A DNA stretch of 64,000 nt. Origin: an uncultured Spirochaetota bacterium. Lineage in GTDB: Bacteria; Spirochaetota; Brevinematia; Brevinematales; JAOACQ01. This document shows positions 1-64,000 of this stretch, piece by piece. Made by a program: the position numbers and the translations under genes. The DNA is taken from contig CAWAOD010000013.1 in the NCBI GenBank assembly GCA_963783575.1, positions 228,826 to 292,825 of the forward strand. The letters run 5' to 3'. How positions within the stretch are numbered: position 1 is the first letter of the stretch; every line of letters begins with the position of its first letter. Under the pieces are notes generated by a model that made no database searches, was not told the DNA's origin, and worked only from the letters and a program-made list of their open reading frames with translations.

Positions 1-360
1 TCCGCTTTCTTTTAAATAGAATTCTATCTCGGCAGGCGCTGAAAGCGGGTGTATCATACTTGCTACAGCTCCGATTTTATTCAATGCGTAAAATAAAATC
101 AGAGACTGAGGGCAATTAGGCAGGCAGATTGTAACCGTGTCCGATTTTTTAAGCCCGCGGGACATTAGGACATCGGCTGTGTGATCGATATCTTTCAACA
201 GTTTTTTGTATGTTGAATTTGTTCCCATGAATTCATAAGCGGTAAGGCCGGGGTAATTAATAGAAGTATCGCGAACAAGCTCGTACATCGTTTTATCGGG
301 ATATTTTAGTGAATGGGGAATACCGTTGTAAAACTTCAGCCATGGTTTCGATTCATACAT
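1..360 (-). CDS. Long-chain fatty-acid--CoA ligase / AMP-binding protein, N-terminal part (runs off the window)
   Basis: Manual translation from ATG at 360: MYESKPWLKFYNGIPHSLKYPDKTMYEL...VTICLPNCPQSLILFYALNKIGAVASMIHPL, a typical acyl-CoA synthetase N-terminus. GGGAG RBS upstream. Confidence 0.85.
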   Translation of the reverse strand, partial: MYESKPWLKFYNGIPHSLKYPDKTMYELVRDTSINYPGLTAYEFMGTNSTYKKLLKDIDHTADVLMSRGLKKSDTVTICLPNCPQSLILFYALNKIGAVASMIHPLSAPAEIEFYLKESG

Positions 361-397
361 AAAAATCTCCCTTTTCTGATGTTGAAAAGAATATCTT

Positions 398-1249
398 TCA
401 AACCTTTGATTCGGGAACTTCCAGTATTTCCGGGTTTTCAACCATATTTTTAAATAGAGTTATTGATTTAGCGCAGTAAAAGCCATCCGTAATCCTTTCA
501 TCAAGCGTAAAAGTGACGTTTATACAGTTGCGCGCGGAGATATTGTTATTTTCGCCGACAAACGCTTCCTTATGCATTCTGCCGATAACCATAAATATGC
601 TGGCGCTGCCGTATTCGAAAAGGTGATGGTAGGGGGCATCAAGCCCTATGCTGCCGAGGTTTGCAAGATATACGCTAGCGTATAAAGGAATTGCCTGCAT
701 TAAAAAGTCCGGAAGTATATTATGATAATCGAGTGTTTTAATCAGCCATCCGGCAAAATTGATAACCGGTCTTGGCAATGATGCCACAATATCGACAAGT
801 TTGTCATCTTCGCCCTTATTATCGCTCCTGGCAAAAGCAAGTTGAGAATTTACCTTATCCCTTATTTCAGACAGAGTTTCGTTTCCCTGAAAAACAATTC
901 TGGTATTGACTTCACCGGCTTCTTCAGTGAACTCTTTTTTTACAATAAAAGTAACGCTGATGTCTTTGTGTTCATAAATCCTGTTTCCGGAGATAAACCG
1001 GTTCAATTCTGGCCGGGTCTTTAATATCCGTACAACTGAAGCCAGGAAAACATGAAAAAGCGATATCTTTTCTTCGCGTTTCTTTCCGGAATTGATTTTT
1101 TCAAGATAGTTGTGCATATTTGTCATATCCATTTTTTCTGTAAAGTAGATCAATGATTCGGTTCTTGTTTTCATAAGGTATGGAAATATTCTTCTGAAGG
1201 CGGGAAGATTTTTTTGATAAATTCCGTCTTTCCGTTTTTTAAATGCCAT
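398..1249 (-). CDS. Stand-alone 2-oxoacid dehydrogenase E2-like acyltransferase catalytic-domain protein
   Basis: ANLGSIG and C-terminal TFTLDERITDGFY (cf. DHRxxDG). No lipoyl domain. Confidence 0.75.
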   Translation of the reverse strand: MAFKKRKDGIYQKNLPAFRRIFPYLMKTRTESLIYFTEKMDMTNMHNYLEKINSGKKREEKISLFHVFLASVVRILKTRPELNRFISGNRIYEHKDISVTFIVKKEFTEEAGEVNTRIVFQGNETLSEIRDKVNSQLAFARSDNKGEDDKLVDIVASLPRPVINFAGWLIKTLDYHNILPDFLMQAIPLYASVYLANLGSIGLDAPYHHLFEYGSASIFMVIGRMHKEAFVGENNNISARNCINVTFTLDERITDGFYCAKSITLFKNMVENPEILEVPESKV

Positions 1250-1464
1250 ATCTGCTCCTTGACAATATTCTTGATATTTAACTTCAGAATAAATTGATTA
1301 TATAAATATCGGAAAAAATAAATTGAACATATAGCGGGTAATTACTGTCAAAAAACGGCCATTCCGGTCATGATTAATATTATTTTATGACGTGAATACA
1401 GTTTATTATAAATCCATTTGAAAATCAAGGATTCGATTTATAAAATATTTATAATCGGACCCTG

Positions 1465-2436
1465 TTAATCGGGATTGATATAAAGAATGGTATTTATTTT
1501 TTCCATAACATCTGCGGTTAATTTTGGAACAGCATCAAGGGATTTCATATTTTCCACAACCTGTTCGGGACGGCTTGACCCGGTAATAACAGTACTGACA
1601 TTGGTATTTTTCAAACACCAGGCTAAAGCCATTACGGGCATTGATAAGCCAAGATCATCTGCAACCGACTGGAGCTTTTTGATCATAGCCAGCCTTTCGG
1701 GTTTATAAACCATATCTTTGAGCCATTCCAGTCCATTAAGCGATAAACGGCTCCCGGCGGGTATGCCGCTATTATACTTGCCTGTCAGAAGCCCTGATGC
1801 AAGCGGGCTCCAGATTGTCAATCCAAGCCCTATTTCACTGTATAGTCTGGAATATTCCTTTTCCACCCTGTCCCTGATAAGCAGGTTATATTGGGGCTGT
1901 TCCATCTGCGGTTTATGGAGGTGGTGCTTATCGGCGATCATATATGCCTGCATGATCTGGTCCGCGCTCCATTCCGAAGTACCCCAGTATACAGCCCTCC
2001 CGCTTGAAACTATATCATGCATAGCCCAAACAGTTTCTTCAATAGGGGTTTCAGGGTCAGGCCTGTGGCAGAAGACCAGGTCGACATAATCAAGCTGAAG
2101 CCGTTTCAAAGACCCGTCAATTGCCTGCAGAAGATACTTCCTGTTCAAAGTATTATATTCATTGGGTCCTTTAGTTAAACCCCAGAAGAATTTTGTCGAT
2201 ATAATGTAACTGCTCCGCCGCCAGTTTGTTTTTTTTAAAACTTTTCCCATTATGATTTCGGATTGTCCGGCCGCATAAGACTCGGCATTATCGAAGAAAT
2301 TTACCCCCGCATCATATGCCGCTTTCATGCATTGAGCAGCGGTATCTTCATTCAATTGAGTCCCGTATGTAATCCATGATCCCAGGGAAAGCTCGCTGAC
2401 CTTTAGCCCTGCGTTTCCAAGGCGCCTGTAATTCAT
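1465..2436 (-). CDS. Aldo/keto reductase (Kv-beta-like)
   Basis: [50 protein letters not shown]. Confidence 0.92.
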
Positions 2437-2715
2437 AATATCCTCCGTTAATTATTATATTTTTATTAACAATATTACTAATATGGCGGCATTTTGTCAA
2501 TTATGATATGATGGTATTAATAACGATGATTAACTATTGTTTCAGCCCCGTTGCGTCAAATATTTTTCTGACAAGTTTTTATTATAAAGATAGATTTATC
2601 AATTAAGCAAGGTAGAAATTAAGTTATGACAAAATTAAAAGATAAAATCGCTGATGGAAAAATGTAGAGAAAGTTCTGCCCATAACTTTTTCTTATGTGA
2701 AACCGGTAAGTCTAT

Positions 2716-3192
2716 TTAAGCATATTTGGTGGGATAGTCATCCCTATCAAGTATATGCGCAAGTCTATGGAGGAATTCTTTACGGTCGAAATTTTCCTCT
2801 CCGTCAAAGTTTTTTGCGTATGGTTTGATAATATAACCAGAGATACCTGATTGAATAGCTTCCTTAATCCTGTCTTCATTCTGAACATTGGTTATCAAAA
2901 TAATTTTAATGTTTGGGTAATGAGGATGTATATGTTTAACCGCATCTATGCCATTCATTTTTAACATTTCAATTCCGCTTAAATAGATATCGGGTTTTAT
3001 AGCAGCTTTATTTAATATGCTGATTGCCTGTTCACCATCTTCCGCTTCAAGAATCACATCAAATTTTTCTGATAGCAGAATCTGTTTTATAATCATTCTT
3101 ATTATTTTTGATCCTTCTACAAGCATGACCTTGAAAGGAAGTCCATTCGAAGTGTTAAATCCAAGCGCTTTATTATAAGTTTCACGGCTCAT
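2716..3192 (-). CDS. CheY-like receiver protein, atypical (lacks phospho-acceptor Asp)
   Basis: Receiver fold with KP motif (YIIKP). VEGS replaces VDDS and YLSGIEM replaces xLDIxMP. Start placed at ATG 3192. Confidence 0.75.
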   Translation of the reverse strand: MSRETYNKALGFNTSNGLPFKVMLVEGSKIIRMIIKQILLSEKFDVILEAEDGEQAISILNKAAIKPDIYLSGIEMLKMNGIDAVKHIHPHYPNIKIILITNVQNEDRIKEAIQSGISGYIIKPYAKNFDGEENFDRKEFLHRLAHILDRDDYPTKYA

Positions 3193-3618
3193 TGTACTAC
3201 CTTCATAAAACAAAATACTAATTAAAGAAGGCTATAAAATAAACTGTAAATAATATTAATCGAAATTTCTAATAGCAAATCATTTTGCCACTTTTGAAAG
3301 CTTATTCACTCATATAGCTATTATACCACTACCAAAAAATCATGTCAAGGGGGGTTAACGATGATTGAAATATTAAAGCTGATTTATATATTATTCAACC
3401 TTAAGCAGGATTAAAATTCACAAATAAATTACTTCCGGAAAAACAATTATTATTTAATAAATATTTAAACCCGGTAATGTATTTCTTTTAATAGAATTTC
3501 TTTTTCTTTGTCATCAATATGAATAAAATCAAATGTTTTTAATAAAAGCTAACTCCCAAATTTGATTTTTGCTATAATTTATTTTAATGTATTATATATT
3601 AATGGCTGGAGATTTAAT

Positions 3619-4047
3619 ATGAAAGAGATCAGAACTGAAATTTTAATTAAAACAATCACATCAAATGTTTGGAAATTTTTTAATGATTTTGAGCATTATC
3701 CGGAATGGAATCCTTTTATACATTATATACAAGGTGTAGTATTAACTGGAAAAATAATAAAAATTAAACTAACGCCTCCGTATGCCAAACAAATGATATT
3801 CAGGCCAAAAATATTAAAAATCATCCCAAACAAGGAAATTCGCTGGATAGGTCATTTTATTATACCTGGTTTATTTGATGGGGAACATATTTTTGAATTT
3901 GTTGATAATAAAAATCAAACAACAACTTTTATTCAAAGAGAAATATTTTCTGGAATTTTAGTTCCATTATTAAAAAAAATGTTGGATGACAACACTAAAC
4001 GTGGTTTTGAATTAATGAATAAAAAATTGAAAGAAAAATGTGAATAA
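3619..4047 (+). CDS. SRPBCC (START-like) domain protein
   Basis: VWKFFNDFEHYPEWNPFI, GLFDGEHIFE, TTFIQREIFSG, GFELMNKKLKEKCE. GGAG RBS before ATG 3619. Confidence 0.85.
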   Translation: MKEIRTEILIKTITSNVWKFFNDFEHYPEWNPFIHYIQGVVLTGKIIKIKLTPPYAKQMIFRPKILKIIPNKEIRWIGHFIIPGLFDGEHIFEFVDNKNQTTTFIQREIFSGILVPLLKKMLDDNTKRGFELMNKKLKEKCE

Positions 4048-4172
4048 TTTTATTACCGGTGATATCCGTTCGTTTTTTAGTTAAGGGAACACTCTTTTGA
4101 ATTTGCCGTTTGATGATTCTAATATTGGGAATACTACAATTTACAAAAAATATTTATGCCTGTTTTGCTATA

Positions 4173-5370
4173 TCATCGGCTTAAACTGTGATTCAATGGC
4201 ATTTCTTTTTTTTTGGCAAGCGGTTGAATGGCTGGATTTTCTTTATCATTTCCAAGTTTAAACGATTTATTAATAATCCGGATAGCTTCAATCTTAAAGT
4301 TTTCCCAGTATTCATTTTTCTGCGCTTTACTTAAAAATGATGCATAGAGGTTGTTTTTAATTATTTCTATTATATCACTGAACTTAAAGCCAAGATGAAG
4401 ACAAAGATTCATAAGCTCATCCGTCAATTCAACATTGAACAAAACCGGGTCATCGGTATTTATTGTAACTATTATTCCTCTTAAAAAATATTCCTTAAGG
4501 GGATGGTTTTTTATTTTTTTAACATACTTTCCTGTTATTACATTGCTTGTGGGGCAAATCTCCAGGGGAATTCTGTTATCCCTTAAATAATCCATCAGAA
4601 CTTCATCCTTGATTGCGCTTGTTCCATGGCCTATTCTGGATACTCCTAAATCATTAATTGCGCTCCATATGGATTCGGTCCCACTTCTTCTCGGCATGTG
4701 CAACGGTTTTAAGTTTATTTTCCTTGGCTTTTTTAAAGATATGCATATAATCAATGGCAGGGCCGTTTTTCTCGGATCCGCCCAATCCGATGCCGATAAT
4801 CCTTGTTGTTTTTTTGTATTTTTTGATGTAATTTAAAGTATATTCAAGGTTTGCTTCGGCATTTGGAACGCCGAACGTGCGTGACACATCGATGATCAAT
4901 TTGATTGTCCTTCCGTCTTTTTGATAAATGTCATCAAAAGATTTCTCAAGTATCTGAAACATTTTTTCAAAAACGAGGCCGTTTTTCAAGAATCCTGAAG
5001 GAGAAAAGAATAATTCAATATAGTAAATATTATTTCTTTTTATGTAAGCATAGAGGTCTCTTACAAGAAGTTTAAGGTCTTCCTCTTTTCTGAAGCATGC
5101 CTGGAAAAAGAGAAAAAAGTCTATCATTTTCGAAAGGTTATGAATTTCATAAATATTTTTCAGTTCATCAACGGTTTTAATTTCTGATGATGTGTTATAT
5201 TTCCTGTTCAGGAAAAAAATTGTTTCAAATGTGACAACAGCTTCCGCATGAATATGTATTTCCGTTTTCGGCATTAATTTTATCAAATTATAGATTTTAT
5301 CTTTATTAAGACCGGCATCAATCAATTCATCCACTTTTTTTAGAGATTGAGTGAATTCATTTCTATCCAT
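4173..5370 (-). CDS. add: Adenosine/adenine deaminase family protein (frameshifted near 4675-4695)
   Basis: PKTEIHIH, VAHA(GE), RIGHG, EICPTSN and NTDDP motifs are split over two ORFs. Restoring two G bases gives HAGEEVGPESIW. Confidence 0.85.
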
Positions 5371-5639
5371 AACCAAGAAACTCCTCCTGAAACCCAATAA
5401 ATGCAGTAGCCAATACGGTAATAAGGCCATAAAAAGTATTTTAAATATATTTCAGTTTTAACTTTACAAAGTAATAATTTACTGTATTATCGAAAATTAT
5501 GGGGTAAAACTTTAAATTGATTTGGGATTCGGGATAAAATGTAACAATGGCTTTCTGTTTTTTTATTATAAATCAAATCAAATTAAAATTGGAAAAATCA
5601 CAACCTTGGTCTTATAATAATGTCTCGGCGGAGGATTGA

Positions 5640-5942
5640 ATGCAGAGGAATGGTCTTATAACGATACTTATAAGTATAATAATCTATTCAATAATAGGAT
5701 ATATCCTCATTACTCTTCTTCCGATTTTAATGGTTTTTATAATTATGGGCGCTCTTGTAATGGGCGTAATAATATTAATCAGGTATATAAGACAGAATTT
5801 TTCAAAAAAAAACATTGAACACAGGGAATTTGACGAGTATGGAAGCCGTAGGATCGAATCAACAATAATTGAAATGAAAGAAGCCAGCGATGATAAAGAT
5901 AAATCAGGGCAAAAAAACGAAACGGAGAAGGAAAATAAATGA
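5640..5942 (+). CDS. Small membrane protein, hypothetical
   Basis: GGAGG RBS, long hydrophobic N-terminus, charged tail, ATGA overlap with the next gene. Confidence 0.65.
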   Translation: MQRNGLITILISIIIYSIIGYILITLLPILMVFIIMGALVMGVIILIRYIRQNFSKKNIEHREFDEYGSRRIESTIIEMKEASDDKDKSGQKNETEKENK

Positions 5943-6848
5943 AAGAACAAGAAATACCCATACAGCAGATTATTTCCAGAGTAAAGCACCTGGAGATCAG
6001 GGCAAGAAAACTTGTTCAGGATACCCTCTCCAGCGAATACCACAGTGTTTTTAAGGGAAGGGGAATCGAATTTAACGAGGTAAGGAATTATCTTCCCGAA
6101 GATGATGTCCGCGATATCGATTGGAATGTGACTGCAAGGATGATCGAACCTTATATAAAAACTTACATTGAAGAAAGACAGCTGACGGTAATTTTTGCCG
6201 TGGACATAAGCGCTTCAAGTTTTTTTGGCAGCGGGAAATCGAAGAGGGAAATGATGGCCGAAGTAACCGCGCTCCTGGGTTTCGCCTCCTTTTTTAATAA
6301 CGACAGGGCCGGCTTGATTCTTTTTTCCCAGGATATTGAAAAAGTTATTCCACCGCTTAAGAATTATTCCCACCTTCTTCGCATAATACGCGACAGCTGG
6401 TATTATGAGGCGGTTAACAGAGGAACAAGCCTATCAAGATCGTTTTTGAGTATTTACAGTATGCTGAAAAAAAAGGCCATAATTTTTATCTTGAGCGATT
6501 TTCTTGACGCCGGATATGATAAAGCCCTTTTAGGCCTTTCCAGAAAACATGAAATCATTCCGGTAGTTGTTATGGATAGTCTGGAAGAACGGATCGATAT
6601 TGAGCCGTTGAAAAAAGAGGGGGTATTATCGAAAATTCCGGTTCTCTTTGATATTGAAGATATTGAAACCAATTCGGTACGTACAGTTGATATGAGTCTT
6701 CACAAGTATACCGAAATTCATAAATATCAGGATTATTACCGCAGGTTGTTCAAAAAACTCGGGTCTCGATTATGCGGAGATAAACAATAAAATCGATTAC
6801 TTTAAAACTATGGAACTTCTTCTCCGGAGAAGGATGAAAAAAAGATAA
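5939..6848 (+). CDS. DUF58 (vWA-like, MoxR-associated) protein; probable extra G at 6761-6763
   Basis: SVFKGRGIEFNEVRNY...DDVRDIDWNVTAR, DISAS, ILSDF. Removing one G extends the ORF to ...LGLDYAEINNKIDYFKTMELLLRRRMKKR* at 6848. Confidence 0.85.
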
Positions 6849-6859
6849 CGGATATAGCT

Positions 6860-7798
6860 TTACTTTAAATCTTCAATATATTTCCTCGCGGTATAAGCTG
6901 CTACTGCTCCGTCTCCGACCGCGGTCGATATCTGCCTGAGCGGGGTTTTTCTGCAGTCACCTGCGGCAAAGAGGCCTTCGATATTTGTTCTCATCATCTC
7001 ATCCGTGATAATATATCCCCATTCATCTTTTTCTACTTCCTCAAACATTTCCGTACTTGGGTTGAATCCGATATAGAGGAACATTCCATCAACCTCAATA
7101 TTGGAAATACTTCCGTCTTTAACATTTCTTAATTTAAGTTTTCTTAATTTATTGTCACCGATAACTTCTTCTACAACACTATTCCAGATAAATTCAATCT
7201 TTGGATTTTCAAAAGCTCTTTTTTGAAGTAGTTTTTCCGCTCGAAGTTCGTCTCTTCTATGGATAATTATAACCTTAGAGGCGAATCTTGTCAGAAAAAT
7301 TCCCTCATCCATAGCGGAATCGCCTCCGCCGATAACGGCGACCTTCTTATCACGGTAAAAAGCGGCATCGCAAGTTGCGCAGAAAGAAATTCCATGGCCG
7401 ATAAAATTTTCTTCGCCTTTTATGCCGAGTTTCTTAGGTTTCGACCCTGTGGAGATTATTACACTGCGGGCCTTATAAACCGCTTCTTCTGCATGGATTA
7501 TGAATAACCCGGTACCGGAATCTTTTTCAATTTTTTCTGCGTAATTTAATTCAAATTCCGCTCCGAATTTTCTGGCCTGTTCTTCCATTTTTTGTGAAAG
7601 TTCAAATCCGTTGACGGTATCCGGAAAACCCGGGTAATTTTCTATCAGATTGGTTATAGCCATCTCGCCGCCGGAGCCGAGCTTTTCTATGACAAGCGTG
7701 GATAGAAGCGCCCTTGATCCGTAAATCGCCGCGGTTAACCCGGATGGTCCCGCACCGAGTATAATTAAATCATAAAAATCCTTCTTATTGCTATCCAT
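6860..7798 (-). CDS. trxB: Thioredoxin reductase
   Basis: GAGPSG, CATCD, GGGDSA, HRRDELRA, FAAGD. Confidence 0.95.
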   Translation of the reverse strand: MDSNKKDFYDLIILGAGPSGLTAAIYGSRALLSTLVIEKLGSGGEMAITNLIENYPGFPDTVNGFELSQKMEEQARKFGAEFELNYAEKIEKDSGTGLFIIHAEEAVYKARSVIISTGSKPKKLGIKGEENFIGHGISFCATCDAAFYRDKKVAVIGGGDSAMDEGIFLTRFASKVIIIHRRDELRAEKLLQKRAFENPKIEFIWNSVVEEVIGDNKLRKLKLRNVKDGSISNIEVDGMFLYIGFNPSTEMFEEVEKDEWGYIITDEMMRTNIEGLFAAGDCRKTPLRQISTAVGDGAVAAYTARKYIEDLK

Positions 7799-8260
7799 TT
7801 TAACTCCTGTAATTTTAATAATTGTTTGCTCCCTTTTAATTATTAATAATAATAAAAGAAAACAAATATTGCAAAAAATCTATTGCTGGTTTTAACAGTG
7901 TTTTTGATAATAACAGCTCAAAGGGATTTTTTATTTTATTTCCCGGAAAATGGGTTTTACAGGATAGTCCATCACAATGGGAAATCCGGGAATTGGTATT
8001 CTGTTTAAATGGGATATTATATAATTCCGGCCAAAAATGTAAAATACCTATTTACTTTTTTTGATTTTTCGTGTAAAATAAATGCAATAGTTGAAATATT
8101 AACTTGTTATATAGGTATATTTCCGGATAATAATTTATTAAGATATTTCTTTTACTGGATTATAATAACCTATCCCAACAAAAATGTTTGTGGTATTATT
8201 AATGCAGAATAACAGGAGACCAACTTGATCCATATCTCATCTTAACTTGGGATGAACTCC

Positions 8261-8360
8261 AAGGAATTACAACTGGGTCAAGCAGCCTCCCCTGAGCTAG
8301 CTTGCGGTGGGCCGAGCCTGCCCTGAGTTTAACGAAGGGAACCAAAGGGTCACTCTTGTT
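8261..8360 (+). repeat. REP-like repeat, family A
   Basis: Near-identical to the reverse complement of 35121-35220. Core GAGCCTGCCCTGAGTTTAACGAAGGGAACCAAAGGG. Confidence 0.85.
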
Positions 8361-8408
8361 AAACTGAAATAATAATTTATTGATTATTTAAAAATTTTGG
8401 AGGACGAA

Positions 8409-9839
8409 ATGCTGCTCAAGAAATTACATAGAGTCAGCGATTATGAATGGCTTATTCCCAGGCAAGATGATATGAATGTCGACGGCCTGATCATCGGCAG
8501 TCAAGTTCTAGTTGAATCTATGGATGATATGGTATACCAGCAGCTTAAAAATGTCGCTTCATTGCCGGGTATTCTTGATAAAGCGATAGTCCTTCCTGAT
8601 GCGCATTCCGGGTACGGTTTTCCTATAGGATGCATTGCCGCTTTTGATAGAAACGACGGGATAATCTGCATGGGCGGAGTCGGATTTGACATCAATTGCG
8701 GAGTGAGAATGGTAACCACAAACCTGATATATCAGGATATAGAAAAAAAAGTCGAATCACTTATAAAGGCTTTTTATAAAGTAATACCATGCGGTCTGGG
8801 TTCTGTCAGTAAAATAAATCTTTCAAAAAAAGAGATCAGGGAAATACTTGTTGAAGGAGCGCGTTGGGTTATTAACAATAAAGGAATGGGTAAGGAAGAG
8901 GAATTGGATTATATGGAAGAAGGAGGGGCAATGTCCGGCGCTGATCCGGATTATGTCAGTGATGAAGCGGTTAAAAGGGAAAAAAATCAGCTTGGGACAC
9001 TTGGTACTGGTAATCACTACGTGGAACTCCAGATTGTTGATGAAATTTTCGATATAGAAAAAGCCAGGGTCTTCGGACTGTTTAAAAACCAGGTTGTTGT
9101 AACTTTCCACACTGGTTCCAGGGGATTGGGACACCAGGTTGGCATGGATTATCTGCAGATTTTTGCAAATGCAGCCAGGAAATACAATATTTCTGTTAAA
9201 GACCGGGAACTGCTTTATGTTCCGGTTAATTCGGATGAGGGAAAAAGATTCCTTGGAGCGGTCCGGGCGGCGTCAAATTTTGCTTTTGCCAACCGCCAGG
9301 TGATCAGTCATTATATTCATGAAGTATTCAACGATGTAATTAAAGATGTGGACACAAATACGATGTACGACATCGGCCACAATACAATAAAGGAAGAAAC
9401 TCATAAAATCGGATCGTCGAAAAAACTGGTTCTTATTCACAGGAAAGGAAGTACCAGGAATTTTTCAGGAAAAATGCAGGGCCTGTCTAAACCTTATAAA
9501 GTCTCTGGACAGCCTGTTATAGTCGGAGGATCCATGGGCACTGCCAGCTATGTTCTCGTTGGGAAGGAAGAGTCTATTGATAAAACATTCGCTTCCACCG
9601 TGCATGGCGCGGGAAGGGCCATGTCAAGAAGCGAGGCTAAAAAGGCCTCGGATTTTGAACATCTTGCAAGGGATTTATCAGATAAAAGCATTTTTTTAAA
9701 AACTAAAAGTAAAGACAGCGCTCTTGAAGAAGCGCCATATGCTTACAAGGATATTGAAGAAATTATCCAATCCATCACTAAATCCGGCTTGTCCCAGAGA
9801 GTAGCCAGAATGAAGCCGATCGGCGTTATGAAAGGATAA
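8409..9839 (+). CDS. rtcB: RtcB RNA ligase (long, about 477 aa type)
   Basis: PDAHSGYGFPIG, DINCG, GNHYVE, HTGSRG, HN, HRKG, HGAGR and C-terminal KG. GGAGG RBS before ATG 8409. Confidence 0.93.
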   Translation: MLLKKLHRVSDYEWLIPRQDDMNVDGLIIGSQVLVESMDDMVYQQLKNVASLPGILDKAIVLPDAHSGYGFPIGCIAAFDRNDGIICMGGVGFDINCGVRMVTTNLIYQDIEKKVESLIKAFYKVIPCGLGSVSKINLSKKEIREILVEGARWVINNKGMGKEEELDYMEEGGAMSGADPDYVSDEAVKREKNQLGTLGTGNHYVELQIVDEIFDIEKARVFGLFKNQVVVTFHTGSRGLGHQVGMDYLQIFANAARKYNISVKDRELLYVPVNSDEGKRFLGAVRAASNFAFANRQVISHYIHEVFNDVIKDVDTNTMYDIGHNTIKEETHKIGSSKKLVLIHRKGSTRNFSGKMQGLSKPYKVSGQPVIVGGSMGTASYVLVGKEESIDKTFASTVHGAGRAMSRSEAKKASDFEHLARDLSDKSIFLKTKSKDSALEEAPYAYKDIEEIIQSITKSGLSQRVARMKPIGVMKG

Positions 9840-11215
9840 TGAATAAAATGGTAAATTTGAGTTTTATCGAAAAGACATTGAATGTTAATGCCGTTCATTC
9901 CGGCCTGCCTGAAGGAAAGAAAATCTCAGGGTTTATTATTGATTCAAGAAATGTTTCATCGACGCTTTTAGCAGCTTACGATTGCTATATCGCAATAAAG
10001 GGTGAGAGGTACGACGGCCATGATTTTGTTTTGGACTGCTTCAACAAGGGAGTTCGTTATTTCATAATAAATAAAGAATATAAAAATAAATTTAAAAAAA
10101 TGCTTCCGCAAGCTGTCCTGTTCCCTGTTACGGATACGGTCAAGGCTCTCGGAATGCTGGCAAAAAAATATAAGGAAAACCTGTTTTCGAGTATTTTAGC
10201 CATAACGGGAAGTTCGGGGAAGACAACAACAAGGGAACTGGTTGTAAAAATCCTGGAAAGGAAATACAAAATTCATACCGCCAAAAAAAATTTTAACAAC
10301 GATATCGGCCTGCCTTTGACTCTTCTTGAGACTCCTCCGGGGACACATATTACAGTTGTTGAGTTTGGAATGAACCATCCAGGGGAGATAGAAAAGCTTT
10401 CAAAGATTGCGGAGCCTCTGTGCGTAATAATAACGAACATCGGGTATGCTCATATCGGCAACCTGGGTAGCCTGAACGCTATTGCAAATGCCAAAGCCGA
10501 GGTATTTTCCGGTATAAACGGGCATGGTTATGTTTTCTTAAACAGGGATGACGATTATTTCGGTTATTTATCGAAGATATCGCCCGTTGAAGTTATAGAT
10601 TTCGGGGAATCCGATTTAAAGATCATTAAAGATAAAGTTTTGGATGGATACAGGCTGTCATACCAGGGAATTGAATTTGATTTTAATCTTCCGGGCAGTC
10701 ATAATCTATTAAATTTAGCGGCAGCGCTGAAAACAGGCAGTTTTTATCATGTCGATCCGTATGATATGATTGACTCCGTTTCATCTTTTATTCCGGTACC
10801 GGGAAGAAGTGAAATCATAAAAAATAACATTACCATCATAAATGATTGCTATAATGCGAATCCTTCTTCCATGAAAGCCGGGTTATCTCTTTTATCAAAA
10901 TCAAAGGGAAGACGAGTTGCGATACTTGCTGATATGCTGGAACTTGGTAAATTATCAACGGAACTTCATACAATGATAGGCGGCTTTATCGGCAGGGAGC
11001 ATATGGCCGATCTGGTTTACGCTTACGGCGGTGAATCGAAGGCGCTGATTGAAAGCATTAATACTGCGGGAATTGATGTCCGATGGTTTCCATCTAAAGA
11101 AGAATTAACCGAAAATATTTTGAAAGCCGTTAAAATTGGAGATACAATACTGGTTAAGGCTTCCAATGGAATGAAACTCGAAACGGTAGTTGATGCTCTT
11201 AAGGAGAAATTCTGA
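9839..11215 (+). CDS. murF: UDP-N-acetylmuramoyl-tripeptide--D-Ala-D-Ala ligase
   Basis: DSR, DGHDF, AITGSSGKTTT, NNDIGLPLTL, EFGMNHPGEI, DCYNANPSSM, DMLELG. Confidence 0.95.
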   Translation: MNKMVNLSFIEKTLNVNAVHSGLPEGKKISGFIIDSRNVSSTLLAAYDCYIAIKGERYDGHDFVLDCFNKGVRYFIINKEYKNKFKKMLPQAVLFPVTDTVKALGMLAKKYKENLFSSILAITGSSGKTTTRELVVKILERKYKIHTAKKNFNNDIGLPLTLLETPPGTHITVVEFGMNHPGEIEKLSKIAEPLCVIITNIGYAHIGNLGSLNAIANAKAEVFSGINGHGYVFLNRDDDYFGYLSKISPVEVIDFGESDLKIIKDKVLDGYRLSYQGIEFDFNLPGSHNLLNLAAALKTGSFYHVDPYDMIDSVSSFIPVPGRSEIIKNNITIINDCYNANPSSMKAGLSLLSKSKGRRVAILADMLELGKLSTELHTMIGGFIGREHMADLVYAYGGESKALIESINTAGIDVRWFPSKEELTENILKAVKIGDTILVKASNGMKLETVVDALKEKF

Positions 11216-13325
11216 CAAGAGGCCGCTGGTTTTTACAAGAGTGAACAATTTTTTCAATATTATATTAAAGAGCCGTGATTTGAAAGTAATAATAAAATAT
11301 TTCAAAAGGTTTGCTATTCCTCTGCTTTTATTGTCTTTGTTGATGGTATTTTTGTATCTGCTCAATTTTCTTGCGATTAACTGTACAATTCAATTTAAAA
11401 ATCTGGAAATAAGTTCTATTCTGCCCGACGGTATTTTATCCGGCAAGCATCCGGTAACCCTGCCTTTATCGGAATTATCCACAATAACAACCGGTTATAT
11501 CTATACAGGGAACTTCGATTATCATCCTCTTTCCATAACAAAATTGAGAATTATTCCCGATGATGATTTTCAATATATTAAAATCAATGGAAATGAGATA
11601 TCTCTTGCCGGGATAAGCCCGGGGAGACTTAAGGACTGGAACAGCGGATTTGTTCTGGATATCGGCGGAGCTGTAAAAAATGGAAATAATACCATTGAAA
11701 TGAAAATAGGCGATCATGGCGGAAGATATGGTTTAAATATTTTGAATGCTGAATTTTTATTGATCCCGTTAATGCTGTCAATTCTTATAATTATTTACCT
11801 GACTGCCTGTGCTTTGTCAGGTTATATCCTCAGGAAACTTCGCTTTGACTGGATTACGATAGCAATATTTTCAGCCGGAATTATTGTGCATCTGGTCTTT
11901 CTAACTAATACAAAATTTGATCAATACTCATATGATCTGTTTGAAGGCGGGACAGGGCATATTAATTATATTGAATATGTTGCAACAAATTACGCGCTGC
12001 CGAGGCCGGATATCGGCTGGGCTTATTATCACCCTCCTCTTTATTACATTTCGGCGGCTATTGTTTATAAAATAGCTGAATTCACAGGTATCAGGAATGT
12101 TTATAAAGCTCTTCAATCATTTTCCATGCTGTATTATTTTGGATTTTTGATTTTCGGACTTCTATTCCTCAGAAGGGTTGTACCGAAAAAGCCGCTTTTT
12201 TATCTTTCAGCCGCAATGCTCCTTTTCTGGCCGTCGGGATTTATTCATGCCATCCGGATCGGCAATGACACTGCTTTTTATTTATTTTTCATGGCAGGTT
12301 TATATTTTTCCAACGAGTGGTACCTGTCAGGCCGGATCGATAAACTCTACTGGGCTACAATAATTGCGACTTTATGTTTTATCACGAAAACAAACGGGAT
12401 TGTGCTTTTTGGTATTATAAGCCTGGTTTTACTGGCCGGGCTTTTTAAAGAAGATGATAAATTAAAGTACCTGAAAAAGACAGTCTGGATTTTTCTCATA
12501 TTCCTCGCCGGATTTTCAATAGGCAGGTTTGATAATTATTATTACGCACTTAAAGATAAGAACAAAGACTGGATTTTTGCCGGCTTGATCAATACAACCA
12601 GCAACGTTGACGGCAGGCTTTATGTTGAAAACAAACCTTTGAACTATCTATATTTCGACATCCCGGTGTTCTTAAACGAACCTTACATCAGTACAAGGGA
12701 TGATAAGACCGGCAGGCAGTATTTCTGGAACTTTCTTATAAAATCCGGCTTCTTCGGCGAATTTACTTTCCCGCTTAATTATCATAGAAATATTGCGTTT
12801 TATATGAGCCTGACATTTTTGTTTTTAATATTAAACTTTATTACAGGTTCAACTATCTGGGCTTTTTTAAAATTGAGGAAATCGGAACCTGTCAGGATAA
12901 ATTATAGATATCCCCTCATTTCCTCATTTGTTTTTAGGAGCAAAGCGGGGAATTTCCGTAAAAGTAGAAATAACTTGGAATTCATCAGCACTTCTCTACC
13001 TCGCAGGCGGCTAAATATAACCGGTGAAATGTCCGTTTATTTTACTGGGTATGATAAAAAGAGGCTCATTCCTTTTGGTATTGTAATACTGAATCTGTTC
13101 ATTTTTATCATTTTATTAATATTAAACAGAATAAAAAGTCCGTTATCATGCCTGGCTGATTTCAGGTACGTTTATCCTGTGATTATCAGTTTTATCGTTA
13201 TGAACAGCTTCACAATGGAATATTTTTATGAAAAAAAAATGAGGCTTATCGCAGCTGCCGGATTTATCCTTTCATTGATATTTATTATTTTAAGCGGAAT
13301 GTTTTTTGTTTACGGAACTTATTAA
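11190..13325 (+). CDS. Polytopic GT-C-fold glycosyltransferase (ArnT/PMT-like) with N-terminal extracytoplasmic domain; start uncertain
   Basis: YD...HINYI...YYHPPLYY, IGND, many TM segments, RYVYP near the C-terminus. Confidence 0.7.
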   Translation: MMLLRRNSDKRPLVFTRVNNFFNIILKSRDLKVIIKYFKRFAIPLLLLSLLMVFLYLLNFLAINCTIQFKNLEISSILPDGILSGKHPVTLPLSELSTITTGYIYTGNFDYHPLSITKLRIIPDDDFQYIKINGNEISLAGISPGRLKDWNSGFVLDIGGAVKNGNNTIEMKIGDHGGRYGLNILNAEFLLIPLMLSILIIIYLTACALSGYILRKLRFDWITIAIFSAGIIVHLVFLTNTKFDQYSYDLFEGGTGHINYIEYVATNYALPRPDIGWAYYHPPLYYISAAIVYKIAEFTGIRNVYKALQSFSMLYYFGFLIFGLLFLRRVVPKKPLFYLSAAMLLFWPSGFIHAIRIGNDTAFYLFFMAGLYFSNEWYLSGRIDKLYWATIIATLCFITKTNGIVLFGIISLVLLAGLFKEDDKLKYLKKTVWIFLIFLAGFSIGRFDNYYYALKDKNKDWIFAGLINTTSNVDGRLYVENKPLNYLYFDIPVFLNEPYISTRDDKTGRQYFWNFLIKSGFFGEFTFPLNYHRNIAFYMSLTFLFLILNFITGSTIWAFLKLRKSEPVRINYRYPLISSFVFRSKAGNFRKSRNNLEFISTSLPRRRLNITGEMSVYFTGYDKKRLIPFGIVILNLFIFIILLILNRIKSPLSCLADFRYVYPVIISFIVMNSFTMEYFYEKKMRLIAAAGFILSLIFIILSGMFFVYGTY

Positions 13326-15030
13326 TAAAAGTCTGCCGTTTTGCCTTTGAAGGAAATAAATAATTCATCAGATCGTATAAAATCATAATTATAGCTGTAA
13401 GTATCCCGATAGATAATATTGGGAGGGCAACAGGAGGGGTGAGGCCCATCAGGAAAGGGCCGTAACTGAGAAATGAGATTAATATTATAATTACCGGCAA
13501 ATAAAAATATTTCGGGAAATAGAAAGCGAAAATAATGGATATGATATCGGCAGCAAAATAATATCTCTCATGCATCCTTGGCAGCAGAAAGGGAATTATT
13601 AAAACCGAAATCAGCGATAGTTTAATAACCAGATCATTGGTTATAAATCTCCGGGTCCTTAGTAAGGCAAGTGAAATAATAAATACTGCCGCGGTAGTAA
13701 GAATTATACCGGCCGGGACAAAAGTACCGGCAAGACCTGGGGAAAGCCATTGATAAAAATTTGCGCAGCCGTAAGATAAAAGATTTCCGAAGGCAGACGC
13801 CTGATTTACATATATCAGATACATATCCTGAACCGGCCTTCCAAGTAATATGCAGGGAATGAATGATGAAATATAAGCTGCCGGTATAAGCAGGAAGTAT
13901 TTCCAGTGAATCTCCTTTTTTATCAAAAGGAAGAAATATAAAGGCGTGATGAAAACAGACTGCAGTTTAAATGAAAGGGCAAACCCTAAAAATATAAAGG
14001 CTGCAATCAACTTGTGTTTGATTATATAATAAATCGAAGCGATTATCAATCCAGTATAAATAATATCGCACTGTCCCCACATCTGAGTGTTTAAAATCAT
14101 TGTCGGTGAAAACAGAATGGTATAAAAAGCAATAACAGGGAGATCAATCGCTTTATCCCAGCTTCCGGTTCTTTCATTAACTATAAGAGCAGCATATACC
14201 GAAGCGAGAATCTCAAACAGAAAATAAATCAGTTTTATTGCAAGGGCCTTTTTAATAGGCAGGTAAACCGCAAAAGTTATCAAATATATAAATAATGGGG
14301 TATAATCATAGAATTTATCCTTCAGGGCAAATATTCCGTTATGATTCTTTATATAATCGTGCCAGCCCAGGAAAACACTGAAATCGCCGCTTCCGTAATC
14401 CTTCATATAATAACAGATCAGTACGGAAAGAATTCCGAGTAAAACGGCTATAATTACAGCCTGATTTCCTGACATCTTTTTGTGCAGGTTGAAAAATAAT
14501 AAAGGGATCGAAATCATAATGGCTGATAAGATAAAAAGGATAGCGATTAAAATATCCGTGATTAATGCATGGCTGTAATCCGGTTTGATCTCCAGCGCGC
14601 TTCTGCCGCCGTAATTCCGGAGCCCGATTTCTATTCTGTTTTTCCCAAATTTTAAGTATTTGCCGAGTTCGAAATAAAAACCTGTGTAATAATCCTGCAG
14701 CGAGCCGGAATTTAACTGATCCAGTGGGATATCAGCGGCGTTAACCTTCAGATAGAGAAATTTGTCGTCAGGTATTATATGAACCCATATTGGTGTGATT
14801 AGATTCCGGGTCATTACCCCTTTTATTAAAAAATCTCCGGTGGGTGCCGAAGTGTCCTCAAAGGGCATGGCAAAGGAATTACTTGATCCTCCCGGATATA
14901 TTATTTCAGCATTCTGTAATTTTAATATTGATAAATTTAGTAAGATAACTGTTAAAATGATCGATAGAATTACCGCTGCAGCCAATAGAATAAACCGCAT
15001 TTTCCGTCTTTTATCTAGAATTAAAAACAT
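13285..15030 (-). CDS. Polytopic GT-C-fold mannosyltransferase-like protein with N-terminal extracytoplasmic domain
   Basis: DYTPLFIY, WGQCDIIY, KLQSVF and PRMHERYYF motifs of bacterial GT-C mannosyltransferase-like proteins. Confidence 0.75.
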   Translation of the reverse strand: MFLILDKRRKMRFILLAAAVILSIILTVILLNLSILKLQNAEIIYPGGSSNSFAMPFEDTSAPTGDFLIKGVMTRNLITPIWVHIIPDDKFLYLKVNAADIPLDQLNSGSLQDYYTGFYFELGKYLKFGKNRIEIGLRNYGGRSALEIKPDYSHALITDILIAILFILSAIMISIPLLFFNLHKKMSGNQAVIIAVLLGILSVLICYYMKDYGSGDFSVFLGWHDYIKNHNGIFALKDKFYDYTPLFIYLITFAVYLPIKKALAIKLIYFLFEILASVYAALIVNERTGSWDKAIDLPVIAFYTILFSPTMILNTQMWGQCDIIYTGLIIASIYYIIKHKLIAAFIFLGFALSFKLQSVFITPLYFFLLIKKEIHWKYFLLIPAAYISSFIPCILLGRPVQDMYLIYVNQASAFGNLLSYGCANFYQWLSPGLAGTFVPAGIILTTAAVFIISLALLRTRRFITNDLVIKLSLISVLIIPFLLPRMHERYYFAADIISIIFAFYFPKYFYLPVIIILISFLSYGPFLMGLTPPVALPILSIGILTAIIMILYDLMNYLFPSKAKRQTFINKFRKQKTFRLK

Positions 15031-15060
15031 TCAATGACTCCCTGTAACAATATAAATAAA

Positions 15061-15099
15061 TTGAAATATCAAAGCAGGACTTTGAAATATCAAAGCAGG
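15061..15099. repeat. Perfect 18-bp direct repeat with 21-bp period
   Basis: TTGAAATATCAAAGCAGG at 15061-15078 and 15082-15099, in a divergent intergenic region. Confidence 0.85.
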
Positions 15100-15213
15100 G
15101 TATCGGAATTAAAACCGCAATTCTTGATAATTTCAGGAACTTTCTGTAAAATATGCCTGTTCTGGCATTGTATTGCGTTAATAAAAAAAATCTAAAGAAT
15201 AATAGGATGTTTT

Positions 15214-15981
15214 ATGCTGGCAAAAAGAATTATTCCATGTCTTGACATCGATAAAGGCAGGGTAGTAAAGGGTATTAATTTCGTGAATATAAAAGACGCC
15301 GGCGATCCTGTGGAAAACGCTGTTTTTTATAACGATGAGGGCGCGGATGAACTTGTCTTTCTGGATATTACCGCAAGCCATGAAAACCGGGAGACTCTTG
15401 TTGATGTTGCGAGAAGAGTTGCCCGTGAGATTTTCATCCCTTTCACAATCGGAGGCGGTATCAGGAAGATTGAGGATATTCGAAGCATGCTCAACGCCGG
15501 CGCGGATAAGGTTTCCATAAATTCGGCCGCGGTTAAAAACCCTGAATTTGTTAAAGAATCGGCGAGGGTATTCGGCAGCTCGACAATGGTTGTCGCAATA
15601 GACGCAAAAAGAGTATCTCCTGGTAAATGGCATGTTTTTATAAACGGAGGGCGCATCGATACAGGCCTTGACGCCGTGGAGTGGGGCAGGAAGGCTTGTT
15701 CATGCGGAGCCGGTGAAATCCTGCTTACTTCTATGGACAGGGACGGTACAAAGGACGGCTATGATATCGAACTTACAAGAAAAATATCCGAAACCGTTAC
15801 AATTCCTGTTATCGCCTCGGGAGGAGCCGGAAAGCCCGAGCACTTCCTTGAAGCCTTTAAGGATGGACTGGCGAGCGCAGCTCTGGCCGCGTCATTATTC
15901 CATTTCCGCGAGCTATCCATCACCGGGGTTAAAAATTACCTGAAGGAAAACGGTATTCCTGTCAGAATGGATTATCTATGA
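15214..15981 (+). CDS. hisF: Imidazole glycerol phosphate synthase cyclase subunit
   Basis: [50 protein letters not shown]. Confidence 0.97.
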
Positions 15982-16890
15982 AATATCTTTTAAATATTTT
16001 TGATCTGGATGGCACCCTTGTAGACAGCCATGTTGCCATCTCAATGGCTATGAACGGTGTTCTGAGAGAAATTGGCCTGCCTGAGCAGGATACGCAAACC
16101 CTGAAAAGGATGATCGGCAGGCCGATCGAAGATATGATGAAAGCTTGCGGTATCGAAAATATTAAAAAGGGGATTGAAATTTACCGAAGTTATTATTTTC
16201 AATATATTAAAGATTATCAAAAGGTTTTTCCCGGGATTAAGGATATTCTTGACAGCCTTAAAAATAAAGTATTGCTCGCAGTAGCCACCAATAAAAGCAG
16301 GCCCGGCACACTTTTGTCGCTGGAAGGAGCAGGACTCGCCGGATATTTTGACATTATAGTAACCGAATCCGAAATCAAACATTTGAAGCCCGATCCGGAT
16401 TCATTCGGCAGGATAATCAAATTTTTCCGTTCCGAAGGAAAAATTCCTGGAAAAAGATGATATACTCATGATAGGGGACAGCCCAATCGATATTGAATTT
16501 GCCAAAAACTGCGGAATAGACGGCGCATTTGCGAAATGGGGATTTTATAAACCGGAGGATTTAACTGCAAAGGCATCATATTACTTATCGAAACCTCAAG
16601 AACTTTATAAGATTGACGGCATTGACGAAGTTGTCGAAATTGAAGTCACGAGCGAGTTGGACCTTCATACTTTTATACCGAAAGATGTCGGACTCCTGAT
16701 AAGGGATTATCTTTACACTGCGAATAAAAAGGGTTTTAAAACAGTCCGCATCATCCATGGAAAAGGAATCGGAGTGCAGAGGCGGATTGTAAGGGATATA
16801 CTGAAAAAAAGCAGCCTTGTTGAGAATTTTTACGATGCTCCTCCATATATCGGAGGCCTGGGGGCAACCATTGTCGAGCTTAAAGGCTGA
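15978..16890 (+). CDS. HAD-family (Gph-like) phosphatase fused to a C-terminal Smr domain (one extra A at 16439-16443)
   Basis: HAD motifs [18 protein letters not shown], then MIGDSPID. Smr motifs [15 protein letters not shown] and [11 protein letters not shown] are in the same frame as HAD motif IV. Confidence 0.8.
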
Positions 16891-16927
16891 ATGACCATTC
16901 CCTGATTAAACTGTCCGGAGGAACGGG

Positions 16928-17723
16928 ATGATAAATACGGCAGCTCCGCTTATTTTTGCATTTTTTTTAATTGCTGATGCGGAATTTTGTAAATTGAAGC
17001 CCCTCTATAACCCCGGCGACAGGCTTTATGTCCTTGCTTTATCCGGTTTGAGCGTAAGGCAGGATCCGGTAATTACAGGTAAAAAGCTGTTAAAAGTCCA
17101 GTATGGAGAAACTATTAAAGTTTTGATGGATCGAAAATCCCGGAAGATTTTTGAGTATGAAGGTATAAGGGGATTCTGGGTATTCTCAGAATACAATAAC
17201 ATAAGGGGCTATATGTTTGACGGTTTTTTATCCCGCCTTCCCGCTCCGAATCCCGGGTCCAGATCAATTGAAAATTATCTAGACAAACAGATCGGTATGT
17301 CTGGAGGGCCTTTATCAAACTTTAACATAAGCCCGGACGGCGGGAATACAAACTTACAGATAAGCATTAAATACAAAAATAATATAGAATATACAAAATC
17401 AACCTCGGGTAATGAGTATAAAATAAGCGTTAATATCCGAAATATCCGTGTTGAGGAAGCATTCCTGATACTTAAACTGCTGAATATTGACGCGTTGAAC
17501 GGCCTTGAAACATTCCCGGTTACCAATATGTCGGTTTATTACATTGATATTAAAAATAACACTGCCCTTTTGAAGGATATCAAAGTATTAAAAAATGATG
17601 ATGGAACGGAATTATTCGATCTTCATGCCCGGGATTCAGGACAGCGGGTATACCGGTTTTATAACTATAAAAAAGTCATTCTTAAATATGGTGGAAATAA
17701 TTCTTGGCGGAAGCTTGTTTTGA
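16928..17723 (+). CDS. Secreted SH3b-domain protein (probable frameshift near 17631)
   Basis: YVLALSGLSVRQDP...KVQYGE...GFW...GYMFDGFLS. Removing one G at 17631-17633 gives a natural end ...NMVEIILGGSLF* at 17723. Confidence 0.6.
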
Positions 17724-17761
17724 AAAGACGGTTTCAATCCTTTCCTGTTAAGGAATTCCTG

Positions 17762-19117
17762 ATGCCGGGCAGAGAAAATATCTTAAGAGAAAAGATCCTA
17801 ACATATATCCTGATAGCAATAATTATACACGGAATAATACTTATTTATTGCGGAAGTTTTATAATCGGCGGCAGTAATGGCGGGCTTAATAATATTGCAA
17901 AAAACAGGAGCATTGATCTTTTTACGATTGAAGACTCTGCAGAACGTGGAAGAAAAAAAACACAGTCCCGCAGTCTCATAGGGAAAAAGGTTAATCACTC
18001 GGCCTTGAATAATTTTCCTGGAAATAAAACACAAAATACACCTGAAATCAAACAGCCGTTGACCAATACAAATCAGATCATGCCCGGTGAAATTGTAACA
18101 AATTCAAATTATACACTTTCAATGAATGCAAATTCTTTGTCCGGAATTATTACAATTCAGCCGGAAATATCAAATATAATAGCTTCGAATTCAATAAATA
18201 CGCAGGAAATATCCGTAAAAGAGCCGGTAAATGAGAAATTAACGGATATTATAAATCAAAATAATATATCCGAAAGCGGATCAAATGAGACGATTACTAT
18301 ATCATCTCAAACAATGATGATATCATCGCAGGTTGAAACAATTTCAAATGAAACAGCGGCTGTTTTAACGCAAACAAATGTTCCGCAGGAAACAGGAGAT
18401 TTATTTTTTAATATCGGCGAAAAAATCGATTATGACGTTGAGGTTCAGGTCGATAAACTGCCATATATTAAGGGGACTGTTGGTACAGTTGAAGTTAAAG
18501 TTAAGGAAGTGACAAACATCCGGGAAAGGCCGGTCTTTCACTGCACAGCGGATGTAAGGTCGCTCGATTCTATAATAAACTTATATGTTCTTAAAGACTT
18601 TTTTGAGACCTGGTTTGACGCCGAATTTCTTGAGACTTACCAGATCGAGAAAAACGTCCGGGAAGGCGGCTGGCTAGATTATATCACCAACTTTTTTCAT
18701 TCCGGGGAAGGATACGGGATCGTCCATTCAAAATCAACAGGCCCGGATGGCAACCGTTACGACATGCTGCCGCATTCTTACGATATCATCACCCTTCTGT
18801 TCTTTCTCAGGATTACCGAAAAGGATAAGCCCCTTGATATAAACTGGGTGGCGGATTTCGGCCAGAAGAAAAATTTAAAAATCGAATTTTCCGAGGGCGG
18901 TGAACTGGAATTGAACCTTAATGGGAAAAAGGAGATGATCAGGACCCTGATTGCCCATGAAAAGGACACGGGAATTACGGTCTACCTGGCAAAGGATTAC
19001 GACAACATGCCTGTTAAAGCAGTAATCCCCGCTTTTAAGATTGTCGGTTATACAATTAACCTGAACGCGACGTTCAAAAGATATTTGCCGGGGCAAAAGA
19101 CGCAGAAGAACTGGTAA
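17762..19117 (+). CDS. Membrane-anchored protein with low-complexity linker and C-terminal DUF3108-like domain
   Basis: AAGGA RBS before ATG 17762, N-terminal TM (AIIIHGIIL), N/T/S-rich linker, FNIGEKIDYDV...SYDIITLLFFLR. Confidence 0.6.
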   Translation: MPGRENILREKILTYILIAIIIHGIILIYCGSFIIGGSNGGLNNIAKNRSIDLFTIEDSAERGRKKTQSRSLIGKKVNHSALNNFPGNKTQNTPEIKQPLTNTNQIMPGEIVTNSNYTLSMNANSLSGIITIQPEISNIIASNSINTQEISVKEPVNEKLTDIINQNNISESGSNETITISSQTMMISSQVETISNETAAVLTQTNVPQETGDLFFNIGEKIDYDVEVQVDKLPYIKGTVGTVEVKVKEVTNIRERPVFHCTADVRSLDSIINLYVLKDFFETWFDAEFLETYQIEKNVREGGWLDYITNFFHSGEGYGIVHSKSTGPDGNRYDMLPHSYDIITLLFFLRITEKDKPLDINWVADFGQKKNLKIEFSEGGELELNLNGKKEMIRTLIAHEKDTGITVYLAKDYDNMPVKAVIPAFKIVGYTINLNATFKRYLPGQKTQKNW

Positions 19118-19153
19118 AACTTCTTACTTTCTTTCCTGAAAACGTCAGGAAAT

Positions 19154-19174
19154 AACCGCCCGAGAGGGCGGGTT
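19154..19174. terminator. GC-rich hairpin, possible terminator
   Basis: AACCGCCC-GAGA-GGGCGGGTT downstream of the stop at 19117. No clear U-tract. Confidence 0.35.
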
Positions 19175-19267
19175 GCTATCGGAAGCTTGCTGCGTCAAAA
19201 CACACTCACGCCGATGCGGCCTTTATTCCACATCCGTGTCTCAGCATCGGCCGCCGGCCGCATCCTT

Positions 19268-19416
19268 GGGTTCACTGAAAATCAGCATAAATCTTAAAAT
19301 ATTTAATAAACAGTATTTAATTGGTGTCATATCCTGTTTTATAACAATGAGTTATAAAAGCAATTAGAAAAGGTTGGTTATAGTTTTCAAATTTTAACTC
19401 ATTTTTCAGTGAACCC
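19268..19416. mobile_element. 149-bp MITE
   Basis: 14-bp perfect TIR GGGTTCACTGAAAA / TTTTCAGTGAACCC. Flanked by ATCCTT at 19262-19267 and 19417-19422. No coding capacity. Confidence 0.85.
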
Positions 19417-19422
19417 ATCCTT

Positions 19423-21272
19423 GATTTTGCTGAAAAATAATGTAAAAAAACAACCGTCTTTTCCAAATTTTAAATATTTTTTAATTTTTACCTAAGACAC
19501 AGATCAATTTTGCCTTACGTCATTATTTACCTCTTTTTCCCCGGATTCTTTGAGCATTATACCCTCTATGTTACTCTATTAAGCCAATATTCCTTCAGAT
19601 ATTGGCAACTTTTGTTGTAATGACAATATTTTCTTAATATATCTTTTGAAGTTCACCGCTGCCCCTGTCATTAAATACTGGAATTGTCTGCCTTCTGTTC
19701 CTTTATATTTTATTTTCCTGAGTCCATGAAATCTTACCGATTCGCTGATTGTGCCTTCTACCTGCGCCCTTACACTCATTTCGCTTTTAAATTTAGCGGT
19801 TTTTTGTTCTTCCCTCCGTTTTCTCAAATGATCGTAATCCATCCCGACTCTTATTATGCGCATCTTTTCCCTTCCGGCTACACAATCTTTGAAGAAGGCG
19901 CAGGCCATACATTCATTCTTTGGAAATATTATACAATAAGCATTATCACCATTTTTTTTATGTCTTTCACTTCTAACGCCCTTCGGACAGGTAGCTGTCA
20001 GGTTTTTCATATCAATCTTGAAATTTTCTAATTTAAAATTCTTTGGCTTTAATGAAGTGTCTTTCTGTACATAACCCATCAGATTTTCTCCACGTTCTTC
20101 GAATTCCCTTATTGCCGTTCCGCTTAAATAATTTGTATCTGCATATGTCTTATCAGGCTTCAAGCCCCTTTCATCATTCATCTCTTTGAGCTTAGGAAGA
20201 ATTTTATTATCATTCTCATTCGCAGGCTGTTGTATCATACCGACTATAAAATTGATTTCCCCTTTCTCCGCGGTTTCAACAACATGGCACTTTTCTCCTA
20301 CCCAACTTGTTTTACCCTTTTTGCCCAGTTTCAATGTCGGATCGTCAGGCGTGAAAATCGTTTGCTTCGGGGTTACTATTTCTTCCACTTCAATGAATTC
20401 TTTATTCCCCACTTCCTTTGTCCGGATGATCACATTCTCAGAAAAAATAGTTTCCATAATCTCTAATTGCCTCAATTCTTTAAGGCTTTCTGCCGGATTA
20501 TCCATAATGCCCCTCTTAATCCTGAAACCGTCTTCAACAATCTCTGCCTGCCTGTCTCCCCGTTTTTCTTTTGATAATCCGAAGGAACTGAAATCTTTAC
20601 TGTAACGTTCCTGTATATCATCCGGAATCATCTTGTTATAATATTCAGGGTCAATTTTTCCTATCTCTATAACAACCCATTTTACTGCCCGAAACAGAAG
20701 ATCAGTAGTGGATATTCTGTTTAAATGCTTTACAACATGAGTCGCATCAATCCTTTGCTTGGCATGGTCTCTAATGAAACCCTTTTTCTTGATTTGATTT
20801 AATAGAGTGTCAAATATGATGCACATTTTATCGTTTTCTATAAGTCTTTTCCTGAATACGCAAAGTGTGCTGGCTTCAAAGATATCCTTAGCGGCAACTT
20901 CAAGATGCAGGCCAATTTTCCAGTCAAGTCTTGTGTTAACGGCTTTTACCGTTTCATCGTCGGACAGTGATTCTTTCCATTGAAGTAATGTTACCATAGC
21001 AAGGAATGAAGGTGATCTGCAATTTCTTCCAACGTCTGAATAACAATCTTTAAAAGGCTCGTTATTAAATATTGGGAAAAGCTCTTTACTGAACACTTGC
21101 ATTGGATCGGAAGGCTTCAGGAAATCTTTCATCACTATATGTGCCGAATAGAGACTTTCTTCTTTTTCTTTTGGTAAAGACATATAAGTCCTCATTTGTA
21201 AATTATTATTAATATTATAACACGTATCTATATAAATAGCGATGATTGCCCTCTACATTTTTCAGCAAAATC
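19423..21272 (-). mobile_element. IS1182-like insertion sequence (1850 bp)
   Basis: 16-bp perfect TIR GATTTTGCTGAAAAAT / ATTTTTCAGCAAAATC. 6-bp direct repeat ATCCTT on both sides. Confidence 0.92.
19579..21195 (-). CDS. DDE transposase (IS1182/IS5-like)
   Basis: QRIDATH, YADTNY, CPKG...CMAC..FKDC, RAQVEGTISE. Confidence 0.9.
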   Translation of the reverse strand: MRTYMSLPKEKEESLYSAHIVMKDFLKPSDPMQVFSKELFPIFNNEPFKDCYSDVGRNCRSPSFLAMVTLLQWKESLSDDETVKAVNTRLDWKIGLHLEVAAKDIFEASTLCVFRKRLIENDKMCIIFDTLLNQIKKKGFIRDHAKQRIDATHVVKHLNRISTTDLLFRAVKWVVIEIGKIDPEYYNKMIPDDIQERYSKDFSSFGLSKEKRGDRQAEIVEDGFRIKRGIMDNPAESLKELRQLEIMETIFSENVIIRTKEVGNKEFIEVEEIVTPKQTIFTPDDPTLKLGKKGKTSWVGEKCHVVETAEKGEINFIVGMIQQPANENDNKILPKLKEMNDERGLKPDKTYADTNYLSGTAIREFEERGENLMGYVQKDTSLKPKNFKLENFKIDMKNLTATCPKGVRSERHKKNGDNAYCIIFPKNECMACAFFKDCVAGREKMRIIRVGMDYDHLRKRREEQKTAKFKSEMSVRAQVEGTISESVRFHGLRKIKYKGTEGRQFQYLMTGAAVNFKRYIKKILSLQQKLPISEGILA

Positions 21273-21587
21273 ATCCTTGCGGCCTATCTCTGTGAGTGTG
21301 TTTTGCCTCCGCTTAACATTCCGAAAGCCTTGTAAAGGAAGAATAGCCGGGAGATTGATAAATGATTCTTTTATGTTCAATATTAACTAAAAATTATCGG
21401 TTCATTTATGGTTATTGGCCGGCTGTTCCGGGGATTGTTGTTTAAAGGAATTTACTTGCAGGGTTTCTTATTCATTTTAATAACTAATATGGAAATGGAA
21501 CTAATACTTAGGTGAGAATTTACAGCCTTATGACAGATTGTAAAGTTAGCGTACAAGAAAAAATTGACATTTAATAAACAACCAAGC

Positions 21588-21617
21588 TTGACAGCCAATA
21601 ACCAAAAGTATTATAAT
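21588..21617 (+). promoter_or_regulatory. Sigma70-type promoter of the ankyrin gene
   Basis: TTGACA (21588-21593), 18-bp spacer, TATAAT (21612-21617). Confidence 0.6.
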
Positions 21618-22032
21618 GAATTTGTTAAATTCGTTGGTCGGAATATGATATACTGGTGTATGTACTATCTAATTTGACAGAAGAAGAAATTTAGATAGTG
21701 GAAGGTATTTGGGCAGTTAACCCGACTGATTTTTATCAATTAAATTAACTTAAGGATATTTTATGAATAAAAGGATAGTTTTTAACATTTTCTCAATTAT
21801 TTTGTCAATCACAATAAAAATGTTTTTGCTGCTGTTCTCAATAATGAATTCAATGAAGTAATCGAAAAAAGCAGGACAGAAATGATGAATGATTCAAAAG
21901 AAAGGCTTATATCAAATATAGAAAATCTAATCAATAACAACACGAAATTGGATACATTATCTACAAAAGGCTGGACAGATTTAATGGTAGCAGTTTATAA
22001 AAATGATTTGTCTTATGTAAAGAAATTAATTA

Positions 22033-23896
22033 GTGCCTGAACGGAAACTCCAATTTTAAAAAATTTCTAAATCAAAAGCTCAGTTATGCTATTTTCCTGA
22101 TTACAAAAATTTTTCCTGAAACAAAACTTATTAAATACTTTGCACCGTATCTAAGAATTAATACAAAAAAAACCAAAATATAACATTTTAAAAGCTTATG
22201 GGCAGACTATACCCTTAGATATCAAATTAGCCGGAAAATCTATGCTGCCTTCATAATTTTCTTTTTTCCCGGGAGGCGTGCCTCTCTTTCCTGCCTCTTT
22301 ATCTCTTTCTGCACAAGGATATGTCCCATAATCTGAATGTTCCTGGCGACAAAAGACAAACTGACATACCTCTTAAACCCAACTATTCCATGGTCAAGGC
22401 ATCTGTCCAAACCATGATTTTCCATGGCGCTGATCCCTGACTCCACAGCTCTATGTGCCCGTTTTGCCACCCGGTACTCCTCTGTTTTTTCCCGCTCCTT
22501 TTCATCAATCGTTAGCTTGCCTTTCCTTGTCATAATCAGTTTATCCACCATTTTTCCCAGTTTGCTCTTGTTTTCAGGACTGTAAAATCCTTTATCATAG
22601 CTCACCTGTCTGATGTTATTAAATACAGAAATAGTTTCTTCCATAATACTAACTGCCACCGCTTCGTCAGTCTTCTTTTCCATAACCATGTGATTAAGCA
22701 TAAAACCAAACTGATCCTGCACCACACAAACCCGGACTCCAAGTTCCTGTGGTACTCCGGCTTTTCCTTTACTGATCCACTCTGTATGAGGCTCGAAAAT
22801 CGAAAATATTTTCTCTTCGTGATGGATAACCTCACCTTTCAGTACCCGTCTGTTGACTTGATCCATCAGCTTTAGAGCCAGCCTAATATAATGTTCTAAT
22901 GTCATTTCCAATGGTATATTTGTAACCATCTTTAGAGAATCTGTTACTTTCAAGAGAATATTTTCGATATCCTTGAGATAATTCCTGTATTCCTTTTTTA
23001 TCCGTTTGTCACTTTTACCTATCTTTACTTGATCTTTTGAAGTCGATCGTTTCAGCCTTTGTATGCTCATAACTTTTTTTTTAAGCTTCCCGATAGTATG
23101 TTTCCCCTGGCGAAAACCTGTTAGACCTGCATTTTTAAAGAATCCGACTATACCTGTAATTACCTTTCTCATGGCATCAAACAGAAGACTGATATCTGTC
23201 GGGAAATGAACGTCTGTTTCAACAACAAAGGAATCAACCTTCACTTTTAAACCTTTTTTTGCTTTTTCCCCAATAAGATCGTGGCCGGCTTTAACAACCA
23301 CTTCATTAATCTTTGATAGTATTTCAGGAGTGAATAGAGAAATGTTCTCCCTGAGTGTCTGCAAAGCATATCTATCGACAGTAAACTCAGTTTTGCCAAG
23401 CATCTGCCTTATAGCTTTGTGATTATTCGCCTGATCCTGGAGTTTGTCATAGTCCCAGTTGCAATTCAATCGCAGCATTCCCATCACAAAGATTTCCCAT
23501 ATACTCATCCCCTTTCTTCCGATTCTTTTCTTTTTTTTATCTGGTATCATTTCCTCAAATATCTTGAATATTTTGTCCTTGATTTCAGGATTGCAATATA
23601 TATATTTCAGGCCCATAAGCAGCTTTGGAACCTCGTCACGGCAAGTTAAATCAATCACTATTTCACTGATATCAACTTCACCGATCTTTTTCTGTACTTC
23701 TTCGTTTTGTCTCATAAATTTTTCCTCGAAGATTTAAAAAATTATATTTTTGTCGGGTTGATGCATGTCCATATCTGATAATATATTATAGCATTTTTAT
23801 TCGGTTTTGTATTGCTTTTTTATTCAAATCTTCAATTTTATTTTATGCCATAATTCCCTTGCTAGTACTGCATTATCTGTATTTCCGTTCAGACAC
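22033..23896 (-). mobile_element. ISNCY (ISDol1-like) insertion sequence (1864 bp)
   Basis: TIR GTGCCTGAACGGAAA / TTTCCGTTCAGACAC (1 mismatch). 6-bp TSD TAATTA at 22027-22032 and 23897-23902. Confidence 0.9.
22240..23715 (-). CDS. DDE transposase (ISNCY/IS5-like)
   Basis: VDSFVVETDVHFPTD, SIFEPHTEWISKGK, SYDKGFYS, HRAVESGI. Confidence 0.9.
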   Translation of the reverse strand: MRQNEEVQKKIGEVDISEIVIDLTCRDEVPKLLMGLKYIYCNPEIKDKIFKIFEEMIPDKKKKRIGRKGMSIWEIFVMGMLRLNCNWDYDKLQDQANNHKAIRQMLGKTEFTVDRYALQTLRENISLFTPEILSKINEVVVKAGHDLIGEKAKKGLKVKVDSFVVETDVHFPTDISLLFDAMRKVITGIVGFFKNAGLTGFRQGKHTIGKLKKKVMSIQRLKRSTSKDQVKIGKSDKRIKKEYRNYLKDIENILLKVTDSLKMVTNIPLEMTLEHYIRLALKLMDQVNRRVLKGEVIHHEEKIFSIFEPHTEWISKGKAGVPQELGVRVCVVQDQFGFMLNHMVMEKKTDEAVAVSIMEETISVFNNIRQVSYDKGFYSPENKSKLGKMVDKLIMTRKGKLTIDEKEREKTEEYRVAKRAHRAVESGISAMENHGLDRCLDHGIVGFKRYVSLSFVARNIQIMGHILVQKEIKRQEREARLPGKKKIMKAA

Positions 23897-26355
23897 TAAT
23901 TAATAAAAAAGTTGATATCAATGGGACAAATGAATACGGGTGGACAGCTTTAATGATATCCGCAAACTACGGTTATAGAGATATATCTGAAACACTGATC
24001 AAGGCTAAAGCTGATATTCGTTTAATGAATAAATACGGATGGACGGCTTTTAGTATAGCGGCCTATAATGGGTATACAGACATAGTTCAAGATTTGATAG
24101 ATGCTGATGTAAATATTAATGCACAGGATAGTAGTGGACTTACAGCTTTGATGGTTGCCGTGTATGAAGACCATAAAGATACTGTTAAAATTTTAATTAA
24201 AAATGGATGCGATGTTAATTTAAAGAGTAAATTTGATCTGAATGCTTTGATGTTTGCTACTGCACTGGAATATACCGATGTTGTAAAATTATTAATTGAA
24301 GCCAAGGCAGATTTAAATTCAAAATGTATATATGACTGTACGGCTTTAATGCTTGCTGTTTATACAGGGAACATAGACACAGTAAAAGCTTTAATTGAGG
24401 CAGGAGCCGATATTAATGTAAAAGATGTTAAAGGCTGGACAGCTTTAATGGTGGCTGGTTACTACAACCAAACTGAAGTCGCTAAAGCATTAATAGAAAC
24501 AAAAGCTGATCTCAATACTCAGAATGAAGACGGCAAGACGGCTTTAATATTAGCAATTGGTAATGATAATACTGAAATAGTAAAAGTATTAATTGAAGCC
24601 GGAGCCAATGTCAATGTAAAGGATAAAGAAGGATTAACGGCCTTAATGCTTGCGGCCTACTTAAGCCAAACTGAAGCCGCTAAAGCATTGATAGAAGCAA
24701 AAGCCGATCTAAATGCACAGGAAAATAGCGGAAGTACCGCTTTGATGCAGGCTGTTCATAAAGGCAATCTGGATATAGTAAAAGCATTAATTGAAACCGG
24801 AGCTGATATTAATATAAAGGATAATGAAAATTGGACAGCCTTAATGATAGCTGCGAGTGACCCACAGGAAGATATTCTAAAAGTATTGATAGAAGCAAAA
24901 GCTGATCTCAATGTTCAGAATGAATACGAAAAGACTGCTTTGAATAATAGCAGTTTACAATGGAAATACTGACATAGTAAAAGTATTAATTGAGGCAGGG
25001 GCAGATATTAATATAAAGGATGATGAAGGTTGGACAGCTTTAATGGTTGCCGCTAGTTATCAAAATACTGACGCTGTAAAGGCATTGGTAAAAGCAAAAG
25101 CTGATCTCAATGTTCAGAAAGACGGCTGGACTGCTTTGATGCTAGCTATTGATAAAAATAATATTGACATTTCAAAAATATTAATAGAAGCAGGAGCAAA
25201 TGTAAATTTAAAAAATAATGATAGCCGTACAGCTTTGATGCTGGCTGTTTACAATGGTAATACAGATATTATTAAAGCATTAATTAAGGGTGGAGTTGAT
25301 GTTAATGCTAAAGATAGTAAGAATTGGACAGCTTTAATGGTATCTTCATTTTGTAACCAAACAGACGATGCTAATATATTAATAGAAGCAAAATCTGACC
25401 TTAATATTCAGAATGAATTCGGCATGACTGCTTTGATGATAACTGTTGAAAAAAATAATATTGACATATTAAAAGCATTGGTCGGAGCCGGAACCGATGT
25501 TAACTTGAAGGATAGCAAAAACTGGACAGCACTGATGCTAGCTGTTAGTGATAACTACACTGACGCTGCTAAGATATTAATAAAAGCAAAAGCAGGCCTG
25601 AATTTTCTAAAAGATGGCTATACTCCATTGATGTTGGCTATTCAAAAAAGTAATATTGACATAGTAAAAGCATTGATAATAGCAGGAGCTGATATTGATG
25701 TAAAGGGTAATAACAATTGGACAGCTTTAATGATTGCTGCCCGTTATCAACATACTGACGCATTAGAAGCTTTGATTGAAGCGAAAGCCGATCTCAATGT
25801 ACAGGAAAAAGAAGGTTGGACAGCAATTATGCTGGCAGATAGCATAAATCATAAGGATGCGGTGAAAACATTAATTAAGGCCAAAGCCGATCTTAATATA
25901 AGAAAAAATGATGGTTGGACAATTTTGATGATAGCAGTTGACAAAAATCAAACAGATATTGTTAAAGAATTGATTGAAGCAGGTGCAAATGTTAATAATA
26001 TAGATGAAGAAGGTGCAACAGCTTTATCGATTGCAAAGAAGAAAAAATATTATAATATAATTAAATTGCTTGAAGATGTTGGAGCAACAGAATGAGAAAT
26101 TTTTATGATTATTGAAATGGAATCTTCAACATCGCATCGCTCGCCGAATCAAAGATTCGGCGGCCATTTAAACTTCATAAAAAAGACTTCATGATTACTT
26201 AGTATAAATATTAAAAACCAGCAATCTACTTTTTCGAAAAGGTTTTCCACACAATCTTAAGATTAAAGAAATTAAATTGGTTAATTGCGCCCCGCAGAAG
26301 GAGCGCTATTTCCGATTAAGCTTTTATTATACTTTGAAAATGCTCAGTACTAAAA

Positions 26356-26557
26356 TTGTTGTTATTCTCCTTTAATGATAAATCGATGTGTTCGTATTTC
26401 GCAGCCAGGACGGCTGCGACCCGAACGCAGCAGGACTGCAAAGTGAGGCTCTTTAATAATGAAAGAACTGTTAATTAATTTGGAATAACAACACCTGGAA
26501 TGACCAGACCGTTATACATGAAATGGCGCTCATGCGAAGGGGTGATTTTTCTTTTTG
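26356..26557 (+). repeat. About 200-bp intergenic repeat, family C
   Basis: Aligns with the reverse complement of 50645-50846. Shared blocks TGTTCGTATTTCGC, AACGCAGCAGGACTGCAAAGTGAGGCTCTTT and ATGCGAAGGGGTGATTTTTCTTTTTG. Confidence 0.88.
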
Positions 26558-26595
26558 CACACTTTTTCTTTTGATCATTCAAAAGAAAAAGTGTG
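26558..26595. repeat. Perfect 17-bp-stem hairpin
   Basis: CACACTTTTTCTTTTGA-TCAT-TCAAAAGAAAAAGTGTG. Confidence 0.8.
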
Positions 26596-26759
26596 AAAGC
26601 CCCATTGCCGTGGCTTTACGGCAAGATTTTTATAAAAGCCTTTCGACTGAAACAGCACTTACTGTCATGTTTTAAAATATGGGATAAAAAACCTATTGTT
26701 TTTAATAACATATAATGATAAAATATTTGAAGAATATAAAATAATAATGGAGTTATGTC

Positions 26760-27524
26760 ATGAAATCACGAATATTTATTCCGGCGGTTAAGGCGCTGGC
26801 GGCTTTAATATTTTTAGGAATATATTCAGGCTGTGTCAATATTGAAACATGTAATAATGTTAATCGTACTTTGCAGAGTATTCAATTGTCAAATAACATT
26901 ATATTAAGTTCCTGGGAATCGGGAAAATATTACTGGCATCTTTCCAGCTTTAGGATCGAGTCGCAGGGTAAGGTCATTTATATTGATCCTGTCGAAATTA
27001 TCGATCCGGAACCTGCAGATTATATATTTATCACTCATAGTCATTCCGATCACCTGTCGATTCCGGACATAGAAAAGATAGTAAAAAAGGAAACACGGAT
27101 TATATGCCCTAAAATCGTTGATATTAAACTCTCAAATTTTACAATAATAAAAATAAAACCCGGAGATGTACTGGATCTTGGAGATATAAAGTGTGAAGCC
27201 TTTCCGGCATATAACTTTGTCCATCCCAGGTGGCTTGAGTGGGTAGGCTATATTCTGACTATAAACGGATTGAGATTTTATCATGCCGGAGACACAGATT
27301 TAATTCCGGAAATGAAGAATATCAGGAATATTACTGTAGCCATGGTTCCGATCGGAACCGGTATTTTAGCCATGAATCCTGAGCAGGCGGCTGAGGCAAT
27401 AAATGAAATAAAGCCTTTGTTAGCTATTCCGATGCACTATGAATTAAAAAAGAATAACGCGGAAAAATTTAAACAACTGGTGGATAAAAGCATTCAAGTG
27501 AAAATTATGGAACAGAAAAAATAA
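26760..27524 (+). CDS. Metallo-beta-lactamase-fold hydrolase, probable lipoprotein
   Basis: THSHSDH, YHAGDT, IPMHY. Signal with lipobox-like YSGC. Confidence 0.85.
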   Translation: MKSRIFIPAVKALAALIFLGIYSGCVNIETCNNVNRTLQSIQLSNNIILSSWESGKYYWHLSSFRIESQGKVIYIDPVEIIDPEPADYIFITHSHSDHLSIPDIEKIVKKETRIICPKIVDIKLSNFTIIKIKPGDVLDLGDIKCEAFPAYNFVHPRWLEWVGYILTINGLRFYHAGDTDLIPEMKNIRNITVAMVPIGTGILAMNPEQAAEAINEIKPLLAIPMHYELKKNNAEKFKQLVDKSIQVKIMEQKK

Positions 27525-27589
27525 ACTTGACTTGTATTGATACATGCTTTATTATTTTCCGGCTCAAAGGTGTACTCTTATCATATATT

Positions 27590-27743
27590 GGGTAGTTTTA
27601 AAAACTCAATAAAAGTCACCCTGAGCCCTTCGATTCCTCCGGGCAGGCTCTGACGAATGTGTGACAAGTTTTGAGGTAATTGTAACCATACTTCGTCAAG
27701 CTCAGTATGACGATGGCAGAAAAATGAGTTTTTAGAACTTCCC
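27590..27743. mobile_element. 154-bp MITE carrying family-A REP hairpins
   Basis: TIR GGGTAGTTTTAAAAACTCA / TGAGTTTTTAGAACTTCCC (17/19). TATT on both flanks. Confidence 0.7.
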
Positions 27744-27772
27744 TATTAATAAAAATATACAGGAAATAAATT

Positions 27773-28504
27773 GTGGATATGATATTCTTTATAATAAGCA
27801 CTTCGCTGTTTGACGGTATTTCGACTACCCAGCAGATCATCATCTTTGCCCTGCTTTTAGCCACGGCCAGGCCGGCGGCGAACGCTTTCAGCTTCGCGGC
27901 AGGTTTGACATTGTCCTATTTCTTACTCGGCTTAATCGGACTTCTGGAAATCGATAAACTTAACGCGCTTCTGTCAGGCTTCATCAATATGCCTTCACAA
28001 ATATCCGATCCGGTTTATTATAAAATACAGTTGATTATTGGAATCGTTTTTTTCATCGGTGGGTTGATCTATGTTTTCTACAAGAACAAATCGAAAAAAC
28101 CGTCCATGGAAGCCCATTTTATAGCGCGGATCAAGCGGATAAATCCGATAATTTGCTTTGCGATCGGCGTTTTTATAACCGTCTCCTGCTTTCCGGTTTC
28201 GCTGCCTTATATAGGCGCTATTGAAAAACTGGCCCATTTTTCCCTTGAACAGCCGTCAAGGTTCCTGATGATTGTATTATACAATCTAGTTTACGCGTTT
28301 CCGATGGTCATTGTTTATCCGGTTTACCGCTTCCTGCGCGCCCATGCCGAGGATTGGGAAGGCAGGCTTCACATTCACATAAACCGCTGGAATGTTGTCC
28401 TGACAACCCTCCTTCTGGCCGGAATGGGTTTGCTTTTTATCCTGGATTCCATGTTTTATTTCCGGCTTTCGCATCCTCTGTTAAAATCAAAATTCTTATG
28501 GTGA
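27773..28504 (+). CDS. GAP/Sap-like (LysE-superfamily) membrane protein
   Basis: About 6 TM segments. Motifs SLFDGIS, FPVSLPYIGAI, LYNLVYAFP. Confidence 0.6.
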   Translation: MDMIFFIISTSLFDGISTTQQIIIFALLLATARPAANAFSFAAGLTLSYFLLGLIGLLEIDKLNALLSGFINMPSQISDPVYYKIQLIIGIVFFIGGLIYVFYKNKSKKPSMEAHFIARIKRINPIICFAIGVFITVSCFPVSLPYIGAIEKLAHFSLEQPSRFLMIVLYNLVYAFPMVIVYPVYRFLRAHAEDWEGRLHIHINRWNVVLTTLLLAGMGLLFILDSMFYFRLSHPLLKSKFLW

Positions 28505-28541
28505 TTTTACCAAAAGTGGGGTTATTCATACTTTTTTGAAA

Positions 28542-28570
28542 TTGATTGATTTTTATATTTATGATATAAT
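28542..28570 (+). promoter_or_regulatory. Sigma70 promoter with extended -10, likely giving a leaderless mRNA
   Basis: TTGATT, 17-bp spacer, TGaTATAAT. ATG begins 7 nt after the -10 and there is no RBS. Confidence 0.55.
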
Positions 28571-28576
28571 TATTTT

Positions 28577-29563
28577 ATGGAATATAATCTTACCACCATT
28601 GGTAATAAAAACTATACCGGTATGAAATGTCCTGTGTACATTTCACCGGACGGTTCGGTTCCAATAAATGCAGAGAGCGGGCAGCGCTTCAGGATAGTAC
28701 TGATCAAAGAGGGCGGCGGGATTTTTCTTTTGCAAAATATGGCCATTCCTTTTTCTGCTCCGTCAGTTTTTTGTTTTAATGAAAAAGAAAACCCGGTACT
28801 TGAAACATCACCTTCATTGAAATACAGCACGATTTTCTTTCATCCTGCCTATATTAACAATGCTTTCGAGTTTCCAGTTCTCCGGGGGGAAAAAACCTAT
28901 TCTTTTACTTTTGCAGATTACAGCGATCTTTATTGGTTTGACCCTTTCCTCCGGCGTCAGGATCTTTATTGGGGAAAATTTACTATCGGCCCGCTGACTT
29001 TCCACAGGCTTTCAGATCTTTTCATCAAAATCGACCAACAGCTAAAAGACCAGCCTCTTTACTGGCCATGCCGGGCAAGATCGTTTTTAATAGAGTGCCT
29101 TTTTCTTCTGACCCAGATCCTTCACGAGCCCCGAATAACCGAGGATACCATGCTGTTCGAACAACCGAAAGACATACATCCTATACTGGTTTTTCTGCAT
29201 ACCAGGTATTCTGAAAAAATCTCAATCGATATGCTCGCAAGGGAATTTCACACTAACCGTACCACCATCCAGGAAAGATTTTCCAGAGCTACGGGAAAGC
29301 CGATTATGAAATATATTGCCGATCTCAGAATAAACCTTGCCATGCTGCTGTTAAAAGAAACAACAATACCAATTGTTGAAGTCGCTTCCCGTGCCGGATA
29401 CCAGGATATAAGCCATTTCGGCAGAATTTTTAAAAAAGCCGCATCTCTTTCGCCTATGGAATACCGTGAGGAGAAAAAACTGGGTTATTCATTCCTAAAA
29501 TTGCTGATCTGCATAATCTTACTGTTTTTTTACCATTCCCATTTTAGTCCGGCTTCCTTATAA
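28577..29563 (+). CDS. AraC-family transcriptional regulator (true stop probably 29498 after a homopolymer shift)
   Basis: C-terminal HTH LRINLAMLLL...EVASRAGYQDISHFGRIFKK...SPMEYR. Confidence 0.9.
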   Translation: MEYNLTTIGNKNYTGMKCPVYISPDGSVPINAESGQRFRIVLIKEGGGIFLLQNMAIPFSAPSVFCFNEKENPVLETSPSLKYSTIFFHPAYINNAFEFPVLRGEKTYSFTFADYSDLYWFDPFLRRQDLYWGKFTIGPLTFHRLSDLFIKIDQQLKDQPLYWPCRARSFLIECLFLLTQILHEPRITEDTMLFEQPKDIHPILVFLHTRYSEKISIDMLAREFHTNRTTIQERFSRATGKPIMKYIADLRINLAMLLLKETTIPIVEVASRAGYQDISHFGRIFKKAASLSPMEYREEKKLGYSFLKLLICIILLFFYHSHFSPASL

Positions 29564-29590
29564 TAAATAAAAGTATAAGGAGGAAACATT

Positions 29591-30475
29591 ATGCGGAAAA
29601 ACATTTTGTTTAAATTGATTCTTGTGAGTTTATTGACGGTATCATCGGGCATTTTATATTCAGGAACAGATTGGAAAATAATTTCAGTATCCGGATATAA
29701 TTATAAGCTGTATATTGCCGGATTCCTGAATTCTTTAAATGGGATCAATGCGGGTTATGACGGAGAGGTTCATTATACGGCCGACGGTGGAAAAACATGG
29801 CCGGCCGGGAACAACAAATCATGGTGCCGGTTTGGCCTGGAAATACTGGATGCGACAAATGCCTGGACCAGCGGCAATAAAGGTCATGTTCGTGTTTCTC
29901 ATGACGGTGGTGTAAACTGGACGGAATTAGCAGACTTTGGATCCATGGAACCTGATGAATGCCGGTATTTAAGTTTTATCGACCCTTTAAACGGATGGAT
30001 TGCTGCCCCAGCCAGACTGGCAGTAACCGAAGACGGAGCAAAAACCTGGAAAGAAATGAAATTTCCTGCCGGTATGAATTCAATCCTTGCGATGGATCTT
30101 CTGACCAAAAACCAGGGCTATGTATTTACAAGCGATGGGGTATTGTTTGTAACAAAAGATGCCGGGAAAACCTGGAACAGGATAAATGTTGATTTGAAAG
30201 AAAAGAATTTATGTTCGGAAGATATGCTGCCTACCACAACGATTGCCGCTATGCGTTTTCAAGACGATATGCAGGGCGCAATGGTTCTTATGACGGTACA
30301 ACCGAGGTTTTGGCTCTTTCTAAATACCGCTGACGGGGGAAAAACATGGAAAACCGGCAGCCTGCCGGACGAAATCTCAGCATTGAATGCTTCTGTTTAT
30401 CTCAGCAAGGATGCAAAATTCCTGACATTTAATGATATTAGTAATAATAAAATTTACCTCCTTTCCAGGCAATAA
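29591..30475 (+). CDS. Secreted BNR/Asp-box repeat (YCF48-like beta-propeller) protein
   Basis: Signal peptide. Repeated TxDGGKTW / SHDGGVNW / TKDAGKTW. Confidence 0.85.
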   Translation: MRKNILFKLILVSLLTVSSGILYSGTDWKIISVSGYNYKLYIAGFLNSLNGINAGYDGEVHYTADGGKTWPAGNNKSWCRFGLEILDATNAWTSGNKGHVRVSHDGGVNWTELADFGSMEPDECRYLSFIDPLNGWIAAPARLAVTEDGAKTWKEMKFPAGMNSILAMDLLTKNQGYVFTSDGVLFVTKDAGKTWNRINVDLKEKNLCSEDMLPTTTIAAMRFQDDMQGAMVLMTVQPRFWLFLNTADGGKTWKTGSLPDEISALNASVYLSKDAKFLTFNDISNNKIYLLSRQ

Positions 30476-30494
30476 ATCCTCTTTCAATGGTTAT

Positions 30495-30528
30495 AAACGG
30501 GCGGTATTTTGAGTATCGCCCGTTTTTT
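30495..30528 (+). terminator. Rho-independent terminator
   Basis: AAACGGGCGGTA-TTTGAG-TATCGCCCGTTTTTT after the stop at 30475. Confidence 0.75.
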
Positions 30529-30599
30529 AAAACTTAGCCTGGTTAAAAGAATTATTTGAATGTTCCTTGATAGCCATTAAAACAAACTGCCTGACGAAA

Positions 30600-30722
30600 G
30601 TTCGGCAGCAACACTACACCGGTCATCTGGTTCAAGCAACCATTGGAACAGGATGTTCCATGAGAGCTTTTATTAATTTATGATATTGTCGAACGCCAGT
30701 TCGACAGCGACACGATGTCGCA
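30600..30722 (+). repeat. Multi-hairpin repeat, family B
   Basis: GGAACAGGATGTTCC ... GTCGAACGCCAGTTCGAC-A-GCGACACGATGTCGC. Homologous to 44597-44740 and 61757-61880. Confidence 0.8.
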
Positions 30723-30786
30723 AAGTTGACAACAACTCTGAATAAATGTTAGAATAATAAAAATTATACTTTTCAGGGGTATTAAT

Positions 30787-32544
30787 ATGGAAAAAGAAAT
30801 CCAGGCTAAAATAAACGAGTGGCTTACAGAAGATTATGACGAATCCACCCGGATTGAAATTAAGGAATTGATCGATAAAAAGAACGAGAAAGAGTTAATA
30901 GACCGGTTTTATACTGAGCTTGAATTCGGGACAGCCGGATTAAGAGGAACACTTGGCGCCGGTTCCAATCGTATGAATATTTATAATGTTAGAAAAGCAA
31001 CGCAGGGGCTTGCCAATTACATCATTTTAAAAAACGGGCAGGATAAGGGTGTACTTGTTGGGAGAGACTCACGCAATATGTCGGATGTTTTTGCCGGGGA
31101 AACCGTTTCCGTTTTAATAGCGAACGGCATTCGAGTTTATTATTATGAAGATATTCATCCGACGCCTACTGTTTCTTACGGCCTTCAGTATTTGAAAGCT
31201 ATAGCCGGTGTAATGATAACGGCATCCCATAATCCCAAGGAATACAACGGCTACAAAGTACTATGGGAAGACGGTGCCCAGATTACGCCGCCCTATGACG
31301 AAGAGATAATAGCAGAAGTAAGGAAAATAAAATCTCAGGAACAGGTTAAAAGCATGCCATTCGATAATGCTATGAAGAGCCGGTTATTTGAGATAGTTGA
31401 TAATAAAATCGATAAACCCTACCTTGAAAAAGTTAAGAGCCTCTCAATTCATCCCGAAGCTATCTCAGCTTCCAGTGTTAAGATTTGTTATTCACCGCTT
31501 TACGGCACGGGTTATAAAATTATTCCAATTAGCCTTAAAAATTTCGGTTTTAAAGATATTGTTATGGTTCAGGAACAAAGTAAGCCGGATGGAAACTTCC
31601 CCACGGCTCCATTCCCCAATCCTGAAATACCCGAGGCAATGGCTTTAGGAATGAAATACGCAAAAGAGCAGAATGCCGACGTCTTTATTGCCACAGACCC
31701 TGATGCCGATAGGGTAGGAGCGATGCTCAAAAAGGGCGAGGGCGATTTTGTCCTGTTGAATGGAAATCAGATAGCAACTCTTTTCGCTTATTATATAACA
31801 TCCGAATTAAAGAATACAGGAAGAATGCCGTACGATCCTCGTATGATCACAACCATAGTAACGACAAACCTTTTGATAGATATAGCCGGTTCATTCGGTG
31901 TGAAATCAGATGAAGTGCTGACCGGATTTAAGTGGATCGGATTAAAAATGAAGGAATATGATATTAAAGGAGGAAGCTTTATTTTCGGCTGTGAAGAAAG
32001 CCATGGTTATTTAGCGGGCACATTCGTCAGGGACAAAGATGCTGTGATCGGCGCGTCATTATTCGCCGAGCTGGTTGCATTCTATAAATCCAGGGGGACA
32101 ACAGCTTACCAGGTTTTACTGGATATTTACGGGAAATACGGCTATTATAAAGAATCCCAGAAATCGGTAACGATGAATGGATTGGACGGAGCGGAAAAGA
32201 TCAAGGATTTGATGGAAAATATACGTATGACCCCGCCGGGAAAAGTTGGTAATTATGATGTTTTGACAAAAGTCGATATAAAAAACGGTGATACTTATGA
32301 TATGAAAACCGGCAGAATAACCGGGAAAATTGATTTACCATCATCGAATGTAATAATTTTAAAGTTGTCCGATAACGCAAAGATTGTAGGAAGGCCTTCC
32401 GGAACCGAACCGAAAATAAAATTTTACTTTACAACTTACGGCAGAATAAAAGAAAACGAAAGCCTTGATATAATGATGAAAAGAACGGATAGCGAACATA
32501 ATGAATTGAAGAAGAATTTCCTCAAAATGTACAAATTGGAATAA
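30787..32544 (+). CDS. Phosphoglucomutase/phosphomannomutase
   Basis: EFGTAGLRG, TASHNP, DPDADR, EESHGY, RPSGTEPKIK. Confidence 0.95.
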   Translation: MEKEIQAKINEWLTEDYDESTRIEIKELIDKKNEKELIDRFYTELEFGTAGLRGTLGAGSNRMNIYNVRKATQGLANYIILKNGQDKGVLVGRDSRNMSDVFAGETVSVLIANGIRVYYYEDIHPTPTVSYGLQYLKAIAGVMITASHNPKEYNGYKVLWEDGAQITPPYDEEIIAEVRKIKSQEQVKSMPFDNAMKSRLFEIVDNKIDKPYLEKVKSLSIHPEAISASSVKICYSPLYGTGYKIIPISLKNFGFKDIVMVQEQSKPDGNFPTAPFPNPEIPEAMALGMKYAKEQNADVFIATDPDADRVGAMLKKGEGDFVLLNGNQIATLFAYYITSELKNTGRMPYDPRMITTIVTTNLLIDIAGSFGVKSDEVLTGFKWIGLKMKEYDIKGGSFIFGCEESHGYLAGTFVRDKDAVIGASLFAELVAFYKSRGTTAYQVLLDIYGKYGYYKESQKSVTMNGLDGAEKIKDLMENIRMTPPGKVGNYDVLTKVDIKNGDTYDMKTGRITGKIDLPSSNVIILKLSDNAKIVGRPSGTEPKIKFYFTTYGRIKENESLDIMMKRTDSEHNELKKNFLKMYKLE

Positions 32545-32563
32545 GTTTTAAATATCCGGTAAA

Positions 32564-33013
32564 TTATACAATATTATGCTTTTTGCTAAGTAATTTCTCT
32601 TTATGAATAATTTCTTCCAGCATAATTTGATTTATCAGATCGCTGTGCGATTTATAATAATCGGATAAATTGGAATAATAAGAAGCTATAGTTTTATAAA
32701 TCTTACCGAGATTGTCTTCCATACCAGCCATCTTGTCAATGGATTTATTATAACTTTTTTCCTGAACCAATGTATTAAAAAGAGTTTCTTTAATTTTTTC
32801 AAAAAGAACAGGTATCAATGCCACCTGTAATACAGGTTTTATAGGTTTTTTCTTTAATTCATCAATTTTCCTTGCATGCGATAAAGTTTCTACTATTAGA
32901 TATTGAAGAACATCTTTAATGGGATCAAATCTCGATAGTTTCTTTATCTTTGAATATAAAGCCGCCAATTCTTCTTCCATACGAACCATACTTTCAAGAA
33001 TAGAATCCTCCAT
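32564..33013 (-). CDS. Ferritin/rubrerythrin-like four-helix protein
   Basis: E...LY, ETLSH and EEIIH (ExxH-like pairs). Confidence 0.55.
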   Translation of the reverse strand: MEDSILESMVRMEEELAALYSKIKKLSRFDPIKDVLQYLIVETLSHARKIDELKKKPIKPVLQVALIPVLFEKIKETLFNTLVQEKSYNKSIDKMAGMEDNLGKIYKTIASYYSNLSDYYKSHSDLINQIMLEEIIHKEKLLSKKHNIV

Positions 33014-33304
33014 AAATACCCCCTATTTAATCTCTTCAAATATCAATTATTAATGTCATTTTATCATTTCCGGGATAAACCGTCAAGCATAAATTTTTAA
33101 AAAGCAATAAATTCAACTCAAAAAAAAGCTTTATAGAAAATCATAAATTTGTTAATCAATGAGTACCATTATGTATACCCAAACTGAGCAATTTAACGAA
33201 ATACTTTTATTAAAATCGCTTAGTTTAGGGTATATATATTGCAATGATTGAAGTTTGACAAATAAAAGTTATTCCAATAGAATAATTATATTCAGGAGGA
33301 AAAA

Positions 33305-35122
33305 ATGGGCGACAATACGGATAAAATAATCCATACGGATAGAATAATCCGGAAAGAATCCGATAATTACCTTCAAATGGCTAAATTGCTGAAAATGAAA
33401 AGACCGCCCGAAACGGAAGAACTGATTAAAAGAGTGCTGGATAGCAAAATTCCCATTGAGGAAAAGATCAGGAAAATCGAACTTATTGACGCGCAGGAAA
33501 AAGGAACGGAGATTCAGAAAGAAACCTTAACAGATTTAGAAGTCAAGAACATAATAAAAGAAAAAAAACTCTCCACAGAAGAAATAACAAGCAGAAACAG
33601 GGGAAAAATTAAAATAAAACTCTTTAGGAATCCTTTTTTTATTTTTATTTTTAAAGATTATAAAAAAATCAGGGAATTTGGGATTAAAACCGGCTTTATC
33701 AATTCCAGGCTTATTCCGCCAGGATTTCTTTTGAACTTCGATGGTTTAAAAAATCTTATAACAATTATCCAGAAAGACACCGTTATTCTCTTAAAAAAAA
33801 TCGATTTAATCTTAAATAAAGGCTGGCAGGTCCTGGATAAAAGTGATTATAATCTTCTTGTGGAATTTAAAAAACTTGGCGAATGTATTTCAGAAATGAA
33901 AATAATTTCATATAAATATTCGTTCAGATTTAAGATTGAAAATTACAGGAAACTGGAGGAAGCATTTCTGACATGTCATTATCAGCCTGAATATCCGGAT
34001 ATTATAAGGAAAAGTATATCGAACGTGCTTATTTTCCTGGAGAGACCCCGCTCCGAAGCGGAATTGGCCGAAATAATAGTTAAAAAAATTCTGGAAAGGA
34101 ACGGAGAAACTGCCTGTCTTTATAATTTTATAATCGCGATCAATATGATAGACTGCCGGCGCGCAATCAAATTTAACGATCTGATACGCAGGCAGGCAAG
34201 CGGCGTCATAAACACTTTTAATTATAACTGCAGCCCCGATGTTCAGCAAAAAATAAATGTTTACATTAATGATTATACGCAGAACTTGCAAAATTTTTTG
34301 AAAGAAAAAACTGAAATTGACAGAATTAAAGTATTTGTGGATAAATTCATAAAATTGGGCCAGGACGGTGGAAAGAGTTTTGATTTCCGGATAGTTGAGG
34401 AATTTTACGAATCGGGAGAAAAACCGGAAAAATACCATTATTCCGAGGATAAAGATGATATATCCGTTTTCGCCATACGTTATTTTAACCGCTTTTTTAG
34501 TGAATTTGAGAATTTTTTAATAGACCGCATTAATATAACCGGTTTCGGATTGATCAAATCATTCAGTTCAGATATTTTCCAGCTTGATATGGATATGCTT
34601 CGCAGAATTCTGACCGTTTTTGAACAGGAAAATTATTCTTTCCCTAAATTATCAAGGCATGAATTTTTTGAACTGAAGCAGGCCAGAAAAGAAAGAAATT
34701 CTACGGCTCCACAGCTTGCATTGATTCAGATGATCGATAAACTATCCGAAATTATCCAGGAAATCGGGAAAAAAATCGGCCAGATTTATCTAAATAATAT
34801 TGGGAAAAATAATAATAACGAACCGGAAAAAGTTAAAAAGGCTGATGATGATACTTCAATTAAGTCTTACGATTCTTCAATGCCTTATTGGAACAATATT
34901 ATTCTCTCATACGGTTATATTAAGGGAAAGACCTTTTCACAGGTAGTTTCGGAAATAGCCGGCTTGTGTTTTATTTCAGCCCTGTATTTTTACGACACAA
35001 GGATTTATGCCATGCTTGAAAAAGAAAGGAAGATATATCAGGAAATTGAGGAAACCGCAAAGCAGCTTGAAAGAATAGCCGATGCCGTCACTTATGAAAA
35101 AATACAGAAATTACAGTTTTAA
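33305..35122 (+). CDS. Hypothetical cytoplasmic protein
   Basis: 605-aa ORF with AGGAGG RBS. No motif recognised. Confidence 0.75.
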   Translation: MGDNTDKIIHTDRIIRKESDNYLQMAKLLKMKRPPETEELIKRVLDSKIPIEEKIRKIELIDAQEKGTEIQKETLTDLEVKNIIKEKKLSTEEITSRNRGKIKIKLFRNPFFIFIFKDYKKIREFGIKTGFINSRLIPPGFLLNFDGLKNLITIIQKDTVILLKKIDLILNKGWQVLDKSDYNLLVEFKKLGECISEMKIISYKYSFRFKIENYRKLEEAFLTCHYQPEYPDIIRKSISNVLIFLERPRSEAELAEIIVKKILERNGETACLYNFIIAINMIDCRRAIKFNDLIRRQASGVINTFNYNCSPDVQQKINVYINDYTQNLQNFLKEKTEIDRIKVFVDKFIKLGQDGGKSFDFRIVEEFYESGEKPEKYHYSEDKDDISVFAIRYFNRFFSEFENFLIDRINITGFGLIKSFSSDIFQLDMDMLRRILTVFEQENYSFPKLSRHEFFELKQARKERNSTAPQLALIQMIDKLSEIIQEIGKKIGQIYLNNIGKNNNNEPEKVKKADDDTSIKSYDSSMPYWNNIILSYGYIKGKTFSQVVSEIAGLCFISALYFYDTRIYAMLEKERKIYQEIEETAKQLERIADAVTYEKIQKLQF

Positions 35123-35220
35123 CAAGCGTGACCCTTTGGTTCCCTTCGTTAAACTCAGGGTAGGCTCGGCTCACCACAGGTTAACTCAGGGCATGCTTCT
35201 TGACCCGGTTAGATTCCTTA
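35121..35220 (-). repeat. REP-like repeat, family A
   Basis: Reverse complement matches 8261-8360. Confidence 0.85.
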
Positions 35221-35316
35221 CGCGACAAAGTTCCGTATAGTCTTGCGGAGTTTATCCCGAGCCCTGTCGAGGGAATTCCCTTTCCAGTTCCTGTACAATA
35301 CCCTGCCGCTTGCTTA

Positions 35317-36942
35317 TTAAATCCTGATCCTATCCGCTATAATCATAGGTTTTCCATCCTTTATCATAAGTATTACTTCTTTTAATGCAAGCATAAGTTT
35401 CCCATTTACCGGCGCGATTATTTTAATAACCGCGGTATAAACTGTACTTCCTTCCGGTATTCCGTAAATGTTGCCGGTTTGCGCAATGAATTTTTCAAGA
35501 TCCAGAATTTCCCTGTAACTTTCTCCTTCGTAATGCTTATGCTGTGAGATAGCAAAAGATACCATTTTCCATTCGGCAGAGTCCACCGGATCGGAAAGAT
35601 TCTTGTCGTTATAAAAGTTGAGCTGCGGTAATGCATAATCCGGATTGATGAATGTCAAGCCTTTATTATCCCCGATATCTATCATCCGTTTATTATTCCA
35701 TGAAACAAATTTCTTTTCCCCTGCCGCCTGAACCTTGATATCGGGAATATTATCATTATTTCTATAGGCATATTTTCCTTTAACGCTGACATCGGGTACA
35801 AAATCCGCCACAGGTAAGAGACTGTCAAAAATAAAACCTATTAGATGATTTAACTCAGGATTATTAAAAGCCGGATCATTAAGGAATTGATCCCTTAAAT
35901 TTGTCTGATTATTAATTGCTGAATCCGAGAATATTTTAATCCTGTCAAGAAACGGTGACATTCCGATTGTATAATAGGCGAAATGCAGGATTGCAAAGTT
36001 TTTCAGCATATCGTTCACATTGCAGTAAAGCTCACTTTTTTTTATGCCGCTTAAAGGAAAACCGCTCTGTATAATATTCCTATAATATTCATAAGGCGGA
36101 ACCGGCACCAGATAGGCCGCATCCTCCCTCATTTTTCCCGAATCATCCAGGATTCTGCAGAATAGATCTCCCAGTGCAAAACTCCATTTGTCATTCTGCT
36201 TCAGAATTTCTTTAAACCACACATAAAGCAGGGCTCTTTTTATCTCAGGAATCGATGTATCGTTGACCGCAATAAAAACTGTCGAGCCGGTCAATTTATA
36301 GAAATGCTGTAAAGCCGGAAGCATAATAAACTCAAAATTTTTCTGAGTCAACGGTGTAAGCATGGATTCGATAGTCCCGATTAAAGAGTCTATAGCTTCT
36401 ATACCGGAATTTAATTGAAAGGGGTAATAAACCGAATAATTTCTATTGTTCAGGGATGTTTCTTCCAATTTATATTTCCCGCAAATGAGTAACGGCTTAT
36501 CCCCGGGTTTAAGATCAAAGCCATCCTTATCCCTGCCGGCATAAGGTATGAATAATCCCCTGTATCCCTGGGGAACCGTTATATTTGCGCGAATATTCCC
36601 ATCCTCATTGAGAACCGGAAGCCAGTCTTCCTTGTAAAACTCAATATCATAAACAGGAAGGGTATAAGATAACGCTATTTTACCTTTGTAATTGTACTGA
36701 ATTCCATTTAGTATGATTGGACCGGAATTATTATTTAAGCGGATATTACCGTTTGAAGGGGAAGATAATGCTACAAGAATAGCGCGCTTTGGGAGATTAA
36801 TTTCTATATTATCAACATCAATGCTGTAATCCGCCTGAATTTTTATTTCTTTCGCAGCGGTAGTTATGTTGATTTTTGCAGTGTATGAATAGCAAATACT
36901 TTGAATAAGGATTATTATAAACGTAATGATCATATATCTCAT
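35317..36942 (-). CDS. Hypothetical secreted protein
   Basis: AGGAGG RBS before ATG 36942 and a signal-peptide-like N-terminus. Confidence 0.7.
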   Translation of the reverse strand: MRYMIITFIIILIQSICYSYTAKINITTAAKEIKIQADYSIDVDNIEINLPKRAILVALSSPSNGNIRLNNNSGPIILNGIQYNYKGKIALSYTLPVYDIEFYKEDWLPVLNEDGNIRANITVPQGYRGLFIPYAGRDKDGFDLKPGDKPLLICGKYKLEETSLNNRNYSVYYPFQLNSGIEAIDSLIGTIESMLTPLTQKNFEFIMLPALQHFYKLTGSTVFIAVNDTSIPEIKRALLYVWFKEILKQNDKWSFALGDLFCRILDDSGKMREDAAYLVPVPPYEYYRNIIQSGFPLSGIKKSELYCNVNDMLKNFAILHFAYYTIGMSPFLDRIKIFSDSAINNQTNLRDQFLNDPAFNNPELNHLIGFIFDSLLPVADFVPDVSVKGKYAYRNNDNIPDIKVQAAGEKKFVSWNNKRMIDIGDNKGLTFINPDYALPQLNFYNDKNLSDPVDSAEWKMVSFAISQHKHYEGESYREILDLEKFIAQTGNIYGIPEGSTVYTAVIKIIAPVNGKLMLALKEVILMIKDGKPMIIADRIRI

Positions 36943-36995
36943 AAATCCCTCCTGATTTTTCACTATTTAATTTATCGGAAGGATTTTGATGGCGA

Positions 36996-38621
36996 TTATA
37001 AAATAATCCTGATTCCTGCGTTAAATGTAAAGCCTCCTGCGGGCATGCAGGGCCTGTCAAAGTAATTCATGTTAAGAATATTGTTGAGTTTGATTTCAGC
37101 ATAAATATTTTTTGCCAGCGATTTTGAAAGCGAAATATCCCAGATCCATTCCGGATCAAAATAATTCACAGGATCATAAAAAGTTTTGTCAATATATGTC
37201 AGACGCATTGACGCTTCAATATCCCAGATTGGGTATTTATAATCAATATTCAGGGAAGCCGATTGCTTGTAAAAGAAAAACATATTTTCCAGAGAAGGCA
37301 GACGGTAAGTGTATTCCGCTTTAAATGTCAGGTTTTCAACCGGTGACCAATCTGCGCTTAAATCCGCCTCTAAAATCCCCAGGTTTGTAATTGATATGAA
37401 GCTGTAAAGACCGTTATCTGTATTGTTCGTATAAGAAATAAACGAATTATAATAATCATAATTAATATTGCAGCGCAGAGTAACCGATTGAGAGGGCAAA
37501 TAAGTAATGCCGGATAATGCAGTCCACTTTTCTTCGGAAAAAGGAGGTGGGCCGTCTACCGGCCTGTAATCTATCTGATTTTCATTCCTGTAGTCATCCG
37601 GGGTTATGTTTTTCTGTTCGCCGGATAGTCCGAGCTTGAAATTCAATTGATCGGAAAATTTATAAAATCCCAGGAGAGTCGGATAAATGAAAAAGCTTTT
37701 GTAACTGTATAAATCAAAATTCAATCCTCCCTGGATTGAAAAAATACTGCTGAGAGGAAATTTATCAACCGCGTTAAGCTGGCCGTATTGAAGGATATCG
37801 TTTGAAAAAATTGAATAAGTATAATTTCCCGAAACTTTTAAAAAATTGTCCCGGCTCCAGTTTGCTTCATAATCGGCATCAAGATAATAATCCCATAAAG
37901 TTTTAGGCTGATAACCGTCCGGTATTTTATGGTTCAATTCCAGGTAGTTATAACCTGTATCCGCTTTGATGGAGGAATTCAAATCGATATTGTAAACAGC
38001 GCCAAGCCGAACCGGCACATTCTGTTTATTCTCGCTCAAAATACCGGCATTTGTAAAAAGTCCTATATCCCTGACATAATAGCCGATCGTTGAATTGAAT
38101 TCAATATTTTTTGAGAAGGTATAAATGAAATCGGCATCCAGATCATCTATTTCCAGTTCCGTATTGAAATAATTTGTGTTATTAAACCCGGCGCTGGCTC
38201 GCTTGTTCCTTAAATATGTTATAAGGTAATTCAAATTGCCGGTTTTTTTCCCGGCATTTAGTTCTGCAAGGAAATTTTCATATCGGCCGTAATAAAATTT
38301 AAAAGCCGACAGTGAAAAATCCTCTTTTTTCCTTTCCTCAGTTATCTCGCTTTTTATTTTTTCACTGATCTTTGTCTTTGTTAATTCTTTCATATCAATC
38401 TCGCCGAAATCCTCATCAATATTATTTGATTGATTGTCTTCATTGTTTGTTAGCTGAGCCCTGCTTTGATCTTCAATGCTCAATTTTATATCCGGGATTA
38501 CTATTTTGCTGTTTTTATTTTCCTGCATCAGCTCATTCTTACCCGTGTTTGTATCAGAATCTGTGAACGCATTTGACAATATGCACAACAATATTGAAAC
38601 TGATAATATAATTATTTTCAT
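36996..38621 (-). CDS. Outer-membrane beta-barrel protein (TonB-receptor-like C-terminus)
   Basis: Signal peptide, amphipathic aromatic strands, C-terminal NNILNMNY...GFTFNAGIRIIL. Confidence 0.65.
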   Translation of the reverse strand: MKIIILSVSILLCILSNAFTDSDTNTGKNELMQENKNSKIVIPDIKLSIEDQSRAQLTNNEDNQSNNIDEDFGEIDMKELTKTKISEKIKSEITEERKKEDFSLSAFKFYYGRYENFLAELNAGKKTGNLNYLITYLRNKRASAGFNNTNYFNTELEIDDLDADFIYTFSKNIEFNSTIGYYVRDIGLFTNAGILSENKQNVPVRLGAVYNIDLNSSIKADTGYNYLELNHKIPDGYQPKTLWDYYLDADYEANWSRDNFLKVSGNYTYSIFSNDILQYGQLNAVDKFPLSSIFSIQGGLNFDLYSYKSFFIYPTLLGFYKFSDQLNFKLGLSGEQKNITPDDYRNENQIDYRPVDGPPPFSEEKWTALSGITYLPSQSVTLRCNINYDYYNSFISYTNNTDNGLYSFISITNLGILEADLSADWSPVENLTFKAEYTYRLPSLENMFFFYKQSASLNIDYKYPIWDIEASMRLTYIDKTFYDPVNYFDPEWIWDISLSKSLAKNIYAEIKLNNILNMNYFDRPCMPAGGFTFNAGIRIIL

Positions 38622-38730
38622 AAATTAACTCCTTAATAATTATACCCTCGAATCTCTAAAAAATAAATTTATTTCCAAACTTTGCCCGTTTTTTAGTCTT
38701 AAGTTAAAATGATTAATTGGAGTTTGATTC

Positions 38731-39462
38731 ATGGCAAAGACTTTATTAAAGAACATAGGCCGATTAATTTATACAGTCTATTGGTATATACTTTTACTGG
38801 TCTATCATGGCTTTGGACTTCCGTTTGGAATTATCATATTGCGCTTCGGCCTGAGAAAACTGACATCATTGACAACAGTTGCCTGGGTTCATTCGCTGTT
38901 CTTCATGGGCGGCCTGAAATTTATGGTTAAAGGCCTGGAAAATATAATAACCGGGGACAAATATCTTTTTATAATGAACCATTCCAGCTTTTTTGACATC
39001 CACGCAGTACTGGCTGTCAAACCGGATATCACCTGGCTTTCAAAGAAGGAAGTTCTCAATATTCCATTAATCGGCGAAGGTTTAAGGACATCGGGGGGGA
39101 TTCCCATAGATAGGAAAAATTTTTCAGAATCGATGGAAAACGCTTATAAAATTGTCCGTGAAGCAAAACCCGGATTCACGCTGGGTATTTTCCCGGAAGG
39201 AACACGTTCATTAGACGGAAAGCTCCAGAGGTTTAAAAGAGGCTTTGTCCGCATACTCAGAAACTGTGATCTAAACCTGGTTCCAATAACATTGAACGGA
39301 TTTTATGAGTTTAAACCGAAAAAAAGACGAACCTTCCATTATGTTAAAAATCTTGAAGTAATAATTCATAAACCCATTCTTCATGACGAGATTGTAAAAC
39401 TGACTGATGCTGAGCTTATCCGGAAGGCATACGATATCATACAGGCGGATTATACGGAATAA
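38731..39462 (+). CDS. plsC: 1-acyl-sn-glycerol-3-phosphate acyltransferase family
   Basis: NHSSFFD, IPIDR, FPEGTRS. Confidence 0.85.
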   Translation: MAKTLLKNIGRLIYTVYWYILLLVYHGFGLPFGIIILRFGLRKLTSLTTVAWVHSLFFMGGLKFMVKGLENIITGDKYLFIMNHSSFFDIHAVLAVKPDITWLSKKEVLNIPLIGEGLRTSGGIPIDRKNFSESMENAYKIVREAKPGFTLGIFPEGTRSLDGKLQRFKRGFVRILRNCDLNLVPITLNGFYEFKPKKRRTFHYVKNLEVIIHKPILHDEIVKLTDAELIRKAYDIIQADYTE

Positions 39463-39496
39463 TTTCACATAAAATAAATATAAATTCGGAGGCATT

Positions 39497-40273
39497 ATGT
39501 TAAATTTTATGATAAAAAAGGCATTTTTTGATTTCTGGGATCACCTGTTCACAGTCATACTTATAAATGTGGGTTTTTCTTTACTGCTGGCAATTATTTT
39601 TTACCTGCTTTATCTTTTCAGGATCAATGGGTTTTTATTATCTTTTTGGGCCTTAGCGGGTTTTTACCTCCTCAACGTATATATGGGTGTAGTTTCTCAG
39701 GCTATGAATATAATAATCGATTATAAACAGCCGGATTTTAAGGAATTTTTAGGGTTATTTAAAGATATTTGGATTCCGGCGCTTATCATTACACTGATAG
39801 TTGCACCTTATATTATGATTTTATCCCTTTCTGCCCCGTTTTACCTTCTTCAGCACAATATTATAGGTATGGCTGGTGTGTCCATCCTTTTCTGGATTAC
39901 AATTATAATCGCCCTGTCATTGCAGTATTATTACCCGATCTACAACAGGCTGGATCAAAATTTAGGAAAAGTACTGAAAAAATGTTTCCTGGTATTTATC
40001 GACAATGTCGGATTATCGATATATATGGGAATCGGAACAATAATCATAATTTTAATATCATCGCTCCTGGGGTTCATTCTGCCCGGAATCGGGCTGATAT
40101 TTATCTGGATTAATACCGGCTTCAAGCTGAGATTATATAAATACGATTATCTTGAAGCAAACCCCGGCGCCAACAGAAGAAAAATCCCCTGGGACAAGCT
40201 TCTGTACGATGAAAAAGAGAATGTGGGCAAAAGAACTCTGAAAGGCATGATTTTCCCATGGAGAGATAAATAA
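39497..40273 (+). CDS. Integral membrane protein, hypothetical
   Basis: GGAGG RBS and 5-6 TM segments. Confidence 0.7.
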   Translation: MLNFMIKKAFFDFWDHLFTVILINVGFSLLLAIIFYLLYLFRINGFLLSFWALAGFYLLNVYMGVVSQAMNIIIDYKQPDFKEFLGLFKDIWIPALIITLIVAPYIMILSLSAPFYLLQHNIIGMAGVSILFWITIIIALSLQYYYPIYNRLDQNLGKVLKKCFLVFIDNVGLSIYMGIGTIIIILISSLLGFILPGIGLIFIWINTGFKLRLYKYDYLEANPGANRRKIPWDKLLYDEKENVGKRTLKGMIFPWRDK

Positions 40274-40295
40274 ATTTGAATAAGTAATCTGCCAT

Positions 40296-41477
40296 TTAAG
40301 ATTTAGCGGCTTTTTTAACCAGCAGTAAAACCGGTATCGACAGAACCTGTAAAGCGACGGCAAAAATAATAACAAATGTTATCCTTATATCATAAAGGAA
40401 TCCCATTACTGAGCTTCCCAATAACCAGGCAAGTCCGTACGCTGTATTGAAAATACCGTAGCCTGTTCCCCTTTTCTTAAGACTTGTCAAATCGGCTATC
40501 GCGGCCTTCATAATCGTCTCATGAATCCCCATTACCGCTCCCCATAATATCACACTTATTACGGCAAACAAAAAGCTTTTGGAAAATCCAAGGAATGGAA
40601 TCGGAAGGCATAAGACCGGGACCGCGATTAGCGTCATAAGCCCGAGCTTATCGTATAGCTTTCCGATAATAAGGGCTACAACGGCGTCAACTCCCATAGC
40701 TATGGCGTAAAATAAAGGTATCTGCGCGTCCGTCATCACGCCGCCTGCCTTAAAATGATATCCGAGGAGTGCGAAATTGGCAAAACCGGCTACCGAGAAA
40801 AAGATGAAGATTGTATAAAACCAGAACACCCCGGTAAGCTTATCGCTTTTGTTTTCATTTTTTTGCGTCGAGGACCCCTCAAGTTTTTCTGGGGAAGGAA
40901 CACGGATATAAGCGAAAAATACACTTGCCATCAAAAGGACGAACGGAATCCACAAAATACTGTAAGCCGTTTTGTAATTTCCGTGCAGGAGGAATACTGC
41001 GGTAAAAATCAACGGTCCTACTACTGCTCCGATCTGGTCCATCGCTTCATGAAGTCCGAAACCGAAACCGGTTCCTACTTTTTTAGCGGCCTGCGACAGG
41101 ATCGTGTCCTTGGCCGGGCTCCTCATTGCCTTTCCCAGTCTTTCAAACACGATAAATATAGCGGCGACCTGCCATATTCCCGAAAGTGCAAGCAAGGGCA
41201 CGCTTAAAAGCATCCCGTACCCTATAAATGTAAAAACCCAGTAAGCCTTTGTTTTATCAGAAAAATATCCTGAAAACAAACGGATCGCATAACCTGCGAA
41301 TTCACCCGCACCGGCAATCAAGCCTACCATCGCCGCGTTTGCTCCAAGTGTTTTTAAGTATGGCCCATTGACGCTCCTGGCGCCCTCGTAAATTATATCC
41401 CCGAGCAGGCTGACAATCCCGAATAATATTATCAATTGAAAAGCTGTTTTTTTACTATTATCCATTTTTTCCGGCAT
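40296..41477 (-). CDS. MFS transporter
   Basis: About 12 TM segments, SGYFSDK, ERLGKAMRSPAKD, GKLYDKLG. Confidence 0.9.
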   Translation of the reverse strand: MPEKMDNSKKTAFQLIILFGIVSLLGDIIYEGARSVNGPYLKTLGANAAMVGLIAGAGEFAGYAIRLFSGYFSDKTKAYWVFTFIGYGMLLSVPLLALSGIWQVAAIFIVFERLGKAMRSPAKDTILSQAAKKVGTGFGFGLHEAMDQIGAVVGPLIFTAVFLLHGNYKTAYSILWIPFVLLMASVFFAYIRVPSPEKLEGSSTQKNENKSDKLTGVFWFYTIFIFFSVAGFANFALLGYHFKAGGVMTDAQIPLFYAIAMGVDAVVALIIGKLYDKLGLMTLIAVPVLCLPIPFLGFSKSFLFAVISVILWGAVMGIHETIMKAAIADLTSLKKRGTGYGIFNTAYGLAWLLGSSVMGFLYDIRITFVIIFAVALQVLSIPVLLLVKKAAKS

Positions 41478-41721
41478 AAAAAATTCCTCCTGAAAATCGT
41501 TTTCATTAAATAAATTTAAGTGTTTTATAATATAAAATCAACTTATGATAATAAATGATACGATTTTTGTCAAAATCAAAAGGTTGTTGTGTGTAGAGTC
41601 TGTTTCAAGTGTATAAGGAGTCTGTCATGGTATGGATAAGGAACAGCCTTATTATTTTCAAGACTAAAACGATTCATTTTGCCGAATAGTCAGATTTTTT
41701 ATATTCATATAAATTCTACGG

Positions 41722-44462
41722 TTATTTCTGTATCAAAGTGGAAGGGTCCTGCCTGTCCAGAATAATAATCCTTCCGGAAGCGCCGTCCAGTCTTACCCTC
41801 TGTCCTGTCTTAAGGAGTTCAGTCGGCATGGTTTACGCCGACAACCGCTGGAATACCATATTCCCTCGCTACAACTGAACCATGTGTCATCATCCCGCCC
41901 ACTTCCATAATAAGACCGCCCGCCGCAAGAAAAAGCGGAGTCCATGCCGGGTCGGTTGCCGGACAGACCATTATTTCACCGGGTAAAAGCCCTGCTTTTT
42001 CAGGGTTTAAAACTATCCTCACAACACCTTCAGCGATCCCTGTGGAAACGGGGCTTCCGGTTAGAATATCATTATTTTCAACTTCAGGTATTTTTGAACT
42101 TTCATAAAAGCAGGTTCCGTTGCTTAAAATTATTCTGGGGATTCTTTTTCTGCGTTTTTCCCGGTTGTAAGCCTCTCTTCTTAAGGCCACAAGCTTTTTC
42201 CAATCCTTTTTGCATTCAATTTCAAGTATTTTCAACTCATTCAGGTAAAAAAAGAATATATCGTCCGGCATTTCAAGAATACCTTTTTTAGCGAGTTCCA
42301 TACCGCTTCTGTAAAGCATTTCCCTATAATTATTAAATATTTTTACAACCGCGAATTTTGGTGACTCCCTCAATCCGCACAATTTTCTAATCCGTTTGAT
42401 GAGCCATTTCGCCATCCAAATCTTTTTCCTGCCTGTGCCGGTTTTAAACAATTCCCTTATGATTATTTCTCCGGTCTCATTAGCTTTCTCAATTCCCCTT
42501 TCAAAAACAAATTCCGGTGATAGTTGCGGATCGTCAACTTTGAGATAGCTTTTTATAACCTGCATAATAGGCGCAGGCTCTTCCCGCCACCTCGGCCTTC
42601 CCATATCAATTTCCCCCTGGCCCCGCATACCGTAATTCTTCATAAACTCATCAATTGCTTCTCCGGCTGCTTCGGGTAATTTCCCCGAAATATATTCATT
42701 GGTAAGTGTTTCAGAATCATTATCCGTAAAATGCCTGTAAGATTCAATGTTATTTTTAATATAAACAGCAGTTTTCCATAGAGCCATATCCATTTCCGTT
42801 GTTACATTGTCAGGCATTCCACGCATAAGGTCCCGGATAAGATCTTTTGACCTTGGAAGTTCCGCAATCAATCTTTCCAGCATATTGACCGCTATCTGAC
42901 CGGCTATCACGATCGGTATAATCTTCGGCATTAATGCAGGCGGTACTTTCATCATAATTTTTTCCATTACCGATGCCTGATCATGCAGTGCCTGGGCATT
43001 CCTGCAAATACCCTCAATCCTGCGGGATTCTATCTCAATATTTTTTTCCAGGACATGCTTTCCATGCGCCGGATTTATCAAATTACTTATTGTTCTTAAT
43101 GCCATTTGAAAAAGCACTGAAGCTATACTAAGTTTATTGGAGATTTTAAGCCTGCTTTTCCTGATTCTGAAGCCCGGATCATCAAAAAGAGACTTAATAA
43201 TTTCCGAACTCTGGGGATCAAGCGATTGCAAGAATCCAGGAAGTATTTTTCTCCAGTTTTATTCCTTAAAGGACTTGTAATATTTATAAAAAGTCTGCCG
43301 CCCACAGTCAAAAAAAATTTCTGCGAATTAAAACCAACATTAAACCCGAATTTTTTTCCCAGACCGGCAGCAATACCATTGAATAATTCCAGTCCGGCCG
43401 GGGTATAAGGATCAAGCATACCCTGCCATAACGCGAATGAAAACCATGCCTGCAATTCCGTTTTAACGATTTTTGATCCCGCCGAATAACCTTCAGGCAT
43501 AGGAAAGAGGGAAGTAACCGGACGCGACTGAATCAGATATAAAGAGCCGCCGGATAAAGCCCATTCAATATCCTGCGGCGATTGGAAAAATTCAGCACAA
43601 TTAAGTCCCAGGCCTACAAGTTCATGAATTTTATCATCAGGAAGTGCCTGCCTGCCTCCTGATTCCTCTTTTACCGTGACTGTACCTCCGTTTTTATTTC
43701 CTTTAATCCTGATAGATTTTGCCCCGATCTTTTTATTGATAATCGACCGGCTTAAAGTATCGTAAGTATAATGGTCTGGTTCCACTTTACCTGACACCAG
43801 AGCCTTCTCCATAACCCAGAGTCGCGTCGATAACCGTTTCAGTCAGACAGCCCGTGAGCGGATTGGCTGTAAACAAAACTCCCGAGGATTCGCTCTGAAC
43901 CATTCTCTGAATGATTACAGCTAAAGAGAATATCGTCCTGAGTAATCCGGTTATAAGCACGGTAAGAGATTGCGCGCACCGACCATAGGCTTGCCCAGCA
44001 GTCGGTTACAGCCCCGAGAAGCTTTTCTTCCCCTTTAATATTAAGATATGTGTCCTGCTGGCCCGCAAAAGAAAGATCCGGAAGGTCTTCAACAGTTGCG
44101 GAAGACCGGACTGCCGCAAAACATTCGTTATCAGTTTCTCCTTTTTTAAAGTCATAATAAGCTGATTTTATCTCATCAGCTATTTCATATGGAATCGGAT
44201 ATTTTTTGAACAGCTTATTTATTTCAGCCGAGATTTTTTCAAGATTTTCCATATCATCTAATTTTCCAGAATCAAGGATTCTCATTATTTCCGGTTCTAA
44301 ATTATTATTACCGATGAAGGTTTGATAAGCGTTTGTAAGAATACAGAAGCCTTCAGGAACAGGCAGCCCGGCGTTGATTATTGCTCCAAGATTGGCGGCT
44401 TTCCCGCCGGCAGTTAATAGATCATTTTTCCCCAGTTCAATTAAAGGTTTAATAAATTTCAT
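41722..44462 (-). CDS. PEP-synthase/rifampin-phosphotransferase (RPH)-like kinase, broken by at least 5 single-base shifts
   Basis: N-terminal ATP-grasp (GGKAANL, AVRSSATVEDL..SFAGQQDT, QDIEWA, QSRPVT). Central YGMRGQGEID...PRWREEP. C-terminal His-swivel THGSVVAREYGIPAVVG. Shifts near 43930, 43878, 43805, 43250 and 41825. Confidence 0.85.
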
Positions 44463-44534
44463 AAAATTTACTCCTTAATGAAAATGATTTAACATTCGGG
44501 GCAAGAAACCTGCCTGCGTTCCGGCACTTCGGTA

Positions 44535-44565
44535 GAGCCTGTCCTGAACTTATCGAAGGGCTCAG
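44535..44565 (+). repeat. Family-A REP core
   Basis: GAGCCTGTCCTGAACTTATCGAAGGGCTCAG. Confidence 0.6.
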
Positions 44566-44596
44566 TGCATGTTGATAGTTACTCTTTAGCAACTCA

Positions 44597-44740
44597 GCCG
44601 CCGAGCATCAGCTCGGCAGTGCAACGATTGCACATAGTTCGCCAAGACCAAGCCAAACAAGGCACATAGACGTGCCATGAAAAACACTTTATAGGCAAAC
44701 AGCCAGCCGAACGCTAGTTCGGCAGCGACACGATATCGCA
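44597..44740 (+). repeat. Multi-hairpin repeat, family B
   Basis: GTGCAACGATTGCAC ... GGCACATAGACGTGCC ... GCCGAACGCTAGTTCGGC-A-GCGACACGATATCGC. Confidence 0.8.
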
Positions 44741-44743
44741 GGG

Positions 44744-45325
44744 TCAAGCATCATGCCTGCTGTTTATACCCTTATAGAATATATCGAGAAGCACCGGTAT
44801 TAATTTTTCTATTGGCGGCTTTATTTCACTTGCGAGAAAAACCGACGCTATTGTTCCCTGGATCATTGTCATCAAAACTCGCGCTGTCCTTGCCGGATCG
44901 ATCTGCCGGAATATCCCCCGTTTTGTTCCATTACTGATAGCTTCCGATAAAATAGAAATATTATCATTTATTACCGATTTTATTTCTTCCTGCATTTTTT
45001 GCCTTACGCCTGGCACTTCCCGGCGTATCGTCTGGAAAATATCGGAGGTCTCAAATAAAAAGCCGATCACGCCATTAACCGAAGCCTCTATGCATTTAAC
45101 CGGGTCGGATTCAGACTTTACTTTTAGAAGTATTTCCTTTATCCTCCTGATGTTCTCTTTGATAAGGGCGAGAATTATCGATTCTTTATCCTTAAAATGA
45201 TGGTAAATAGTAGCTTTGCCGATCCCTGCTTTCTGTGCGATCTGCCTGACCGGTGTAGCTGTAAAACCTTGTTTTGAAAATAGCCCTCTTGCCGCATTTA
45301 AAATTGAAAAATAAGTGTCATTCAT
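44744..45325 (-). CDS. TetR/AcrR-family regulator
   Basis: ILNAARGLFSKQGFTATPVRQIAQKAGIGKATIYHHFKDKE. GGAG RBS favours ATG 45325. Confidence 0.92.
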   Translation of the reverse strand: MNDTYFSILNAARGLFSKQGFTATPVRQIAQKAGIGKATIYHHFKDKESIILALIKENIRRIKEILLKVKSESDPVKCIEASVNGVIGFLFETSDIFQTIRREVPGVRQKMQEEIKSVINDNISILSEAISNGTKRGIFRQIDPARTARVLMTMIQGTIASVFLASEIKPPIEKLIPVLLDIFYKGINSRHDA

Positions 45326-45335
45326 AATTTTCTCC

Positions 45336-45390
45336 ATTCGACCGTCCGTTCGGTCGAATTAATCATAAAATTATAATTTGTTAATGTCAA
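45336..45390 (-). promoter_or_regulatory. Promoter with an overlapping palindromic operator
   Basis: Minus-strand TTGACA (45390-45385), 17-bp spacer, TATGAT (45367-45362). ATTCGACCG-N6-CGGTCGAAT at 45336-45359. Confidence 0.75.
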
Positions 45391-45444
45391 GAATATTTCT
45401 TATTTTTCTTCCATACTTTACAATATTATGAAGCGGAGTTTATC

Positions 45445-45969
45445 ATGGGCATTGAATCCACTCATATAAAAGTAAAATTGGTCATTCCGGTACTTTATTC
45501 CGATGAAAATATCCTGGGTAAAATAATACCGGAATTATACGATGAATTCGGAGAAACGGATTTCCGCAGTGAAAGTTTCATTTTTTCTTTTACAAATTAT
45601 TATGATGATGAAATGGAAGGCGAGACTTTTAGAACCTTTTTTTCCTTTAAAAAGCTGATAGATATTGAAGAGCTTGTAAATATTAAAAAAAAGACAAATT
45701 GGCTGGAACTAAAATACTCTGTGAACGGCAAAAGGAAGGTCAACCTTGATCCGGGTTATCTGGAACTTGGAAAATTTGTACTGGCTACAACAAAAGACCA
45801 GCAACACCGGCTATATATCAGGGATGGAATTTATGAAGAAATTACCCTTTACTACCGGGCTAAAATATGGCGTCACTATGATTGGACCTACCCGGATTAC
45901 CGGAGTGAAAATTACAAATCAATTCTTATGCAGGTTCGTGAAATATATTATAAGCAGATAAAAGAATAA
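45445..45969 (+). CDS. DUF4416-family protein
   Basis: FTNYYDDEM, KKKTN.LE, RKVNLDPGYL, LATTKD..HRLY, WTYPDY. Confidence 0.8.
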   Translation: MGIESTHIKVKLVIPVLYSDENILGKIIPELYDEFGETDFRSESFIFSFTNYYDDEMEGETFRTFFSFKKLIDIEELVNIKKKTNWLELKYSVNGKRKVNLDPGYLELGKFVLATTKDQQHRLYIRDGIYEEITLYYRAKIWRHYDWTYPDYRSENYKSILMQVREIYYKQIKE

Positions 45970-46046
45970 TGGCGTCAAGCCGTTTTCGATATATTATATA
46001 TTTTTATTGAAATTTATATCGATCAAGCTAGCCTGCCCTGAGTTTA

Positions 46047-47737
46047 CAGACTGTGTGAAAACACAGTAAATATGCTATAATTATTAGAACAAAAATAATC
46101 GGAGTAAAAGATGAAGCATATTGAGGGAGAATCAAGGGATCAGATAGTTCTGTTCAATGAAACACTGGAAGATCTGTTAGGAGAAGAAGATCCGGTAAGG
46201 TTTATAGATATTTTTGTTGATAAGCTAAATATGAAAGGAGTTGGTTTTAAAGTAAAAGAAGCATCAACCGGCAGAAGTTCATATAAATCCGAAATACTTT
46301 TAAAAATCTATATTTACGGATATTTGAATAAAATCAGGACAAGCAGGAAATTAGAGAGAGAGTGCCGAAGAAACACAGAGTTGATGTGGCTGACTGGACG
46401 ACTAGCGCCGGATTTCAAGACGATTGCCGACTTCAGGAAAGATAATAAGAAGGGAATACAGTCGATATTCAGAGAATTTTTGAAGATATGTCATAAAGCC
46501 GGGCTTTTATCATTTGACGTTGTTGGAATTGATGGAACCAAGATCAGTGCGCAAAACCACAATAACAATGTTTATCATAGGAAAAACATAGAAGAAATCA
46601 TACATAGAATAGATCAAAAGATCGAAGAATATTTGAATGAGATGGATAAGAACGATAAGGAAGAAAAGAATGAATTTGAATTTCTTTCCGGAAAGATAGC
46701 GGAACGTTTAAAGAAAATGAAAACAAAAAAGGATAAAGTTGAGGCTATTAAAAAGATTTTTGAGGGAAATCCTGAAATGGAGAAATATTATTCAAATGAC
46801 CCGGAAAGCCGGTTTATGAATGATAAAGGGAAATCCGACATTGCATATAATCTGCAGATGGCAGTAGATGATGCGAATAAACTGATTGTGGCGATTGATG
46901 TGACGAATGAAAACAATGATATCAAACAGATGGCAGGAATGTGTGACCGAGTAGAAGAAATAAAGGACGAGCTTAAGGTAGAGACTGAAACGGTCAAAGT
47001 ATCGGATGCCGGTTATTACAGCGAACCGCAGATACTGGAATGTATAGATAAGGGACATAACGTATATATGCCGAATCCGGATGACGGACATAAGGCAAGG
47101 ATTCGAGGCAAAGAAGATAATAAAGGAGTACCTGCTGAAGAATACCAGGTTGATAAATTCAAATATGATCCGGGACAAGATGTTTATTATTGTCCGGAGG
47201 GAAACCCATTAGTGAGAAATGGGAAAAAAGTAGAGAAGGTCAATGGAGGAAAAGAGATAGTCAGGTACAAGTGCGGCTTATGCAGCCAATGTGAAGTAAG
47301 AAATAAGTGTACTGAAAGCGTGGAAGGACGAAGTATCAAAGTACCAGTTAGAAAAGAAGAAATTGAGAACTTCAAGAGGAAAATTCGTTCTGAAGCCGGG
47401 AAAAAGATCATAGAGAAAAGGAAAGAGATATGTGAACATCCATTTGGATCGATAAAAAGGAATATGGGTTACAGTTATTTTTTAATGAAGGGAAAGGATG
47501 GCGTTCTGACGGAATCCAGTTTGGCAGGATTCATTCATAATTTAATAAAAGTATTGAATATATTGGGAATAAAGAGACTTATGACTCTGGTTTGATGCTA
47601 ATAAACCATCGTTTATCGTATTCGGATAGATTTTTGAAACTAAGATTTTTTTAGCTTGAAAAATATATCAAAAAATGGAGTTTTTGTATAATTAATCGAT
47701 TTTACTATAAAATTTTACTGAGTTTTCACACAGTCTG
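46047..47737 (+). mobile_element. IS1182-family insertion sequence (1691 bp) inserted in a family-A REP
   Basis: TIR CAGACTGTGTGAAAACACAGTAAA / TTTACTGAGTTTTCACACAGTCTG (23/24). TTA duplicated. Confidence 0.92.
46111..47595 (+). CDS. IS1182-family transposase
   Basis: LLKIYIYGY...SRKLE...PDFKTIADFRK, IDGTK, DAGY, EHPFGSIK. Confidence 0.95.
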   Translation: MKHIEGESRDQIVLFNETLEDLLGEEDPVRFIDIFVDKLNMKGVGFKVKEASTGRSSYKSEILLKIYIYGYLNKIRTSRKLERECRRNTELMWLTGRLAPDFKTIADFRKDNKKGIQSIFREFLKICHKAGLLSFDVVGIDGTKISAQNHNNNVYHRKNIEEIIHRIDQKIEEYLNEMDKNDKEEKNEFEFLSGKIAERLKKMKTKKDKVEAIKKIFEGNPEMEKYYSNDPESRFMNDKGKSDIAYNLQMAVDDANKLIVAIDVTNENNDIKQMAGMCDRVEEIKDELKVETETVKVSDAGYYSEPQILECIDKGHNVYMPNPDDGHKARIRGKEDNKGVPAEEYQVDKFKYDPGQDVYYCPEGNPLVRNGKKVEKVNGGKEIVRYKCGLCSQCEVRNKCTESVEGRSIKVPVRKEEIENFKRKIRSEAGKKIIEKRKEICEHPFGSIKRNMGYSYFLMKGKDGVLTESSLAGFIHNLIKVLNILGIKRLMTLV

Positions 47738-47932
47738 TTAACGAAGGGAACCAAAGGGGCAAGCTTGTTGATTTATTTTATAGCAATTGTTATAATTATC
47801 AGGTTTATCGGGGTATAAGAAAAAAATACAGAGAGTAATCAATATAGCAATGCTAGTTTATTATCAGGTATAACCTATTAATAAATACGACTGTACGGTC
47901 GTAAAAAAATAATAATTCAGGAGAATAAATCG

Positions 47933-48931
47933 ATGGAAAAGGTAAAAAAGGAAACTCCGTTTCAGAAAAAAGGAACATGGGTTACATTCCGCCCGGATAT
48001 TAAAATCCTGGACTGTACCATTCGCGACGGGGGATTGATCAACAATTTTAAATTCGAGGATAAATTTGTTAAAGCCATCTATGATACCTGCGTCGCATCC
48101 GGTATAGATTATATGGAGCTTGGATATAAAGCCTCAAAAAAAATATTTTCAAAGAATGAGTTCGGCTGCTGGAAATTCTGCGATGAGGATTATATCCGTA
48201 AAATCATTGGAGATAATGATACGCCTTTGAAATTATCCGTAATGGCGGACGCTGATAGAACAGATTACCATGTTGACATTTTACCGAAAAGCGAAAGCAT
48301 TTTCGATCTCATCAGGGTGGCAACTTACATCCACCAGATTCCGGTTGCGCTTGACATGATTAAAGACGCTCACGATAAAGGCTACGAGACAACAGTTAAC
48401 TTAATGGCAATTTCAGTAGTCCATGAGAATGATCTATATGAAGCACTGGGCATACTGGCGGCTTCGGAAGTGGAAGTAATTTATCTTGTTGACAGTTTCG
48501 GCGCCCTCTACTCCGAGGAAATCAAGGACTTAACCGGTAAATACCTGAAATATGCCCAATCAACGGGCAAAAAAGTCGGCATTCATACTCATAATAACCA
48601 ACAGCTTGCTTATGCGAATACCCTGGAGGCGCTGATTCTTGGCGCGAGTTATCTTGACGCTACTATCGGCGGTCTTGGAAGGGGCGCGGGCAACTGCCCG
48701 ATGGAACTTCTCCTTGGATTTCTAAAAAACCCGAAATTCCACATCAGGCCAATTCTTCAGTTTATTCAGGAATATATCCTGCCGTTAAAGGAAAAAGTCT
48801 CCTGGGGTTTCGATATACCCTACATGATCACAGGTTTATTGAATCAGCATCCGCGCACCGCAATGGAATTCATCGATAAGAACGACCATAATTATGTGGG
48901 TTTCTACGATAACGCCATTGAAGAGGATTAA
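47933..48931 (+). CDS. HMGL-like (DRE-TIM) aldolase/lyase
   Basis: LDCTIRDGG, VDSFG, HTHNN, GRGAGNCPME. Confidence 0.88.
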   Translation: MEKVKKETPFQKKGTWVTFRPDIKILDCTIRDGGLINNFKFEDKFVKAIYDTCVASGIDYMELGYKASKKIFSKNEFGCWKFCDEDYIRKIIGDNDTPLKLSVMADADRTDYHVDILPKSESIFDLIRVATYIHQIPVALDMIKDAHDKGYETTVNLMAISVVHENDLYEALGILAASEVEVIYLVDSFGALYSEEIKDLTGKYLKYAQSTGKKVGIHTHNNQQLAYANTLEALILGASYLDATIGGLGRGAGNCPMELLLGFLKNPKFHIRPILQFIQEYILPLKEKVSWGFDIPYMITGLLNQHPRTAMEFIDKNDHNYVGFYDNAIEED

Positions 48932-49042
48932 CAAGCGTGACCTGTCTACCGCCAGGCAGGCCGCTTGACCTATGCAAAATAATTCGATTAGTACTATATT
49001 GAGCCAGTTAATAATTAACATCAAAAATATTTTTTCTTTTTT

Positions 49043-49304
49043 ACCACAGAGACACTGAGTCTCAGAGATTCATTAAATAACATTTAGTTTATTTTCAGGT
49101 CATGTCAAAAGTTTCACCTGCCTGGTCTGCCTACAACGGGATCTCCGGCAGGTAGGTGGCAGACAGGTGAAACTTGTACTAAGCCTGCCGAAGTAATTTG
49201 CTTTTATTACTATCTTAAGGTAAAGATAAATTGAAGCCATATTTTATTTGAAACTCAATAAAATACCAATAATAAAAATCTCAGTGTCTCTGTGCCTCAG
49301 TGGT
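49043..49304. repeat. Nested inverted-repeat element
   Basis: Outer arms ACCACAGAGACACTGAG...GAGATT and AATCTCAGTGTCTCTGTGCCTCAGTGGT. Inner 12-bp arms AAGTTTCACCTG (49109) and CAGGTGAAACTT (49164). Confidence 0.7.
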
Positions 49305-49340
49305 TATTGATTATATTATATGGGTGCAGCATCATGCCGC

Positions 49341-50393
49341 CTATACATTGAAAAGTATATTCATCACATCGCCGTCTTTTACGGGGTATTCCTTTCCTTC
49401 AAGCCTTAACTTACCTGTTTTCTTTGCCTCACTGAGGCTGCCTGTATGGATAAGATCATCGTAAGCTACAACCTCCGCCCGGATGAAGCCGCGTTCCAGG
49501 TCGCTATGAATTTTACCGGCTGCTTTCTGTGCATACGAGTCTCTTTTGACACTCCAGGCCCTGACTTCATCCTCACCGACCGTAAGGAATGAAATCAGAT
49601 TCAATGTTTTATATATATACTGAAGAAACCGGTCCATTGCAGGCTCAGACAGCCCTAAATCGGCCAGGAAATCTTTCTGGTCTTCTTTAGGAAGTTGTGA
49701 AATTTCCATTTCCAGATCGCCCCTGATCGAAAAGAGTGTTAGTTGATGGCTGTTTATAATTTTCTCCACTTCAGATAAATCCGTACTTTTTTCACCAAGA
49801 TTCGCAATTACGACAATGGGCTTATTGGTAATAAAACTGAAGCCGGCGAATAGCTTGAGATCGTCTTCGGACAAAAAATTCTCACCGATAAGCGAACCCG
49901 ACATCAATTTTTCCGCGAGCTTCTCAAGCAGTTGATATTCCCTTGTCGATTTTTTCCCTTCCTTGTCAAGCCTCTGCATTCTCTTTTCTATCATTTCATA
50001 ATCGCTGAAAATCATTGAATCAAGTATTTTTTTCAAATCAGCCGCAGGGTCGATTTTTTCAAATGGGTGGGCAACCGCTTCATTTATGAACGCCCTTACA
50101 GTCACGGCAACAGCCGTCAGGTTTCTGATATCCGCAATTGATGATGGCGTAATACCGCCCTGCTCGTTGAATTCTATCTGAAGGTCTTTAAAAACAACGG
50201 TTGCATACACACTTTTTTTCGGCTTGAAGATTTTTGAAAGTTCAGCAACACGAACGTCTGGAACATTAATTTCCGCAATGTTCATCTCTTTTTTTCCGCC
50301 GGAAAAAGCAGATGTCGCGGCGTTCTTACCCGTTAACGCGTTGAATATCGTTGTTTTACCCGAAATCGGGAGACCGATTAAGCCTGTTTCCAT
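49341..50393 (-). CDS. ychF: YchF-family ATPase
   Basis: GLPISGKTTIFNALT, VPDVRV, FLTVGEDEVRAW, IHSDLERGFIRAEV, EGKEY.VKDGD. Confidence 0.9.
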   Translation of the reverse strand: METGLIGLPISGKTTIFNALTGKNAATSAFSGGKKEMNIAEINVPDVRVAELSKIFKPKKSVYATVVFKDLQIEFNEQGGITPSSIADIRNLTAVAVTVRAFINEAVAHPFEKIDPAADLKKILDSMIFSDYEMIEKRMQRLDKEGKKSTREYQLLEKLAEKLMSGSLIGENFLSEDDLKLFAGFSFITNKPIVVIANLGEKSTDLSEVEKIINSHQLTLFSIRGDLEMEISQLPKEDQKDFLADLGLSEPAMDRFLQYIYKTLNLISFLTVGEDEVRAWSVKRDSYAQKAAGKIHSDLERGFIRAEVVAYDDLIHTGSLSEAKKTGKLRLEGKEYPVKDGDVMNILFNV

Positions 50394-50644
50394 ATTAACT
50401 CCTCAATTAAACTTTATTGTTAGCAATAATTAGTATGCTATTTATAATAGCATAAATTCCGGAAATTATAAAGACATGAAGAACTGGAAAAAAGGATTCC
50501 TTTAATAAAAATTCAGTTTTCAGATCGGAATGGATATCATTCCGGAGGGAGTTTGTACAATTCTTCTCCGAATTCTCTCTGTTCATGTCTGAAAACCTTC
50601 CATTCTCAATCAAATATGACAGATTCCACTATGAATTGGGAAAT

Positions 50645-50846
50645 CAAAAAGAAAAATCACCCCTTCGCATAAACGCCATTTCATGTGCAGCAATCGGTTT
50701 ATACTGAGGTGATGTTATTTCATGTTTTATTAAAGATTTTCTTATTTTAAAAGAGCCTCACTTTGCAGTCCTGCTGCGTTAGGGTCGTGGCCCTCCGTGG
50801 CCGCGAAATACGAACAGATCGATTGATCATTATAGGGGAATAACAA
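50645..50846 (-). repeat. About 200-bp intergenic repeat, family C
   Basis: Reverse complement aligns with 26356-26557. Confidence 0.88.
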
Positions 50847-50947
50847 CTTTTTTATACCAAGTTCACTTATTTTCTTCAGAGTAGATAATCAGAAATGGCG
50901 CTCCTGCTGCGATGTTATGATAAAATGAGGAAATAAAAAAAGAAATT

Positions 50948-51179
50948 TTGACAGGTGAGGGAGATGGTATTAAACTCTGCCCGGATATACTCAAGATGGG
51001 TATAAAAAGGCAGAAGAAGGCTGGCTGCTCCCCTGGGATATAACGGGATTCTTTTTGAGAATACCGAATAAAGCCCGAAGCTGCGAATAGTCCAGCCTTC
51101 TTCCTTACCAACATTATGGGACCGGAGCAAAGCTCCTGAACCCGAATAGACGGATGGCTGCCATTACTCAGCCCGTCAA
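50948..51179 (+). ncRNA. Predicted bridge/seek RNA
   Basis: Closing stem TTGACAGGTGAG / CTCAGCCCGTCAA. 12-bp stem GAAGAAGGCTGG / CCAGCCTTCTTC encloses target-matching segments. A second GGG-hairpin-CCC loop has donor-matching segments. Folded by eye. Confidence 0.75.
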
Positions 51180-51236
51180 GGTGACTTTTTTATATTTCTT
51201 CTTAAGTATTCTAAAACATAAGAAGGAGAGTGTCAA

Positions 51237-52307
51237 ATGTATTACGGAGTTGATTTGCATTCGGATAATCTGAAGGTTGCGATTCTTGGGGATAACGAAA
51301 CTGAACCGAAAATATTCAGATCGAGCCTTGAACCAAAGTATTTTGAAAAGTTTTTAAGCCGGTTAACAAAAGATGATTACATTGCAGTAGAAGCATCAAC
51401 AAACACATTCTGGTTTTATGACCAGGTTAAACCTCTGGTCGCGGAATGTTATGTAATCAATCCCGGTAAATTCCAATTGGTTTCAAACTCAATGGTCAAG
51501 ACAGATAAGAGGGACGCTATCAGTATTGTAAGAATGCTTAAATATAGTGTAATTACCGGAGAACCTTTACATACCATTTATATACCTAATTTGGAAGTAA
51601 GGGAAATCCGCGGGCTATTTACAACATATAAGCTTTTTAAGACGGATATTGTCAGAATGAAAAACAGGATTCATTCATTATTAAAGCAGAACGGTTACAA
51701 ACAGGAACGGGAAAGCCTGAATGTTAAAGGTACAAAAGAACAAATTCTTCAGCTTGATTTAAGCGAAACTGTAAAATTTGAGATAAATCTATTGTACAAG
51801 CAGATGGAAGAAATGATTAACAGTGCTAATGAAATAAAGAAAGAGATCTTGGTAAAAGGCAAGATATTCAAAGAGGAAATAAAATTACTAATGAGTATAA
51901 AAGGCATTAGTCCATTTACCGCGATAGGAATAATGTCGGATGTGGCTGATATTAACCGTTTTAACAGTGTAAAAGACTTTTGTTCTTATCTGAGATCGGC
52001 TCCAAAAGTGGATTCCTCGAATAAAATGACGAAAATCGGAAAGCTTAATAAGAAGTCAAGACGTTTAACGATGGAGTTATTAATCCAGAGCATTCAACAC
52101 TTTCGGGATTGTAAGAAATTTAATTATTTTTATGAAAAGAAAAGTAAAGGTAAGTCAAAAGGCAAAGTCAGGGTTGCATTAGCAAGAAAAGTCATGGTAG
52201 CTATTTATCATATGCTTAAAAAGAAAGAGTTGTTTTACTACATTGATAAGAAGTGTTATGAAAGCAAAATGTGTGAGTACAATAATTTCTTAAAAAAAGC
52301 CGCTTAA
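51237..52307 (+). CDS. IS110-family DEDD recombinase/transposase
   Basis: YGVDLH, VEAS, KTDKRDA (DEDD), SIKGIS, APKVDSSN (catalytic Ser region), VALARK. Confidence 0.95.
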   Translation: MYYGVDLHSDNLKVAILGDNETEPKIFRSSLEPKYFEKFLSRLTKDDYIAVEASTNTFWFYDQVKPLVAECYVINPGKFQLVSNSMVKTDKRDAISIVRMLKYSVITGEPLHTIYIPNLEVREIRGLFTTYKLFKTDIVRMKNRIHSLLKQNGYKQERESLNVKGTKEQILQLDLSETVKFEINLLYKQMEEMINSANEIKKEILVKGKIFKEEIKLLMSIKGISPFTAIGIMSDVADINRFNSVKDFCSYLRSAPKVDSSNKMTKIGKLNKKSRRLTMELLIQSIQHFRDCKKFNYFYEKKSKGKSKGKVRVALARKVMVAIYHMLKKKELFYYIDKKCYESKMCEYNNFLKKAA

Positions 52308-52458
52308 ACTCTTTACTTTTATCATAGACGGGGGGCAGGATTTTGTACTCGATACTTTTCATCTCTTTGCCCTTGTGATTATTGATTGGGACGGAATTAT
52401 AAGTAGAAAAAATAGTTATAATATAAGGCAGTTCTATTCTGTTTCTTATGTTTTTATT

Positions 52459-53976
52459 TTAGATAATTAATATTTTATCAGATCGTACACTTCCTATTCT
52501 CATATTTACACCGGGTTTTCTTACAATTTGCTTTTCCCACTCAATATCTTCAATAACCCAAGTTTTCATATATTCAATTGACTCTTTAATTAATTTAACT
52601 AAATTTAATTTAACATTTTCAATTATTGCTTTCTCATCATAGACACCAACAAATATTTCATTGTGACCTTGTGTTTTATCAAAATCTTCATGAATCAATT
52701 TTATTCTATCATAAATATAATTACTAATTTTATTATTTGGATAATCACTACCTTTCACTATTCCTTTGTTTATTAATTTAAATATATAATCTTCTTGAAG
52801 ATTAAAATCATATGATATATAAACTGGACAACAAAACCCATTTTCCCATCCACCTGTTATTTTAATAATAAGTTCATTATTTAAATCAAGAATTATCTTG
52901 TATGCTGAGAACATCGAACTTAATGATAATTCCTCAAATACATTCATTATAATATTTTTAGTTTTATTTAATAATTCTACTTTTTTAGTTCTTTTTAAAT
53001 TTTCTTCTTCTTTTATTCTATGCAATTCTTCAATACTGCTAATGGTATCTTGTTTTTTATTCTTTATTTCAGCTAAGATATTATCAAATGTATCTTTACT
53101 TTGTTCAAATATAATTTTTTTATTTGTATTATTAAATATTTCCAAACGTTTTTTGTAATCTTTAATTAACATGTTTTTAACAAATGAACAAATCTCGGTT
53201 TTAAAATCAACCCGTTGAATTGTTGGAATTTCATCTTTTATTGCAACAACCAATTTTGCATATGGTTCGGAATACTGCTTGAACAACTCATAGCCCATAA
53301 TTTTATCATGTAATACACCGCCAATTTGGTAAATATTGATTGCTCTCCATGATTCTTCATCATTTTTTTCTTATCTAAACAAATATTCTGGTGGTGCATA
53401 CCTTAAAGTACCGAAAAACGGTTTATTTCCTAATATATCAGTAATTGTCGGATCATCAATTACTTTCATTACACCTAAATCCATTAAGACCAGATCGTTT
53501 TTATCATTAATCATAATATTTTCTGGTTTTATATCTCTATGGACAACCCCTATCTTTAATAATTCTTCAGTTACATTAAATAAAATGTTAAAAGTATTTT
53601 TTATACATTCCTCATCCTGAGCACCTTTATTTATTATATATTCTTTAAGAGTAATTCCGTTAATAAATTCCATAATAATAAAATAATATTTGTCAGATTT
53701 ATTTGATATGCTTCCACCATCTAATATATTTACTAAATTATTAATTTTGTGATCTATTAATTTTAATTCATGATCTACTCTTGCTTTTTCTGTTTCATCT
53801 CCATATTTTTCAATTATCTCATTATCAAATATTTTAATTGCAACAGAATTTCCATCCTGATCTGATCTAAATACAACAGCAGATTTACCGTATCCTAATA
53901 TTGAATTTATTGTATATCCTTTTATATTTATCTTTTTAAAAATTTCTAAATATTCTTCTGATTTTCTTTTATCCAT
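52459..53976 (-). pseudogene. Low-GC Hanks-type Ser/Thr kinase with a C-terminal extension and a single in-frame TAA at 53371-53373
   Basis: LGYGKSAVV, VAIK, HRDIKPEN, DLG, GTLRYAPPE. The frame continues *EKNDEESWRAINIYQIGGVLHD into ORF 52459-53298. Confidence 0.85.
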
Positions 53977-54297
53977 TATTTACTCTCATTTTTATTTCTT
54001 TCTAACAATCGTTATATTGACTTGCCCAATAACACATAATGCTTAAGTGGATTAATTCAACACCGATGATTCAGAACTATTTTACAATTTTTTCAGAAAT
54101 TATATGACTGATTAATCAAATAGTCAAGGAGTCTGATTGTAAGACCAATGATTATCCATTTTAGAATGAGCATCGGAACAGCCGGTCAATAGCCATAAAG
54201 AATCGATAATTTTAAGTATTTTTAAATCTAAAAAAAGAATCGTTTATTTAAATCCCGGCTGTTCTTTTCTACAAGATTCACGTGATTATATAGCGGA

Positions 54298-54400
54298 GAA
54301 AGAATGTCACTTTTGCGAGCCAACAGGACGTTGGCATGCCCGTAGATCTGTCCGAAGCAAGGATGCGAGTTACGGAGGGCCGCAAAAGTTACATTCTTTC
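54298..54400. repeat. Palindromic element with internal hairpins
   Basis: 20-bp arms GAAAGAATGTCACTTTTGCG / CGCAAAAGTTACATTCTTTC (1 mismatch). Inner GCCAAC-AGGAC-GTTGGC and GC-AAGGAT-GC. Confidence 0.75.
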
Positions 54401-54504
54401 GCAGCATTATTCCCATTAATGACCCACCCCTCTCGTGCGGCAACTTCCCGATGATTAAATGAAAGAAAGAATTAAAGCCCCATTGCCATCTACGGCAAAA
54501 ATAC

Positions 54505-56397
54505 CTATTTAATTTTTCCCATTTTCCTTAAAATTGTTTCCATATCGTTTACAAGCGAACCGAATGCGGCAAGAAGGTTGTCCACGGGTTCGGTCGAAGT
54601 CATATCAACACCGGCCTTTTTCAATACATCTATCGGATAATCTGAACTGCCGGCTTTTAAAAACTCAATATAACGCTTTTGTGCAGATTCTTTATCCCCG
54701 CCTTCTGTAATTTGATGAACCATCTCATAGGATGCGGCAAGAGAAGTGGCATATTTATATACATAAAAATCCATATAGAAATGGGGGACTCTTGACCACC
54801 AGATCCCGGCAAGATCGTCGGATTCGAAATCGGGACCAAAATATTTTTTCATCAGTGTTAACCAAATATCGTTAAGGGATTTTGATGAAAGAGCCTCACC
54901 GCCCTCAACACGCTCGTGGATTATCTTTTCGAATTCCGAGTACATTACCTGTGTGTAAACTGTTCCGCGAATCATTTCAATAAACTGATTGATGAAATAT
55001 AATTTCTGCAGGTCGTTTGTTGAATTTGCAATAAGGTATTTAAGCATCATTACTTCATTTGCGGTTGAAGCAACCTCGGCATTAAAGATCGGAACTTCTG
55101 AATTTACATATTTTTGAGTCCCATTGGCATAATAAGCGTTCATTGCATGGCCCATCTCATGGGCGATTGTAAGCATGGAATCGACCGATTCGTTGTAATT
55201 CATAAGGATGTATGGATGAGTATCGTATGATCCCCAGTTATATCCGCCGGTATTCTTATTTTGAGTTTCGTAAACATCTATCCACCGGTTTTCCAGGCCT
55301 TTAGCAAAAACCGAAAGATATTCCGGTCCGAGCGGAGTTAATCCGCTCAAAATCATTTTTTTAGCATCCTCATAAGGGATGTTAAGTTCGTAATTTTCAA
55401 CCAGAGGCATATACATATCATAAACATGGACCTTATCAATGCCCATGAATTTCTTTCTTAATGTGACATAGCTTTGAAGGTATTTGAGGTTATTATTTAC
55501 AGATCTGATCAGTTTGTCATAAACGCTTCTTGGAACAAATTCCATCGCCAATGAAGCCTCAAGAGCGGAAGGATATTTCCTGGCTGTTGAGAAAAAGATA
55601 TTTTTTTTGACTTCGGCCTGAAGAATGGCAGCAAAGGTATTCTTAACCCTGTCAAACTGTGAATATATCCCTTCAAAAGCGCGCTTTCTAAAATCCCTGT
55701 CATGGTTTTCAAGTATCTTCTGGTACATCGCTGCCGAAAGTTGAATGTCATTGCTTTTATCGTCTTTTATTATCGGATAAAGCATGTCGGCTATCCTGAG
55801 CTTATTTACAATATCCCCCGGCGAACCGGCTATATCGCCGGCTTCGGCAAGAATAATTTCTTCGGGTTTTGAAAGCGTGTGCGGTTTCAACTTTAAAAGG
55901 ACTTCCAATGAATGTTTATAATCCTGGAGATCAGGATTATTCATATAATTGCTGATAGTATTTTCGGGCAGCGTGAGAAGTTCAGGCTTAATGAAAGCTG
56001 TAATCGCAGACAGCCTGGATGATAATGTTTCCGAGCGGGAGCTTAACTCTGCGACGCCATTATCCGCCTGGTTTTCATCGGCCTTCATATGAATGTACAC
56101 AAAAAGCTTTTCCATAAGCCTTGATGCTTCATCGCTTTTTGTCAGGCATTTGAGCAACGAATCGGCGTTTGCTAATTTCCCTTCAAAGGCGCTCAAAGAC
56201 GGGATAAATACTTTATCGATCTTATTAAAATCGATTTCCCACATTGCGGTATTTGAGTAAATCTCATCAAGATTCCACTTATATCTTTCAGGAATCTGAT
56301 CCCTGTTTTTTAAAACGGATTGGTCCTGGCTGAAAATTATAGAGCCGGCAAAATTGATGATAATAAAAATTATTACAACCGTTATTCTTTTTTTCAT
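54505..56397 (-). CDS. pepF: Oligoendopeptidase F (M3B) with signal peptide
   Basis: RDQIPERYKWNL, HPYILMN, AHEMGH, AEVAST, PHFY..FYVYKYA. Confidence 0.93.
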   Translation of the reverse strand: MKKRITVVIIFIIINFAGSIIFSQDQSVLKNRDQIPERYKWNLDEIYSNTAMWEIDFNKIDKVFIPSLSAFEGKLANADSLLKCLTKSDEASRLMEKLFVYIHMKADENQADNGVAELSSRSETLSSRLSAITAFIKPELLTLPENTISNYMNNPDLQDYKHSLEVLLKLKPHTLSKPEEIILAEAGDIAGSPGDIVNKLRIADMLYPIIKDDKSNDIQLSAAMYQKILENHDRDFRKRAFEGIYSQFDRVKNTFAAILQAEVKKNIFFSTARKYPSALEASLAMEFVPRSVYDKLIRSVNNNLKYLQSYVTLRKKFMGIDKVHVYDMYMPLVENYELNIPYEDAKKMILSGLTPLGPEYLSVFAKGLENRWIDVYETQNKNTGGYNWGSYDTHPYILMNYNESVDSMLTIAHEMGHAMNAYYANGTQKYVNSEVPIFNAEVASTANEVMMLKYLIANSTNDLQKLYFINQFIEMIRGTVYTQVMYSEFEKIIHERVEGGEALSSKSLNDIWLTLMKKYFGPDFESDDLAGIWWSRVPHFYMDFYVYKYATSLAASYEMVHQITEGGDKESAQKRYIEFLKAGSSDYPIDVLKKAGVDMTSTEPVDNLLAAFGSLVNDMETILRKMGKIK

Positions 56398-56440
56398 AAT
56401 GATCCTCCGAATTTTATTCCTGTTGAAAGAAATAGTTCAA

Positions 56441-57445
56441 TCACTGGTTTGTTTTATATATCTTTCCGTATTCAGCGGCAAGTCTAACAGCTTCAATCAT
56501 ACTGACAGGGCTTGCAACGCCCTTACCGGCGATATCAAAAGCGGTGCCATGATCCACTGAAGTTCTTAAAAAAGGCATACCTAGTGTTAGTGAGACTGTT
56601 TTTTCAAAATCAAGCGTTTTCACGGCAATGTGGCCCTGATCATGATAGAGTGAAAGGACAGCACCGTATTTACCGGTCAATGCCTGGTAAAAAACCGAGT
56701 CGGCAGGGACAGGTCCTGCAACATCAAGCCCATCATTTCGTGCTTCTTTGACGGCGGGCGATATTTCAAGAACCTCCTCGCTGCCGAATAAGCCATGTTC
56801 TCCGTTATGGGGGTTCAATCCGGCTACAACAAGGGATTTCTTTTCAACCCCCAGCTGATCGAGGGCTTTTAGGCATCGTTTTATGGTATATAATAAACGT
56901 TCTTTCGTGACCAGGTCGCAAGCTTTTCGTAATGATACATGCCTGGATAAAAAGAAGACTCTTAAATTATTAACCTGAAACATTGTTAAAGGATCATCGG
57001 TTTTTGTCAGGCCCGCAAGTATTTCAGTATGCCCTATAAACTCTATCCCGGCTGCCTTTAGCGCTTCTTTATTTATCGGAGCAGTGGCTATAGCCGTCAC
57101 TTCGCCAGATTCAGCCAATTTCACCGATTTACCAATATAATCAAAGGCGGCTTTCCCTGCCGTAGCCTGAACCATACCATACTCAACCGAATTTATTGCA
57201 GTATCATCAATAGAAATCAGATCAATCCTTCCGGCTTCATATTTCCCAAGCGATGGCCTGCCGATCTCTGTGAATTCAACATTCGATTTTATTATTTTTT
57301 CTATAAGACGGAGAACATTTATATTACCTATGACCAGGGGTCTGCAGAAACTGTAGATTTTATCATTTGACAGCGCTTTGATTATTATTTCCGGCCCGAT
57401 CCCGGCAGGATCGCCCATTGGTATAGCAATGACCGGCTTTTCCAT
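56441..57445 (-). CDS. pdxA: PdxA-family 4-hydroxythreonine-4-phosphate/threonate-4-phosphate dehydrogenase
   Basis: [42 protein letters not shown]. Confidence 0.92.
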
Positions 57446-57747
57446 TAATTCCTCCGGCTTATTTATTCCACTTGTAAAAAATTATAATCGGAAATACTGG
57501 AATTTGCAAAAATCAGATCATCACTTTGTAGAATAATTGCCCATATATCATTTTAGATATATCAATTTGAATTAATAATATAATTTTGAATTCATTACAG
57601 ACATTTTACAAAACATCCCGGATAGCTGAAATGGTTTAAAAGCAACGGCTTTGTATATAAATTCTTAATTAGAAAATTTTATTTTTAATGGCATAAATCT
57701 TGCATATTTAAACTAGTTATTATAATAATTATTCGGGAGAAATATTC

Positions 57748-60096
57748 ATGACATTGAAAAAAATTACAGTTATTTTAATTTTGATATTATCTTTTATGCG
57801 GCTTTACTCTGCAAGACTTACCGTAACGGTATTGGATAGTCTTCAGGCGATGCCTGAGGCCGCTGTTATTTTAACAAACCAAAATCTTCAGCAAACAACC
57901 GATAAGAGGGGTAAGGCTATTTTTGAAAATGTAAATCCCGGTATATATACCCTGGTTGTAATGTTAAACGGATATAATAAATATACGAAAGATATATTAG
58001 TGCCTGTAGAAGGGCTTAAGGTCATGGCTAAAATCAGTCCGAAAGCCTATGATTTAGGGGAATTAACCGTATCGGCAAAACGAACCAAAGGAAAGACGGA
58101 AACAAAAACCACAATTCAGCAGGAAGAGATTCAGGCAGTTTCACAGAGCATTATGCAGGATTCGATAAAAGCTCTGCAGGCAATGCCCGGAGTTTCTTCG
58201 AGCGGCGGGTCTTTCGACAGCCGGATGTATATTCAGGGCGGTGCGTCATATGAATGGATAGCATCGCTGGATGGGGTAATGATATTGGACCCTATGCGCT
58301 GGGGCGGGAATATTTCCATGTTTAACCCAAACATTGTTGATACTATCGATCTTTATACTGCCGGATATCCATGCTCTTTCGGCCAGGGACTGTCAGGGAT
58401 TGTAAATGTTGAATCAATAAAAGGGAACAAAGACCAGTGGAAACTTTATTATGAACAGACATATGTTTCATCTGAAATACAGCTTGAAGGGCCGGTTTCT
58501 TCAAATTTTACGATATTTTTCAATACCCGGAGGACATATTACGATCTTGTAGCCCCTCTTCTTTTTACCGGCAATGACTGGAAAGGCGTTCAATTTCCTT
58601 ACTTATGGGATGGCCTTTTAAGGATGAACTGGGAGATTACGCCTGCAGATACCCTTTCGTTTACTGGTTACGGTTCGCTTGAAGGTATGAAATGGAAACT
58701 GGCCAACAGCGGAGGTCCTTCAGACCTGGGTACTAATGCGGAGTTTTATTATCAGACAATTAATTTAATCGGGAGCCTCCGGTACAAACACAATTTTGCC
58801 AATTCAGATTCTTTTGACCTGACTGCAGCATATACACCTGTGTTCAGCGAATATAATCTTGGCAACAGCCCGATTGTAAAGGAAAATTCCATAGAGAATG
58901 ATTATTTTTACCAGATGTCCGCGAATTATTATATGAATTCAATTACAAATCACAAAATCCAGGCGGGAATAATGGGTTTTTATGCCGATCCTGTAGCAAC
59001 TGACAGTGTTGATGTTTATTCTTTAAATCTTCAGGATGAATGGACAAATGCATTCAGCTTACATAAAACTTTCGGACCGATGGATATCTATTACGGCGGC
59101 ATCTATGCAATGGACAATTGGGAATTTGTTCCCTCATGGATAGTCCAGTTCGGCGCGAGAGGTGAATATTTTACTCCGAATCATGAGTTTACTTTAGATC
59201 CTCAGGCTGGTATTAAATATGAGACCACAAAAGAGCTTGATCTTTTTTTCCGCACAGGCTTATATAGCTTGTTCCCCGTTGATCTTTTGGAAATTGATCC
59301 GACTTATGGAAATACCAATCTTGTCGGTGAGAAAGTTATGCATTATATTGCAGGCCTGGATTTTGCCAATGAGAAATACACCTTCCGGGCTGAAGGTTTT
59401 ATTAAGCAGTATCACGATCTTGTTGAAGGTGATATTTCCAATCATTATAATAATAACGGTATACGCAATGTTTATGGAGGAGATGTCTATCTTCAGAAAA
59501 AAGCCATCCGGGGCGACTGGCTTTCAGGCTGGATTTCCTATACATATGTTTACGGCGCCGAAGAAATCACTGCCCGTTCCGATCCAACGCCGCAGGAAAA
59601 TTATGATACCCCTCTCAATGAGTTTTTCACGCCCAATTATTTAAGGAACCATACACTTTCCTCAATTATAGAATTGACTTATTACAAAGGTGAGAAAGCG
59701 TCGTTTTTCGATTTTCTTGATAACTGTAAAATATCTTTTGATTATAAGTTTTTATCAGGGCAGCCATATACTCCGGCTACAAATTTTTTATCAAATCAAA
59801 CTCCGGCAGGTGCCCAGTATAAAATTCTGTACGGTAAATACGACAGCGAAACCGGTCCTTTGTATTCCAAACTGGATGTAAAAGTAACAGTGCCGGGCTC
59901 GATTTTCTCAATTATGAGTTTGTTCGGAATTGAGAATTTTGAAACCTATACTTATGTTTCTTTCATCAATATATTGAATACGAAGAATATAACCGGGTAT
60001 TATTACAGCGTTCAGGACAATCAACTTCAGCGGCTCGAGTCCATTGATTACCCATTCATGCCGGTTGTAGGGATGACGCTTAAAATGGTTTTCTGA
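57748..60096 (+). CDS. TonB-dependent receptor
   Basis: Signal peptide, carboxypeptidase-regulatory-like N-domain, plug LQAMPGV...YIQGG, C-terminal NILN...PVVGMTLKMVF. Confidence 0.85.
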   Translation: MTLKKITVILILILSFMRLYSARLTVTVLDSLQAMPEAAVILTNQNLQQTTDKRGKAIFENVNPGIYTLVVMLNGYNKYTKDILVPVEGLKVMAKISPKAYDLGELTVSAKRTKGKTETKTTIQQEEIQAVSQSIMQDSIKALQAMPGVSSSGGSFDSRMYIQGGASYEWIASLDGVMILDPMRWGGNISMFNPNIVDTIDLYTAGYPCSFGQGLSGIVNVESIKGNKDQWKLYYEQTYVSSEIQLEGPVSSNFTIFFNTRRTYYDLVAPLLFTGNDWKGVQFPYLWDGLLRMNWEITPADTLSFTGYGSLEGMKWKLANSGGPSDLGTNAEFYYQTINLIGSLRYKHNFANSDSFDLTAAYTPVFSEYNLGNSPIVKENSIENDYFYQMSANYYMNSITNHKIQAGIMGFYADPVATDSVDVYSLNLQDEWTNAFSLHKTFGPMDIYYGGIYAMDNWEFVPSWIVQFGARGEYFTPNHEFTLDPQAGIKYETTKELDLFFRTGLYSLFPVDLLEIDPTYGNTNLVGEKVMHYIAGLDFANEKYTFRAEGFIKQYHDLVEGDISNHYNNNGIRNVYGGDVYLQKKAIRGDWLSGWISYTYVYGAEEITARSDPTPQENYDTPLNEFFTPNYLRNHTLSSIIELTYYKGEKASFFDFLDNCKISFDYKFLSGQPYTPATNFLSNQTPAGAQYKILYGKYDSETGPLYSKLDVKVTVPGSIFSIMSLFGIENFETYTYVSFINILNTKNITGYYYSVQDNQLQRLESIDYPFMPVVGMTLKMVF

Positions 60097-60216
60097 TTCA
60101 GTCAACCAGTCAGTTAGTCAGCTAATCTACCTTTCGGACAGTCAGTAGAATTTAATAGCCGGATAACTAACCGACTAATTAACTTTCGACTAATATTATT
60201 ATTTCGACAAAAACTA

Positions 60217-60266
60217 TTGACAAAATAAAATTTTCAATTTATAATGAGTGTATACTCAATGAGTAT
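60217..60266 (+). promoter_or_regulatory. Consensus sigma70 promoter with palindromic operator
   Basis: TTGACA (60217), 17-bp spacer, TATAAT (60240). ATACTCA-A-TGAGTAT at 60252-60266. Confidence 0.8.
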
Positions 60267-60278
60267 GGAGTCAATAAT

Positions 60279-60905
60279 ATGAAACAACCTGTCCGTAAAA
60301 TACAGAAAGCTCAGACAAGAAAACTTTTGCTTGAAACAGCTCTCAGGCTTTTTACTGAAAAAGGCTTTGCCGCTACAAGGACAATAGATATAGCAAAAGA
60401 GGCGGGAGTTTCTCATGGAACGGTCTTTTCACATTTTCCGCTTCGCGAGGATCTTATAAATAATATAATTGAAGGGTTTGGAAAAAAAGTAGCCGGAAGG
60501 ATGCATGAGTTAGCCGGAAATGAAGGAACTTTGAGGGAAGTTTTGGAAGCCCATATCGCCGGGTTAACAGAAACTGAAGGGTTTTATATCAGGTTAATAT
60601 CAGAACAGCAGTATTTGTCAGAAACGGCAAGAAGCGCCCTAATCGGGATTCAATCTGCAATATCCTTTCACATCAATATTGCTGCTGAAAAGGAGATGAA
60701 AAACAGGGCAATAAAGGAAATGCCTATTCACCTTCTTTTCAATACCTGGACCGGACTTATTCATTATTATCTTGCCAATAAAGCCCTTTTTGCACCGGAT
60801 GAACCGGTATTAAAAAGATACAGCGGGGAATTGCTGGAACATTATATGAATCTGATAAATTGTAAAGAACAGCAAGGTGATTACAATCAGCACGGCAAGA
60901 AATAA
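60279..60905 (+). CDS. TetR/AcrR-family regulator
   Basis: TRKLLLETALRLFTEKGFAATRTIDIAKEAGVSHGTVFSHF. Confidence 0.92.
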   Translation: MKQPVRKIQKAQTRKLLLETALRLFTEKGFAATRTIDIAKEAGVSHGTVFSHFPLREDLINNIIEGFGKKVAGRMHELAGNEGTLREVLEAHIAGLTETEGFYIRLISEQQYLSETARSALIGIQSAISFHINIAAEKEMKNRAIKEMPIHLLFNTWTGLIHYYLANKALFAPDEPVLKRYSGELLEHYMNLINCKEQQGDYNQHGKK

Positions 60906-60958
60906 AAGTTTTTAAAAAAACTTATGTCATTACTTTGAAAATCAATAGGAGGCATACT

Positions 60959-61177
60959 ATGAATGCTATTTTGCAATCAAATCTAAAAGCAAAAAAATGT
61001 TACGGTCATCTTGGAGGTAAACTGGGCGATCTTTTATTTGAAAGGTTTGTTGATCTCGGCTGGTTCAGGCTGGAAGCCGGGAAATCCACTGATTATGAAA
61101 TTACCGGTAAAGGTTTTCAGGAATTGGAGAAACTTGGAGTAAATTTATATAAAGGAGAATACCATGAAAGATTATGA
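60959..61177 (+). CDS. Small winged-helix-like protein (ArsR C-terminal-like)
   Basis: AGGAGG RBS. KKCYGHLGGKLG...YEITGKG...LEKLGV. Confidence 0.65.
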   Translation: MNAILQSNLKAKKCYGHLGGKLGDLLFERFVDLGWFRLEAGKSTDYEITGKGFQELEKLGVNLYKGEYHERL

Positions 61178-61511
61178 CAATTTCTTTCTTCCCGCGGGTG
61201 ATTTAAAGAAAAGCAGGGAGTTTTATCAAAATATCTTAGGCTTAACGGTTAAATTCGATTTTCCTGAAAACGGAATGACGGCTTTTAAGGTGGGAAACCA
61301 GGAGCCTGCAATTATTCTGGACGCAAGGCCTGGATCTAAACCGGCAATCTGGTTTACCGTGGATGATGTTAAGAAAAAATATGAAGAATTAAAGCTGAAG
61401 GGTGTACAATTCATTTCCGGGCCTTTTTTAATAAAAACGGGCTGGGCGGCTGAATTTCTCGACCCGTTTGGAAATAAGTTGGGAATAACTGATTATTCAG
61501 TTGTTCGTTAA
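61164..61511 (+). CDS. VOC/glyoxalase family protein
   Basis: DLKKSREFYQNILGL, FTVDDV, EFLDPFGNKLG. Confidence 0.88.
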   Translation: MKDYDNFFLPAGDLKKSREFYQNILGLTVKFDFPENGMTAFKVGNQEPAIILDARPGSKPAIWFTVDDVKKKYEELKLKGVQFISGPFLIKTGWAAEFLDPFGNKLGITDYSVVR

Positions 61512-61528
61512 AATCGGAGGTTAAATTT

Positions 61529-61783
61529 ATGAAGAGTTGCATTGCATGCGGAATGCCGATGGTAAAAAGAGAAGATTTCGCCCTTGGGGATGAATCAAAA
61601 GACTATTGTACCTACTGTTCGAGACCCGACGGCTCGATGCAGTCTTATAATGAGAAACTTGATTCAATGACGGGGTTCATTATCAGAACACAGGGCTTTG
61701 ATGTTAAGGCGGCAAGGCTTGCCGCAGTTGAAATGCTGTCAAAGCTGCCGGCCTGGGCGGCGTCGTGTCGCTCGCCGAACTAG
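61529..61783 (+). CDS. Putative zinc-ribbon domain protein
   Basis: CIACGMPM...DYCTYC...LPAW. The last codons are supplied by the family-B repeat. Confidence 0.8.
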   Translation: MKSCIACGMPMVKREDFALGDESKDYCTYCSRPDGSMQSYNEKLDSMTGFIIRTQGFDVKAARLAAVEMLSKLPAWAASCRSPN

Positions 61784-61880
61784 CGTTCGGCGGCTTGTAT
61801 GTTAATAGAGTGGATTTTATGGGACATCCTGTCCCCTTGGTTACTTTCGTTCGCCGAACTGTGCGAAATAGTTTCGCTGC
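61757..61880 (-). repeat. Multi-hairpin repeat, family B
   Basis: Reverse complement reads GCGAAACTATTTCGC ... GGGACAGGATGTCCC ... GCCGAACGCTAGTTCGGC-GA-GCGACACGACGCCGC. Confidence 0.8.
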
Positions 61881-62014
61881 AGAACATTGGTTCGATAAGC
61901 ATCCGTACTGAGCGAAGGGCATTGTGTCCACAATTTGTTTGGATTATCAGAAAGTTCGGCAATTCATAGCAGTAAAACATATCTTTTTTAAAACTGAAAG
62001 TGTATAATATTTCT

Positions 62015-63152
62015 ATGAAAATAATAGCGGATGAAAACATTCCATTTATTAAAGAAGCTTTCGGCAGTTTTACGGATCTTGCCACAATGCCTGGACGGAC
62101 TATAAATGCAGGTGTAGTAAAAGATGCGCAGGCGCTATTAGTAAGATCCGTCACTAAAGTGGATAAAAATCTTCTGGAAGACAGCTCTGTGGAATTTGTC
62201 GGGACGGCAACAATTGGCGTTGATCACATCGATACGGAATACCTTAAAAGCCGTAAAATAGGTTTTGCCAGCGCAGAAGGCAGTAATGCGAACTCGGTCG
62301 CCGAATATATAATAGCATGTCTGCTGGCCTTGAATTCCAGGGAAAAAATCTCATTGAAGAGCCTGACCCTGGGAATTGTCGGCTTGGGAAATGTCGGAAA
62401 AAAATGTGGCTCAGAAAGCCCGGAACCTTGGCATTAAAATATTGCAGAACGATCCGCCGCTCTCGGATAAAGGCATGGCTGGATTCACTTCTCTGGATGA
62501 TTTAATGCAATCCGATATAGTAACGATTCATGTACCGCTGACATATCAGGGTATTTACAAAACATACCGGTTGTTTGATGAAAATAGACTTTTAAAAATG
62601 AAGCAGGGAAGCTTTTTGATCAATACATCAAGAGGTTTTGTCGTTTCAGGTGAAGGCTTAAAAAAAGCCCTGGATAAAAAACACCTTTCCGGTGCAGTTC
62701 TTGATGTCTGGGAGAATGAACCGGATATTGATGCCAAATTGCTTGAAGCTCTTACCATCGGTACGCCGCATATAGCCGGATATTCATTTGAGGGAAAAAT
62801 AAACGGTGCCGAAATGGTATATAACGCCCTATGCCGTTATTTCAATTTAGAAAAAAACTGGAACAAGACTAAGGCACAATTAAGATATGATAATCCGCCA
62901 ATCGAAATCGGCCGATCCTTTTCAGATGATTATGGAATAATAAATAATTTAGTAAAGAATTTATATGATATTGAAAGAGACGACATCGAACTTAGAAAAA
63001 TAATATTTCTTCCGGAATTAGAACGCCCGAAATATTTTGAAAGTCTTAGAAGGGATTACCCGATTCGGCGGGAATTTAACAATCAAACTATTAAAACCGT
63101 TAATATGCAATTATATAAGAAGTTAACCGGATTGGGTTTTACCGTTATTTGA
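62015..63152 (+). CDS. pdxB: Erythronate-4-phosphate dehydrogenase (one extra A at 62398-62404)
   Basis: MKIIADENIP, LLVRSVTKV, GTATIGVDHID, GLGNVG, LDVWENEP, TPHIAGYSFEGK, FESLRRDYPIRREF. Confidence 0.92.
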
Positions 63153-63500
63153 TAAATTACATCTTCTAAATAGTTAGAGGACATGCTTTTTGAACTATAT
63201 TAATCAGTATGCAATAATTGTACTATTCTGAGATTGAATAACGATGTTAAACATTGCTCCATGTCTTCTCAATACTATATTTATTGTTATTCTTCAATAA
63301 TGCATAAATAGTTACGATAATTCCTCTTACACTTTAAAATACAAATCAAAATATATTTAATTTAAATTAAATATCATATTGTCGTTTCAATTTTTGTAAT
63401 AAAATAAAAAATATTATAATATTAATTTGATGATTTAATAATATCTTATTATAATTGGAATATAAATTTTTAATTAAATATTAAATCCAATGGAGGCATT

Positions 63501-63878
63501 ATGGGTAAAAAAGGTCTCGCATTGATAGTTGATGACGATCAGTTCACCAGGGACAGGATTAAACTATATCTTTCAATTATCGGTTTTAACACCATAACTG
63601 CTGTTGATGGTATGGATGGTCTTGAAAAAATGAAAACTGCAGGAGAATTGAAAGTAATATTTTCAGATTATGAGATGCCGAATATGAATGGACTTCAGTT
63701 TCTGGAAAGGGTTAAAAAAGACCCCGTTTATAAAAACACTCCTTTTGTTATGCTGACCAGTGTTGACAGCCAGGAAATAATCAACAGCGTAATATCTCTG
63801 GGTGCGATCGCCTATATGATCAAACCCTTTGATAATAAAAAGATGCAAATGATATTGGGAAAATTGGGTTTATTTTAG
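63501..63878 (+). CDS. CheY-like single-domain response regulator
   Basis: LIVDDD, FSDYEMPNMNG, MLTS, IKPF. Confidence 0.9.
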   Translation: MGKKGLALIVDDDQFTRDRIKLYLSIIGFNTITAVDGMDGLEKMKTAGELKVIFSDYEMPNMNGLQFLERVKKDPVYKNTPFVMLTSVDSQEIINSVISLGAIAYMIKPFDNKKMQMILGKLGLF

Positions 63879-63894
63879 AATTTAGGAGTATTTA

Positions 63895-64000
63895 ATGCCG
63901 GTTGCAAGCTATGAATATTCCGAGCTTTCTGAAAATCTGGACAGGCTGGAGCAGGAACTTTTGAATTTTGAAAAAAAAAGCGGGCAAAGGCAGGTTACTT
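63895..64000 (+). CDS. Possible CheA/Hpt-domain protein, N-terminus (runs off the window)
   Basis: GGAG RBS. MPVASYEYSELSENLDRLEQELLNFEKK resembles a P1/Hpt first helix and follows a CheY-like gene. Confidence 0.45.
   Translation, partial: MPVASYEYSELSENLDRLEQELLNFEKKSGQRQVT

Follow-up and report, generated by a model that had tools for sequence, protein, structure and literature searches.

A predicted bridge/seekRNA-directed IS110/IS1111-family element with a CG crossover core in an uncultured Spirochaetota bacterium

A 64,000-nt stretch of DNA from an uncultured Spirochaetota bacterium (GCA_963783575.1, contig CAWAOD010000013.1), here called the window, contains a recombinase gene preceded by a long non-coding end. 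This raises the question whether that end encodes an RNA that directs the recombinase to its insertion site and, if so, at which dinucleotide the strands are exchanged. A preliminary description, made from the letters of the window, had proposed an intact IS110/IS1111-family element with a DEDD plus Ser recombinase, sub-terminal inverted repeats, a non-coding upstream RNA in which target and donor loops are separate, and a GA core. Our analysis makes it highly probable that the element at 50912-52328 (all coordinates are window positions) is an apparently active member of this family, whose recombinase would be directed by a bridge/seekRNA from its own left end. Judged by its sequence, it is a genuine bridge/seekRNA element of a kind already known, the family having been described in 2024. 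Its crossover core, however, is CG and not GA. The features of the locus are listed in Table 1.

Table 1. Features of the element and its insertion site (window positions)
Feature	Position	Strand	Description
Left target	50642..50909	+	~270-nt multi-copy structured repeat unit; ends in hairpin split by the element; left target ..CTCCTGCTG
Left CG core copy	50910..50911	+	junction overlap with 16 empty paralogous sites; both RNA loops read CG
Insertion sequence proper	50912..52328	+	1417 bp; left end 325 nt, right end 21 nt
Left terminus	50912..50925	+	ATGT (right-donor bases), then sub-terminal inverted repeat TATGATAAAA (50916-50925)
Putative internal promoter	50948..50976	+	sigma-70-like, TTGACA-17-TAAACT; 10/12 matches in promoter scan; function predicted
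Target-binding stem-loop	51013..51103	+	outer 12-bp stem 51013-51024 / 51092-51103; inner GGG 51035-51037 / CCC 51074-51076; MFE fold
5' target guide	51025..51033	+	within CTGCTCCCCT (51025-51034)
3' target guide	51078..51086	+	AAGCUG + core CG + A; same letters as left target, core and first element base
5' donor guide	51110..51114	+	AACAU; complementary to ATGTT, with which the left end begins
Donor-loop inner stem	51118..51143	+	GGG 51118-51120 / CCC 51141-51143; encloses small hairpin; pairs kept in 27-28/28 sequences
3' donor guide	51145..51153	+	AAUAGA + core CG + G; right end ..CATAGA (5/6) + core + first base of right target
Recombinase gene	51237..52307	+	356 aa; DEDD (D6, E52, D90, D93) and Ser (S261)
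Right terminus	52313..52328	+	-35-like TTTACT 52313-52318; inverted repeat TTTTATCATA 52317-52326; terminal GA
Right CG core copy and right target	52329..52340	+	core = 52329-52330; right target GGGGGCAGGA

Genome comparison revealed three copies of the element, with 99-100% identity and common boundaries. The reading frames are open in all three and the RNA regions are identical; each copy has 9 differing positions, none of which introduces a stop codon. With three open copies and an unchanged RNA region the element looks intact, as had been proposed. The sub-terminal repeats of the preliminary description correspond to a perfect 10-bp terminal inverted repeat (TATGATAAAA / TTTTATCATA), outside which extensions of 6 nt (CG+ATGT) and 2 nt (GA) remain, or of 7 and 3 nt when ATGAT is taken as the start of the repeat, as in IS4321. 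A small share of one DNA sequencing run yielded two short pieces of contig, both within the element, and no joints, which is uninformative on expression or circles.

On sequence grounds the element is a member of the IS110 family in the wide sense (IS110 and IS1111 groups) with a DEDD plus Ser recombinase, in line with the earlier assignment. Both Pfam domains scored above their cut-offs (DEDD_Tnp_IS110, PF01548, 37.6 bits; Transposase_20, PF02371, 49.3 bits), and D6, E52, D90, D93 and S261 were invariant in 36 relatives. A phmmer search with the single protein against solved structures gave nothing at E <= 0.01, and IS621 was reached by a profile only. The profile of the 36 relatives aligned with the IS621 structure 8wt6 in two stretches (29.4 bits), in which both DEDD-bearing stretches and the YESG serine motif were aligned; the catalytic residues of IS621 and their numbering follow passages of Hiraizumi et al. 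2024 (PMC11208158). With IS4321 the same profile gave one full-length stretch (37.5 bits), and both IS4321 and IS621 are distant. No relative was found when genome contigs were searched with the single protein; an alignment query of metagenome contigs returned 44 loci.

The crossover site was read from uninterrupted copies of the target. Blastn of the left flank against the genome gave over 20 copies, full or partial, that end at 50911; 18 were aligned. Two of the 18 listed members of this repeat family are occupied by the element and the other 16 are uninterrupted; all 16 read ...GCTG-CG-GGGRGC, and the overlap of the left and right junctions is exactly CG. The preliminary description had the same element and RNA but placed the core at GA and the ends at 50913 and 52326, with donor guides of 5 nt and the circle junction ..ATCATA-GA-TGTTATG... 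GA does stand at both junctions (50911-50912 and 52327-52328), and the RNA strings GCTGCGA and ATAGA both end in these letters; CG stands at both ends as well (50910-50911 and 52329-52330). However, the GAC that a GA core requires, predicted in the form ...CTGCGACGGGG, was present in none of the 16 uninterrupted repeat copies, and TGCGACGGGGRGC, searched genome-wide with at most 1 mismatch, gave 1 match, at an unrelated site. The dinucleotide that changes together in loops and junctions of the homologs (CG, TG or AG) is the one that follows the six guide bases, here CG. The match of GCTGCGA to the left target plus core stands, but its final A is accounted for by the start of the left end: in 26/27 loci the left end opens with the base that follows the core in the target guide.

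Because all 16 empty paralogous sites read CG and none has GAC, the crossover core is CG; a GA core is hardly credible, and with it fall both GA-based junctions. The ends lie 1-2 bases away from those proposed: they do map elsewhere than to the GA cores, an outcome that the preliminary description had itself named as counting against its model. The empty site is therefore ..CTCCTGCTG-CG-GGGGGCAGGA and the element runs from 50912 to 52328, so that the circle junction would be ..TTTTATCATAGA-CG-ATGTTATGATAAAA. Compared with the 16 empty paralogous sites, the three insertions have taken place at a 2-nt core common to element and target, without target duplication. Across the homologs the cores of the two RNA loops agreed with each other in 28/28 loci, and with the left and the right junction in 25/27 loci each. 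For genome annotation, the GA/CG ambiguity at the ends of such an element is resolvable by empty sites only.

The 325-nt left end harbours a predicted structured RNA upstream of the recombinase gene. The perfect 12-bp outer stem reported earlier was confirmed in the sequence, and the four strings read as guides stand where they had been placed (CTGCTCCCCT; GCTGCGA, 51080-51086; AACAT, 51110-51114; ATAGA, 51146-51150). A layout guide-(U)GGG-hairpin-CCCG-guide is present twice and is conserved in homologs; the spacing from the 5' guide to GGG differs by one base between the two loops, and in the TG-core relatives L048 and L065. Pairing was counted on the structure named in Table 1; the automatic consensus of RNAalifold moved the outer stem. 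In 28 sequences 87.4% of the cells were paired, against 78.5% in shuffles (0/500 as high), and controls in which the structure was slid along the alignment reached 32-58% against 87%. Both sides had changed in 11 of the 18 pairs. A covariance model built from 23 sequences, as the preliminary description had suggested, places the RNA ahead of the gene in every relative that it recovered, the most distant with 24% protein identity. It had no match in R751 (the non-coding region of IS4321) or in the Halomontanus, Haloarcula, Azospirillum, Shigella (ISSso6) and Enterococcus IS110-family loci, and an Rfam scan of 50500-52700 gave no family at E <= 1. The putative promoter before the RNA has its equivalent in homologs, where TTGACN/TTGGCN-17-TAnnnT occurs at the same place.

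All four guide strands find counterparts at the insertion site or at the ends of the element. The 5' target guide pairs with G+GGGGGCAG at copy 1 (8/9 plus one G:U, as originally noted for this copy), with G+GGGGGCGA at copy 2 and with G+GGGAGCAA at copy 3 (8/9). The donor matches had been given as 5 nt each. This length holds for AACAU, but the 3' donor guide is longer, with AUAGACG as 7 contiguous nt. With a CG core one register, CCCG-N6-core, serves both loops (target AAGCUG-CG, donor AAUAGA-CG), and the corrected core therefore gives a stronger donor reading: 5/6 left-donor bases plus core, in the register of the target guide. In the donor guide, the base that follows the core is the same as the right target's opening base in 15/26 loci.

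A rival explanation is that the left end serves only the recombinase mRNA, as its leader or for regulation, that protein or repeat homology picks the target, and that the guide matches are due to chance. Two of the three insertions lie within one repeat family, as such a reading would have it. The matches were compared in about 27 metagenomic homologs, with guides taken by alignment-anchored extraction. L033 (target loop deleted) and L040 (contig without left end) were left out before the guide-match and core counts, and L048 (left junction mis-registered) and L060 (3' strand 3 nt shorter) were kept and counted as misses in the guide-match test. The right target guide matched its own flank at 6.67 of 9 positions against 3.35 for other flanks (24 loci), and the left target guide at 3.70 against 1.46 of 6 (27 loci). 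The right donor guide matched its own end at 4.37 of 5 positions against 3.18 for others (27 loci), a high background in keeping with a 5' donor guide of only 5 nt and conserved element ends. None of 10000 shuffles of the 16-17 group representatives attained any of the three observed values. The 5' donor guide and the left end covary in homologs (ATGTT/AACAU, AGGTT/AACCU, TTGTT/AACAA, TTATT/AAUAA and TTTTT/AAAAA).

Closely related pairs show the same. In L041 and L042, whose proteins are 97.5% identical, the left guides differ by T->C together with their flanks, and L049 and L068 have the same left guide and different right guides, each in a matching different site. Three more relatives, from genomes (L011, L012 and L013), have equivalent guide matches. 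In six of the 24 loci (L037, L045, L046, L055, L056 and L063) the right flank matched the guide at 5/9 or fewer positions; these are metagenome contigs, in which off-target insertion and an assembly join are indistinguishable. Guide matches, stem covariation and core concordance exceed their controls and are more than chance. Guides and flanks change together in 16-17 independent groups, which, with the two pairs above and the third copy described below, makes a mere leader very improbable. At the level of sequence, the upstream RNA with separate target and donor loops stands as originally read, its strands matching the insertion site and the ends here and covarying in homologs. Reprogrammability, also claimed earlier, would be read from natural variation only.

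Insertion is usually into the hairpin that ends the ~270-nt multi-copy structured repeat. The TwoAYGGAY RNA gave three sub-threshold matches to this repeat (37.2, 35.3 and 27.5 bits; cut-off 43), with 1/16 fetched copies matched, and identity of the two is unproven. The third copy of the element is not in a member of the repeat family; its site ranks among the best guide matches of the genome (2 mismatches/16), a placement that fits selection of the site by RNA guides rather than by homology to the repeat. The left flanks of the three copies read CTGCTG-CG, CATGCTG-CG and AAGTTG-CG, and the three real targets are 2-4 positions off the 16-mer that the guides specify. A perfect guide-specified target was found nowhere in the genome; unoccupied CG-core sites with <=4 mismatches to the guides number 107.

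These counts bear on a further possibility, that of a true bridge-RNA insertion sequence that has become a fixed relic, no longer mobile in this genome. There are only three copies, the genome has no perfect target and many unoccupied near-matches, and the -35-like hexamer of the right end is TTTACT here and TTTAGT in copy 3 against TTGACT in most homologs. All three copies, however, have open frames and identical RNA regions, with 9 differences each and no stop codon, and we regard a relic as unlikely.

For the preferred reading, an apparently active RNA-directed element, the following course is proposed. An RNA of about 200 nt, from ~50983 to ~51195 by our estimate of its ends, would be made from the left end and bound by the recombinase. 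It would fold into a target and a donor stem-loop, each with an internal loop that presents two guide strands; in the donor loop the 5' strand AACAU would pair with the start of the left end. The element would presumably pass through a circle, whose junction ..ATCATAGA-CG-ATGTTATG.. would recombine with the target ..GCTG-CG-GGGRGC.. at the common CG, giving insertion without duplication. Set against each other, the partners would be the donor ..ATCATAGA-CG-ATGTT.. and the target ..AAGCTG-CG-GGGAGCAG..., and the chemistry is probably Ser/DEDD strand exchange. In the circle the joined ends would also form a promoter, TTTACT-17 nt-TATGAT, with the spacing counted on the sequence. The TATGAT of the left terminus would be its -10, and homologs keep core-NNNN-TATGAT at this end. 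Points against this reading of the element are the six poorly matched right flanks, the short 5' donor guide with its high background, the 2-4 mismatches of the real targets beside 107 unoccupied sites, the one-base spacing difference and the IS110-family loci unmatched by the covariance model.

RNA-guided bridge recombinases are under development as programmable tools for DNA insertion, excision and inversion. The element adds a compact system (356-aa protein, ~200-nt RNA) in which natural insertions directly reveal the core and all four guides. About 27 relatives, with varied guides and three cores (CG, TG and AG), come with it. The clade extends down to 24% protein identity, and its members occur in a number of related genomes and in numerous metagenome contigs.

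Known systems were compared on the basis of passages of Durrant et al. 2024 (PMC11208160) for the bridge RNA logic and of Siddiquee et al. 2024 (PMC11187229; ISEc11, ISKpn4 and ISPa11) for seekRNA and strand order. Like IS621 and the IS110 group as described there, the element combines DEDD plus Ser with a short right end and a long left end that precedes the gene and carries the RNA. It also shares with IS621 a target and a donor loop, each with separate strands for bottom-left and top-right DNA, a 2-nt core common to target and donor, and, as far as the sequence predicts, a putative -35 in the right end with a putative -10 in the left end. In contrast to IS621, the order of the guide strands is reversed in both loops (by the criterion in the passages of PMC11208160), the inverted repeat is 10 bp instead of 2-3 bp, the core is CG instead of CT, a conserved putative internal promoter precedes the RNA, and the protein is very distant (29.4 bits with the 36-relative profile).

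With IS1111-type seekRNA elements, as far as the passages of PMC11187229 describe them, the element shares the position of the top-strand complement 5' of the bottom-strand match. Sub-terminal inverted repeats (7-17 bp in the IS1111 group, 10 bp here) with asymmetric extensions (7 left / 3 right) are a further likeness. IS4321 of plasmid R751 has a similar right end (ACCATAGA, against ATCATAGA here) and a non-coding ..CCGGATAGATT.. string that parallels CCCGAAUAGACG, and scored slightly higher than IS621 with the profile (37.5 against 29.4 bits); its non-coding region, however, was unmatched by the covariance model built here. In the IS1111 group the RNA is described as lying downstream of the gene, whereas here it lies upstream and only 21 nt follow the gene. 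The same passages name a few exceptions of IS1111 type, ISMtsp17 among them, whose non-coding region is upstream, and do not describe their RNAs. ISPpu9, ISPpu10 and other REP-occupying IS110-family elements are likewise reported to use a short hairpin in a multi-copy intergenic repeat, but their REP is ~35 nt in place of a ~270-nt structured unit, and one of the three copies here lies outside the repeat.

The clade is marked by a left-end RNA behind its own conserved putative promoter, IS1111-type strand order, IS4321-like ends and 'handshake'-like positions on the bottom-strand guides. The last mirror IS621, whose handshake guides flank the top-strand guides; the arrangement could mean that strands are exchanged in the reverse order, or that the guides are adapted to inserted junctions for excision. 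That the clade represents a third, so far uncharacterised bridge recombinase architecture is a tentative idea that we consider rather doubtful. In its upstream RNA on the one hand and its IS1111-type strand order and ends on the other, the element mixes marks that the two founding papers, in the passages used here, assign to different groups.

The genome to which the contig belongs (4.9 Mb in 18 contigs, 89.85% complete) contains three copies of the element, with 99-100% identity and open frames in all. Copies 2 and 3 each differ at 9 positions from the copy in the window (copy 1), and seven of these differences are common to both. In copy 2 all nine lie in 51296-51504; in copy 3 eight lie there and one, at 52316, falls within the right end's -35-like hexamer. 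Except for 52316, the differences concentrate in the first quarter of the recombinase gene, and the RNA region is free of differences among the three copies.

The preliminary description had placed the crossover at a GA core. Both GA and CG are present at both junctions, so that the core is undecidable from the element alone. All 16 uninterrupted copies of the repeat that forms the left flank read ..AATCAGAAATGGCGCTCATGCTGCG / GGGGGCGATTAAGCAGG.., and the GAC needed by a GA core was absent from all 16. A genome search for the empty site of the GA model gave one near-match, which was unrelated. The junctions overlap the empty sites at exactly CG, indicating a target of ..GCTG-CG-GGGRGC.. and an element running from 50912-52328. 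The circle junction would read ..ATCATAGA-CG-ATGTTATG.. Once CG replaces GA as the core, the main reading stands: on comparative sequence grounds, the interpretation as a genuine IS110-family insertion sequence with RNA guides holds.

Features of the element, its copies and related loci (slashes mark junctions)
Feature	Location	Strand	Details
Copy 1 flanks			..ctcctgctgcg / A..GA / cggggggcagga
Copy 2 flanks			..ttcatgctgcg / .. / cggggggcgatt
Copy 3 flanks			..cccaagttgcg / .. / cggggagcaatt
Structured repeat (~270 nt), left-flank member	50642-50911		other copies in own genome (G000), e.g. L078-L093
Promoter-like site TTGACA-17-TAAACT	50948..50976		just before RNA; 10/12 matches
Recombinase ORF, 356 aa	51237..52307	+	Pfam DEDD_Tnp_IS110 and Transposase_20, above cut-offs
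Related recombinase gene fragment (L004/L022)	G000:C9:398616-399096		residues 209-355, 64% protein identity
Second lineage, own genome (G000)	C14:299996, C9:167941, C11:125126, C16:218157		L097-L100
Second lineage, another genome (G001)			L014, L017, L020, L023, L024, L026, L028, L029

All stems and strings named in the preliminary description were found where it had placed them, and the minimum free energy fold of 50980-51200 in the upstream non-coding region (-69.7 kcal/mol, z = -2.79) included both the outer stem of 12 bp and the inner GGG/CCC stems. The CG core puts both loops, one with guides for the target and one for the element's own ends (donor), in one register. The 3' strand of the target loop (CCCG-AAGCUG-CG-A) is identical to the left target, the core and the first base of the element; that of the donor loop (CCCG-AAUAGA-CG-G) matches the right end at 5/6, followed by the core and the base that opens the right target. 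In both loops the 5' strand is complementary to the right-side top strand. The 5' target strand CUGCUCCCC is paired at 8/9 with G+GGGAGCAA of copy 3, and its pairing with copies 1 and 2 includes a G:U pair. The 5' donor strand AACAU is complementary to ATGTT, with which the left end begins.

Scanning metagenome contigs with the recombinase protein alignment gave 44 loci, 30 of which had upstream regions alignable as the same RNA. For 18 named pairs, 87.4% of cells were kept, compared to 78.5% in shuffles and 32-58% with slid partners; 11 pairs were changed on both sides, and 0/500 shuffles reached the structure values. Guide strands were then taken by alignment anchors and junctions by conserved end motifs, comparing own flanks with those of other groups. 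The right target guide (9 positions, 24 loci) gave means of 6.67 and 3.35, respectively, the left target guide (6 positions, 27 loci) 3.70 and 1.46, and the right donor guide (5 positions, 27 loci) 4.37 and 3.18. Using one representative per group (16-17 groups), 0/10000 shuffles were as high, showing the covariation of guides and flanks in homologs that the preliminary description had put forward as a check.

The core dinucleotide agreed between both loops in 28/28 loci (CG 22, TG 5, AG 1), and equalled the left junction in 25/27 loci and the right junction in 25/27. Where close relatives differ in their guides, the sites they occupy differ accordingly. Loci L041 and L042 (97.5% protein identity) differ by T to C in left guide and left flank alike; L049 and L068 have a common left guide but not a common right guide, and in each the right guide fits the adjoining right flank at 8/9. 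Three relatives in other genomes (L011, L012 and L013) showed like behaviour. The right flanks of six loci (L037, L045, L046, L055, L056 and L063) match the guide at <=5/9, which may reflect off-target insertion or contig assembly joins, indistinguishable from each other.

A covariance model of the homologs, also proposed earlier, was built from 23 sequences. In the own genome its hits with genome-wide significance were limited to the three copies, and it detected the upstream RNA in relatives as low as 24% protein identity. No match was found in IS4321 or in five named plasmid-borne IS110-family loci. One 64%-identical relative on a metagenome contig (L033; RNA 225-321) has its target-binding loop wholly deleted, with donor loop and gene kept, and AG in place of CG at the right junction. 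This copy is probably in decay.

The ~270-nt repeat is present in more than 20 copies with two interior subtypes, and copies 1 and 2 have inserted in its terminal hairpin (GCGCTCC-TGCTGCG-GGGAGC). Alignment of 18 repeat copies revealed long-range complementary segments (GTTGTTATTCC with GGAATAACAAC and CGCCATTTC with GAAATGGCG); the end GAAATGGCG..CTGCG occurs at about 30 sites. The target of copy 3, unrelated to the repeat, has 2 mismatches to the guide-specified 16-mer, a count equalled by the six best-matching unoccupied sites genome-wide. The other two targets have 3 and 4 mismatches, and 107 unoccupied CG-core sites have <=4. On the strand opposite to the element, some repeat copies gave three sub-threshold matches to Rfam TwoAYGGAY (37.2, 35.3 and 27.5 bits; cut-off 43). 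TwoAYGGAY has been described as structured, present in multiple copies and associated with REP arrays in Pseudomonas (2026 preprint, 10.64898/2026.09.22.753630). We consider the likeness of the repeat to TwoAYGGAY a lead, not an identification.

The homologs share TTGACT-TTTATCATAGA-core at the right end and core-NNNN-TATGAT at the left. Joined ends would give TTGACT-17-TATGAT, a candidate junction promoter, with TTTACT as -35 in the window's copy; a junction promoter of like kind is described for the family (PMC11208160). Homologs also contain a promoter-like site before the RNA, similar to that of the element and at the equivalent place.

Across 36 aligned relatives (81-44% identity), residues D6, E52, D90, D93 and S261 of the recombinase are invariant. 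The profile of these relatives aligned to the solved IS621 recombinase (8wt6) with 29.4 bits, covering the stretches with the DEDD motif and the serine; the catalytic residues of IS621 are D11, E60, D102, D105 and S241 (PMC11208158). Together with the Pfam matches, this bears out the proposed DEDD plus Ser recombinase. A search of solved structures with the single sequence gave no match at E <= 0.01, and no protein >30% identical was found on 72,556 plasmids; the recombinase is therefore regarded as a remote branch of the family. In a large protein collection, 288 relatives reached E <= 1e-10, and most of these are encoded on contigs 1.2-2.5 kb long.

A second lineage of the IS110 family, sharing 24-31% identity with the recombinase, has the same kind of upstream RNA but an AG core. 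Its insertion sites are Shine-Dalgarno-like (..A(A/G)GG-AG). The right end (..CATAGG) plus core restores AGGAG and, in 8/8 copies in the other genome, an ATG lies 5-7 nt past the core, so that the downstream gene retains a ribosome-binding site.

In 26/27 loci the target guide base after the core is the same as the base that opens the left end (A, T or G), and in 15/26 the corresponding donor guide base is the one with which the right target starts. Both 3' strands therefore read as inserted junctions by one extra base. Handshake guides of IS621 flank the top-strand guides (PMC11208158), whereas the extra positions here flank the bottom-strand guides. Speculatively, the extra base may reflect a mirror-image exchange order, or junction recognition for excision.

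Long left ends and inverted repeats of 2-3 bp are described for the IS110 group, and long right ends and repeats of 7-17 bp for the IS1111 group (PMC11208160). IS1111-type terminal extensions are 7 and 3 bp, and a few such elements, e.g. ISMtsp17, have an upstream non-coding region (PMC11187229). The element combines an upstream RNA with IS1111-type strand order and an inverted repeat of 10 bp. At the right end, its ATCATAGA closely resembles the ACCATAGA of IS4321 from R751, whose non-coding region also contains ..CCGGATAGATT.. Since the profile scores against IS4321 (37.5 bits) and IS621 are both too distant to decide the subgroup, we filed the element under the IS110 family sensu lato. Among the plasmids searched, the nearest named relatives, on a Halomontanus (L109, 29%) and a Haloarcula plasmid (L110, 26.5%), have gaps of 316-448 nt both before and after the gene, fitting a remark in PMC11187229 on diverged elements that carry non-coding DNA at either end; our covariance model gave no match in either. 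The element belongs to a kind described in 2024. Its combination of traits is unusual enough to merit testing at the bench and placement in an anchored tree, without being a first-order surprise.

Follow-up and report, generated by a model that had tools for sequence, protein, structure and literature searches.

The window analyzed here, a 64,000-bp stretch of contig C13 from an uncultured Spirochaetota genome (G000; 4.9 Mb in 18 contigs, 90% complete), carries an IS110-family element inserted in a roughly 280-bp repeat that we designate family C. The recombinase combines an N-terminal DEDD domain (PF01548) with a C-terminal domain (PF02371) containing the conserved serine and scores 174 bits against the NCBIfam model NF033542 (cut-off, 140). 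Noncoding sequence extends for 325 bp upstream and 21 bp downstream of its gene. The element is laid out as follows.

50912-52328, plus strand: IS110-family element of 1,417 bp, with a CG core on either side
50910-50911, plus strand: left core dinucleotide CG, placed from empty repeat copies and homolog covariation
50916-50925, plus strand: left subterminal inverted repeat, 10 bp, perfect
51237-52307, plus strand: IS110 recombinase, 356 amino acids, DEDD residues (D6/E52/D90/D93) and S261 present
52312-52326, plus strand: -35-like hexamer (52312-52317) overlapping the right subterminal inverted repeat (52317-52326)
52329-52330, plus strand: right core dinucleotide CG, placed from empty repeat copies and homolog covariation

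Element ends and core

Empty copies of one end of the repeat (end 2) read ...ATGCTG-CG-GGGNGC with a single CG, and the occupied copies on contigs C5 and C13 read ...GCTG-CG-[ATGTTATG...CATAGA]-CG-GGGGGC. Because joining the occupied flanks over a single CG reproduces the empty copies, we place the core at CG and not at GA, as an earlier note on this DNA had proposed. The reconstructed empty site in the window, GCTG-CG-GGGGGCAG, is three bases shorter than the one in that note, whose occupied site, GCTGCGACGGGGGGCAG, includes the first base of the element and the second copy of the CG core and thus is not the preinsertion sequence. Its TGCGACGGGG does not occur in the genome, where empty copies read GCTG-CG-GGGNGC. 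A GA core with an A-to-C change upon insertion was also considered and was dropped after alignment of the empty end-2 copies.

When the ends are joined computationally over CG, the -35-like hexamer lies 17 bp from a -10-like hexamer formed by the first six bases of the left inverted repeat, giving a predicted circle-junction promoter; a GA core would leave 14 bp. The 17-bp spacer recurs in 31 of 43 parsed related elements (the search pattern allowed 15 to 20 bp). Eight base pairs separate the inverted repeats in the computed circle, with the longer side on the left. Three lines of evidence agree in placing the core at CG: the empty repeat copies, the junction spacer, and the way guides covary with flanks over 40 guide pairs (see below).

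Predicted bridge RNA

The long noncoding end is predicted to encode a bridge RNA, and the guide loop that the earlier note had recognized at 51025-51086 was borne out. The region from 50985 to 51200 folds with a z score of -4.05, and the stems around the variable guides are conserved in 18 aligned elements (at least 40% identity). The window gave no Rfam match at the gathering threshold.

51010-51165, plus strand: predicted bridge RNA (limits approximate), a target-binding stem-loop followed by a donor-binding loop
51025-51033, plus strand: 5' target guide, a top-strand match formed by the complement of the right flank, with one further base facing the core G
51079-51086, plus strand: 3' target guide, left flank and core CG (51079-51085), then handshake base A (51086)
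51108-51116, plus strand: 5' donor guide, complementary to the outermost bases of the left end, assigned by eye only
51145-51153, plus strand: 3' donor guide, last bases of the right end, core CG, and handshake G

Together, the target guides spell the 14-mer AGCTG-CG-GGGAGCA. The joined 17-mer previously taken as the target contains an extra A that corresponds to the handshake base at 51086, and its best genomic matches (one site at 15/17 and two at 14/17) all lie outside the repeat.

Covariation of guides and flanks in related elements

We collected 111 related loci by alignment search (single-protein locus searches gave no matches), set aside 7 as duplicates or a remnant, and parsed both ends in 43 of the remaining 104, yielding 40 distinct guide pairs. 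Named genome records holding these relatives are Spirochaetota or unclassified. Across the 40 pairs, the 3' target guide agreed with the left flank at 4.32 of 6 positions (permuted mean, 1.58; maximum, 2.4 in 5,000 permutations) and 5.32 of 7 positions of the 5' target guide agreed with the right-flank complement (permuted mean, 1.97; maximum, 2.8), figures that overstate significance because the homologs are related. Guides and flanks nevertheless vary widely over the set despite this kinship, and their match peaked at one register only. The core was matched by the target guide in 40/40 pairs and by the donor guide in 39/40; covariation covers three of the four guides, the 5' donor guide being assigned by eye. 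Natural cores among the 43 elements were CG (30), TG (9), GG (3), and AG (1). In 38/40 pairs, the guide base that follows the core is identical to the first element base, and the corresponding donor-loop base equals the first right-flank base in 25/40; this pattern appears to be the handshake pairing described for IS621 (PMC11208158).

Searches of host genomes for homolog targets suggested that some relatives occupy repeats in the genomes that carry them, but comparison with controls gave a mixed picture: 4 sites were found in G011 and 8 in G346 (control, 0 in each), and the counts elsewhere were 5 versus 6 control sites in G239, 2 versus 4 in G295, and 0 in G013. Two subgroups stood out by target. 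The guides of L099, L109, L035, and L064-L066 are aimed at a TAAC-GTTCCGG site, four empty matches of which lie 1.2 to 2.3 kb apart on one strand at G346 C1:2055045-2060598, resembling a gene cassette array; these spaced matches may be attC-like. The target of L002, L008, L010, L016, L020, and L021 is a CTTCG-(A/G)CAGGCTC repeat, which is also present in G000 (2 exact sites) and G011 (4).

The family-C repeat

Two copies of the repeat lie in the window.

50648-50911, plus strand: family-C repeat holding the element, with end 1 inverted (50648-50726), a central hairpin module, and end 2 (50849-50911)
about 52331-52345: remainder of the occupied end 2, 3' of the element
26279-26554, no single strand: second, empty family-C repeat, with end 2 on the minus strand (26279-26356) and end 1 on the plus strand (26477-26554)

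Profiles made from the copies in this genome detected 28 end-1 and 40 end-2 motifs (E < 0.01), which form 29 inverted pairings (one end 1 is used twice) and leave 11 lone end-2 motifs. Nineteen of the 29 pairings span 255 to 295 bp; the inner arms are conserved and the center is exchangeable, in several subtypes. Both ends open with GAAATGGCGCT(C/A)ATGC, followed by GAAGGGG in end 1 and TGCGGGG in end 2, so that the four bases next to the common prefix differ (GAAG versus TGCG). By eye, the alignment shows end 2 as an imperfect palindrome around the core, and one copy of the repeat folds at a z score of -3.82. By open reading frame (ORF) calls, the repeats are intergenic apart from nested insertion sequences and two short overlapping frames. 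Family C thus has two REP-like palindromes in inverted orientation, a conserved spacer, an intergenic location, and multiple copies, as expected of a REPIN, and we regard its anatomy as REPIN-like on these sequence features.

Outside the host, the repeat was found in the one same-genus genome (8 pattern matches; control, 0). Among 401 genomes of the phylum, a strong match occurred only in that genome, with five weak matches besides. Rfam returned only subthreshold noise for the repeat, and a literature search, not aimed at spirochaete repeats, found no description of it.

Both Y1_Tnp (RAYT-like) genes in the host (L121:1429-1991 and L122:1426-1782, at G000 C3:121030 and C4:184483) adjoin end 2, which faces them within 600 bp and, in one case, on both sides. 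Both genes look broken, one apparently frameshifted and one truncated, and have different palindromes of their own inside.

The family-C repeat is a landing site common to several mobile elements. Inserts in its center lie at G000 C4:185334-187439, C15:201559-204355, C3:326873-327307, C4:91805-92239, and C5:365216-365708; judging from protein starts, these presumably include an IS1182-type element and an IS21-like gene pair, the others being MITE-like inserts of roughly 130 to 155 bp. Within the window, an intact-looking transposase gene with DUF772 and DDE_Tnp_1_6 domains is present at 46111-47595, and further copies occur next to or within several family-C repeats.

Insertions and target preference in the host genome

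Three full, near-identical copies of the element are present in the host genome, on C13 (the window), C5, and C16; at 90% genome completeness, further copies may be missing. Relative to the C13 copy, those on C5 and C16 each show 9 differences in 1,416 bases, none of them in the upstream noncoding end, and this near-identity indicates that the family moved recently. The C13 and C5 copies occupy the same base of end 2 in the same orientation. They represent separate insertions, because their flanks differ while the elements differ at only 9/1,416 bases. The C16 copy lies between two host ORFs in a nonrepeat site that matches the guide at 13/14 positions. We considered this site as a decayed repeat end and rejected the idea: 5.7% of background positions score at least as high as its upstream sequence on the repeat profile, and the match is confined to the guide footprint. 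Occupancy is thus 2/40 for end 2 and 0/28 for end 1. The element was not found in the one same-genus genome (57% complete), which carries the repeat, and one DNA sequencing run yielded two short contigs, both internal to the element. A diverged, frameshifted 3' remnant of a related IS110 element (63% identity) lies at G000 C9:398616-399317 (L007), with the same right end and CG core and a different flank.

These observations modify the earlier proposal that the guides are programmed against a dispersed intergenic repeat. Guides matching such a repeat and insertion there stood up (two of three copies, at the same base), but the core, target sequence, and repeat end given were wrong. The motifs quoted at 26520-26549 and 50654-50683 are present as written; however, the TGCGAAGGGG motif taken as the target belongs to end 1, while the element sits in end 2. 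The resemblance that had been noticed arises because the two ends share a prefix and differ in the next four bases. In the empty repeat of the window, the target site in end 2 (26286-26299) matches the guide at 11/14, and end 1 holds the quoted motif. The accompanying expectation that all insertions lie in family-C-related sequence was borne out for two of three copies and failed for C16, so that what the earlier note had named as refuting its idea was partly observed.

No perfect 14/14 site for AGCTG-CG-GGGAGCA exists in the genome. End 2 makes up 0.09% of the genome and contains 3/3 of the sites matching at 13/14, 7/18 of those at 12/14, and 14/79 of those at 11/14; no site at 11/14 to 13/14 falls within end 1. 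Among controls, 0/39 other guides and 0/60 shuffled guides matched end 2 at 12/14 or better. The mean match was 10.6/14 for empty end-2 copies (n = 38) and 5.7/14 for end-1 copies (n = 28), and the guide has the commonest end-2 base at 12 of 14 positions. At two positions where the guide could wobble, 27/38 and 35/38 empty end-2 copies carry A or G. The outermost left guide position has A versus T in all 38 empty end-2 copies, and this position agrees with the flank in just 57% of homologs. The three best end-2 sites (13/14) are empty, and the occupied end-2 sites match at 12/14 and 11/14. Counting empty sites with at most one true mismatch, 13/23 lie in end 2, and guide pairing alone would therefore explain two of three insertions there. 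The preference for end 2 appears to be by sequence and not exclusive, given the one copy in a 13/14 nonrepeat site.

Proposed mechanism and alternatives

We conclude, with a probability of about 0.87, that this is an intact, recently mobile bridge recombinase element whose guides spell end 2 of a REPIN-like intergenic repeat. The ends, core, four guide positions, handshake base, and target preference are demonstrated at the level of sequence comparison; the insertions known number three, one of them outside the repeat. By analogy with IS621 (PMC11208160, PMC11208158), the element would form a circle whose junction would build a sigma70-type promoter, and this promoter would express the bridge RNA now lying upstream. 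The target loop would pair with both strands of the 14-bp site around the CG core, the donor loop would pair with the joined element ends, and recombination at CG would insert the element. In sequence, the guides correspond to the loop of end 2 and the stem beside it. Two uracils of the 5' guide would face the A/G-variable positions of the repeat, and tolerance of wobble there, by U:A or U:G pairing, would cover most copies. The element may benefit from landing between genes, and the notion of a safe harbour put forward in the earlier note would fit the intergenic position of the repeat.

The alternative already contained in that note, with a GA core, a 17-nucleotide target, and insertion in the TGCGAAGGGG motif of end 1, draws on a 3' guide that reads GCTGCGAA and on the abundance of TGCGAAGGGG, which has 17 exact genomic sites (13 of these, judged by sequence context, belong to end 1) but in the window occurs twice at no more than one mismatch against 2.46 expected. 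It requires an unexplained A-to-C change at all three insertions, shortens the promoter spacer from 17 to 14 bp, and must contend with 28 unoccupied end-1 copies that match the guide poorly (mean, 5.7/14) and with a 17-mer for which no genome site exceeds 15/17. In homologs, moreover, the base after the core follows the element end and not the target (38/40). The empty end-2 alleles already refute this version, and we give it virtually no credence. Nearly as implausible is a single insertion later duplicated together with its repeat instead of repeated targeting: both occupied repeats do carry the element at the same base in the same orientation, but the flanks differ on both sides of elements that are 99.4% identical, a divergence that largely refutes duplication, and the third copy has unrelated flanks.

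Two further possibilities concern how the guide came to fit end 2 and what else might be needed. The guide could owe its specificity to a different target in a previous host and fit family C by chance, consistent with the lack of a perfect genomic site, with a third insertion that is the best guide fit yet lies outside the repeat, and with the element not being found in the one same-genus genome that has the repeat (57% complete). We consider such an incidental match improbable, since none of the 99 control guides reaches end 2 at 12/14 or better, 12 of 14 guide positions carry the commonest end-2 base, and some relatives likewise occupy repeats of their hosts. More substantial, though still doubtful, is a requirement for structure besides sequence, in which the end-2 hairpin gates insertion in addition to guide pairing, as reported for ISPpu10 (10.64898/2026.03.19.712850). 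The core lies within the imperfect palindrome of end 2, and the repeat insertions occurred at weaker matches (11/14 and 12/14) than the nonrepeat one (13/14). Against this, no gate is needed for two of three insertions when end 2 already supplies 13/23 of the empty sites that have no more than one true mismatch, and the C16 site is no repeat end. Our preferred reading remains guide-directed insertion into end 2. Because the sister ends differ mainly in four loop bases, they could serve as a natural test of guide-only versus guide-plus-hairpin recognition.

Classification and relation to known systems

The element passes those tests of the IS110 family that we ran and fails the strict tests of both subgroups, as far as sequence allows this to be judged. 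For the broad family, the domains and conserved serine are present, the core is doubled at the ends and single in the empty target, and the loops of the predicted bridge RNA match and covary with target and donor. Neither strict subgroup fits, because the guide order is that of IS1111 and the RNA has the upstream position typical of the IS110 group. The long upstream noncoding end agrees with the strict IS110 group (IS621 type), but the guides do not follow its bottom-strand-first order, the reverse order holding across 40 guide pairs, and the inverted repeats are perfect over 10 bp instead of absent or 2 to 3 bp. The IS1111 group shares the order of top-strand complement before bottom-strand match, a criterion taken from PMC11187229. 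Inverted repeats in that group are given as usually 11 to 13 bp (PMC11187229) or as 7 to 17 bp (PMC11208160), compared with 10 bp here. The element departs from the IS1111 group in having 8 bp between the repeats instead of terminal extensions of 7 + 3 (or 6 + 3) bp, although the longer side is the left, as in IS1111; in its upstream rather than downstream long noncoding region; and in reading YLRSAPKVDSSNK in place of the GL-P----S(t)G motif. Section 6 of PMC11187229 lists exceptions to a downstream RNA, such as ISMtsp17.

The best named full-length relative in the plasmid collection was ISLin1 of Leptospira interrogans (NZ_CP092665.1, NZ_CP043881.1), at 27% identity. In two copies, ISLin1 shares the long upstream noncoding end, a 5' guide complementary to the right flank, a 3' guide equal to the left flank plus an NG core, a CATAG-N right end, and a location in repeated host sequence; it differs in its AG core, its guides, and its target repeat, and its protein is only 27% identical. 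The common layout suggests a clade with ISLin1. The literature search returned no description of the layout of such an ISLin1-like clade, and it is not mentioned in the available portions of 10.1101/2025.05.14.653916, 10.64898/2026.08.14.744561, PMC13626964, or 10.1101/2025.10.25.684509. Tentatively, the clade may represent a third bridge-RNA layout (upstream RNA, IS1111-type order, varying NG core) repeatedly re-aimed at multicopy sites of its hosts, with the guide here tuned by U:G wobble, and possibly by a hairpin requirement, so that it reads a single sister end of a REPIN-like element not described before and ignores the other; we regard this full proposal as possible and not as the likelier case.

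IS621 of Escherichia coli, as described in PMC11208160 and PMC11208158, resembles the element in its left-end bridge RNA with the target loop before the donor loop, its 2-bp core within a target of 14 bp, its handshake bases and junction promoter (predicted here), and its insertion in REP repeats. It differs in its CT core, reversed guide order relative to the element, and subterminal inverted repeats of 2 to 3 bp, and its recombinase is only distantly related (profile E value, 1.5e-8). In the IS1111-type ISPa11, ISKpn4, and ISEc11, according to the account in PMC11187229, the noncoding region is usually downstream, 10 or 9 bp separate the inverted repeats in the circle, and an S-G motif stands where S-N is found here. 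ISPpu10, ISPpu9, and other REP-targeting insertion sequences (PMC1525189; 10.64898/2026.03.19.712850) likewise insert at one position of a multicopy intergenic palindrome, in a different repeat and host phylum; they are reported there with all insertions in the repeat and a demonstrated stem-loop gate, compared with two of three insertions here. Like REPINs as defined in PMC3337134, family C has two related hairpin motifs, inverted and separated by a spacer of conserved length. Unlike them, it is longer (about 280 bp), has consistently different ends and a center in several subtypes, and lies near two Y1 transposase genes that look broken and have other palindromes of their own.

Targeting of palindromic repeats is not new, because IS110 examples have been known for two decades and RNA guides since 2024; insertion of family members into REP repeats is described in PMC11208160, PMC1525189, PMC11187229 (ISPa11), and 10.64898/2026.03.19.712850. 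What is added here is a clean further example and a corrected target. The set of 43 relatives, in which guides are paired with flanks and the core takes four natural forms, could also supply bridge recombinases free of the CT core.

Other features of the window and genome

Adjoining the element, the window contains low-GC frames on the minus strand (52459-53976), where a 201-amino-acid ORF with a protein kinase domain ends just before a 279-amino-acid ORF without a Pfam match; the two are possibly one split gene. A second IS110-type family, with about 25% identity and an AG core, is represented in the host genome by five copies with an intact right end and one partial copy.

Second IS110-type family, G000: C16:218154-219125, C9:167938-168909, C14:299993-300964, C11:124589-125560, C11:180598-181314, C12:19145-19696

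Its right end finishes with GGAG, and a host gene begins with its start codon 5 to 7 bases further on; this family therefore appears to insert into and restore ribosome-binding sites.
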